Assembly (NCBI GenBank): GCA_951406725.2
Contig: OX597838.1
Span: 4,092,001-4,156,000, forward strand
Length of the DNA: 64,000 bases
Direction of reading: 5' to 3'
Source: Octopus vulgaris
Taxonomy: Eukaryota
The translations under genes and the position numbers were made by a program. The notes beneath the pieces were generated by a model. It was not told the DNA's origin. It searched no databases and worked only from the letters and a program-made list of their open reading frames with translations. Below are positions 1 to 64,000 of this stretch, piece after piece (within the stretch, counting starts at the first letter, position 1; every line of letters begins with the position of its first letter).

Positions 1-92
1 TTTGTGATTGAATTCAGTAGGTGGAAGTTACTGCCGTGTGTGTATGTGTGCGTATAGCTGCTCAGTGCCTCTCCGAAAGAGAGAGAGAGGGA
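1..92 (+). mobile_element. SINE family B, young subfamily, 3' part
   Basis: Near-identical to 1050-1135 and to the reverse complement of 3214-3305. Confidence 0.85.
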
Positions 93-197
93 TATACTGG
101 ACATAACTATATTACAACTAAGATGACCACAAAAATTAATTTGACTTCTGTTTGTAAAAAAAATTTGTCTAAATTCCACAGCAGACATAGAACTTAC

Positions 198-263
198 CTT
201 CAGAAATGTACTGGAATCGGTGTAGATTTCTTCAGGCTCATATTCATCAATATCATCAAAAGT
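198..263 (-). CDS. METTL14: METTL14 coding exon 4 (TFDDIDEYEPEEIYTDSSTFLK); gene continues beyond window start
   Basis: ttttttcttcag acceptor, GTAAGT donor. EEIYTDSSTFLK matches the conserved METTL14 EEIYKDSSTFLK that precedes GTQSLNPHNDY. Confidence 0.92.
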
Positions 264-317
264 CTGAAGAAAAAAAAAGAAAAGAAAAGTTATACAAAGC
301 TTATGGGTTTACAGACA

Positions 318-395
318 ATGATGGTGGTGGTGGTAGTAGTTGTGGTGATGGTGGGGATGACGGTAATGGTAGTAGTACTGGTGGTGGTGGTGCTG
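318..395. repeat. Degenerate (GGT/GTA/GAT)n trinucleotide repeat
   Basis: atgatggtggtggtggtagtagttgtggtgatgg... Confidence 0.85.
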
Positions 396-726
396 ACAGC
401 AGTTCTTATTTAGATATTTCATTAATAATTTAACAATTTGCCGATTGTCTAACGCCACACAAATAAATCTATGTAACACACCAACAACATATGCCTATGA
501 AACACACAGTTCAAATGCATATTATCCATTGGTTAAACCATATCAACCTCCAAAAACTAAAAGTCTGGTAAAAAAAAAAGGGACGTTTAGAATGAACTTA
601 CGAAAACGGTTTGGACAGACCAAAGATTACATATTTGGATATCTCATATCGTTATAAAATTTATTTAAATGTTTAATTATGCCACATCGTTTATAAATCT
701 ATTTAAGTAGTTAATTATCTTCTCAC

Positions 727-814
727 CTTGTTCTTGTTGTTGTCCAATGCCACAGAAGTTTCGCTGGATGTAGTGAGACGGGAAGGATAGTTCAAACTGC
801 TGCTCCCACTGGCG
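727..814 (-). CDS. METTL14: METTL14 coding exon 3 (..SASGSSSLNYPSRLTTSSETSVALDNNKNK), divergent low-complexity linker
   Basis: Open frame with phase 2->0, which is what is needed to join exons 2 and 4. Pyrimidine tract plus AG acceptor (alternative in-frame CAG would start the exon at 808); GTGAGA donor. Little sequence similarity, so called on splice and phase logic. Confidence 0.7.
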
Positions 815-874
815 CTTCGGGAATAAAAATAATACATTAAGAATCCAGAAACACCAAAGATCTAAACAATATAT

Positions 875-2220
<1,346 letters not shown>

Positions 2221-2663
2221 TAGGTGCAGGCATGGCTGTGTAGTAGAAAGTTTGCTTCCCAACCACAGGTTCAGTTCCATTGGGGTCAAATCCTTCAACT
2301 AAAATTCTTCAAGGCAGTACCCTAGTATGACTGCAGTCAAAGGGTTAGAGACAGGAAGGGCATCCAGCTAGAAAATCAATCCCTCAATAATATATGCATC
2401 TAACCCATTGTGCTAACAGGGAAAGAAGATGTTCTGGGTTTCAATTATTTTAGATATCGCAAAGAATTTAGTAAAATGACTTGGTTATTATTAAGGTGGC
2501 GTTAGGGACATAAATTGTGACTAAGGTCTGGTGGAAGATTTTAATTCAAAACTTATGGAAACAAGACATTTGTACTCAGAGCCAGGACCAGTTTCAGCTG
2601 GATTGGTAACGAAAGGGTTAAATGCTAATGGATTAAGCGGGCAGTGATTAGTAGAGGTCTTAC

Positions 2664-2740
2664 CTGTCCTGAAGCTTCTTCTCAGCGTTAACATCACTGT
2701 GTAGAATTGTCTTTAATCCTTCTGGACCGGAAGCTCCCAG
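2664..2740 (-). CDS. METTL14: METTL14 coding exon 2 (LGASGPEGLKTILHSDVNAEKKLQD..)
   Basis: tcttttgcag acceptor, GTAAG donor, 77 nt, phase 0->2. Resembles human LGAESADSIGAVLNS. Confidence 0.85.
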
Positions 2741-3037
2741 CTGCAAAAGAATATCATGGTTTGGTCAACAGTGGCTGTGGTTGTATGAGTCACAGTGGAA
2801 TTGACATTAATGTAGTAGTGTAGATGGTGAAATAGTGAAAGGAGTCACAACATGAGGGGTGTTAAGGGGAGTGCAGGGCCTGACCAAGACCCGTAGAGGC
2901 CATAAGCACTTTAAAGATTTTGGTACCCTCATATATATGTTATACAAAATATATGAATAATAATAAACTATCAAATAAATTTGTATTTTTCAAAATGAAA
3001 AAAGAAAATAACAGTAAAATGGAAAATATTAATAAAG

Positions 3038-3435
3038 TTAAGAGATGAGGAATTATGTGCATTATTTACATTTGACGGTTATTTGTCCTCATCTTGTTTG
3101 TTGTTAACACATTTCAGCTGATATACCTTCCAGCCTGAACGTATATCAGCCTGGAGGCTGGGGGTACATCAGCCGAAACGCTGTGTTAACAACAAACAAG
3201 ATGAGGACAAATATCCCCTCTCTCTCTTTCGGAGAGGCACTGAGCAGCTATACGCACACATACACACACGGCAGTAACTTCCACCTACCGAATTCAATCA
3301 CAAAGCTCCGGTCGGCTTGGGGCTATAGCGGAAGACACCTACCCAAAGTGCCACGCAGTGGGACTGAACCCGAAACCATATAGCTAGGAAGCAAGCTCCC
3401 TAACCACACAGCCATGCCATCAAATGTAAATAATG
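3038..3435. mobile_element. Short palindromic copy of the hammerhead-tailed element
   Basis: Arms attatttacatttg..tttgtcctcatcttgtttgttgttaacac / gtgttaacaacaaacaagatgaggacaaat..caaatgtaaataat; same family as 56636-57112. Confidence 0.75.
3214..3418 (-). mobile_element. SINE family B, young subfamily, inserted into a palindromic element
   Basis: Inverted near-identical copy of 936-1135; splits the right arm of the 3038-3435 palindrome. Confidence 0.88.
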
Positions 3436-4164
3436 GAAAATGATAATGTTTATTTTTGTCTAATTCCACTTTATTTATATATGAAGAGTTTTCTCCTACT
3501 TATTTTAATTGCAAAGTCTAATCAGATCCTCAAAATTAATCTTATGTAACAGATCCACATTTAGTAGAGACAAGGCATCCTGAATATTATTTTAGCAAGT
3601 TGAAAGTGATTTCTTTTGTGCCATAAACCATTTACCATTTCTGTGGTGCCCCCTCCCCCTTTCCTTGGTGTCCTAAGCACGGCTTATTTTGCTTAACTGT
3701 TAATCCAGCAATGGTGGGTGGATTAGATGGTGAAATAATGAAAAGTGTCATAGCACAAGTGATATTATGGTGGGTAAAAATGTATATAACTGTCTCTTGA
3801 ATGTGTAAAAATGTTTATAATAATAACCCTGGGAAATGTCCATAAATATTGTATTTGAACAGTGGAATACAGAAATAGTGTGTGTGTGTGTGTGTGATCA
3901 TGTAAGTAGCAAAAGGTTAATCAAAGAAACTGATTAACCCTTTACCATTCTGAATACTCTGTCAAATGTAATGCTTATTAATTTACACTACTTCACCATT
4001 CGAATGTGATCCTTACCAACGTCGCCTTACTGGCATCTGTGCCGGTGGCAGCAAGATGCAAGCAAGGCAGGTAGAATATTCTAACCAGATATGTCCAGTT
4101 TAAATGCTAAAGGGTGAAACCAGCCTCAAATACCCTGTCCTTGAAAATATGTGATTTGGTAGCA

Positions 4165-6240
4165 AGGTGAACTGGCAGAATTGTTAAGGCTTCGAAGGCG
4201 GCGAACTGGCAGAAACGTTAGCACACCGGGCGAAATGCGTAGCCATATTTCGTCTGCCATTACGTTCTGAGTTCAAATTCCGCCGAGGCCAACTTTGCCT
4301 TTCATCCTTTTGGGGTTGATTAAATAAATACCAGTTACGCAATGGGGTCGGTATAATCGACTTAATCCGTTTGTCTGTCCCCTCTGTGTGTAGCCCCTTG
4401 TGGGCAATAAAGAAATAAGAATTGTTAAAACTTTTCACAAAATGTTTAGCAGCATTTTGTCTGTCTTTATGTTCTGTGAACAAATTCTGCTGAGGTTAAC
4501 TCTGCCTTTGATTTTCTCAGGATGGATGAAATAAATACCAGTCAAGCACTGGGGGTCAATGTAATCAACTCCCTCCCTCCTTCAAAATATTAGACCCTTG
4601 GGCCTAAAGCAGCAAGCTGGACAACATGATGATGTTGATGACTGCTTTGAACTAATCATGCATATGATGTAACTTCAAGATTTTGATGATGTGATTGTTT
4701 TCAGAATGACATTGTGGGTAGGGGTGAAAGTAAATGATCTGGAGCTCCCTCCCCCAAATCATTATCATTAAGGTGACAAGCTGGCAGATATTTTGGCTAG
4801 ATTTAGACAAAATGCTTAAAGTTCCTCTCGCTCTTTATATTGCTCTGTTCAAACAACACTGAATTAGCTTTGCCTTTCATCCTTTCAGAGTTGATAAAAG
4901 AAGTAGCAGTTGAACACTAGGATCAACGTAATCGGCTGGTTTGAAGCCTTGTGCTTATAATAGTATTATTATTATTATTATCATTATTATAAGACGGCAA
5001 GCTGGCAGAGTCGTTAGCACGGTGGACAAAACGCTTGGCATTTTGCATGTTGCTACATTCTGAGTTCAAATTCTGCTGAGGTCGGCTTTACCTTTTCATC
5101 CTTTCAGGGTCGATAAAATAACTACCAGTTGCATACTGGGGTCGACAGTATGTAACCGACACATCCCCTCCCCCCAAATTGCTGCCCTTTTGGCCAAATT
5201 TGAAATCATTATTATTATTATTGTTATTAAGGCAGTGAGTTGGCAGAAACGTTAGCACGTCGGGTGAAATGCGTAGCCATATTTCGCCTGCCATTACCTT
5301 CTGAGTTCAAATTCTGTTACGGTCAACTTTGCCTTTAATCGTTTCAAGATTGATAAAATAATTACCAGCTAAGTATTGCAGTGGGGTGGGGGGGAGCAAC
5401 CCCCACAACATTTCAGGCCTTGTACCTATAGTAGAAAGAATTATTATTAAGGTTGTGAGCTAGCAGAATCAGTAGAGCATCAGGCAAAATGCTTAGTGGC
5501 ATTCCTTCCAGTTCTTTCGGTGCTGAGCTCAAACATGCCTTTCATTCTTTTGTGGTCGATAAAATAAGCAACAGTCAAGTACAGAGGACAATGTAATTAT
5601 AATAATAATAATAATAATAATGAAATTATTGTATACAGTGCTCAGGTACACCACAACTTGTCAAAAGTGCGTATAAAGCATATGCAGTAATGTAGAAATG
5701 TCTGGGAAGCGAACAGTGTATGAGTCAGATGCATGCTTGCGTGTGTGTATGGAGGGGAGAAAGATCAGGTGTAGTGTTGGCGAATCTCAAGAAGCATGGA
5801 AGTTTTGAAGGATGCAGTGCTCCGACAACTAACAACTGATGCTGGCAGTTTGTTCCATGCTTCAGCAACTCTTAGCGTGAAAAAATATTTCCGAAAGTCA
5901 TGGAAGGAGCTGTGCTGTTTTCTGACTTTGCAAACATGTCAAATTGATTGAAGCCCTCCCACTAAAATTGATAGCCTAGGCCAAATTCTAAATCCATTAT
6001 TATTATTACTTTTACCAATCTATTCTACTATAAGAATTAGGCCTGAAATTTTAGGGAAGGATAAAATGCTTAGAGGCATTTCGTCCGTCTTAACATTCTG
6101 AGTTCAAACACCGCCGAGGTCGATTTTGCCTTTCATCCTTTCAGGGTCGATACATTAAGTACCGGTGAAACACTGGGGTCGATGTAATCAATTAGTCCCC
6201 TCCCCACAAAATTTCATGCCTTGTGCCTATAGTAAAAAGG
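4165..6240 (+). mobile_element. Tandem cluster of SINE family A copies (ggcgagctggcagaa..gagttcaaattccgccgaggtcgactttgcctttcatcctttcggggtcgataaa..gtaccag) in METTL14 intron 1
   Basis: At least six copies separated by (ATT)n. The conserved central gcctttcatcc..gtcgataaa..agtacc segment resembles the Meta/Sauria-type SINE domain (recalled). Confidence 0.88.
5625..5940 (-). mobile_element. 3' end of CR1/L2-clade LINE
   Basis: Minus frame HDFRKYFFTLRVAEAWNKLPASVV matches the CR1-group ORF2 C-terminal FFxxRVxxxWNxLP; ends at an (ATT)n tail. Confidence 0.75.
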
Positions 6241-6768
6241 ATAATGAATACGTACACCGCCGGTTTTCGGCGTAATAAAAACCCTAACCGTAAACCTTCA
6301 CCACCGGGTGTACGTATTCTTTACCTTCGTCTTATTATTATTACTATTTGGGTCGTATGTGACAAAATAGAGGAACGACGCCGGAACCGGAGTATTCCGT
6401 CACGCCAGTTATGCTCCAGATTCAGTCTCACCGAAGTCCATAAAACAAAGAACTGGGGACTTTGATACAAACGATGTGACAATATTCTGTCCGTAAAATG
6501 AACAGTAAATTGTGCCCTATTTTAGAAGACAATTACAACAGTTGCGGTTGCCTCTTAGCGACTTATGTCCGCATCTTAGCTTCAATTTTTGATCAAAACC
6601 ACTTCGTTTCTCTCGCACTGCTACAATGCTGGAAATGTTCGCAAATTCCCAGGTTTCTCATCCTTCAAATACAAACCTCCAATAGACAGGATTTTTTAGG
6701 TTTATTGCAAAACAAAGCTAAAACCTGTAAGATAGAGCTTGGAACTAATGAGATTTAAAAATACTTAC

Positions 6769-6834
6769 GGCCAAGGCCAGAAGCTTCTTCCTTTCCTGAG
6801 ATCTCTCTCGAAGTTCTTTCAGTCGTTCATTCAT
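6769..6834 (-). CDS. METTL14: METTL14 coding exon 1 (MNERLKELRERSQERKKLLALA)
   Basis: ATG at 6834-6832, 22 codons, then GTAAGT donor. Resembles the human METTL14 N-terminus [22 protein letters not shown] and has the same 66-nt phase-0 exon (recalled). Confidence 0.9.
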
Positions 6835-7600
6835 TATTCTCGGGTTTTCTTTGTGGTTTGCGGTAAACCTAACCGAATATTAAGGTGTGTAGCGGTCAAC
6901 TAATATAACTGACACTCATCAAAGCGGAAGAAATGTTCGTAATACCATAACTGGACCCAGTGGGGGAGATTTTCCGGTTTAAAAGAGGTTTTCCTTCCAA
7001 TTCAGAGCTGAATATAATAATATAAAGAGATGTGTAATGTGTGTGTGTTTAGTCCGTTTCTGCTGTTGCTGGACGTTATAAAGATACATTTAATTAAAGA
7101 ACCGGGCGGGAAATTCACCAGAAACCACGCCACATTCTGCTAATGAAGCCAGGTGTCCGTTAATGATTTTGTAACATTGTAATTATCAAGGCGGCAGAAA
7201 GGAAAACATTTTCCCGATTCACCGCACGCAGACGGTGACACGCTGAAGAAATCCCCCGTTCAAATATAACCGCGATTCTATTCCAAGTCATATTTGGCCG
7301 TTAGCGTTTCGCCCAGTGATGTTCTTTCTCACTCTTTCGAATAAAATGAAATTTAAAAAAAAAAACTATAAAAACACTTTGTAGTGACTTGGGGATGAGG
7401 GGAAAGGGTCATTACTCGCGAACTTAACGACAAGATCTTTAAAGCTGACATCGGCACCCCCCTTTTTTTTTTTTTTGTCAGAAGCGGGACACACTATTAA
7501 AAAAAATTATGAATGTGTTATTTTCAACTTGAAATACGGTATGCCATTCTGCAAGTCCCACGGGCCGCAATTTGCCCTATAAATACAGTAAACTATTGCA
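6835..7600. promoter_or_regulatory. CpG-enriched promoter/5'UTR region of METTL14, possibly bidirectional
   Basis: Visibly higher CpG density (from about 6250 to 7700) than the CpG-depleted surroundings; lies directly upstream of the METTL14 ATG and lacks SINEs. Confidence 0.6.
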
Positions 7601-8366
7601 TGCTTGTTTAATTCCTTTTGTTAATCTCTTTTGTTTGAACTTGCTGAGTTAACAGGAAGAGGCAGGGCCAACAAGCCTTCCGGTCCCTCGAAGACTGGAG
7701 AATTTGAAAACATAAGCGAGGAGTAGATTCCAATAGAATTATAATCTAAGGAAAGAAGGATTGGGGCATAAAAGGTTTAAGAAAGAGGAAACGTTTTGTC
7801 GCACCAAGAATGACGGGATGCGGAGAAATAAGCGATTGTATTACAAAATTACGAAAAAAATTTTTTTCTTTCGGTTTGAGAATTAATTAGCTTTAATTTA
7901 TGTTTTTATGAATCTACGGCAAATCATCCTAGAATCTCTGCCTTGGCCACATATCAGCACTGACCGAGCAAGACCTTGAGTCAAAGACGTTCCAAACTTA
8001 ACTATATTCTCATCTGCCTCTACTATTTTTATACTTAGCATATAAAATATATCTAGAACTACAATGTCCGTACTTATTTGACATAGTCCAGTGTTATTTG
8101 TGTAAGATTTGGTTCTTATTTTTAGCAGGTCGCTTTGGTTCGCAATTATTTCCCATAAATCGGAGAGGGAAAGAGTTATGTCCCTTAGACCAGTATCTTT
8201 AAAGGAACGGAATTCATTTTTATCACATATTTTAAAAGAAAAAAAAATGTTAGTTCTTACAAAAATGGAATAAATTATTTTATAGTAAGAAAGAGGGGGG
8301 TGGATAAATGTTTCGGTTAGAAATTTCTTATTTGGAAAGAAATAAAATTCAAATATTTAACGATTA

Positions 8367-8710
8367 GGCGCAGGCATGGCTGTGTGGCGAGACGTTTGCT
8401 TCCCAACCGTGAAGTCCTGGGTTCGGTCCCACTATTTGGCACCTGGACAAGTGTCGTCTACTATAGTCCTGGGCCAATCAAAGCTTTTGAATAGATTTGG
8501 CAGACGGAAACTGAAATAAGCCCATGTGTATGTGTATCGTAGTCCCGAACCACAGCTTGATAACCGATATTGGTTTGTTTACGTCCCCGTACCATAGCGG
8601 TTCGGGTAAAAGACACACTGATAGAATAAGCATTAGGGTGGATTTATTAGATTAAAACCCTTCAATGTGGCGCTCCAGCAGGGCCGCAGTTCAATCACTG
8701 GAACAAGTAA
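8367..8710 (+). mobile_element. SINE family B, full length
   Basis: ggcgcaggcatggctgtgtgg...gacggaaactgaa...ccgcagttcaatcactgg. Confidence 0.85.
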
Positions 8711-8964
8711 ACGATAGTGTTAGACAGGCAGATTGCATAGCATGTCTATAATATGCGTGGGATAATCGTCTGTGATAATCCAAAGATTATAAAGTCAGAT
8801 CTAACAGGGAACCGTGAAACCTTTCCATCTGCTGGAAGTAGCCACCAAATCTTCCTTGGGTTTATATACCATATTGTCTCTTAAAAATGATACTTTGAAT
8901 GGTGTACTATGCCTTTAAAGCAGAACCGAAACGAAATGATTATTGCTGTGAGGCCTTTGATAAT

Positions 8965-9038
8965 AGGGCTGATCAGGGCTGACTGGGGCTGATCAGGGCT
9001 GACTGGGGCTGATAGGGCTGAGTGGGGCTGATCAGGGC
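8965..9038 (+). repeat. 10-bp minisatellite (GGGCTGATCA/GGGCTGACTG), about 7.5 units
   Basis: Directly visible; eight G3-4 tracts. Confidence 0.9.
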
Positions 9039-10441
9039 CCTTTTGAGGTTAAACAAAATCGATGTTTCAACTAAAATATAAATACAGATTTTGTAAAAGA
9101 TCGTCAAAGAAAGACTTTTAATCATTACAGATAGCTGCATTTATTAAATATAGCAATTTTATCGATATTAGTCGTTAATCTATTTAAATTATTAATAATA
9201 AATTATATGTTAAGATCAAAAATTATTATTAAATGACATTTAAAATATCAAAATGATTCATTTCGAAACTAAGGCTCAGAAACTGGTTATAACTGTCAAT
9301 TTACATCGAGTAGGATAAGAAAGTTCGACATTATTTTAATATCTGCACATTTTGAAAATAATTACTCCGTTTTATTTTTAAAATATTACAATGGATATTT
9401 ACGGGTCATTTTTGAAACTTTTCTTTTTCTCTTTACGCGAACAGATATGAAACGCAATGTCTTCTTGTTCGAAACTAGAGTTGGGAGGCTGGCTTTAGTT
9501 GTTTATTCACCATCATGGCCAACACTGTCGTGTTCCGACGTCTGCTAAAATCTCTTTCGCTGAATTCTTCCTTCAACAATGTTGTTCGGTGAATAGAAAC
9601 TTATAATTTACCTTTATATGTTTTCAGCAATTGTTTTAGCATCCGTCCCATATCTTCCTGTCATCTGTAATATTACAACTCAACGGAGAGCAGCCTCTGT
9701 TTATAGTCACATCCCGTTTGCAATCAGCACAGTTTTCTGTGGTCTATTTACTGCAATTCCAGCTGTTGACACATTCGCTTATAATCAGATTTTGTGGTGT
9801 AAAAATTTTCTATAATAATACTCTTGTGTTTTTCTCCGTCACAACATATGAATGAGAAATGGGCGATCTTACGGTTTGAGTACCGTTTACGTCAACTGGA
9901 CCACATGCGATTGTTTACATAAGATCGGTTCCTGTAACGAAAGATCGCCGAGAAAGGAAGTGGTGATGGCAAACTGGTAGTGAGATGATGGAAATTCTAC
10001 GGTGAAAAATGTCCAAACAGCGTTTCAATTCTGTGTGTGCACATGGGAAGTATGTGAATGTTTGTATGTGCGAACCAGAGTTCTTCCAGTAACACGATGA
10101 TAGATGTGGCATCTCAAAAGACAACCATTAGATAACATTGACGAGTGTGTTAATTTGATTGACCATCCATATTCTATCTGCTGTGTTATAAATAATTATC
10201 ACAGTCACACACACTTACACAAGCATATACAAACTCATTAGAGAAAATAATTATTGCCTGAGTGTATCAAGAATATAAAACGACCGCAGTTGAAAGGTTT
10301 ATCATAAATACACATTTAACGGTTAAAACATGTCCTTTATTTACATTAAGGAATTTATGCATAGGGAGTTTTTACATCAGCTGTAAGTCATGGACGGCTT
10401 TTTGTGGCTTTAAGTCGTATGAGTTTAGGTTCGTTTCAATA

Positions 10442-13420
10442 ATGGAGAGTGCAATTGAAAGGAAGCGTCGCTTAGCGAGAGAAAGACAGAGGAATTGCAG
10501 AGCAAGGCTCTCAGCTGAAAAAGCTGCTGCCGTCAGAAAGAAAGATAGAATTCGAGAAGCACATCGCCGTAAAAATGAAACTGCTTTTGAAACTGCTGCA
10601 AGGAGAAAATATCAAAGAGAAAAAATTTTGCAAAGGATTGCAAACGAAACAGAAGAAGAGGCTATTCAAAGACGGCAAAAGAATGCCAATGCAATGAGAG
10701 CTGCCCGGGTAAATAATGCAGGTTTTATACCTGATAATTACACATATTCAGAAAACGGAGTCCACATTCATAACTGTGGAAATATGGATTCCGTTTGCCA
10801 GTTTTGCTCAGGAAAGCATTTTTCAGCTGAGAAACCATCAGATGGACGTTTCAATAATTGTTGTCACAAAGGCAAAATTTTACGTCCTATCAGAAGAGAA
10901 TTTCCACCATATTTAGTTTCATTGTTATCTGATCAAAATCATCCTCATTATAGAAATTTCCAAGAAAACATTCGGTCATATAATTCATCACTGTCATTCA
11001 CTTCGATGGGTGCTCAACTGCAGAATCCACCAGAAAAAGGTCCATCTTGTTTCCGTGTGCATGGACAAATTTACCACAGAGCTTCACATATTTATCCAAA
11101 TGAAGGTAAACAAAGACAATACGCTCAGCTTTATGTTGTAGACAGCACCCAAGCAACAGAAATAAGAGCTCAGGATCATGTCAATTCAGGCTGCCTCCAA
11201 GAAGTGCTCAAAAACTTGATTAATATTATTCTTAAGGACAATGTTTATGCTCAGTGTTTTCAAACACTTCGTGAAATTGAAGTACAAGAAGAACAGCTTG
11301 CTCAAGAAGAAAACATTGATATGCCATGTGTCAATTTAGTATTCAACAGAGATCGTATTAATGACAGAAGGAGATACAATTTGCCAACAGTCAATGAAAT
11401 TGCTATTGTATTCAGAAACGAAGAAGGTGAACCACCATTTCATAGAGATTTTAAAGTGTATCCAAGGAACTCGGAGGTTCCAACCCTAAATCTTGACATC
11501 TTGAGCCCAGAACTTGATCCAATGACATATGTATTGTTTTTCCCACACGGTGAACCAGGATGGCAACCGCACACGGCTGGAAACCGTGAGGACCAGCAAC
11601 GTCAAAACATTTCAATGCTTCAACATAAAATATCTTTAACTGCCGTAAGGGATAATGAATTCAATCCCCTTTTGCACGGGGGAAAACTTTTTCAACAGTG
11701 GGTTGTAGATTCTTACTTGCAAGTTGAAGCTTACAATTTAAATTTCATACGAACACAACAAAACCATCTGAAAGTGGAACAACATCAAGGATTTGCTGAC
11801 CATTTAACCAATGCAGGAAATACTGAAGATGCTCGAATCGGATGGACAGGATCAGCAAGAAATTTGAAAGAACAATACCGAGATGCATTAGCAATTGTGA
11901 GAAAATTTGGCCCACCTGATATATTTCTTACTATGACATGCAATCCTAATTGGCCCGAGATACAAAACAACCTTTTTCCAGGTCAAACAGTTTCCAGTAG
12001 ACCAGATTTAGTTGCCCGGGTTTTCAATATTAAATTGCAGGAGTTAATAATTGATGTAACAAAAAGATATGTGATTGGCCGAGTTGTCGCACATTGTTAC
12101 ACCTTAGAATTTCCAAAGAGCGGACTACCACATGCCCGTTTATTATTAATATTTCATCCAGAAGATAAACCAAACTCAACAGAAAGAATTGACAATATTG
12201 TGTGTGCTGAAATTCCTGACCCAGAGACAGAATCAATACTCTATGAAATTGTTAAGAAATTTATGATTCATGGTCCTTGTGATGAGCAAAACCCTAATGC
12301 ACCATGCATGGAAAATAACAACTGCTCGAAAGGTTTTCCCAAACAATTTCAACAGGAAACCTTTACAAACCAAGATAGTTATCCATCCTACAGAAGACGT
12401 CCGGGTTCAACATTAAACGTTGGTCAGAAAGTAGTGGACAACCGATATGTTGAACCTTATAACAAATATCTAAGTCACAAATACAACTGCCACCTCAATG
12501 TAGACATTTGCACCTTCATCAGGTCTGTGAAATATGTGTACAAAGACTTATACAAAGGCTACGATTCCGTAACTGTAGGCATCAGCGAACACAATGAAAT
12601 CAAGAATTTTCTAGATGCGAGCTGTGTGAGTGCTCCAGAAGGAATGTGGAGATTGCTTGAATTCAAAATGCATGACAAATCCCATACCATTATTCATCTT
12701 CCTGTTCATCTCCCACAGGAACAGCCTGTCTATTTTGAGGAGGGACAAGAAAGACAAGCGCTAGAAAGAGCTGCCCAACACAACACTCCTCTAACAGCAT
12801 GGTTCTTGCTCAACCAAAATGATGAAAACGCAAGACAATATCTGTATGCGGACATTCCTTATCATTATGTCTACAACAAGAAAATGATGCAGTGGACTCC
12901 CAGACAACGTGGAGCTGACAAAATCATAAGTGAAATGTATTCTGTCGACCCCAAGTATCAAGAGAGATTTTACATGAGACTTTTGTTGCTGCATGTTAAA
13001 GGATCTCGAAGTTTTGAAGAACTGAAAACCGTGGATGACGTCATATGTGGCAGCTATAAAGAAGCGGCAGAGCGCCGGCAGTTGGTTCAAAATGATGATG
13101 AGTGGAGAAGATGCCTAGAAGAGGCTTCATTGACAAATATGCCACAGGAGCTCCGGCAGCTGTTTGCACACATTTGTATTTTCAATAATCCAGTCAATCC
13201 TGATGTACTCTTCAACAGCTTTGAGGAAAGCTTGATTGAAGACTTCCTTACAAATCACAGCAGAACAATCTCAGTACAACTGGCTTTACGAGAAATTGAA
13301 ACAACATTGTCCTTGCATGGTTTGACATGCCAAGAGTTGCATCTTCCAATTGACGATATGTCTTTGACGGAAGCCCAGAATGTAAAGCAAATCCAGGACA
13401 ACCTTGAAGTGGAAGCATAA
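10442..13420 (+). CDS. Helitron Rep-derived protein, 992 aa: STPR-like repeats + Zn finger + Rep/HUH domain with substituted catalytic residues
   Basis: Single open frame from an ATG in good context (aataATGG). Helitron motifs present: CxxC...CCxKG, FQENIRSYNS, HGQIYH, YAQLY, DPMTYVLFFPHGEPGW, LFQQWVVD, FLTMTCNPNWPEI (motif 1), RPDLVARVF, EFPKSGLPHAR (motif 2), MIHGPC, KYVYKDLYKG (motif 3), LPVHLP, ERFYMRLLL. Confidence 0.9.
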   Translation: MESAIERKRRLARERQRNCRARLSAEKAAAVRKKDRIREAHRRKNETAFETAARRKYQREKILQRIANETEEEAIQRRQKNANAMRAARVNNAGFIPDNYTYSENGVHIHNCGNMDSVCQFCSGKHFSAEKPSDGRFNNCCHKGKILRPIRREFPPYLVSLLSDQNHPHYRNFQENIRSYNSSLSFTSMGAQLQNPPEKGPSCFRVHGQIYHRASHIYPNEGKQRQYAQLYVVDSTQATEIRAQDHVNSGCLQEVLKNLINIILKDNVYAQCFQTLREIEVQEEQLAQEENIDMPCVNLVFNRDRINDRRRYNLPTVNEIAIVFRNEEGEPPFHRDFKVYPRNSEVPTLNLDILSPELDPMTYVLFFPHGEPGWQPHTAGNREDQQRQNISMLQHKISLTAVRDNEFNPLLHGGKLFQQWVVDSYLQVEAYNLNFIRTQQNHLKVEQHQGFADHLTNAGNTEDARIGWTGSARNLKEQYRDALAIVRKFGPPDIFLTMTCNPNWPEIQNNLFPGQTVSSRPDLVARVFNIKLQELIIDVTKRYVIGRVVAHCYTLEFPKSGLPHARLLLIFHPEDKPNSTERIDNIVCAEIPDPETESILYEIVKKFMIHGPCDEQNPNAPCMENNNCSKGFPKQFQQETFTNQDSYPSYRRRPGSTLNVGQKVVDNRYVEPYNKYLSHKYNCHLNVDICTFIRSVKYVYKDLYKGYDSVTVGISEHNEIKNFLDASCVSAPEGMWRLLEFKMHDKSHTIIHLPVHLPQEQPVYFEEGQERQALERAAQHNTPLTAWFLLNQNDENARQYLYADIPYHYVYNKKMMQWTPRQRGADKIISEMYSVDPKYQERFYMRLLLLHVKGSRSFEELKTVDDVICGSYKEAAERRQLVQNDDEWRRCLEEASLTNMPQELRQLFAHICIFNNPVNPDVLFNSFEESLIEDFLTNHSRTISVQLALREIETTLSLHGLTCQELHLPIDDMSLTEAQNVKQIQDNLEVEA

Positions 13421-14760
13421 ATTACTTCTTTCACAGACAATCAGCGTCGTGTGTTTGATCAAATTATCACAGCTATTGACAACGAACACCGACCCAGCAG
13501 ATTTTTCTTCTTAGATGGCCCTGATGGAACAGGAAAAATGTACCTCTACAATACCTTGATATCGCATTTGAGTCGTCAGGGAAAGCGTGTTCTCTCATTT
13601 GCTACAACAGGCATTATGGCTGATCTGTTGCCTCAAGGAAGAACTGTACACAATGGCTTTAAGCTCCCAGTCCCGATCTTGGAAAATTCTACATCATTGA
13701 TGAAGATTCCATCACAGCGTTCTGAAGAATTAAAATTAGCTGACCTGATAATAATAATTGATGAGGCATCAATGCTTTCAGGAAATACATTGAGGTGCAT
13801 TGATCTACTGCTAAAGGAAATAATGAGCTGCCATAAGCCTTTTGGTGGTAAAGGTCTCCTTCTTGGCGGAGACTTTAGGCAAACTGCACCAGCTGTTCCG
13901 AGAGGGTCGGATGCTGCTAGAATTGAATCTTCTGTCGAATATTCTCCTCTGTGGAAAGATGTGACAATTTTTACTTTAACAGGGAATATATGAATAAATG
14001 GACAAGAAGAATTCAATGCATGGCTTCTCAGCACAGGAAATGGAACAGTTACTATGATGTGGGCTTAGATGAAAATCTAATAGAAATACCTGAAACCATG
14101 ATTTCGTCTGGAAATTTGATAAGAGACATATTTGGCAAAGAGATTTCTGTAGTAAGTAAAGGCAATATTGATGAAATTTCTACAAAAATGATTTCAACAC
14201 CAAAAATCAAAGATTCGCTCGAATTGAATACCAAGATATTATCACTTCCAGATGGAGTCTTACAGATCTATCAAAGTGTTGATGTGTTTGTTGGCTGACG
14301 AAAGCAATGAGAATATCATGAATTATCCGATGCTCCCCGTACAATCTAGAACTGAAGAAAAATTCCATTGCGGTTTTGCTGAGAAATTTGGACACTGCTA
14401 ATGGCTTGCTGAATGGAACTCGATTTTTGGTTTTATCTCCTAAAAATCATTCTTGACAGTAAGAAAGGAAGTGAAGCTTTCATACCATGAGTTGACCTGC
14501 GTCCAAGTGAAATAGATCTACCCTTCAATATGAGGAGGCAGAAGTTCCCTGTGATACCAGCTTTTGCCATGACCATAAACAAATGGCAAGGACAGAGCTT
14601 CGAAAAAGTTGGTATTTACTTGCCAGCTCCTGTATTTAGTCACGGTGAGCTTTATGTGGCCTTAAGTCGTATAAAAAGGAAGGAAAACTTTAAAATTCGT
14701 TTTGACGGAAACAAGCAGTCAAGGGATGTTAGTTGCAAATGGATCTTTCACGCAAAATTT
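13421..14760 (+). pseudogene. Decayed PIF1-family helicase half of the Helitron RepHel
   Basis: Continues in frame after TAA 13418-20. Motifs GPDGTGKM (Walker A), [58 protein letters not shown]. Interrupted by TGA at 13991-93 and 14488-90 and by frameshifts or deletions near 14050, 14295-14330 and 14440. Confidence 0.9.
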
Positions 14761-15284
14761 GATAATAAAAGAATTATTAAACTAAAAATTTGGTTTTGTA
14801 CCTTATTTATTTATAAAATATTACAATTAGCCATCGTTTTTGACAGCACGGGGCCAGTTAATATATTTATAATATAGCTATATAGACTGATGATACAGTA
14901 TGGACGGATTTTCGAAGTCCAATAATACCCTGTACACCTATTTGATTATGAAGATTTACAAACATACTTTCTCAGTGAAACTCAATATACCTACCATTAT
15001 AGATAATACCAAATGTTCCTTTTCGGACTTTTCATAATGTGATACAGGTCTTTGGTATAGCAATTGCATGTGGCTGAAGAGCTTTAAACCATCTGTTATG
15101 TCGATTATACATTGATGTAAGAATAAGTTGTTTTATAAAGCTTGAAACACGTGTACCACGACATCCTTTGTGTTCTGTTTTTTATTTCATTTGATACATA
15201 TGTCCTCTCACCTCTGCTACTAGCTGGCATATACAGGTGCTTACATTTATCAAGTATTCACCCTGAATTTATATATATATATAT

Positions 15285-16819
15285 CTGTCCAACCCATGCT
15301 AGCATGGAAAGCGGACGTTAAACGATGATGATGATGATATGTATACAAAGATTGCTTCCCAACCACATGGTTCCAGGTTCAGTCCCACTACATAATGGCA
15401 CCTTGGGCAAATGTGTTCAACTATAGCCTCAAGTTGACCAAAGCCTTGTGAGTGGATTTGGTGGACGGAAACTGAAAGAAACCTATCATGTATACATGTA
15501 TATAAATATATATATATATTGTGTGTGTGTGTCTTTGTTTTTGTGTTTGTCCACCACCACCACCAAAAAACTTATATTTTCATCCCCCAAAATTGCTGGC
15601 CTTGTGCCAAAATTTGAAACCAATAATCTTTTCCTTCAGAACAGCTTATAACCTAATAGGGATGGATACAAGAAGTTTGTTAAATATCTAAACAATTGGG
15701 AAAAGTTGTTGTTAACCCTTTTAGCACCAACCCCTGCATCTATGATACAAACTTCTTGTGTTTAAAGGGATTTAAGTTAAAACCTTCCATCACAATTTCC
15801 TGTTGATTTATATTCCAAACGCCAGATTAATATTGCTTTCAAATTTTAGCACAAGGCCAGCAATTTCAGAAGAAGGGGTAAGTTGGTCACATCAATCCCA
15901 GTGCTCGACTGGTCCTTATTTTATTGACCCTGAAAGGATGAAAGGCAAAAATCTACCTCAGCAGAATTTGAACTCAAGACATAAAGATGAGCAAAATGCC
16001 ACTAAGCATTTCACCTGGCATGCTAACGATTCTGCCCGCTCTTTACCTGAAGTTAGGGGTGGTGGGTGGGGCTAATCGATTACATGGACCCAGTACTCAA
16101 CTGGTTCTTGTCTCGGAGTGGCTGGCGTTAGGAAGGGCATCCAGCTGTAGAAACTTTACCAGATCAGATTGGGGCCTGGTGCAGCCTCCTGGCTTCCCAG
16201 ATCCCACTTGAACCGTCCAACCCATGCCAGCATGGAAAACGGACGTTAAACGATGATGATGATGTATGTGTGTTGTGTGTCTGTGTTTGTTTCCTCATTA
16301 CCACTTGACAACCAGTGTTGGCATCTTTACATCCCCATAACTTAGAAGTTTGGCAAAAGAGACCAATAGCATTATTAGTACAGTGGATCAATTCATTCAA
16401 CTAAACATTCAGGACAGTATCTCAGCATGGCTGCAGTCCAATGACTGAAACATGTAACAAGTAACAAAAAAAGAAAAAGTCAAAATTAAGCACAGAAAAG
16501 TGGTTTTGCTTCATGGCTTTGCAAAAAAAAAATCTCTTCTCTTGCTGCGAGAAGCAGAGACACCCCACCCTCCCAGTGGCACTTTTGACAAAAGACACTA
16601 TTCTTTTATTTGTTTCAATCATTTGACTGTGACCATGCTGGAGCATAGCCTTTAGTCAAACAAATCGATCCCGGGACTTATTCTTTATAAGCCTAGTACT
16701 TATTCTATCGGTCTGTTTTGCAGAACCGCTAAGTTACGGGGACGTAAACACACCAGCATTGGTTGTCAAGTGATGGTGGGGGTAGGGGACAAACACAAAA
16801 CACACACACACATATATAC

Positions 16820-16852
<33 letters not shown>

Positions 16853-17020
16853 CATATATGACGGGCTTCTTTCAGTTTCTGTCTAGCAAATCCACTCCCA
16901 AGGCTTTGGTCGGCCCAAGGCCTTAGTAGAAGACACTTGCCCAAGGTGCCACACAGTGGGACTGAACCTGGAACCATGTGGTTGGTAAGCAAGCTACTTA
17001 CCACACAGCATCTCCTGCAC
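15285..17020. mobile_element. Mixed SINE cluster (families A, B, C; both orientations)
   Basis: Family C tails (ccaacccatgc..ggacgttaaacgatgatg) at 15285-15340 and 16110-16262; B at 15350-15560 (+) and 16600-17020 (-); A at 15830-16100 (-). Confidence 0.85.
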
Positions 17021-17719
17021 CTATTTTCTTAATTTTTTTTGCCACATATTTCATGAAATATCTCTTTGTAGAGCAAGAATGAAATATTTTTATGAAAACC
17101 GTATCTTCTGTAGGGGATACAGAAAAAAGTAGCATTGCTGAGGCAGAAAATATCAATGCTATTTTTTGATGGATAATTAATCTCATTATGGGAATGACCA
17201 TTAAACTTTAATCGTGCAAAGGATCAAATGCCCCAGCTTGAGCAGGAACAATTAATGCCCTTTTTCTCTTTACAAATGTCAATGATCCACAGAACCACTG
17301 TTACTCTGTCAGGTACAACAATACCAAGGGTTTCATTTGACCCAATCAACAGAACAGCCTGCTTGTGAAATTTCACGTGCAAGCGGCTGAGCGTTCCACA
17401 GACATGCATACCCTTAACCTTTTAGCATTCAGTTTATCGTATGTAATGTTTTTTATTCACATTTTACCAACCACATGATTCGTATATTTTCTCATCCTGG
17501 GCCCTGAAAAGAAAGTTTAATCCTGGGAGATGTTATGGTGCTAGTTACCACCATGGAATCAGAACATGAAGACAAGCATCTGAACTCATTTTAATGACTT
17601 TTACCATTTTCCTTTTCTTTTTTCTTTATTGATGATGAGGACTCAGTCAGAGGGGGAAGTTTTGTTGTGATTGGTTTGTTCAGAGAACATTCTACCAAAT
17701 TCTCTAATCTTGGAATTAC

Positions 17720-17939
17720 TTTTAACCTTTTCATTACCATATTTCTCTTGAGATGCTCTGTGTTTCTTTCAATTAATTTTAAATATAACAAAGAATTTAA
17801 TAAGATGACTTAGTTATCATTCAGCTAGTGTTAGGAACATAAATTGTGACTAAGGTTTAGTGGAAGATTTTAATCCAAAACTTATGAAAACAAGACATTT
17901 GTACTCAGAGCCAGAGCCGGGTTGGTATCGAAAGGGTAA
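17720..17939. mobile_element. TTAA-flanked piggyBac-type MITE family 1
   Basis: ttaacc(c)tttt...aaagggt(t)aa ends; homologous copies at about 2400-2621, 28416-28641, 35165-35378, 58885-59081 and 62266-62483. Confidence 0.7.
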
Positions 17940-18104
17940 GTGTGGCATGAATTCTTTAGCCCCGTGCCAATTTTACTACCTGATGTCAAAGTGGCTGCCA
18001 TGCAATAATGTTTAGTCCTGATCTAGTGAACATTATGATTAAAGACTTTGAAACAGTGACCATCCAGTTGATCTTTTCTTCTAAAGAAATGTCAAAGGCT
18101 CAGA

Positions 18105-18650
18105 GATGGTTGTGGTAAGTAGCTTGCTTCCCAACCGCATGGTTCTGAGTTCAGTCCCACTAGATGGGCAACCAGAGCCTTGTGAGTGGACTCAGTAGAC
18201 AGAACCTTAAAGAAATATGTCATATATGTGTGTGTGTTTGCCCTCACCTCCAACTGACAGCTGGTGTTAGTTTGTTTATGTTCCTTTAATGTAGTAGTTT
18301 GTGGAGGTGTGAGGCTTAGTGGTTAGGGTGTTGAACTTATGACTGTAAGGTTGTTTCAATTCCTGGACCGGGCGATGCGTTGTATTCTTGAGCAAAGCAC
18401 TTAATTTCATGTTGCTCCAGGTGGGGAATTTCTACGCCACTGAAACCGGGACACCAGCCCTTATGAGCCTGACATGGCTTGAGAAGGAACATTTATTTAA
18501 TGTAGTAGTTCAGCAGGAAACCAATAGAATAAGTACCAGATTTTTTAACAAAAACAACGTATTGGGGTTAATTTTTTCAACTAAGCCTTTCAAGGTAGCA
18601 TCCCAGCCTGACCGCAGTCCAGTGATTGAAACGAGTAAAAGATAAAAGGG
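18105..18650 (+). mobile_element. SINE family B with a different tRNA-derived SINE (about 18303-18490) nested inside
   Basis: B sequence is interrupted at aatgtagtagtt, which is duplicated on both sides of the insert; insert has head ggcttagtggttaggg..ttcaattcc and ttcttgagcaaagcactt. Confidence 0.65.
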
Positions 18651-19229
18651 CTATAATTATCCATTGTATCCCAGCCCTGCCCCCACCTCATTCTGGAAAC
18701 TGGGCTTTGAGCTAGGTCTGGCTGCAAGTTGCAGAAAGTTGTGAAACTGTAGAGGGTCCCTAATTAGATTGTAAGAGGAACAAATAGTAATGAGGAGTCC
18801 TCTGATTAGCAGTTGACTGACCGATCCAATTGTTGAATTAATATTTAAGGAGCTGAGAACAGGAGACCAATGTACCGTTTATGAAATAAAATAATGTGAT
18901 ACAAAATATCAAAGCAAGATCTTTGGAGTTAGAGGTGCAATCCATTTGACAAGGTTTCGTAGTTTGTCTGGTTTCACTTACAAACTCTGGATTGACTGGT
19001 GGCTATAGTAAAAAAACTTGTTCAAGAGGTCATGCAGCAGGACTGAATATGGCATCTTTGTGAAGCAAACTTCTTTAACCACTCAGCCATATTAAATTGA
19101 GCAGAAGGCAGTGAGCTGACAGAATTTTTGCCCCTGCCAGGGGGGACATGGTAACAAGGGACAACCACATCATAAAAACTTATAGAAATCAACTTTGATG
19201 TAGTTTAAGTTTGGTCAAGTAGAGGTCAG

Positions 19230-19450
19230 CACAAGGCAGCGAGCTGGCAAAAAGCGTTTGTATGCCAGGTGAAATGCTTAGCAGTATTTTGTCTGGCTTT
19301 ACGTTCTGAGTTCAAATTCCGCCGAGACTGACGTTGTCTTTCATCCTTTTGGGGTCGATAACTTAAGTACCAGTTGCATACTGGGGTCAATCTAATTGAC
19401 TGCCCCCCACTTTCCAAAAATTTCGGGCTTTGTGCCTTGAGTAGAAAAGT
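19230..19450 (+). mobile_element. SINE family A
   Basis: Consensus match. Confidence 0.85.
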
Positions 19451-20419
19451 ATAAGGCCAGCACATACTGCAATAATGGAGAACTCCTACAAATGAGACGA
19501 CCTTCCCACTTCTGCTTAAATAGCAGAGGCTCTCATGTCGGGCCAAATTGCAGTCTTTGATGTCAAGAATCAGACATGGCTGCATTGGTAAGAAGTCTGT
19601 TCCCCAATTACATTGTTTCAAGTTTAGTTCTACTGAACAACTTGGGCAAATGCCTGTTGTAACCCCAGGCCAACCAAAACCTTATGAGTGGTTCTGATAG
19701 AAGGGAAACTGTAAGAAGCCTGTCGTATATATGTGAGCATGCATGTGTATGCCTGTGTTGACATTGAATGATAGCTGTAAACGAGTGTCACTGTCATACA
19801 AGCAGTGTCATTCATTCCCAATGTACTACAAGGACATGTCTGGTTATTCGGGTAAATATTACTTTGCATGGAAAGAGGAAAGGCATCAGGCTGAAGACAT
19901 CCTCCTGCAATTAAATTTGTCTCGCCCATGCAAGCATGGAAAAGTAGATGCTAGAGATAGCTGCTCTCAAAGCCACAACACAGGTCTCCAATGGACATGC
20001 TTCTCTCTACCCTCCTACACACACTAACCATCAGAGATATTTAAAGTGTAGGTCATTTATAGCAATGTTTATGATCTTTAGAAGCAACTGCAGTGAAATG
20101 AATACAACTAGATTAGTTGGAAGCAGGAGAAATGAGGCCTACACACATAGGACTCTAAATGGTTTGTTTCTTCAGATTGGCAGAAAGACTAATGTATCTG
20201 GTGACAACTATAGCTAGATCCAGTGCAAAGCTAAATAACAATAATAATTACTAAAGTCTTTGAAATGGTACATTAAAATAAATTGGCAACTTCTAGGATT
20301 TTTGAAATTTTTTTTTTTTGTTTGTTTTGCATGTTGTGTTGTAACTCTGCACAAAATATGCATAATTTATATTTAAAAAAAAAAAAAAAAAAAAAAAGGA
20401 AAATCAATCACAGTAAGTC

Positions 20420-23400
20420 TTCAATAGAAATCATGAAACAAATTTAATGTAAAAAGACAAGTCGTCATTTCAAAGTATGATGATATCAAATACAGATTGA
20501 TATGTATTTTAGCAATCAAGTCTAATGCAAAGCAAAACACACACACTAATGATTAAAAAAAAAAAAAAACACACATTAACAGGATGTCAACAATTAAGAT
20601 TTTTTAAAAACCAATTAAGAAATCCATAATCGTCAAAACCATACAAATTTGTAAAATTACACATATATATATATATATGTATGTATGTATATATATATAT
20701 ATATATATATATGATACACTCTGAAAAGAATGTCAATTTTGTATTAATATATACTCTGAAAAAACTTTTAACTTTTTTTTTAAAATAGCTTGATAAATTT
20801 TTAATTTTTCATTAAAAAATTTTCCTCAGCAGACAACAGATCTGTGAACTGCTTTCATAGAATTAGTTAAAAGTAATATTTTTCTTGAAAGTGAACAGAC
20901 AATAAATACGTTATATACAATAACATTTTTTTTTTTTTTTAACCATTTGGATGTGTATTTTGCTATCAGTTTCCACCCCACTTTCTTTTAGTGTTTTAAG
21001 TCTCAAATACTTTCAGTACTCGACTCCATGGCCAACCAAAGTTAAGAAATATTCACATTATGCTGAAAAACAAAGCACCTCCCCTTTTTGTAACCCACGA
21101 ACTAAATTTATCTAGCATCACCAAAACAGGCAGTATCTGCATCTTTTACAATTTCTTTTTTCTTTCTTTGGAATGAACTGGGCTTTATTCAAAGTTTATT
21201 ACATTAAATTTAATTTTAAAAAAATAAAGTAGAGAAGTCAAAATACAATTGGAGAAATGGAGTACATTTGAGAGTTAAGTTAAACATTTATTGAAAATGT
21301 ATCTTGTATAAGGTTTGAATAATCACGGAGGGGAAACGGAATAGGGGTGGGGCTTCTGGAATACACAGTGGTGGAGGGTACTGGGTGCTTTACGCTGAAC
21401 TTCGACTCAAACTGTCACAGAGTTCTGAAAGACATCAATCCAAGCGAGACATCCGATAAAACAACATTTAAAGTTAGACTTTTGGTTGAGAATAGAATTG
21501 CATAACCTTCACTCCCAGATTTGAAAGCATTAATAGAGAGAGATTAAAAAAAAAAAAAAAACAGATTTAAATAGTTTCAATTTTAAAAAAAATATATAAC
21601 TCCAGAATACTTGAAAGCTTTTAATTATATAGATCTAGTAGAAATTACAGGCTGAAAAAAGAGGGAAGTTTTGGTAGAATTTAAATATTTATAGATCGGT
21701 TACTGACCAAAGTTAGCAAGAAATAGGAAAAAGAAAAAAAGAAAAAAAAAACACTAATCTCTTGTATAGAATTGTTTAAAGGTTAAGTTTAAGACAAGAT
21801 GCTTCTGTAATAGATTTTCACATACAATCACAACTAGCAGGGGAAAGGAAAAAAAAAACTTGCCCTCACACTAAATACCAAGAGCTGTAAAGAATTGGAT
21901 TTAAATCAATTTCTTTTAAAGATACATAGTTTCAAAGTATTGATTTTATTGAAAATTATTGGGCCTGCACCATGAAGGATGTTATTACTAAATTAACCAT
22001 AGAAAGAAGTTTAGAGAAACCTTATTTTGAGGGGGGGGGGGAGGGTATTTAAAAACCCTTTTTATTATAAAAACTTCAGTGAGAGAAGCATTCATATTTG
22101 TGATTAAATCCTTGTAAAGTGAGAGAATTACTGTCCAAACTGTTTCTTTTCTTTTTATTTATACAATATACCTTAAGCAATAAAGATAGTCTTTGGAAAA
22201 TATCAGAACACTAAAACCTGGATAACTTACAAAACCACATGAAAGAAAGAAAAAGATTGAGGAATCTGTGTAGAATATGCTAGATGAAAACTTCAATACT
22301 TTTTTTTTTTATTCCCTAAGTTAAATTAAATCAGTCAAGTTAGCAATGTTGGAAATTTGCAGACTGAAGTATTTTGTTTTGTTTTTTTTTAAAGAAGAAA
22401 AAAGTGATTTAACCCTTTAGCATTTTAATAATAGTCTACTTGTTCTATATGTTCAAATTGGGGCCAGATCTGGGCTCACACCTACCCTACAATTGCCATT
22501 CTAAAAATAAACAATCTCATATTGAAATCTTGAAGCTGTGAGATAATGCAGAATTAGTTGAAAACAATGTGAATAAATAAGTATTACGTGTGACAAGAGT
22601 AATCTGAAAGCTAAAAGGGGGGGGGAAAAAGAGAGTTGTAAGATGAGAAATAATAAGTAGCTGCCAAATTGTGACAAATGGTGCTGCTATTAGACATGGC
22701 TTAATTGAGTTTTAATTAACGAAATTACTTGGCTCAGAGTCAATTAACAAAAAAAAAAAAAAAAGTTTTCTGCTTGGAACAGCACCAGTGAACCAGCTAT
22801 TGGAAATCCGAGAGATAAGCTTGACAAATGAAGGGAGAAAGAAATAAGGGTCAGGGGGGGGGGGGGAAAGTCATACCCACAATGCAACAAAACTAAAGTT
22901 AGTTCCCTAAAAAAATTTCATTGGAAAGAAGAAAAAACCATCACGTACACAATGCTCCTCTTGATAATTAGGAAGATGAGAAATTTATTAATGAAATTCT
23001 AAATACAGTAACAAGCAATAATAATAATGATTTCAAATTTAGGCACAAGGCCAGCAATTTCAAGGAAGGGGGATAAGTCAATTACATCAACCCCAGTATT
23101 CAACTGGTACTTATTTTATCAACCCCGAAAGGAAGAAAAGTAAAGTCAACGTTAGGAGAATTCGAACTTGGACAAAGTTGACCTTGGTGGAATTAATAAT
23201 AACCCTATTATAAGCACAAGGCCCTGGGGGTGGGGGATTGACCGATCACAACAATCCCATTGCTAAACTGATACTCAAAGCACAAAGAATCAGAAGAATT
23301 ACCACAAGGCATTTGTCCAAATGCTCCTACAATTCCACCGATTCCCCATCATCATAATAGTAATGGTTTTAAATTTTTGGCACAAGGCCAGCAATTTATG

Positions 23401-24694
23401 TGGAGGAGCAGGTGAGTTGATTACACCAACACCAGTGTTTGACTGGGGCTTCATTTTATTTACCTTGAAAGGATGAAAGGCTTGAGTTAGCCTCAGCAAA
23501 ATTTGAATTCAGAACATCCACTTCTGGAAGAAATGCCACAAAGCATTTTGTCCAGTTTGGTAAATAATTCTGCCAGCTTACCACCTCAATAATAATGGTT
23601 TCAAATTTGGGGTTAGGGCTAGCCATTTTAGGGGGAGGAGGTAAGTTGATTACATTGATCTCCATGCTTAAACGGTACTTATTTATTGACCCCCAAAGGA
23701 ATAAAAAGTCAGAGCCAACTATGTCAGCATCTGAACTCAGAACATAAAGGAGACAAAATACTAAACATTTTGTCTGACGCATAAACAACTCTGCTAGCTA
23801 TCTTAATAATAATAACCCTTTCTACTGGAAGCACAAGGCCTCAAATTTGGGGGAAGGGATTAAGTCGATTACACCGACCCCAGTGTGTAACTGGTACTTA
23901 TTTGATCAACCCCAAAAGGATGAAAGGCAAAGTCAACCTCAGCAGAATTTGAACTCAGAACATAAGGACGGACGAAATACCAATAAGCATTTCGCCCAGC
24001 GTGCTAATGATTCTGTCAGCTTGTCGCCTTAATAATAATAATAATAATGGTGGTGGTGGTGGTTTGAAATTTTGGCACAAAGCCAGCAATTTAGGAAGAG
24101 GAGTCTAGTTGATTACATCGACCCCAGTGTTCAACTGGTACTTTATTTTATTGATCCTGAAAGGATGAAAGGTAAAGTTGACCTCAGCAGAATTTGAACT
24201 CAGAAAGTAAAGACGGACGACTTTATAATACCACTACAGTTAAATTTTATTCAGAGTGAAGCCCCCTGCCCATTAAAATAATGAAAAAAATTTTTTTAAT
24301 GTATATAATTCAAAACCACAGAATAAAGAAGTATGAAGAAAATAATATTATTAATGTCAGAGGTAGAACTTAAAATCTTCGACTGAAATCCAACCCAGCC
24401 CGTGGAAATTGTTGAAGGCCTCAACATGTTTCAGACAAATTCTAGAAGGGGTAGCACCAAGCCTAATGCCAAGTGCACAACGGCAGACCTGAGATTTTGC
24501 TAAAAAAAAAAAAAAAAATTGTAAATACAGGATTCACATCCATTAACACACACACCGAACATGTTAACATCTCACCCATGTCATTTGCTCACCTCCACTG
24601 TTTAACTCTTAATTTCTTTCTGAAAGTTGTGAACCCTCCACAAAGCAATTTGTAAAGATATAGAGTGAAAGAGAGACAGAGTGTGTAGTGAGTG

Positions 24695-24729
<35 letters not shown>

Positions 24730-25937
24730 TGAATAAATAAATATATATTCCAAGAGGTCACCCATTTTCTGCTGGATGCAAACATTATAAATCAAATGAA
24801 ATAAAATGAAAAAAAAAAAGCCTCAATAATTAAAAATAACCTAATTAAATGTGAGGAAGTCATTTATTTCACAATACAGCCTTTCTTACTGAATCTGATA
24901 TTTTTTTGAAATTTTTTTTTTTTTGCCATTTTTTTTTTTTCAAACTGAAGTTTACAATTTTTCAGGAATATTCCTGGGACTTTTAACAGCATCTGGTGGG
25001 ATGAAGAAAACGTGAAGAAGAAGAACTAGGCAATTTAGAAAGGAAGGAAGCAAGAGAAAGAAAGAAAAAGAGAATGACAGAGAGAAGGAGAGAGAGAGAG
25101 AAAGAAGGTCTATCCAGTTTGGTGTGCCAATTACATTAAGGAAAGAAAGAATTCTTTGGTTGTTTTTCTTTTTTCTTTTTTTTAGATTAACCCCCTGATA
25201 CTTTGAAACACTTGTTGGTTTTTGTTTCTTTTTTTTTTTTTTTGTTAGTTCACCCCTCCAATCCTTTTTTGTTTTTGTTTTTGTTTTTTTTTTTATCCTT
25301 CAGAAATACAACAGCTGGACATGTAATGAAAGCAAATAAAGGTCAACAAAAGACAGAATTAAGTGTTTATTGCAGCAATACAACTGTTGGGTAAACAGGT
25401 TTTACTGACAAAAGATGGCTTTTGTAACCATGCACATTTTTTTGTTTTTCCTTACCAAGATGAGAATTGAAAGTCAAAGAGAGCCATCAACAGTGCACTA
25501 CATTCTTAACAGAAGTAACCGTGGTTGCATGAGACATCAGTGGAATCAATGCCAGAACTAAGGGGGGTGAAAATGGCCAACCAAATTACACGATATCTCA
25601 AGAAACCACGGCCAAAGACACCAAGACGCTACGCAGTTTTTCTTTTTATTATTTCAAGAAACTTTAGACATGGCTATTCATTCTACTTTACAAAAATTGG
25701 ATAGTTTTACTCGAGTGAGGCATGTTTGAGAAATATAGATTTGTGTTGAAATGCCACCCAGCCCAACCCTGCGCGTATCTCCGCTGTCAAACAAGCTAGT
25801 TCTGAAAGCAGTCATGCCTCCTTTGGCTCATTATCAATGTTGCACGATTTTCCAAATATTTTTTTTTTTTCATTAAATTTTTTTTTTTTTTGTATTTTGT
25901 TTTGTTTTAGATCCCTAAAAAGCGAAGTTTATAAATG
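20420..25937 (-). other. UBE2D: Probable long 3'UTR of UBE2D with alternative poly(A) sites
   Basis: Dense A-runs on plus (U-runs in the mRNA). AATAAA on minus at 25645-50, 25366-71, 24863-68, 24246-51, 21287-92 and 21184-89; distal ATTAAA at 20443-48 followed by a U-run (20375-98). The true end is inferred. Confidence 0.5.
23030..24220 (-). mobile_element. Tandem cluster of about 5 SINE family A copies within the putative UBE2D 3'UTR
   Basis: Repeated ggcacaaggcc..ccccagt..gaaaggatgaaaggcaaagtc..gaatttgaactcag units separated by (AAT)n. Confidence 0.88.
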
Positions 25938-26102
<165 letters not shown>

Positions 26103-27200
26103 TTAGGAAAACAGTACAGAGGGGAGAATAACAGAACAAAAAGAGCAGGGCCAGGGACGATGAGAAAAAAAGGGGACGGAGAGAGGGATGCAATTTTACA
26201 AAACAATCGTTCTGAAACTACAATAGATACAAATTAAGGGAACTTTTATATGGTCACTAGATTTGCTAAAAATAATAGCCAAATCACACACTACTTTCTT
26301 AGTATGGCAGAATATCTTTCCCCGACAGGTTTGCTCAATCTGCTCGGTGCGGCAGCCAAATCACCCTCAAATCCCAGACAATCTTTTAGGGAGGGGGAAT
26401 GCTGGATAATGTTACCCTAAATGTTTATCTTCATCTTAAGATTGGACAAGAGGATCACAGTTGATGCTGATCTGGAGTTCACCAACAACGGGCATGAAAA
26501 TCTTGCACCCACAGAACCCTACCTGCCTCAGCTCAGCTCTCACCACTGATTTACAACACATTAAATATGCTATTGTCCCCATCCCATCCCATCCCATTAA
26601 TAGACAGGAACAACAGACACGAACAAAGGATTTTGCCCCCCTAACAGTCAAAACTAATCAACCAGACAAGTAATCTGCTTCCCAACTTGGTGGCAGTGAA
26701 TCTGAAACTGCATTAAAAAAAAAAAAAACTTGTAAATGAAATAATGGGCCCCATGCTACTGCTAGGTCTGTGGAGAGAGATGAACTTCTGATGGCTAATA
26801 TTTTACTAAGAAAAGTAAGATAGTGAACTCAAGGCCTCAAATTTATAGGGGGAGGAAGGGGTCGTAAACCCACTGGTGTATTGGAATTCAACTGAAGACT
26901 AATGTGTCTAAAGACCATAAACTTGTCGAGAGAGACTTATGCATTCTCCTGCTTTTACTAGTTTCAGTTACTGAATTGTGCCATGCCAGTCCAATAGTCA
27001 CCAACTTTTAATTAAGTCTGACCAATTCTACACAACCACCTGATACTTCAGTAGTTCAAGTGGAATTCTCTCTGCTGCTACGACATAGACCAGGCCTTTG
27101 GATTGAGGTTGAACACGGATTAGCTCCAGCCCTGCCATACATTAACACTACCTTTTATACTTCGATTAAAATCATGGTGGGGGAATTAAATTGCAAGTTA

Positions 27201-27482
<282 letters not shown>

Positions 27483-27489
27483 CTACATT

Positions 27490-28040
27490 AGCTGCTTTAC
27501 ATCTGCTTTTCCAAGGTTGCATGGGTCGGACAGGTGTCTTCCTGCTCAGCATCTCACCAGGTCACAAAACATGTAATTTTTTGCAAGATCGAGCATCTCA
27601 AGATCAGTTCTCAGACTTTCTACTCGCTGTCTTCTTCCAACACGTTCTTTCCACTTGGTCCTTTTTTTTTTTTTTTTTAACCCACCTATTAACCATTTGC
27701 ATCACATGTCCATAACACACCCTTCTCTCTCTTCCACTATATATTCAACTTGACACATACCCAGTATTTTCCCTCTGTCATTTTTGCCCACTGACACTAA
27801 CACATCCATTACAAGATGCTGGTCTCTCTTCTTTCAAGCTTTTGCACATCTTCTGCATCCAATGTCCACATTTTCTTACTATTCTGACAGATTATTATGC
27901 TTCCAGGAGCACTTACCTTCACTGCTAATTAATCCCCCAAAATTGCAGAAGCTATCAATTTCCTTTACGGAATCTTCAGAGTATTTGAAGGAATCCCTTT
28001 CATGGGAGTTCTTGCTGTTGACAATTGTGCAAGTGCACAC
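27490..28040 (-). mobile_element. Degraded LINE (RTE-like) 3' fragment
   Basis: Minus strand tatggacatgtgatgcaaatg (YGHVM) followed by a tail resembling family C SINE ends. Confidence 0.45.
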
Positions 28041-28206
28041 AAGGTACACCATTTGGAATTATTACTTATCAAGAAACCCCCCACCAACTGTAGACATTGT
28101 TTTCAGGTTTAGACTACAAATCATAATTAAACAAGTAATTACAAGTGTAAATAAGAAAATCTAAATGTTTCTAAAATTCACAAATAGTTGGAGAAAAAAA
28201 AAAGCT

Positions 28207-28641
28207 TTAGCTCCTTAGCATTTAAACCAGCCATATCTGGCTAAAATATTTGGTTTTATGTTCAAACTGGCTGGATTTGGGTTCTTACAATGTCATCTTA
28301 AAACTAAACAACCACATAATGAAAATCTTGTAGCTTTGCAATGTTGCACGATTAATGTGAAACCATGTGAATAAATAAGCATTGCTTTTGACAGAATAAT
28401 CTGAATGCTAAAGGGTTAACCCTTTTGAAACCAGATTTCTATTGAAACGGTCCCCACTTCCAAATTAATTATGTAAATAGTGAAGACTATAGTAAAATTA
28501 CTGTCATCGTTAAGCTGATGTCTGGAACACTAATATTAAATTTTAATGGGAAGATTCAATTTAGATCCCTTTAAAACAAGTAGCTTGTATTATAGAACCA
28601 CAAAGGGGCAGTCCCAGGCGGTTTGATATCAAAAGGTTTAA
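28207..28641. mobile_element. Two adjacent piggyBac-type MITEs (family 2 + family 1) sharing one TTAA at 28416-19
   Basis: ...aatgctaaaggg-TTAA-cccttttg...; family 2 (ccctttagcatt..aatgctaaaggg) also at 3935-4117, 22409-22620 and about 49800-50000. Confidence 0.7.
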
Positions 28642-30969
28642 ATTAAAATGAAATCAGCAACGTACTTCATTCAGACTGCACTAAGCCCTTAGTCACAACC
28701 ATCTGATTTAGAGTTCTCTCACTTGGTTTGTTGGACAGAAATTTGTTCAGTGGAAAAATTAAGTTAGCCCAACAGTAAATAGAGAGGCATGTAATGGCAT
28801 TTTGCTTCACAGACACATTTAGGGTACTGACAGCATGTAATGTGGTTTTTATGTCTCTTGTTATTGAAATTTTTCATGAATCTCCAACATTTGCTGATGA
28901 GAATTGTTGTTTAATGATCAAATGAATTACCTGCCCCTGAATTAATATGTAAATGACTGAGCATTCCATACACGGGTACCCCTAACATGATTCTGAGGCA
29001 GAATAAACATGAGAGTGTGTGGTAAGGCAGAACCCTTTGAATTATAGCTACAATCCATCCACATGTATAAAGTCAGGTTGTTTGAGAGGAGGGTCATTGT
29101 GAACATAATTTTGGCATGGCCAGCAACCAAACTGGCAACCTCATCAAACTTGCTGAGTGAAAAGAGTGATTTTAGCCACCCTACAGGATGAAAAACAAGA
29201 CCTGTCCAAAAAGCAGATGAACTCCAGGAAGTCAGTGGCCATCCAACATGTACACATTTACATTAAATGTGTGTGTGTGTGTGTGTGTTTAGTGGCATGT
29301 TCACATTTTGTTGAAATGAGGCATGGAGAAAATAAGTAAGCTTCACCTGAACAACTCTAAAGTTAACAGCAGTGGATCAAGAGAGGTAACTAGTGCAGAT
29401 GGTGACATAGTCATGCTGGTTGGGGAAGCAATGATGTAGGGTAGATATCATTGGAACTAAGTTTTATAGCACGGAATGCAAAATTTGGAAATGGTTTCAA
29501 CCACTTTGCATTTTCAGTTGTTCTGGTTTTGTTCTTGCAATTGAGGATATTAATGTACGAGAATGGATCTGATGTGCAGTTTGTTAACACATGGCTGAAG
29601 CTTGTTGGCACTACCTGCAGCAGTGGGGGATAATCACACATCTACAACAACAGATAAGTACCACTTCAGTAAGATGGAGGAAGATGTAAGCATATAAGTG
29701 GGGACAGTTGTGATCCTCTTGTCCCCTTCATAGGTGCATCCTCTGTTGAAGTGAAAGGTGTTCATCCTTTGATCAATGAAGAAGACAATGACTTCAACCA
29801 TGACCCAAGGCATCATCTTTCTGTCTTTGGCAGCATTAACCCTTTGGACATTCAGATTAGTCAAATATAATGCTTCTTTATTGACATTGTCTTGAAATGC
29901 TCGTGCATCATCTTCTGGCTTTGAGGAGGCCAAATCTGGCTGATTTAAATATAAAACAAGAAAACTATTTGGTCCAGACATGGCCAGTTAAAAATGCTAA
30001 AAGGGCTTAAGATTTATTCTGCCAAGACGATTATTTGGTTTGTTAACCAAACCCCATCTTCTTCAGAGCCAAAAGATTTAATATTCACCCCTTTCACAAC
30101 ATCTCAATTAGTCTAATCTTCAATCATCAAAATCACTAAAGTCTTTTTTCTAAATGTCTACATTGAGACAATAGACTGGATTTAAAAAAAAAAAAACACT
30201 TCATTTTCTAAATGAAGCATGTTACTATTGTTACTTTGGAAATAAATGCTCCTCATTTAAATTCAGTTGGTATGGACACCTCCAGGAATTAAAACACCTG
30301 ACAATCACCAGAGACTGAACCAATTAATTCTAAGTGTACATAACTTATTTTTTTCTTTTCCTTTTTTACACACCTAAAATGAGTCAACAAAATAATTACA
30401 ATAGGCAAAGGTGTGGCTATGGGTAATAAGTTTATTTCCCAACCACATGGTTTTAGGTTCAGCCCCACTGCATGGCACCTTCAGCAAGTGTCTTCTACTA
30501 TAGTTCTGGGACCAAAGCACATGTGTTTTCTTGTTTTGGCCAAGTAATGCTGAGAAGAAACTTCATCCTGTGCAAGCATAGAAAAGTGGGCATTAAAATG
30601 ATCTTAATTTATCCCAGACATTTAGGCCCTTCTCCATCTGTTGTTTCCTTTAGTTCTTCAGTTTTATCAGTAATTTGTTTCGTACAGGAATACCACCAAG
30701 TAGCTGAAATATTCTTTGCTGGTTCACTAATTTTATGTTTCCCAACAAAAATTTTTTCAAATGTTTAAAAAAGCCTAATTCTCATTTTTCTATGCAACGA
30801 GTCATAAATGTAAATATCTTTTAAACATCACTTCCTGTTTTATTTTGCTCTTAGCCACATCACAACAGTTTGTTTTTTTTACAACTCCAGGACATACCAC
30901 ATACACAGCTATAGTCAAGAATTAAGCAAACATTCAGCATCATTTGCATCATATGTTATTCTACAACCT

Positions 30970-31100
30970 ATCATCATCATCGTTTAACGTCCGTTCTTCA
31001 TGCTAGCATGGTTTGGACGGTTCGACCGGGGATCTGGGAAGCCAGAAGGCTGCACCAGGCTCCGGTCTTATCTGGCAATGTTTCTACAGCTGGATGCCCT
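30970..31100 (-). mobile_element. SINE family C
   Basis: catcatcatcgtttaacgtccg..ctacagctggatgccctt consensus match. Confidence 0.85.
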
Positions 31101-31709
31101 TTATGTAACATAAAAAAAAAACAACATTTTCTTAGCTTATCTAAAAACTTCTGTATACACGATTTAGACAACTAATAAACTAAGGAATACCCTGTTTAAG
31201 AAGTCCACTCTGCAACTGTGGGATTTAGGGTTCAGCACCATTGCATGCCACCTTGGACAGCCCTGGGTAGATTCATGCATTAGTCAGTTGATTTGTTGGG
31301 TGGAAACTGTGTTAAAGTTACTTACACATGTATAAAAAGGGTCCATCTGTCGTCTAACACTTAACAACCTGCACTTGTTTATGTCCCTATAACTTAATGG
31401 CTGGGTAAAAGAACTGATAGGAATAAGTACCAAACATAATACTAGGGTTGATTCGAACTACTAAACCCTTCAGGTCAGTGCTCCAGCATGGCCACACCAA
31501 TGACTAAAACATGCAAAAAAATAAATAATGGTGATATGCCCAGCTTGAGAAGACCCATGAAGCATAGTGAAATCATAGCTGTGGTCGCCACATAAAAAGC
31601 ACCTTTCAAGCTTTGGGCCTCACGGAGGAATGGGGTCAATGCTGCTGTCACATAACTAGCACCCGTGTCGGTGGCACGTAAAAAGCACCTTCTGTATGCT
31701 GGGCCTCAT

Positions 31710-32768
31710 GGTGTTATCAAGCACCTGCAGAAAAACAGTTTAGCCCCCAAGGACATTCATGCTGACATGGTTGCTACATTAGAGGATTATGCTCCAGCCT
31801 TATCAACAGTGCAAAAGTGGGCAAATTAATTTAGGAAGGGAAGAGAGGATCTTGAAGATACTTCAAGGTAATGGATGACAGGCAACTGCCACCACCAAGG
31901 AAATCATTGATCATGTTCACCACATGGTAATGGACGACAGGCAACTGACTATAAATCAAAGAGCCAATGCTATTAGCAGATCTCATGAGAGAGTTGAAAA
32001 TATTCTGCACCAGGAACATATGATGACGGTTCCTGCTCGGTGGGTGCCACGTCTTCTGACACCTGATCAAAAGCACAACCAGGCTGATCACATCACAGGA
32101 AAATTTGACATTGTTTGAAGCCGATCAAGCTGGCTTCCTTAAACGTTTCCTAACCCAGGATGAGTGGTAGGCTTGTTACTTTGAGCCAGAGACAAAGAAG
32201 CAATCCATGCAATGGGAACACCTCTCCTCACCTGCTCTAAAGGCCAAAGTCACTTCATCTGCAGGGAAGGTGATGACCTCAGCTTTTTTTGGGTAGTGTT
32301 TATTGACTATCTTCACAAGGACCGTACCATCAATGATGGTATGGTCATACCAGCTTACTGAGGCAGTTCAAGATCAAATGCCTGGGAGAACTGATGAAAG
32401 GGGTCTCGTTTCATCAACACAAGTCCTTGCTTTCAATGGTTGCTGTGTGAGATGACAGCTTTGAACTGGTTGATAACCATCCATACCCTCCTGGTTTGGC
32501 CCCTCAGCTGACTATCATCTGTTCCCCAACATGAAAGAAACGCTTAGCTGGGACCCAGTATCACAGTGATGATGACATCTGCTGTTGATGATTTTTTTGA
32601 CCAACAGGATGAAAGCTACTTCACCAATGGGATCCGAGCACTGCAACACCAATGGGAGAAGTGTGTGGACCACAAGCGGGGGACTATGTTGAAAAATAGA
32701 TCTCATTTGGTCACATTCCATGAGAGCATCTTAAGTCGGCCTATGAAATTAAAGCCAACCCTTGTGTA
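31710..32768 (+). mobile_element. Degraded mariner transposon
   Basis: Frames give APALSTVQKWA (HTH), VPARWVPRLLTPDQK (WVPxxL), FLTQDEW, HPPYPPGLAP (YSPDLAP), FPNMKE and FTNGIRALQHQWEKCV; multiple frameshifts; terminal ccaacccttgtgta. Confidence 0.88.
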
Positions 32769-35700
32769 TTACATATATAATGCAAATGTGATTATTACAT
32801 TGTATATTTTGCATTGGATTTCTACTTTTATTACATTGTAATACATATAGTTCAACTCTAAATTTAAAAATTTATTTTTTCTGAGCAGCCCAGTCCAAAT
32901 GACCCACAGTACAGTACTGGTCCACAGGCCAGTGGTTGGGACCCCTGGTTTAAGGGGCATTTCTACAAACACACTATTGCTCAAGTAGTGTCAATGTAAG
33001 GATAAATTTGAAAGAGAGTTAATTTAGATCACAGTGGCAATCTTAGTCAGATTGTTGACATGAAAGGGGTTACAGAAACAACAACAGTTGAAGTTCTTAA
33101 TGCTCAACCAGGATTAAAAAAAAGGACCAATATGCAATAGGGTCTTGTCAGGTACAGAGTTAATCTCCAGGTCTGTAATGCTAAGATGTTAGCAGCTTCA
33201 TGTCCAACAAACCTTAGTCTAGCCTTGCTACCTAAAAATTCAGTACCATCATTAGCAGAGCTGCAAAGACAGCTACTCAGCTCCCACTATTCCAGTGTCA
33301 TGCACTGCTGCCAAAACTTGTAACCATCTAAAATTTAGTATAAAAAGTGCATTATATAAACTTACAGTCCACATACTTCTAGAGGGCATCTCTCTATGCC
33401 TTGGATAGATGTAGAAATATTGCAAGGGATAATGTGACTTGGAAAATGTAGAGAATAGAATTAAACCAACACTAAATTCAATTTTCAAACCTGCAATTTT
33501 ATATTCAAGTAAAACTGTAAACAGCAATTACAGCATGGAAGACTCGCATAAACCATACAAAAACACACAAAGATGTTAATTTAAACACTATTTGATGTCA
33601 AAATTTATGTTGTGCCAATTGTGACCTGATCAAGGACAAGATGCAGTGGAATTGCATCACTGATTAGGTCGCAGTTGGTGAGAAGAAAATTTTGATGCCA
33701 AATAACATGTTTAAGTGAAAAGTCTTTGCCTGTATTTTTGAATGGTTAATATGTGTTTTCGATGCTGTAATTGTTTATTAGTAACAAACACAGAGAGCAA
33801 ATCACTTTGCCTGGCAAGTACAACTCTGTAACTGTAGAGTTCGCTCCCTTCTCTCCTTCAAACGTGAACCAAATGCAGACAGAGCAGAATGAAGATAGAT
33901 TATAAAAGGGGGAAATCTCAACTACCAGACATGGTTTTTATATCCAAGAAACTTAACAGCAGTCAACCTAGATCTAGGAATTCCACACGGGGTTGAGTAT
34001 CCACAGTAAAATTAGCATGGAGTTGAGTTCAATATCTCATGCACGAAAGAAAAAGAAAAAAAAAACCTGAGATAGCTTGGGAGCTTATTCACATTTACTT
34101 AATTCTGGTGGGAGAAAAAAAAGAACTCAGTGGACTGCAGGCAACTCTGAAGGGACATATTGTCATGACAACTGATAAGTCATTTGCTGGTTTACAATTG
34201 TGAGCAAAAGTTGTACATTGATCAGTTTAGACACACACACACAGAGTCTGTTGCATTATTTTGGCAACTGTCAACTGACTCAAAAAAAAAAAAAAAATTG
34301 GCAGGCTCACTACTTTCAAATGGCTTTAATTATTTCATGTAACCCTACTGAGGCATTCAATAAGTGGAATCAGCCAACTAGAACTGAAGAAATCATAAGT
34401 CGTTCAATGCCAACACAAATTGTACAGGACACCAGTAGAATGTCACTGAAAGACAAATCAGGATTTCTATTCTAAGACCCAAACCATTATAGAGACCAAT
34501 ACTACGACATTTTGCAAAACCATGTGCAAAAAACTGCAACAGCACTGCACCATGCAAAAACGTACTCAGTCACAACACTGCATTAGCTACAAGTTGCAGC
34601 AATATCAACCAGACTGCATTATATACAACCTGCTACACAACATCATCAAAACAATGGAATAGGCAAAACTGAAGCATAATTTTCATATCATGTGTACACA
34701 CACACACACACATTTAGAAAGACATTGAAGCACCAAGCCTCCAATACTATAATGAGTGCCTGTTGTTATGGTTGCGTAAGTTAAACTAAATAGGTTTAAG
34801 CTGATTTGCCAACTCTCACCTGCTTCTCAAAGTTAATTACTCCAAGTTCTTTGGACACATTTTCACAGAATGACTGTGGAATTTGCTTACAATTAGAACA
34901 TTATGTCAAAACATGAACACACACACACACACAAATAAATAACAGGCTTTTTTCAGTTTCCATCAATCAAATCTGCTCATAAAGCTTTTATTAGTCAGGA
35001 GCTATAGAGGATATTTGCCCAAGGAACCCTGCAATGGGATGAACTCAAAAACTACACAGTTAGGAAGCAAATAGCCATGTCTGCACTCATACACAGACAT
35101 CATCTTTTTGTGTGTATGTGTGTGCGTGCATGCATGCGCACAGTTAAAAACGAAGCTATTACAGTAACCCTTTTTTGTTATTCTATTTCTATGGAGATAG
35201 ATTACCTTTATTTCAACTGGTTTTTAAAATAAGGAAAAAAAAATTTTAATAAATGCCATTATTAAGATGGAGTTTGGAAAAATAAATATGGAATTTTGAT
35301 GGGAGGTGTTAATTTAGATCACTCTGAAACAGGGAGTCTGTATCGCTGCTTCAGGGGCAGTTCCAAGCAGATTGGTTATTTACTTTATTGTGTTAATTAA
35401 AGACACCAATCATCTGAACCAGATATTTTGCCCCTTGTTCATTGGTTCTTTATAAATCCTTTACATGTGAAATATTTCTTATCTGAGAAGCACTAATTAT
35501 ATAACACAAGCTCTGCAAATTAACAAATTATTTTACTGCCAAATTGTGCAATTACAGTTCTTTCAACCAACACACGACTGGCTGCAACTGAAATATGACA
35601 TTTCACTTCATTTTCTTTCTTCCAATAGCTTTTTGGTTTTAATTCAACTGTTAGCCAGCACTAAGTCACTAGTGTCATGTAGGTAGTAAAAAGTCCTGGC

Positions 35701-35954
35701 GTCACATAAAAAGTACTTGGTATTCACTGCACAGTGGCTGGTATTATGAAGGATGTCCAACTGTAGAAATGAAACCAAAAACAGACTATGGAACCTGGTG
35801 GAGCTCCTGCCAAACCATCCAAACCCATGTCAGTATGGAAATCAGACAAATGATGATGTAAAACCAAGCTACTGTTTTAGTGTGCTAATTAGATCTAAGT
35901 ATGGGATATTTCAGGTATCTCCTCTACACCAAGATACCTGTTTGTGCTTTGTGT

Positions 35955-36355
35955 CTTCATCATCATCATCGTTCAACATCCACTTTCCATGCTGGCATGG
36001 GTTGGACAGACTGACAGAGGCCTGGCAAGCCAGGAGGCTGCACCAGACTCCAGTCTGGTCTGGCAATGTTTCCACAGCTGGATGTCCTTCCTAACGCCAA
36101 CCACTCTGAGAGTTTAGTAGGTGCTTTTTACACACCACTGGCACGGGGGCCAGTCAGGTGGCACTGGCCTCAACCATGCTCAAATGGTGCTTTTTTTCAT
36201 CTCTCTAACCACCTCCCTCAATACTATTCTCCATTCAGTTGAGGGCTCTTGTCTTGCAAGTCACTCAGCAACTGTACTGGTGCTATGTAAAAAGCACCCT
36301 ACTCCTCCCTGTCAAACCATCCAGCCAGGGAAACGGGTGTTAAATGATGATGATG
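35955..36355. mobile_element. SINE family C copies
   Basis: Consensus match including ctggatgtccttcctaacgccaaccac. Confidence 0.8.
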
Positions 36356-37632
36356 ATAATAATCATCATTTCCCATCCATTACTTTTCTCTACTGGTATC
36401 AGCTGGACAAGATTTCTTGAAATATTCTTTGGCTGTCAGCCCTTCTTGATACCAACCTTTGTTTTTAAGTAAGGTAATATTGTCCCACATCTTTGCAGGT
36501 CAAACTACTGCTAGATATTTCGTTTATGGGAGAACCTAAAAACATGTGAACACACACACACACACAATGGACTTCCTTACAGTTTCCATCTACAAAATCA
36601 AATGCTTCTTTCAGACATTTCATTTCCACTGCACTGAGTTAATTCATACAAAACAGATTGTATGAGCTGCTATATATACACACACACACACACACACTAA
36701 ATAGGTAAATAGCAGATACTTAAAATTACCCTTAATTCCCTTTAACCAAAATGCTCAAATGTGCCACTTTAATAAACTGCTGCATAAATACAAGAGCCCC
36801 AAGTGAGAGCCAGCAAATCTTGTTTGGTTGAAAGCGCAGTACTTAACTAAATGAATTATTTAGAAGATGAATAAAAGGTTGTTGCAAAAATTACTGTTTT
36901 TCTTAATTTTAAACTGATACTAACAATTTAACTGCATTTGACAGTTTTCCTTGCTAGCACGAGGCAGAGAGTTCGATAAGATCCAACAAGTTGGATCTTA
37001 TTGAACTGATGTGCTTCAACGTCTACCTTGGCATGGTTTCTACAACTTGATGTCCTTCTTCACACCAAGCACTTTATGCAGTGTACGGATGGTGGGGGCT
37101 GCTGGTGTTATGCAGCAACTAGTGAAGTTTTCATGTAACTGGCAAGACTGGAGAACTTTCTCAAAAGAGTGGGGTTCTTTATGTTAGATGTTGAGAGGAT
37201 AAAATATGAAAAACAGGACGGGAACAGGAGATACATGACTACTTTACCAGCTTACTCTTCCTCCTCCTCCTACTGCTGCTGCTCTCTGAAACTACAGCCA
37301 TTTTCCTAACATTTCACATCTCAATACCCTACAAAAGGAAACCCTCAACAACAGCAGCTTCAGGGAACTCCAGAATTTTCTGCTAACGGAATAGACTTCT
37401 TTTATGCATGTAGATTCTATAGCTATTAATTTGATTAAACCAAGATGTATATTGCTTTAAATCAATTGTTTTTGCACCAATGTTACATTAAAAATGCAAA
37501 CGTTCTAAGTCATTTCTAATAAGCACAAGATTCCAGTCGTGATTCCATCAATTTGTTCACCAGAGCCTGAAACTAATTCTGTCAGAGTCTACATAAACCA
37601 GCAAAGGCAAAAAGCACTTCCATTAAGTCTTA

Positions 37633-37797
<165 letters not shown>

Positions 37798-39889
37798 CTA
37801 CCTTAGATGTCATTCCACAGAGGGAGAAGTAATCTAAGTAGCAATGATAAAGGGGGAAATCTTCTGAAATGAAAAGAATAAATTAAAAAGATTAGCGATA
37901 GTTTTTCAGTTGTCAAAATTAAGAAATCTTTGGTTCTTTGATCCCCCATTACCTTCCACAGAACAATGTTTGAACTCTTCTGTTCCTAAAACTATATTTC
38001 AGATGGAACTTACAGTGCTACTAACCACAAATTATGTAGATTGTAACTGGGTAGAGACAACCCCTACTTTTAATGCAAAAGCCTCTAAACAGTTGTTAAT
38101 TTTGAATAATATGGTGAAATTTCCAAACTTGTTACTCCCTAATATATCCTAATATCACACTGAAGTTCACAATTCCTAAACATTAGTAAAGTCAGAATAA
38201 CAAGATTACTTCCTTTCACCAATTACCTCAGAGATCATCAGAGCCACTCAACATGGCCTCCTCTAGATTAACAAGACAAAAGTCTGGGCTCAGGCAAGTT
38301 GGGACAGAAATTATTAGATGACAACTGAGAAGATGGTAATAAGTATGACTGTGTGCTCAATAAGTTCACTCTGCAACTCCATGGCTTTGAGTTCAAATCT
38401 ACTATACATCCTTAATGTCAGTAAAAATTTGTAGAGAGAAATTCCATGGAAACCCACCATAGAGGTCCCTGTTCTTCTAAGTTGGTAGACTTCCCCTGTC
38501 TCCCTGTCTTGATCCTTGTGATGCCTTTAACAGAGTCCACTCTGTTGCAGGAATTTAGGTCAAGTCTGCAGTCTGAGGATAACTTCTTTCCATCGGTCTC
38601 AGCCATTCTGAATAGGATTGTGGAAACTACCCTTCCTTGTCTGACCAAACCATTAAAAAAAATAAAATTTAAAAAATGGACCCAAGTGTTACTTGCAAAG
38701 ACAAAATTGCAAATTTAGATGAGGGCTGTTACTTCCATTCTATAAATGAATTAGTACCTTTAGATGGATCAGAGAAGCAGAATTGAGGCTGTACCAGAGG
38801 AAATATCTTAAACAGTTGGCTTGAATATCATTATATTCAGTTTCAAGCCCCACTGATGTCTTGAACTTGCCCTTTCATCTAGCCCAGTGTTAAAATATAG
38901 AGACCAATCCAATCTATTATAAACCACCACCCATGAATTTGAAGCATTCTGTCAACCCTTCTCTTTATTTCTAATGAAAGTAGGTTTCGGGAGGGTTTCA
39001 TTAAAATTTCTCTTACTTTATACACTGATATGTTTTAAGTTATGTTGACAACTGAAATCTCTTTGATATCACAATATCATCCAGGTTTTAATTTAACTAA
39101 CATTTTAGTTTGGGTAGTCACGGGTGCATTGCTATTAAAAGAGTTAATTTAAAAACCATAATTAACAACATATATATATATACATGTATATATCTCAATT
39201 TCTTATGTTCAGTTTCAAACTACACAAAAATCAAACTCCTGAAATCCAAAAAGCTTCATCATAAACCAGTTTCCTCCTTAATGAGGTTTACCTGTAATCC
39301 AGTGCACCTTTTTATTAGTCTATGCCGTTCACATAAAACCCATGTCGGTCACAGTACTTTCAAGCAAAGACATGCCTGATACCGCTGCAGTTACACTGCA
39401 CACCATCAAACAGACTGCAATGTGAGAGGATAAATGAAAGGTAAGACAGCTGAAGTGAGGTGTGACAGTGAGACCCAACAGATAATTACTCCTAATCCTC
39501 ATCAATTTACAGTAATGAGTTACTAAGTGGAGTTTGTGATAATGACTAGAGTGTAAAAGAAGACAACATGCCATGCAGACCTCTAAACTTAAGCACTCTT
39601 TCACAAGTATGTCTCACTGTTCAGCCACTTGAGTGGTTGACGTAGCAACAATAGCTTACCTTTCTACCAGCGGGTTATGTGTATCTAAGGTGTCAAGAAA
39701 GCCATCTCCACACGGTGAGCTAGAGTCTATTAAACAGTAGTTTACAGGGGGTTCCAAACTTTGAAACACTCTGGAATCTGAAACAAGCATTTTAAATAAG
39801 GAATGCTCAACCTATTTTCACAAAACTCAACATCAGAAAGCAACAATAGTACAAAAATGTTCAGAGAAAAGAGAGTAAAAGGTACTTAC

Positions 39890-39921
39890 TGGACCCATAA
39901 TGGTAGCCTGCCAGTGAAATA
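39890..39921 (-). CDS. UBE2D: UBE2D coding exon 3 (LFHWQATIMGP)
   Basis: 32 nt, ttcttgcag acceptor, GTAAGT donor, phase-consistent. Confidence 0.97.
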
Positions 39922-40489
39922 CTGCAAGAAAAAAATTACTTTAATTAATAAAAAAAATTTTTTTTAAATGCTTATTTGACAACTGTTTAATATCAAAAAT
40001 GTAACCTTAAATATAATTAATATAATGCTATTTGAACAAAATTATAAGGAAAACATTTCAAATTTATACAGAACAGAATTAGCTACAGATTCCAAAAATC
40101 GAACAGTAATGGAATTGTTTATAGAAACTTCTATTGAATCAAAATAGGAATTGTTAGTTTATCTCATGACCAACCGAGGAATTGTGTTGCTGACTAAATG
40201 ATTATGCAAATGTTTTATCAGCATCATAAACATGAAATATCTTTGAAGATTTTTTTTTCTACAGTCATGTTGTCAGTACAGTTGTTGTATAAAGCAAAAC
40301 TGGAATTTACTGGTCAAAAAATGTACAAGCCAACTGTATTACATTCCACTGTATATAAAAACCTTCAAACTGCTTTCAAAATCGAAGGTTCTCTATCATT
40401 TGTAGAAAGGGGATCAAGGGATAGCTATGCAGATGTCAAAATATCTCCCCTCCACCAACATATAAACTAACAAATAATGATAAGGATTA

Positions 40490-40930
40490 TAATTTTGGCA
40501 CAAGACCACCAAATTTGAGGAGGAGGGAACAAGTTGATTACATCAACCCCCAGTAGCTGACAGATACTTATTTTTTTCCATTCTTGAAAAAAACAATGAA
40601 AGGCAAAGTCAACTTTAGTCGAATTTGAACTCAGAGCATAAAGAGCTGGAAGAAATGACACTAAGCATTTCGTCCTACACACCAATGATTCGGTCAGCTC
40701 ACCACTTTACGACTACTACAAATAATAATAATTATCTTTTCTACTCTAGGCACAAGGCTCGAAATTTTGGGGAGAGGGAGCCAGTACACAACTGGTACTT
40801 AATTTATCAAGCCTGAAAGGATGAATGGCAAAGTCGACCTCAACGGAATTTGAACTCAGAACGTTAAGACAGACAAAATACCACTAAGCATTCCGCCTAC
40901 CAGGCTAACGTTTCTGGCAGCTTGCCGCCT
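40490..40930 (-). mobile_element. Two SINE family A copies
   Basis: Consensus match. Confidence 0.85.
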
Positions 40931-42593
40931 TACTAATAATGATAACAACTCTGCCTAACCTTCTCTTGATTTCATCTAAACTTCATATCATATCGTTATT
41001 GTGCTGTTCTCCCAACTACCAATCACTGGTGTTCCATTTCATTTACACACCTGTACCACCACACGACCAGGGTCACTTACTAAAACTAATCTGTGCCACC
41101 AGGTAAAAAAAAAAAAAAAAAGCAGATGTTAAAACAAGTAATACTATGGTATAAAGCTGCTCAACGAAGCACTTCGGAGCAACCCTTTAATTAACTCTCA
41201 CACCTTTAATCAGAGAGCATGTTGTACACTCCACTAAGCTCATCATACGGCACACTGTTGCAGAAAAAGAACAAAAACATGGCATTTGTGTCTTGTCTGT
41301 ATATTAACAAAATTTACGTTGGGGGTGACAGTAGAAGGGAGATAGTTAAAGTAGTTCTCAGACAGGAAGTGGGAGGTTCATGAACTCCAGATTTGGGGTC
41401 TAGTGTGCTAAAAGTATTTTGCAGTTATTTAAGTGTTTGTCAAGATTAAATAAAAGAGAGTTATATAAATAAAGAGTTCCCGTATCTTTGTCGTATGTTG
41501 TTTGAACATTTAAAGTTTGTAGGTGACTGGGTATGCAAGTTCTAGAAGCTACGAGGATGGATGGTGCAACAATATAACTGTCATTTGTCAAGTTAAGAAA
41601 TATGATGAAATATTAACCTCAAGTGGTTTTAATTTAGGAGTAATAAATCTTAAGCAAGAAATCAGATCAATGTTAAATTGCACTAGAGATTGTACAAGAT
41701 TGGATGAGGCAGAAACAACATTCCGAAAAGATTTGAGAATGAAAACCAAAAAAAGAAAAAAAGTGCTTTAAGATTTTATGTTAGTAAACCAAACTGATGA
41801 AGGACATTAGGTAGAGTAGCAAAAATAATTATAATTATGTAGAATAATAGAAAAAAAGTGAAGATATCAATTAGATTTCAAAGTTTCTTCATAAACAGGT
41901 GTCTTTTACTTGAAAATCAATTGACAAACTTTGTAAAACAATAAGGTTTAGAATGTTACAGGAAAGAATTGCTAAATGGATTCTTCAAACTCAGCCAACA
42001 TGTAGGACCTCGGGGTAGAGCAAGAACAAAATGGTTGGATATTAGTCCATAGACGCAGTTGGTCATCCTTGGGAATTGAGCAGAAAACTGCAAAGATGGC
42101 AGCTGCTTATTGAATATTACAAGAGGATGAGTCTGAGGACTACACCCCCACAACCCACCCACTCCTGGAATAGTGGGTGGGGATAGATGAAAGAAGCAGC
42201 AGGAGATAATACAAGATGGTACTGTGTTGGTGGTACTAATAATATCTTTCATTCAATACACCAAAGCACTTTTAGCTACATGAATAAAGAATAAAGTTAT
42301 TGGTGCTACATCAAGCATTTTTAATTCTAGGAGCAGATATTTTACAAGTGGACATCAACTGATTACTGGTTATTGAACAGTGAATTTCTAACCTATTTTC
42401 AAACACGCAAACACGTTGCAAGTATAAGCAACATAAAAAAAAAGTCATCCACGAGTGATTTGTAATAAAAAGTTTTAAAATAATCATGCAAAAACCACTT
42501 TTATCATTCACAAGCCTGTAAGGAACCCTCTATGTAATCTAAAATAACGAAATGCTCTCAAATCACAGCCTACCAACTTTAAAAAAAAAGACA

Positions 42594-42803
42594 GGTGCTG
42601 AAAGGTTCCTGGCTTTAAGGGTATTGCAAAAGGCCTTGTTAGAGGCCCAACTTTTAAGTCCTTTTACAGGGCTAAGAAAATCTGAAGGGACTGCTGTATT
42701 GAGTGCATGAATCTAAGAGAATATGTTGTATAAAATCATAACTGACTGATCCTCCTGTATTTTCTTTAACCCAAAGCCAAGAACTTTTCAGCACCCCCTC
42801 GTA
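42594..42803. mobile_element. Mariner-derived MITE
   Basis: About 23-bp TIRs ggtgctgaaaggttcctggcttt / aaagccaagaacttttcagcacc(ccctcgta); right end terminates in CCCTCG-TA. Confidence 0.75.
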
Positions 42804-43129
42804 CTACATTAGTCAATGTTAACCTAGATATATAACAACATGGTCATGACAAAAATAACTTTAAAATAACATTGTTTAGTTTTTAATGACAATGCTGATG
42901 ATTAAATGTTGCTTTCTGTTTATCTAATCAATTATAATTCAAAAGAGTATGGCATAATGCAATTTTTGGCTGTCCTATTAAGGTCACACAATGAAAAGTC
43001 ACTTCATTGAAGACCATTTTAGAACCGAGTATTTTAATTTCCATGCATCTCCTCCACAGCAAAATCCTGTCCCTCTCAACACCTGGCACAAAGCTACCCC
43101 TCCCAATACTGTATACACGCCACTATCAA

Positions 43130-43735
43130 GGGCTTATCTTGCAAGCTACTGGTAATCTCACTAGTGCCGGTGCCATGAAAAAAAGCACCCAGTACACACA
43201 CTTTATAAAATGGTTGGCATTAGGAAGGATATCAAGCCAAAGAAGACACCAATGCAGTCCTCTGGCTCCCTGGATCCTATCAAACTGTTCAACCCAAGCC
43301 AGTATGGAATGCATATGCTAAATAATGATAATACTATACTTACAAGACACACTATTAACAACTATTTCATTATATCATCTCTTGTGAGGAGTAAACAAAA
43401 ATGTTAAGCACACAATTCAAGTGTGATCGTTACCGCGTCACCTTACTAGCACTTGTGCTGGTGGTATGTGAAATATTCGAGTGAGGTCATCGCCAGTGCC
43501 GCTGGACTGGCTCCTGTGCAGGTGGCACATGAAAAGCACCATTTGAGTGTGGCCATTGCCAGTACCACCAAACTGGCACGTAAAAGCACCCACTACACTC
43601 TCGGAGTGGTTAGCATTAGGAAGGGCATCCAGCTGTAGAAACTCTACCAGATCAGATTGGAGTCTGGTTCGCCAGACCTCAGTCAAATCGTCCAGCCCAT
43701 GCTAGCATGGAAAGCGGACGTTAAATGATGATGAT
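43130..43735 (+). mobile_element. SINE family C copies
   Basis: aaaagcaccc..ggcattaggaagggcatccagctgtagaaac..(GAT)n tail. Confidence 0.85.
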
Positions 43736-43959
43736 ATCATCAAGAATTGTCCAACAGCAGAAACTTTAAATGGATTTTACAGTTAACGGCTGTTGAAGTT
43801 GAAGACTTAGAAACTGATGCTCACTTTGCTGTAAAGATCTTGGATAAAACTGGCAGCAATATTGTGACCTTTTTTTCAGTCAAACCAGCCGTGGAAAAAC
43901 TACTGAAAGGGCAAATCAATATATCCACCATTTGCTGATGAAGATCAGGAAAACGACTA

Positions 43960-44560
43960 CCACTGGCATTTTCATAAAATGTCCAACAAAAATACTTCTA
44001 TCAGCAAGTTGGTGTCACAACCAATCAACAATCAAGTAAAATGGTTTTGTCTGGTAAGACAGGTTACATGTGAAAACAAATCCTCTACGAAAAGAAGACG
44101 TCCATAATTAGTTCCCTCAACAGCACAAGAACTGGACATTATCAAACTGGTCGCAAATCTTGTAAGATTAACCAAAATTTAATTTGTTCACCTTCATGTC
44201 TTACAGGAGAATTTCGCCCAGAGTGGACAAATCTGACAGTTAAGCATGATGGTGGGAAGGTTATGGTTTTCAGGATGTTTGTCAAAAAAAGGAGGCCAGC
44301 CTCATACATCAAATCAAGAGCACCATTAACAAAGCAGCTTAGAGGGAGGCCTTGGAAAAGTCAATTTCAATTGCCAAAAGTGATATGGGCCACACATTGA
44401 ATTTTTTTTTAGCATGATGACAACTAGAAACACATTGCAGGAATAATGAAGGAATTCATTAGTGACAAAAACAGGAACAGTCCAAATATTGTAGGGGTCA
44501 ATAAAATCCCAATATTTAAATCTGCACAATGGAAACAAGTGCTATGAGCATTGAAAAAGG
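43960..44560 (+). mobile_element. Degraded Tc1-family transposase remnant
   Basis: TVKHDGGKVMVF (consensus TVKHGGGSVMVWG); remnants of FQHDNDPKH and SPDLNPIE downstream. Confidence 0.6.
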
Positions 44561-44629
44561 AAATCCAAAAACTGAGTTAACAGAATGATTATATTTAACA
44601 AACAAAGAGAGAGAGAGAGGCAATTCACA

Positions 44630-45030
44630 AGCTTTTCTACTCTAGGCACAAGGTCCAAAATTTTGGGGGAGGGGGCCAGTCGATTAAATCAACCCCAGTA
44701 CGCAACTGGTACTTAATTTATCAATCCCGAAAGGATGAAAGGCAAAGTCAACCTTGGTGGAATTCGAACTCAGAATGTAAAGACAGACTAAATACCTATT
44801 TCTTTACTACCCACAAGGGGCTAAACACAGAGAGGACAAACAAGGACAGACAAACGGATTAAGTCAATTACATCGACCTCAGTGCATAACTGATACTTAA
44901 TTTATCGACCCTGAAAGGATGAAAGGCAAAGTCGACCTTGGCGAAATTTGAACTCAGAACATAGCGGCAGATGAAATACCGCTAAGCATTTCGTCCGGCA
45001 TGCTAACGATTCTGCCAGCTCGCTGTCTTA
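44630..45030 (-). mobile_element. Two SINE family A copies
   Basis: Consensus match. Confidence 0.88.
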
Positions 45031-45889
45031 GGAAATTCACAATAAGGTAATCAAACATATGATTTCAATACCTAGGAGACGAAATTCCATTTTCAGAAAT
45101 TTTAGTTACCTGACCGACTTTCAATGCTACACAATTATATTTTTCACCATCTTTATCATACACAATTATATTTTATTGGAGGGGAGAGAAAAAAAAAAGA
45201 AAAAGGTTTTAAATGGTCTAAAATTAAAACTCAATTTGCAGTGCTGTTGACACTATCAGTATTTATATTAGGCTAAATAAAAATTTTCATATTTAAAAGA
45301 CTTTCTATTCATATGTAAATAGGATTAACATTAAATAGGATTAATATTTAATTACCAGTACAACACCAACTTTCTGGACAATGATGGTGCAGATTACTTC
45401 ATTATCCATAGTAACTTACAAGCAGGAACTTCAAATTCCTGTGGCTACCAAACTAGTTTACTAATTACCTTACACAGTACAGTATTAATAAACTTGTATC
45501 ACTTATACAAATGTAAAGGTACCTGTATTTCATTTATGTAAATCTGATATTTAGTTCTGAGTGTGTTGTCTGAAGTGACCATTCTTGATTCAGGAATGAT
45601 CAGTGATTTCGGAAAGCCCTTGGCCACCAAATGTTACAGAAAACTGATGTTGTATGTGTATTAGTATATTCTGGTCTTCAAGTAGTGCCAATGTGTGTCT
45701 GCTCAACCAGGGATAATCTGTGACAAAATAACTATTTAATCAACAGAGGCAAAGCAGAAGTTACTTCAATTTTAGCTTCCTTATTAAACATTAGGCTCCA
45801 TAGAATTTGTTCTTGTGTTTATGGTCTTAATAACAGCATGAGGCCATGGATTGAACATATGCAATACAATAACTCTCCAAGTATTTTTT

Positions 45890-46100
45890 TCTATTCTAGG
45901 CACAAAGCTCTAAATTTGGGGGGAGGGGCCCAGTCGATTAGATCAACCCCGGTACGCAACTGATACTTAATTTATTGACCTCGAAAGGATGAAAGACAAA
46001 GCTGACCTTGGCGGAATTTGAACTCAGAACATAAAAACAGATGAAATACCGCTAAGTATTTTGCTTGGCATGCTAACGTTTCTGCTAGCTCACCACCTTC
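45890..46100 (-). mobile_element. SINE family A
   Basis: Consensus match. Confidence 0.85.
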
Positions 46101-47379
46101 AGCTCACCAAGTATTATTTCATCTACAATGTTCCACACTTTCAAATCTGTTCAATATGTGTGTATTTGTTCTGCTGCAAAAGACAGGCATGGTTCAGCTG
46201 AACAGACAGTGGCTATCCAAATCCCACTGACATGTGGTCACACTGAGATAGTTATTGCTGGATTACAATTAGGCAATAAGGACTGAAGAAAGAGGTGGTT
46301 GTTCATTCCCAAATTAACCCTGATCAAGTAGATTGTGATCATGGACTTTCCAGCTGTGACCATCCAGTATCTCCTTTCATCATCTGCTTGTTCCAGTCAT
46401 TGGACTACAACCATGCTGAAGCACCTATTTTTCTAAATTCTGGTATTTATTCTAACAGTCACTTTTGCCAAACTACTATCTTATGAGGGACATGAACAAA
46501 CCAACACTGGTTGTCAAGTAGGGGGAAAGAAACACACACACACAAGAGTTTTTGTCTACCAAATTCACTCACAAGACATTGGCTATGAAGTTTCTAGAAC
46601 TATATTACACAATGCTTTTATTTTTCTTTCTAAAAACTGCCGAGTATGACATGAGGAAAATTTAGCTGCTATTCTGAGCAGACTGAGCAACAATCAAGAA
46701 TGACCAACTTAAGAAAAGGTAGAACTAACAAAAGAAATGCTTGTGTGATGCAAGAATGCCACAATAGTATAAAAGCTCTTTTGAAAGCAATAATTTCTCC
46801 TTGTTAAAGAGGACACCTGGGTTTGAATCAAAAGGTTACTTTTAAAACATTATTCAGACCTAATGAAGACAATTACATTGTAAATCTAAAGAGAAACCAG
46901 AGCAATGCCAAAACTTTAAGCAAACAATTAGAAATATTAGCATAAAGTCGATTTGCTTAAGATTTATTGAAGAATTAAGGAAAAGCCCACCACTGAAATT
47001 TATTACGGAGGGAGTGAGAAGTAACAATATTAGCTAGCCATCAGATAAATGTCCCAGCAAATTCAAAACACTAGTTTCCGAGCAGCTAATGCGGAAGCCT
47101 CTTTGCAATCACTTGATTCACTAGAAACAGCATCCAATAGGAGAGAATACATTCTGTGTACACAGTTTGGAAAGGGGCAAAGATAGGCAAGACAGTCACA
47201 CCCAGAATGAATCAGAAGCGATGTTGTCAGGGATCAAAGCAACACGTACTAGTGTTCAAAATTAGGGGCTTATTTCCTTTACTAGAACTACACATGGTTC
47301 CTTTACCAATGGTGGAAAGGAAGGAAAAGTAAAGAACATTCCATTAGTTTAAAAAAAAGTCACAAATTATGATTACAGT

Positions 47380-47775
47380 CATAGCGTAACTAGAGAGGAG
47401 CAAGGGGGCATGTGTCCCCAGTGTTGATGGGGGAGGGGGACACCTCATCAAAAGCGAGAATGATGAGACTTTAAACAATTGTATTGTATTTTTCTTTTTT
47501 ATTACATCTCATTTCACACATTAGATTTTTTAATGTTTCAATTGGAGAAGCAGATGCATTGAACAGCTAAAATAGGGTTTCGTAAAAGTAAACATTCAAA
47601 AACCATATTTTGGATTACAGATGGTACCAAACTGGCAGGTAAATGAACCCTGTTAAAGTATTCATCCCTAAAATATTGCTTTAAAACATTAATTACTTTC
47701 TAATAATTATAATATAATATCATAGATTTTGTAAGGGGGAAGGGGGCGTTGTAGCTTGCCCCAGCAACGCCACTG
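47380..47775. mobile_element. hAT-type MITE with 8-bp TSD
   Basis: Exact ATTACAGT direct repeats at 47372-79 and 47776-83; imperfect TIRs catagcgtaac / gcaacgccactg. Confidence 0.75.
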
Positions 47776-48279
47776 ATTACAGTGACCACAGTGGTCTGTG
47801 GAAAACTCAAACCCTATTGCAACTATTTCGATGTAACTAAGCAAAGCACATTGTCCCGAGTAATGACCACTACACTTCAGACAATATTCAACAACTCACA
47901 ATTCATTCGCAATATCCTCCCACTTATATTGGTGTTTGAACCTCAAAGGTATGCCCTGGCACTTGCCACCATCTATATCTCTCTCTTCCTTTACTCAACC
48001 ATTCCATTTATATTCTGATCCCCTCCTTTGTGAATATGCCTGGCACTTTGCCACCATCTCTATCCTGCTGTCTCCCACTCTCTCTCTCTCTCCTGCATGT
48101 ATTTCCTTTGCGGCAGCGCACCTGTTTCTGTCTTCATTCCTGATCTCTCTCTGACCAGGTAACCTTGTGCCTCTATGGCAAGACACTTTTTTCTGTCTCT
48201 TTGTCTCATAATCTTTCATCTGACACAAAATCACCTCTGCCAATGCCCCCTTCCCCCTCAAAAGGATTTTTTTTTTTGG

Positions 48280-48572
48280 TCTTCCGAGTACTTTGTGACC
48301 CTGTCAGTGCAGGTGCCACATAAAAGTACCCAGTCCACACTGTAAAATGGTTGGCATTTGGAAGGGTATCCAGCTGTAAAAATTGTACTAAAACTGACCT
48401 TGCCTGTGCTTGTGCCACGTAAAAAGCACTAAGTCCACTCTGCTGAGTGGTTGGTGTTAGGAAGGGCATCCAGTTGTAAAAATCCTGCCAAAACGGTTAC
48501 AGAAGACTGGTGCAGGCTCTTATCAAACCGTCCCACCCATGCCAGCATAGAAAGCAGACATTAAATGATGAT
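48280..48572 (+). mobile_element. SINE family C with internal duplication
   Basis: Two gtgccac.taaaa..ggaagggcatccag units followed by the tail. Confidence 0.8.
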
Positions 48573-49199
48573 TATAAATACGACCCAAATTCAAGCTTAA
48601 ATAAAGAACTCACCCACTACACAATACATAAATTATTAAAGAATACAATATAACATTCAACCTCCTTTAAGTTTGCTAAATAAATCAATAATCAAGTATT
48701 TCCAGTGACTAATAGAGGTGATAGGCATGGAGAGCTTGGTGAAATAATTTCAATCCACAGACTACTGAGAATATCTCCCTCTGGGAACAAAGAATGGGAG
48801 CCAGAAGTGTTACTAAAATTAAGATTCAGTAAGCCCTACTCCACCAAATTAACTGTCTTCCCCTAAATATATGTTGGCCATTATTATTGTTTTGTTTTGC
48901 TAAGAAAGGATCAGGAGATACCAACTGGAAAATAGCATCTAAAAGAAAAAGACAAAAATAAATTATCAGAGTCTCATTTGTAGCAGAGACTGAATCAAGT
49001 ACTGCATTGTAAACAGAACACCATTCCAATGGTGTTTAGCACAATTCATTGATTTAGGGAATTTCCCACTTCAACACAAACTGAGTTTTCTGTTAATGCG
49101 GACAGCCGAGGAAGTGGCAGCTAGAGAAAATAGTTCTTTCAGACCCCAAACAATGTCTGAAGAGGCAATATCCACATTGGGAAATACAAACAGGTTAAT

Positions 49200-49730
49200 A
49201 CAAGAATTGATTAGTCTTCACCAAAAGCTATTTATGAAAACAATTATGATGCTCTACAAAAACACATATTCAATGGTACACTCTCCAGATGGCAATACAA
49301 ATTTCTTTGAAATTGTTGCAAGAGTTTTACAAGATGACACTTAACACCCTACATCTTCATTTGCTTGGATTATTCTCAGAACTTCTATCGGTACCATTAA
49401 AGACAATGGATTCACACCACATCCACGAAGGACCAATAGATATCCTATCACAAAAATCACAGATGCAGACGATGCTGATGATTTTGTGCTACTTTCTGAT
49501 CTAATAAGCCAGGCAAAAACCCATCTCGATAGACTTGAACATTCGGCCGAAAGTATCAGTGTACATGTTAGCTCTGACAAAACAAAATACAGAAGCTTAA
49601 ATCAAAATGGAACAATCAAAACAGTATCTAGCACACTGCTCAACTGCATAGAAGAATTGACTTATCACGGTAGTAAAATCTCCAGCTGTGAAAGCAACAT
49701 AAACACACGCATAAATAAAGCTGGTTTCAA
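49200..49730 (+). mobile_element. RTE-like LINE reverse transcriptase fragment
   Basis: SPDGNTNFFEIVARVLQDDT (GVLQGDTL), FICLDY, ITDADDADDFVLL (YADD region), KTKY. Confidence 0.8.
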
Positions 49731-50264
49731 GACACCCGAGTCTCACAAAATCCAAAAAGGTACATTTCCACAGACTGAGGAACATTTGCTGAGCAATCAG
49801 ATTACGCTACCAAATGCTTATTTATTCTCAATGTCTTGAATTAGTTATGCATTATCCCACAGCTTTGAGATTTCAATGATGCAACTATTTGTAGAATGAC
49901 ATAGGGTTGGTGTAAAAGACCGAACCTGGCCAGTTTGAACATGAAACAGGCTGAATGTCTGGGCCGGATATTTGGTCAGTTTAAATGCTGAAGGGGTTAT
50001 GGTGTTGACTGACCATACTGTAAGGTGTAAGTTTCAGTGTGGAACAAATTCTGCTGCCCTAACAGGGTTTTTATGAACATCCTTAATTAAAAAGGAAAAT
50101 TTTGATCTCCTTTACATAATGCAACACCCACCATCTCACCCCCAAGGTGACTCCATCATAAACACATTGGAAAAAATCTATAATCTGGTTTGAGTAGAAC
50201 AGGATATTTCAGACAAGGCATTAACATATTCTTTTCTACATCAATAAAAAAAAAAAAAATTGCT

Positions 50265-50540
50265 CATCATCATCGTTTAACGTCCGTTTTTTTCCATGCT
50301 GGTATGGGTTGGACGGTTCGACTGGGGTCTGGGAAGCCAGGAGGCTGCACCAGGCCCCAATCTGATCTGGCAAAGTTTCTACAGCTGGATGCCCTTCCTA
50401 AGGCCAACCACTTTGAGAATGTAATGGGTGTTTTTTTTATGTGCCACTGGAGCTGGCATCGACCACGATCGAATGGCACTTTTTACATGCTACCAGCATG
50501 GCAACTAGTCAAAGTAGCACTGGCACTGGCCACATTCGAA
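50265..50540 (-). mobile_element. SINE family C
   Basis: Close inverted match to 16110-16262. Confidence 0.85.
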
Positions 50541-50639
50541 CTATATAACAAAAAAACAAAGGATTCTCTAACATAGCATTTTGTCTTGCATTAACAAGAT
50601 TAATCGTAAATCAAATTTTCTGTTGATTCACAATGAGAA

Positions 50640-52620
50640 TGAAATAATAGGTAATAAAATAAGGTAATAAGGGAATTGGGAAAGTAGCACATTTCGTTAA
50701 GGGGCTTTCTTTTCTGAAAAAACATGTCACCCATTCACTGTAACAGACTGGCAATCCAATGATCTTTTCAACAGAAATGCCTTTAGATTTCGGCTGGGAT
50801 CTTCCTAAGAGTTACTCCATACAATGATGTCATTCTAAATCAAGTTTATTCCAGGAGATAATTCAGTTCATCACTTGTTGAAAACATGCCAGAATATTCA
50901 TAAAGCCAAATGGGAGTTTTGTATACTGAGAGAATAGTTCCAAGGTCTAAAAAGCAGTAGAAGGACAGTCTTTAATAATCACCAGTGGTTGTTTCATGTT
51001 GACCTTGCCAAAATAGGAAGATATGTTTGTTGCATTATAGCATATATATTAAATCGTCAATGATAGACACTGGAACAGCATCAAGAAGAACAAGAATGTC
51101 GATAGTGGCTGAGAAATCAATGAAAAGCTATCATTTACAACTTTCACTTTTTTGTTAGTTTTTGTTTTTTTATGACCTAAGCTCTCCACTGCGAGGTTAC
51201 TGGATTTTAGGATGCCTTCTTAGGCTGGGTAATTTATTTCTCGCTTTATAATTTCATCACAATCATTCACAGAGTACCTTCAAGCTGATATGGCAACAGA
51301 CAATTACATTTCGTAAAGAGTATAACTGGTGAAATTCTTAGGCAAGCAATGTTTGCCAGCACCAAGGAGGACAGGAGGGCTTCTGGGTCATTAAATTTAA
51401 ATAGCACAGAAGATTGCTTGATCATGAAACTGTCCCAGTATTTGATCTGAGCAGAGAGAGAGAGAGAGGGCATAACTAATATCAACTTCTAATACTCCCA
51501 TAATTCAAGAACAAAGCTGTGTAGAACACATCAAGTTGCCTTTGAATAGTTTAATGACTAAATCATTCCACTTTGCAATGTCAGCACTTCCAATGTCAAC
51601 CAAAAACTCATTGATTAACGGTTAATTACAACATCAGTGAGTGTACAAGACAACAGAAGAAATTAATAAAGCAGAAAAAATAAATACATATAGTTCAATT
51701 GGTTTATATTGGTGGCCTAAGTATTTAGTACAGGATTTACAAAGCATAGGAAAAAGAGTTTTTCCTTCAAGTGTGTGGGGGAGGGGGCATTTCCACCCCA
51801 TCAAATACTTCTGGGAAGCAGCTGCTGAGAGAGGTTCCCATTTATTGTGTAGCTGTGTGACTGTAGTAATGGTTATGAAGACATCTTGACAATAAATGCT
51901 GGCACTAATTAGTGAAAAGCCCAATGCTATGGCTTCTAAAACTGCTTTCCAAATCTAGCGTTTTACTATTAAATAGTCCCTGTTGACGTTATTCCAGAAA
52001 TAAAAACATCCTTTATTGAAGGTTTTGTTAATAGTTCCACAAAAACTACCTTTAAGCTACATTCTTTAGCCAGTAAGTTTCTTGGCTTGAAGAAAGAGAT
52101 CCTGAGATTTAATTGCCTATTTGTCTCCAAGTGGCAAACGGGTGTTTTGCAAAAACCTTGTTCATCGGTTTAATGTGGACACCATTTAAGAAATAACTCA
52201 GTAGTAGTTACAATCAGGAGCAAATTTGAATATTTTGTGGGGAACCAAATTAAGGAGGTATTCACTGGGAAGATCAAGGATACTTGCAAAAAATGTCTAA
52301 ACAGTTGTAAGCAGTGTTTGAATTCCAGAGAAGTTGATAACAATAGAGAAGGTGTTGAGCTAAATTTTTTGAGAAACAGAACCATTTATACTGAAATTGT
52401 ATAAACTGTCATAAGAAGTAATGATACTAACAATTTTATTGAACAATTAACAACTCTCAACTTAAGAGAAAGCAGTCAATCACCACACAAGAAATACTCA
52501 TTTTCAAAGAACACAAAATTAGCTTCACTCCTTCTTCATGGATATTGAGAAGTAGTTTTGCTGAAAGACTGCGCTGACATCCAACACTTACTCTCTAACA
52601 AACGACCAAACGTATTTTTT
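50640..52620 (-). mobile_element. Highly degraded LINE remnant
   Basis: Minus-strand LFIDFSATID (FIDFSKAFD) near 51110 and QSVTVNG near 50740; otherwise decayed. Confidence 0.4.
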
Positions 52621-52949
52621 GAAAGAAAATCATTTTAGCATCCTTGTCAAATAGAAAGGAAAAAAAGATTTCAGTAAAAATATATTTTTAAATGCTTTGA
52701 TTTGTAAAGGAGGGAGAAACAAAAAGCTAACAAAATATAACAGAGGGGGCAATTGGAAATAAAAAACAGTATCTGATTTGTCAGGCTTGCTACCACAGTA
52801 CCAAAACCTTTGTCTTTTAATGGTTTCAGTCATTAGATTGAGACAATTGCCTTCAAGGATTTAGTCAATAGTACTGACTACCACAATCTGGTACTTTAGT
52901 AATTTCTTTTTGTCAAACTACTAATCCATTTTAACCATCCTAAGTTAAA

Positions 52950-53310
52950 GTCTACTTTCCCATGCTAGCAGGGATCAGACAGATGTCCTTCCTGCTACCA
53001 CTCATTTCCAAGCAAGATAATATTCCCAATGACCAGACATGGTCACAGAAGATTTGCAAATAAACACACTGCTTGCATGACAGTGAAACTCATTTACAAC
53101 TGTCACATGAAGTCAAGGCAAGGAAAAAGTAACACATTCGCATCTATATACATGGTGGGCATCTTTCAACAAATTTTGTCAACCAAATCCACTCACAAGG
53201 CTTTGGTCAACCCGGAACCATAGTAGAAGACATTTGTCCCAGGTGCCTCGCAGTGGGACCGAGACCACGTGACTGAGAAACAAACTTATTACCACACAAC
53301 CACACCCATA
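52950..53310 (-). mobile_element. SINE family B with associated upstream repeat; similar composites at 19580-19950, 55640-55970 and 61640-62015
   Basis: Shared gacactgcttg.atgacagtgacactcatttacaac segment joined to the family B body. Confidence 0.7.
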
Positions 53311-54189
53311 CCTATTAACCATAATTATGAGCCACCATTCACAGCGATAATTTTTTTTTACTGCCAGCAAATTTACATTGATTACCAATCAGATCAGGAC
53401 TGAGCTGCTCAGATCACTCAGCACCACCACAAGACCGATACCAAACCCTTAAGACTTGCAATTCACTAGCAGTTACTCTCACTTCAGCCACATAGCAAAA
53501 CAGTTTAGCTTATTTTACCAATAAATGAACTGTGTGAAAGTATTTTATTTATATATTTGTCAATTTAATCATGATAATTGAGCTGCTGAAGCACGGAAGA
53601 TGAAGTACTGTAACATCAGTTACAAATTACTAAACAGCTGCTAGCAGCAACACTGTTTCCCCAGAAGAGTAACAATGAGACGCAACAAACAGCCAAAGAA
53701 AGGAAACACAGTCCATTAAACAAGTGGAGCAGAGTTACATTGTCGTCAGCCGAGGAGGAGAAAGTCTTTTGTAGCATGCTATGATGGCAACATTGTGTTG
53801 TCATTGATACAAGATAAAAGAAAGAATAGAGGTAGGGTTCAGACAGAGACAGGTATGGTGTGAACAAATTAACAGAACAATGGATGGTGTGAGGAGTCCC
53901 AACAGTCATTCAAGAGTATTTGAGAGTGAGAAGAATCACAAAACCTTATGGGATCTTTATGAGAGTAAATCTTTAGAGAGATTTTAAGTCCAGTTGTTGT
54001 TGTGTGAAGGAAAAATAAACAAAAACAGAAATATTAGAAACTATTATTTGAATTATGCAACATGTTTCTGGGGCAATTTCGTTCTGTCTAGCTTTGAAGT
54101 ATTTTTAACACAGTAAATCCTAATCAGGAATTTTTCCTGAATGAAAAACTCAGCTTCTAGAATTTCAATTATACAAATACATTAAGTAT

Positions 54190-55190
54190 GTTATATTGAC
54201 AGAGTTTTTACTGGATACTTTGACATCACCACTGGAGATTCACCAGGGATACATTTTATCACCATTCCTCTTACTACTAATCATGGATTTCATCAGGAAA
54301 ATGACAGAACACAATCAACAAAAAGAAAGCAGCATCCAGTAGAGAGATCAGAGATAGCTGCCTTGTCTAAACTCTGCAAATGATATTACACTGTTGGCAG
54401 CAGCCAGAGTCAATATAAAAAGATCTAACTCACCACCTGAGAGTAGTGGCATAGAAAACCGGGACTAAAAATATATACTAAGACAAAAGCATGGAGATCA
54501 GCCAAATGTGAGGGTACCAACTCACTGGTAAAGACCTGAACCAATTTGTATACTGTGCTTTTTGTCTGCTCAAAAGTCAAATTTTTCAGACCAAAAATAG
54601 GTCAACTTTCACACCAAGACAATTGTGGAAGACCATGTGAAATTCCATGTGAAATGGAACAGGATTTGGAAAGATAGCTGAGTTTAAATGTTTACACAAT
54701 ATACATCAGCTTTTATGCTGGAAAATGCTACAGCACCAGTCTCTGTGTGGTGGCAGAGACACTGAAACTAGTGTTAAAAGCAGAATTGGGAAGATGGCAA
54801 GAGCATTTCAATGAATGTATAAAGTCTAGCCCGAAAAGAGAGGTCAACCATTGTACAATAGCACTGTGGTACCTATGGTGGATGCTACATGCAAGTGAAA
54901 CAAGAACTAGGAAAAAGATGGTAGTCTTCCGAAAGTTTTTGAGGAGAATCTGGAGAATGTCAGACCATCAGAAACAAAAAAGTCTTAAGAAGAATGTCAT
55001 GGTAAAGTCTCCAAGTGACAGTGACACAACAAACATGCGAATGGTTGCCACAAGAAAAAAGAAGAGAGAGAAGACCAAGGGCCACAAGACCGAAAGGATG
55101 TCAACAGATGCTGGGAAAAAAAAACAGATGCAACCGATCAAGAATAGCAGAGAGTTGCCTCTTCATGTAGATATGTGCAGGATGGACTAA
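54190..55190 (+). mobile_element. RTE-like LINE RT/C-terminal remnant
   Basis: IHQGYILSPFLLLLIMDFI (GVRQGCILSP), LNSANDITLL (DFADD), FLRRI. Confidence 0.7.
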
Positions 55191-56635
55191 TTATGTTACT
55201 CTAAATTATGAAATTTAATACTGTTTAGCCATAGGTTGTCCTAGGTAAAGACAGTACTGTGATCAAAGGACATTCCAACACGACCATCTAGTCCTGTTTT
55301 TCCAAATACAGAATATGCTACATTATTCAATGCATGTGCGTGTTAGTAGTCATTGAAGTGAATGCTATTTCCAGCAGGTCCAGCAACCATGTAGAGGTAA
55401 CCATTGCCAAAACATGTGTGTTTAAGACAACTGATAGTACTTTTCTTCACGGCCCTTGGTAACATGAGATGTAACATTAAATGTCCTTTACATATGGAAG
55501 AAACTGAACCACATTGCAAACTACAAGCAGAGATAACAGGTAGTAATGGGTTAATTAGATAGAAGACCTAACAAAGCAGTTTAATCCTACCACCAGATCC
55601 TTGGATACCTTATCAAGGTAGGTTTTTCTACATTCAGATACCTTTTCAGTTGCCAACCCTCAACAACCTCCTCCAAAGAAGAGTAATATTTTCTAATGGC
55701 CAGACATGCTCTCAAAATATATTAGAAATGAATGACACTGCTTGTATGACGGTGACACTCATTTACAACTATCAAGTGATATCAGGACAAGGCGACAGAA
55801 AACACACATACATACATAATGGGCTTTTCCAGTTTCCAGCCACCAAATCCAATCACAAGGCTTTAGTTGACCCAGGGCTATAGTATAAGACACTTGGCAA
55901 AGTGCCATGCAGTGGGACTGAACCTGAAACTTACGTGGTTGGGAAGCAAACTGCTTACCACATGGCCACTCCTGAACAAATTTGCAGGTTTTTACTTTTA
56001 CATCTAACTGCTCAACAGTAAAGCGGGAGTAGTGTCGGTAACAATTAGCAACAAGGAATTAGACAGCTTACCTAAAGACATAACACACTTTAAAGTAGCC
56101 AAGAGAGCTGAAACACACCCAACGTGCTATTTCAGAAATACCCTATTATCTTACTAAAAAGGAAGGACATTTGATAATGCTGTTCAGGATACAAACTGTA
56201 AATTGGAAAAGAAAAAATGGTATGGTCACAGTTGGAAGGCTTTTGGTCAGGTCTCCAGGATAACTATGCAGTATCAGTTGCTCTTCACAAAGTACACTCA
56301 GACATAGAAACAGGCATTAATTACAGAAGGATATGTTAACACCAGATCAGGGTTCATTAAGTCACCCTCAACAAAGCTGACATTGAAATTAAAAGTTTCA
56401 AATTTCTGGAGAGGTAGATGTAATCCATCACCCATTTGGCCCTTAAGTAACTGAATCCATGGTTTTATATTATGAAACTATATGAACTCATTTTCGTTTA
56501 TGATGGCAGACATAGGGAAAGATATTCATAATCACTCAGTCACTCAACTCAGTAAAACCTGCTTCTACTTTCATGAAGCAAACTAGAACACTTGAAGCTA
56601 TACATTTCACATAGGGGAAAATCAGGTTTCTGAAA

Positions 56636-57112
56636 TTAAGGATTAAATTTGTGAACATTATTTACATTTGATGATATTTGTCCTCATCTTGTTTGTTGTT
56701 AACACCTTTCGGCTAATATACACTCCAGCCTTTATCAGGTGTCTTGGGGAAATTTCGAACCTAGGTTCTCATTCCTAAGGTATTTTTCAATGTTATTATT
56801 ATTCAGGTCACAGCTTGGGAACAAACTCGGAATTTTGGGGTTAGTAGCCAGCGTTCTTAACCACTAAACCATATGCGTAATGGTTAAGATCACGGGCTAC
56901 TAACCCCAAGATTTCGAGTTCAATTCCAGGCAGTGACCTGAATAATAACATTGAAAAATACCTTACGAATGAGAACCCAGGTTCGAAATTTTCCCAAGAC
57001 ACCTGATGAAGGCTGGAGGGTATATCAGCTTAAATGTTGTGTTAACAACAAACAAGATGAGGACAAATATCCATCAAATGTAAATAATGAACATAATTCT
57101 TCATCTTTTAAA
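56636..57112. mobile_element. Head-to-head inverted pair of tRNA-headed SINE-like elements with Penelope-like/hammerhead-like tails (about 470-bp palindrome)
   Basis: Arms of about 215-235 bp are reverse complements centred on CATATG (56870-75). A-box tggtttagtggt, B-box gagttcaattcc; tail gacac-ctgatga-a-ggctg..cagc..gtgtt. Confidence 0.85.
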
Positions 57113-57924
57113 TATAAAACTAAATTTGTGAAGACAAAAATGGATCTGAGTTTTCACCAGAAATTGAAGAAATTTAGACAATATAGTGTTAAAACCCTCA
57201 CAAAAATTTGAATGTTTCCTTCAGTAATAAAAGAGTTCAGTAGTATAAATTTGTGGAGAAAATAAAAGTTTTAGAGGAATATTATGTATTTTTATTTTCA
57301 AAACAGTTGCAACATTCCTCATCCAATATGCCACTGGCCATCTCATTGAGGAAATTCTAAGTAATATTCTCCTTAACATAAAGAATTTAGATCTCACTTG
57401 ATTACAGACCCTTCTTTCTATGCAGTAGTGAGTGAGGAGGATAAAAGCCAGCTGGCTATTTAGTCTGAAGCATTCTAAAATAATATTTCAATGTCTAAAA
57501 ACCAAAACTAACCTATTCAGAAACAACCTTTATTCTGGTACTGATCAATCTGAATATAAACCAATTTTTATAAACACACACACACGACCATATAACCACT
57601 GAAACAATTGTATATAGATTCAAAAATCTATTATGACAACCTCTCATGAGGAGTCCAGTTTTAAGTTCAAACCAAAGAAATGTTTCACGTGAAAGAATAA
57701 GTGGAACCAGCAAACATAGTAAAAACAATTACACAGAATACCATAGCAGTAAACTCAACTGAAGTATCTAGAAGAAATATATGTTATGATAAATTATAAG
57801 GTGACAGACCTACTTACAGATCGTAAGGTAATCAGGTTTGAAATATAACTAAAATGTTGTTTGGAAAGTCAATTGGCAGAACTTTCCCTATTTTGGGATG
57901 GTAGACCTAATCCATGGAACAGTT

Positions 57925-58160
57925 TAATACCTATTTCTTTATTACCCACAAGGGGCTAAACACAGAGGGGACAAACAAGGACAGACATAGGCATTAAGTC
58001 GATTACATCGACCCCAGTGCGTAGCTGGTACTTAATTTATCGACCCCGAAAGGATGAAAGGCAAAGTCGACCTCGGCAGAATTTGAACTCACAACGTAAC
58101 GCAGACGAAATACCGCTAAGCACTTCGCCCGGCGTGCTAACAATTCTGACAGCTCGCACC
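57925..58160 (-). mobile_element. SINE family A, young (CpG-retaining) copy
   Basis: Close to consensus with CpGs intact. Confidence 0.9.
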
Positions 58161-60832
58161 ACCAGACCCACTGATAACTGTAATATAATCCAGACTCCTG
58201 CTGAGGATGTCTACAAGACAACGAATAAAGTCATAGGGATGTCCTTCCTTGTTTGAGTCCTATGAAAATATTTTTAAGGTGCAGGCCTGGCAACCATATG
58301 GTTAAGCAGCTCGCTTTGCAACCAAATGGTTTTGAGTTCAGTTCACTACAGCACATTGGACAAGTGCCCTCTACTATAGCCCCAGGCTGACCAGTGCCTT
58401 GCAAATAGATTTGGTAGGTACAAACTGTGCAGAAGCATGCACGCACGTGTGCATTTATGCTTGGGTCAGACTCCATGTGTCAGATGAAATTTGCTGAAGC
58501 AGATTTTCTACCGCTTGATGCCGTCACTGACCATCAACCATTTCTAAACATACATCCTCTCGTTCTTCAATTATAGACACCTTTGTGGAAGATTGCAAGC
58601 AAACAAAAAGAAACACACACACACACACTAATACTTATACAACAGATGTCTAAGTTTCTGATTAACAATTCCACTCACAAGCCTCTGGTTGGCCTAGAGC
58701 TATAGAAGACACTTGCCCAAGTTGCGAGGCAGTGGAACCAAACCAAAAATCAAAGTTGCAAAGTGAACTTCTTCAACACACAACCATGCTTGAAGCCACT
58801 TCACTTAAAAAAAAGAAAAAACAAGCTTAACCCCAAATAGTACAGGCCTATGATCAATGGTATCCCATTCTTAATAAAATTTTCCTTTTGTAACCATATT
58901 TCTGTTGAAATACACAGCCTTTGTTTCAGTTTGAAAATCAGAAAGAATTCAGTAAAATTACTCATTATTAAGCTGTTGTTTGGAAGATAAACCTAAAAGG
59001 ATTAAATTAAGATCCTTTAAAACAGAAAGCTCATATCATAGAACCAGGAACAGTTTCAGGTGGGTCGGTGTTAAAAAGGTTAAGACAGTCGAGTATGATC
59101 CGAGAGAGGTACAGCTGCAATTTTTGGCAAGTGGAGCAACCACATAGAGATCTCCTCGTGTATTTGAGGTAGATTGCATTGATTGTATACTTCTGTTGTC
59201 ATTCACCTCCTGAGACAACTCCAATCAATGAATCAATAGCAACACACACACACACACACACACACAGAAAACAACCACACCCAATGATCACAAATCATCA
59301 ACCAGTCGTGCTTCCAACAGCAGACACCATGCATGTGAGGACTAGAGATCCAACTTAAATCATACCAATTCACATTTTCAGCTGCCTATCTCACTGTTTA
59401 TTCCAACCGAGAAGGAGTTCTAGAACAACTGCATCATGGATGAATCACAAACTATACGATTAACCAATAGAGACACCCTTTTAGCAAAAGGCGTGGGAAG
59501 GAATTAATCCAGCAGTGATGAAAGTCTTCGTCCAAAACACAAACACAAAATCTGTGCCACGGCAAAAGTGGCCAAATAATTCCAGCCTGTGTAAGTCTTC
59601 CACTCCTATTGGCCATGTCTTACAGCTGTAAAGCAGAATGGGGTGAATGATCACTTAGAAGATGCAAATTTTGGTAACTATGTGGATCTCTGATTTCAAT
59701 CAAAGTCACCTTTGGCAATAACCCCCACACACACACATACATTCAGCTGATGTAGACATCTGGCTCATCTTTACCATAAATAACAGCAGAGGAAGTAGCA
59801 TCAAAGTACCAAGGAACAAAATACTTTTGATCAGTTTCTTCCAGAATTTCTCTACTGAGTATAAATGGAGACCCTTTCTGAGAATAGTCTTTGTCATGGC
59901 TGGATTTGATTTTCATGCAGCCAGAAGACATTGGCTGAGTATAGCTATTGCAAAGAGACAATTGTTAACCAGGACCAGACCCCTACAAAGTTTAATTCAT
60001 ACTGGATAATATATAAGCATAAGGATGAACCTCTTAAAGCAAAGATAATACGGTTACTAATGTTCAGTTTATACAGGGTAGATGAGTAACTGAAGAGAAA
60101 AGATGGCTAGGAGAGAGATTACATGAAAGTAGAGGAGAGAGAGAGAAAGATAGTAATGCTTACAATTGAAGCAAGGACACTGAGGATAGCACACACACAC
60201 AGAAAAGAGCAAAGATCATTTCAGTAAACAAATGATAGAAAAGTGAGGTCCTCCCAACAGGCAACTAGCCAGCCTTATATTTGACACAATCAGAATGTGT
60301 GTGAGTAGAAGAGTGCCTGGTGTGTTATGTGCAAGTTGTATTAGTGGTGTATGGACACTATAAAGTTAAGCAGCTGTTCTGGGCTATCAGTATATATAGA
60401 GAGAGGTTTTTATATAATGTTAAAAGATATCTACAAATTTATTGAGCATTTCTTGTCTATTTTTGCCCAGCTAAGAATATACTTTCTAATATATAAATAA
60501 GAAAAAGTATTTCTTCATTCTGCACATCTTGCACAACCCAAAAAAATTACAGAAATTTTTTTTTTATATTGGGTGGGTGGGGGAATCATCTACCATTTTA
60601 AATGTTCAATCAAATTATTCATATGTTTAGTAAAATATAAAGACTAAACATAGTATGACTGTATGTACATATGATTTCGACCAATTAGGACTAGCAGATT
60701 CACAAAAGATGTTGAGTTTAATCTCGAATGTTGGCACACTTCCACTGTGCAAATTAAAATAAGATTAAAGAAATTAAATTTGCTTTCTATTTCAAGAGTT
60801 TTCCACTAAGCTAAGCTGGCATCTATTGATTA

Positions 60833-61006
<174 letters not shown>

Positions 61007-62131
61007 TTAAAGAAACTTCTTATATTCTATAAAGAAATAAAACAATACCCCAAAATAAGTATCTTTTAAAATGTCAAAGAAAGGTAATAACACATTTCAT
61101 TGTTTTATATCTTTTATTAAGAAAATGCTTTTTGTTTTGTCTTTTTTTCATTATTTTTTGGCTTTATTTTACCAGAGAGAGAAGTACAACATACTATATA
61201 ATATAGGAAAGACACTACAAACGTCTGTAATACAAGAACCCCATTAAATTAATCACAAACAAATTAAAACCCTCCATTATCAGTGACCTTGTTACGGAGG
61301 CAGCTGTAATGGCTAAATTACTTGTCTGATATTCCTTGGTAGCATTAGAATGCAACAAGGCTCTGTTGATCTCGTTACTTCTCATACCAGGAAATCAGCC
61401 CAGCTAACTGGCCAGATTGACTGCTAAAACAACTATTTGGACATAGATACCAGGAAGCATAGTAATGACCAGCAAAGATCATGTTTGCCTTATCAGCTAT
61501 GTAGTTAGAGGGTTGTGTATTCAGAGATTTTAAGTTAGAAGCACTTATTGGGCTACTGGATTGGGAGACATTAAAGAAAAACATCAGTTCAAACTAAAAT
61601 GTAATATAATACAGTGAAATTTCCAATTTCACAGATACCACTATATCCTCATTTTAACACCCACTTTTCCGTTTGCAAGGGTCAGACGGAGTTTATTTGA
61701 GGCACAATTTCCACAGCTGCCTGCCCTTCCTGTTTCCAAGCAAGGTAATAATTCCCCAAGTCCAGAGATCGCAGAATACTGGAAATGAATGACACTGACA
61801 CTGCTTGTGTGACAGTGACAATCATTTACAACCATCATTCAATGCACAAAGCCAAGACAAGAATGTGTATACACACACACACACAAAATGGACTGCTTTC
61901 AGTTTCTGTCTACCAAATCCATTCACAAAGATTTAGTCAACCTGGGGTTATAAAAGAAAACACCTTCCCAAGGTGCCATGCAGTGGGACTGAACCCAGAA
62001 CCATGTAGGTGGGAAGACTGCCCCACCTATCTTTCTTTGATGCTTTGTCTTAAGCTTAATTGCTCGTAACTTCTTTAATGAATTATCAGTCATTAGACTG
62101 CAGCCATATACGGGCACTGCCTTAAATAGAT

Positions 62132-62245
62132 GCTTACAACACCTAGGTTTCCAAAGCAGTCACCCATCCAAGTACTAACTAGGCTCAACATTAACTTTAG
62201 CAATCAGATGAGAACTGGTGCTTTCAGCATGAAATAGTCCTAAGC
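62132..62245 (-). pseudogene. 5S rRNA pseudogene in UBE2D intron 1
   Basis: Reverse complement gcttaggactatttcatgctgaaagcaccagttctcatctgattgctaaagttaa..gcctagttagtacttggatgggtgactgctttggaaacctaggtgttgtaagc aligns end to end with metazoan 5S (C-box AGTACTTGGATGGG). Shows CpG decay, a small deletion and no oligo-T terminator. Confidence 0.88.
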
Positions 62246-62265
62246 AGAGCAGGACAACTACAGCC

Positions 62266-62483
62266 TTGAACCCTTCTGATACCAAACCGCACGAAGCCAC
62301 CTCTGGCTCTGTAGTACAAATGTCTTGTTTTCAAAAGTTTTGAATAAAAATCTTCCACCAAACCTTAGTCACGATTTATGTTCCTAACATTAGCTTAGTT
62401 ATTTTACTAAACTCTGTTATATTTAAAATTAATTGAAAGAAACTCAGAGCATCTCAAGAGAAATATAGTAACAAAAGGGTTAA
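62266..62483. mobile_element. TTAA-flanked piggyBac-type MITE family 1 (opposite orientation to 17720-17939)
   Basis: Reverse-complement match to 17720-17939; terminal aacccttc../aaagggttaa. Confidence 0.75.
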
Positions 62484-64000
62484 ACCCAAATTTCAACAGG
62501 TTAGGATCCTAAAAATAGTCTAGAAATTTATTTATAGAAATTTATTTATTTGCATTGGTAGACATGTATGCGGTAGATTTTCAATCAATATAAGAAATAT
62601 ATCGTTAATTCTAATTACAGATAGTGAAGCCAGAGTCAATGGTACCATAAAACTTCAGAATGAAGGATTTTGTATATCAAACCGACAGTCCTGTACGATC
62701 ATGAATGAATTTGGTGGGCAAAAACTGGAAGAAGCATGGATGAATCTATATTACCACCGCTTGACAACCAGTGTTGGTTTATTTATGTTCCCAAAATTTA
62801 GAGGGTTAATAGAATAAGCATCAGGTTTTAAAAGAAAAGTACAGGGGTTAAATTCTTTGACTAAACCCTTTGAAGCAGTGCCTTAGCCGAAGCCTAAAGA
62901 ATGAAACAAGGTAAAAGATATACTTTAGAGGAGACAAGGCAAATGTTGCTGAGTAAAGTAAAACTTTCTAAAAAACATTCTAAAGGCAACTCTGTGAAAC
63001 TCTGTGATAATGTCAATTTAGTGGGGTACACTGAGTACACAATGGTAGAGGCAAAGCTGACAAGAGACAATTGCTAAAGGAAAGAAGCAGTCTGAATAGT
63101 TGCTACATAAAAGAGCAGCAGTAAGAGAATCACTGCCACCAGCCTACCTAAATTGGAATGCCAGCCATACAGGTTGGTGAAACATGAGTAAGCACTCAAA
63201 GAAAACAAGACAGGTAAGTCAAGGCAGTAAAGGATTACTTGTAGAAGATACCAGATAATCAAATGAAATGAAAAAAAAAACCAGAAAAAGCTTTCAGTTA
63301 TTGATTATTTTCGAATTAACCAATACAACAGTTAAAATTAGAAGTTAACCAAAACAGCATGCTTGCAATGAAAGCTGATGGGAGAGAAACCGAGGAAAGA
63401 CTAGACAAGAGAAAGGTCAAGGTTTATCACAATGACTAACAGTATTTTAACCAAGATTAGTACTTTTTGTATACCTAAGCCTACGGTTTCCATTGAAGGA
63501 ATTTAGCTGCTCTATCTAGCGAGTCGATTATAGAAAGATTGGCAAGAGATGATGGTAGTAGTTGAGATTCCTATATCACAGGAGGATTGTAAATGTTAAA
63601 GAAACTGATATACAACAGAATGCATTATCAGTTCACTAAATTTAGGACCCAAAGAACAGGATTCCATATGCAAGATATTGAGAGGACTGACTGCATTCCA
63701 TTATCATGCTGTCCTTCAATGTCAACCCTTAAACTTAGAAAATGTATACACCCATGAGGACTTTTATCTGATTTCATTGTAGACTTCAAAACTAAGAGAT
63801 TATGGAGGAAACCTGTACGAAACTAATAATAGTAACATTTTTTTACAGACCAACTTCATAAAAGCACAGTTAAGTATGTAGGTAATACAACTCTGATAGG
63901 TACATAAAGTACATTGGTATTAAGTGTACTGGACAGCTGATATTAAGAGCAGCTTAAGACCAAAGGTTACGGCAGGCATAGTTTGTAGCAACAAACCAAT

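Follow-up and report, generated by a model that had tools for sequence, protein, structure and literature searches.

A candidate young domestication of a cleavage-dead Helitron transposase core in Octopus vulgaris

In the window analysed here, a stretch of 64,000 nucleotides of the Octopus vulgaris genome, a decayed Helitron carries a 992-codon open frame whose HUH/Y2 nuclease is very likely dead. With a probability of roughly 0.55, we propose that this frame is a young domestication, under weak constraint, in which a Helitron transposase serves as a nucleic-acid-binding protein. Among DDE elements, the domestication of transposases is a familiar event, and domesticated Helitron-borne DUB genes and Helitron DNA serving as binding sites have also been described (available parts of PMC8616336, PMC9741609, PMC13085455 and PMC13286980). 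In the openly accessible literature, subscription papers being outside its scope, and as far as the available texts go, we found neither a domesticated RepHel core of a Helitron nor a paper on this locus. In a bolder and less likely form of this reading, the domestication of a rolling-circle transposase core would be caught in progress, with the successive steps of catalytic loss dated in three species. Should the constraint prove real, the locus would be a young, datable example from an animal whose genome evolution transposons are believed to have influenced, made directly testable by a close solved structure (7LCC) and published assays; as a fossil, the frame would be an ordinary pseudogene and a reminder that the loss of catalytic residues does not by itself prove a pseudo-enzyme.

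The element and its open frame

The element lies on the plus strand at about 9805-14858. A Rep domain followed by PIF1-type helicase homology marks it as Helitron (RepHel)-derived, with Pfam matches to PF14214 in the frame (E 1e-44) and to PF05970 after the stop (E 5e-47). Its ends were defined via a large non-autonomous Helitron family that shares them and joins 9805-10473 directly to 14601-14858 (junction at about 10473 to 14601); 752 and 1622 first-look candidates were obtained for the two ends and 40 of each were scored. The consensus of this family carries 5'-TC, a 3' hairpin with CTRR ends and insertion between A and T, and its copies lie 6-7% away from it. In the element, the 5' tip, the 3' hairpin and CTAG deviate from this consensus, the tips being recognisable but mutated. 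Genome searches, which give lower bounds, found no close copy of the coding part in O. vulgaris: apart from the element itself, the Rep region matched genomic DNA at no better than 63-77% over part of the query, and 149 of 1566 candidate Helitron loci were scored in a protein search. Judged by its sequence, the element is single-copy and immobile.

The open frame runs on the plus strand from the ATG at 10442 to the TAA at 13418-13420 (992 aa) and comprises an N-terminal region, a nuclease domain and a post-nuclease region. The N-terminal region (aa 1-466, 10442-11839) corresponds to the DNA-binding region 1-489 of Helraiser, and its zinc-finger-like Cys119, Cys122, Cys140 and Cys141 are retained in all three octopus species compared below. 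The HUH/Y2 nuclease domain (aa 467-716, 11840-12589), predicted to be inactive, has an 8-residue deletion directly after G467 as well as further lesions. The frame ends before the helicase, of which a broken PIF1-type remnant is left at 13418-14790 on the same strand; it is neither intact nor within the same frame, and has stops at 13418, 13991 and 14488, three frameshifts by tblastn (up to five when the three frames are read) and a Walker A motif reading GPDGTGKM.

Over residues 8-986 the frame aligns with the Helraiser (Helibat1) transposase (PDB 7LCC; PMC4778049) at E 2.7e-264. Structure prediction, one of the checks proposed at the outset, recovered the Helraiser fold: with the AlphaFold model (pLDDT 81, 81 sequences), Foldseek returned 7LCC (E 9e-80, 43% identity in the structural alignment) as the sole match at E <0.001. 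The octopus protein thus shares with Helraiser the predicted fold, the zinc-finger-like cysteines, motif 1, the first His and the first Tyr, but it lacks the second His, the second Tyr, the QxR of motif 2 and an 8-residue conserved segment. It further differs in being a single copy with no helicase in its frame and with decayed ends.

Catalytic residues in relatives and in three octopus species

The substitutions reported in the initial annotation are all present. CATGCCCGT at 12131-12139 encodes H564-A565-R566 at the end of motif 2 (EFPKSGLPHAR, 12107-12139), GAC at 12545-12547 encodes D702 within motif 3 (KYVYKDLYKG, 12530-12559), and SCVS stands at 12620-12631 in place of an RYVS-type motif; motif 1 (FLTMTCNPNW, 11924-11953) lies in the same plus-strand frame. 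Alignment to Helraiser and other RepHel proteins showed the element to be a full-length Helraiser relative whose frame has lost residues invariant in its relatives. The positions of His566, of both tyrosines (Tyr702 being the second), of Gln558 and of Arg727 (the Arg of RYVS) are invariant in 75/75 relatives, namely those of >=1200 aa among the proteins fetched. The element has no intact HUH motif, H566R standing against His in 75/75 relatives, and the first tyrosine of motif 3, Tyr698, is retained. A pattern census of 356 fetched proteins, from which four octopus records were left out, gave the motif 2 His in 255/255 matches and the Tyr/Tyr pair of motif 3 in 192/192.

Cleavage by Helraiser is abolished by a His-to-Ala mutation and also by Y731F, which affects the residue equivalent to Y702 (PMC4778049, section 7). 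Because the lost residues are invariant in relatives and the corresponding Helraiser mutants do not cleave, a dead nuclease is a safe prediction and is very likely, as the initial annotation had claimed. Its suggestion that such a protein could still bind DNA is plausible by analogy, as ssDNA binding persists in the Helraiser His mutant and needs the N-terminal 489 residues (PMC4778049), and the matching region is the best preserved here. The N-terminal region is thus plausibly the DNA-binding part.

Counterparts of the frame, also open, are found in O. sinensis (XP_029651252.1, 992 aa, 97% identity, 34 differences) and O. bimaculoides (XP_014784237.1, 1178 aa, 91% identity, 87/989 differences); from these identities and the shared lesions we infer that they are orthologous. 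Among 53 matches, no shorter orthologue in another cephalopod exceeded 66% identity. All three species have in common H566R, Q558P and the 8-residue deletion, and in each of them the frame ends no later than the position of the stop at 13991. Y702D, R560S, E688D and the stop at codon 993 are restricted to O. vulgaris and O. sinensis, O. bimaculoides having Tyr at position 702. SCVS (KYVS in O. sinensis, RYVS in O. bimaculoides) and G614D are found in O. vulgaris only, and N686S and G706D in O. bimaculoides only. Because the lesions split into shared, two-species and private sets, catalytic loss is, on the aligned sequences, stepwise and lineage-specific; published estimates place the split from O. 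bimaculoides at 13-34 My and that from O. sinensis at 2.5 My (available parts of PMC10925132 and PMC10700109).

As to whether the substitutions are fixed in orthologs, H566R, together with Q558P and the deletion, is shared by all three species; Y702D is absent from O. bimaculoides and SCVS is private. The idea of a specific, fixed pseudo-enzyme signature is supported neither by this pattern nor by the neutral-like decay of the nuclease described below.

Age of the element and possible constraint on the frame

The non-coding ends of the element differ from the family consensus at 17/245 and 34/395 bases (JC 0.073 and 0.091), this consensus being that of a non-autonomous family which may not be the ancestor of the element copy; the best-matching family copies average 0.062-0.069 (29 and 28 copies). 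At a rate of 0.0036 per My, the element would be about 17-25 My old, near the Helitron burst dated to 25 My in the same source (available part of PMC13282606). At this local clock, 7.3-9.8 stops are expected in 992 codons, and we found none (P0 <=0.0007), a statistic that carries an ascertainment bias as the locus was picked for its open frame. Frameshifts are likewise absent from the 992 codons. In the helicase remnant, about 450 codons contain 6-8 lesions (P 9e-4 to 9e-5), or about 1.3-1.8 per 100 codons, a density like that of old fossils. Old Helitron fossils of the genome (loci among L002-L029) carry lesions in 16/16 cases, at 0.7-3.4 per 100 codons, with stops in 16/16 and frame changes in 15/16; intact Helitron copies used as controls show 0 lesions in 4/4. 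The element resembles these ordinary fossils in being old, single and eroded at conserved sites, but differs from them by a 992-codon frame with no stop or frame change.

We then counted lost conserved columns, with domain boundaries taken from the Helraiser paper. The N-terminal region has lost 3/50 against 8.0-9.9 expected under neutral decay (P 0.03-0.006), the nuclease 12/80 against 10.9-13.9, the post-nuclease region 7/41 against 6.1-7.6 and the first helicase piece 3/34 against 5.2-6.4. Scatter at the neutral rate across all conserved sites had been named beforehand as a result that would speak against a pseudo-enzyme, and the nuclease domain displays it. Intact distant Helitrons miss 12-14% of the profile columns and the profile depends on distance; this uncertain baseline weakens the claim that nuclease decay is exactly neutral, not the N-terminal result.

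Among the three species, 19/85 variable sites of the frame fall on conserved columns, compared with 32 expected (P about 0.002), and 12/21 in the helicase (Fisher 0.003 between the two). After the species split, the N-terminal region taken alone shows no significant depletion (6 vs 9.4, P 0.12), the nuclease a borderline one (P 0.046) and the post-nuclease region a clearer one (P 0.011), so that the protected part is not sharply delimited. Compared base by base with runs of organisms A-C, the frame shows 21 synonymous and 22 nonsynonymous changes among 43 differences (40 of 84 rows plus 3 more from the contig comparison), giving a dN/dS of 0.44 (0.23-0.83); a worst-case fill of the unlisted rows gives 0.64-0.66, which is not significant (P 0.09-0.12). 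O. sinensis and O. bimaculoides differ at 83/989 amino acids, where neutral simulation expects about 222 at the published mean dS of 0.123 and about 172 at 0.091; at 0.123, the dN/dS would be about 0.35. These tests share data and are not independent. Overall, dN/dS would be about 0.35-0.65, and the constraint is apparently weak for a real gene. A bias towards conservative changes (BLOSUM test) was rejected as evidence of selection: it is seen in the frame (P 0.01) and in the helicase too (P 0.04), and is not specific.

An unlikely alternative is that the frame is a neutral fossil, a dead Helitron transcribed as noise beside the METTL14 promoter, with 992 codons left open by chance or by a locally low mutation rate. 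Besides the neutral-like decay of conserved sites in nuclease and helicase, this would fit the divergence between O. vulgaris and O. bimaculoides, which is indistinguishable in the helicase piece (21/188 amino acids, 11.2%) and in the frame (87/989, 8.8%; Fisher 0.33). Since the helicase piece, untranslated in O. vulgaris because of stop 993, is about as diverged as the frame, neutral change at this locus may be slower than the genomic average. Beyond the stop, 13461-14126 differs at only 8/666 bases in run X16 (24 minus 16), and the many ATGs upstream of the frame, as well as the >=149 Helitron loci offering as many chances for an open frame, point in the same direction. However, even at a distance of 0.04, the lowest rate fitting the protein differences, both of two lineages remain without a stop in only about 1% of simulations, which leave frameshifts out of account. 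The lesions in every one of the 16 fossils, the confinement of conserved-site depletion to the open frame and the synonymous excess also argue against a neutral fossil.

Alternatively, and with still lower probability, a 1178-aa protein useful in the Octopus ancestor may now be relaxing in the vulgaris/sinensis line. Conserved-column losses number 8 in the vulgaris line and 4 in that of O. bimaculoides, stop 993 adds to them, and dN/dS seems higher recently (0.44-0.66) than in the old interval (about 0.35 if dS is 0.123). Yet 7/8 of the losses in the vulgaris line map to the nuclease or to the residues that immediately follow it (aa 475-728), with a single one in the N-terminal region, and the frame shows no indel in 4/4 runs. 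Moreover, polymorphism usually inflates dN/dS estimates for closely related species.

Under the domestication that we favour, the element would have arrived roughly 17-25 My ago, at a distance of about 0.06-0.09 substitutions per site. Catalysis (H566R, Q558P and the 8-residue deletion) and the helicase end would have been lost before the split from O. bimaculoides, and the nuclease would have eroded stepwise later, through Y702D and stop 993 in the vulgaris/sinensis line and SCVS in O. vulgaris. Meanwhile, selection would have acted against stops, frameshifts and substitutions at conserved positions of the N-terminal region, the dead nuclease being carried along as a folded scaffold and not as a tuned pseudo-enzyme. 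The host would probably retain the truncated protein for its predicted ssDNA-binding N-terminal region. More tentatively, we can picture an Octopus-specific host gene derived from the RepHel core, encoding a cleavage-dead HUH protein that acts as an ssDNA- or stem-loop-binding factor, with hundreds of cognate non-autonomous copies as its possible sites. This scheme presumes that the frame is translated and that its product binds DNA.

Comparison with known cases helps to place this proposal. Like DAYSLEEPER, a domesticated and catalytically dead hAT transposase (available part of PMC8616336), the element is single-copy and immobile, has lost its catalytic motif and has a predicted DNA-binding part that is retained. 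It differs from cases of this type in deriving from an HUH/Y2 enzyme of ssDNA, in being young and weakly constrained, and in having a host function that is only proposed. Those cases stem from DDE transposases, whose substrate is double-stranded DNA, and they are both ancient and under strong conservation. The VTD deubiquitinase genes, borne by Helitrons and domesticated in insects and nematodes (available part of PMC9741609), are likewise host genes that arose from Helitron coding sequence; in their case the part retained is an accessory enzyme domain, whereas here it would be the N-terminal and nuclease core of RepHel.

Possible transcription, neighbouring gene and possible partners

Contigs of RNA-like runs cover 9559-15276, strand not given, and two span the frame in one piece, at 9830-14126 in run X2 (4297 bases) and at 10402-14329 in run X5 (3910 bases). 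At least half of the sequence words occur in 20/24 listed runs and next to none in 4/24, a shortfall that carries no evidential weight; in four studies with small contig sets, 58-89% of them occur. None of the runs is on record as RNA, which makes their reading as RNA a guess, and the contigs are strandless. In X2, X5 and X16, contigs of 2.7-2.8 kb depart from the genome at the METTL14 exon-1 boundary at 6769, where a DNA run continues. Contigs leaving the genome at an exon boundary fit spliced RNA libraries and hence transcription, of no given strand or level; low or no cover of 7702-8068 and 8803-9169 in the same three runs is a weak hint that they are not genomic DNA. The element may thus be transcribed. 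Its leader, from the 5' tip to the start codon, contains eighteen ATGs, and almost the whole of this leader is present without splicing in the X2 contig; this would be poor for translation if transcription starts upstream.

As the RNA-like contigs begin at 9559, inside the segment 9100-9806 and upstream of the Helitron tip, this duplicated host segment may supply the promoter. It is 86% identical to C25:4194845-4195613, on the opposite strand and about 40 kb beyond the window end.

Two other accounts of the transcripts were rejected. RNA editing does not rescue the protein: all 8 differences of the X5 contig were listed and none is at R566, D702 or the stop. The O. vulgaris gene model CAI9740520.1, identical to parts of the frame, treats the nuclease core (11897-12721) as an intron and starts at Met115; no such joint is found in 4/4 runs and the X5 contig spans the stretch. 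The 18 gap letters of the X5 contig all lie beyond 13460 (13461-14329), none being in the open frame, and reflect indel polymorphism in the dead helicase. Over 10402-12270, 38 and 17 base differences separate two organism B runs from the window, and some of these alleles are common to organism A runs, a deep shared polymorphism.

The initial annotation had also seen in the protein a conceivable transcription or chromatin factor or a possible dominant-negative repressor of Helitrons, blocking active transposases or occupying their ends; the repressor role we find very unlikely. A DNA-binding, cleavage-dead form does exist experimentally in Helraiser, and young Helitrons are present in the genome, 99.3-99.8% identical among 4/5 stretches fetched and with an intact HUH. 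These young elements (L102-L105, on C2, C4 and C11) are about 6.2 kb long, have long open frames, are set in TA repeats and are possibly still active. Nevertheless, repression of current Helitrons is made less likely by the one young family examined, which has other ends, no DNA similarity and about 44% protein identity to the element. The cognate family is old, with copies 2.9-10.7% from consensus at the 3' end, and neither an active cognate family sharing the ends, with one young family compared, nor, in a lower-bound genome search, a close autonomous copy was found. Moreover, the title of Kosek 2021 describes Helraiser as a monomer, so that subunit poisoning would have little scope.

The METTL14 neighbour is real. 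Its first exon lies on the minus strand at 6769-7261 (coding part 6769-6834), head-to-head with the element and about 2.5 kb from it, and MT-A70 exons lie 4-6 kb left of the window; we infer that exon 1 is linked to these downstream exons. The parallel drawn with METTL14 goes no further than this proximity, with no shared sequence or domain, and a tuned inactive partner subunit tied to METTL14 or m6A writing is highly improbable. The lineage-specific, stepwise lesions also argue against it, and a lower-bound search of the genome found no related active partner of the same family. At 971-1910, overlapping stop-free frames are clustered in a stretch of 30% GC; the two of them tested have no Pfam match, and the cluster is probably a simple repeat inside the METTL14 gene.
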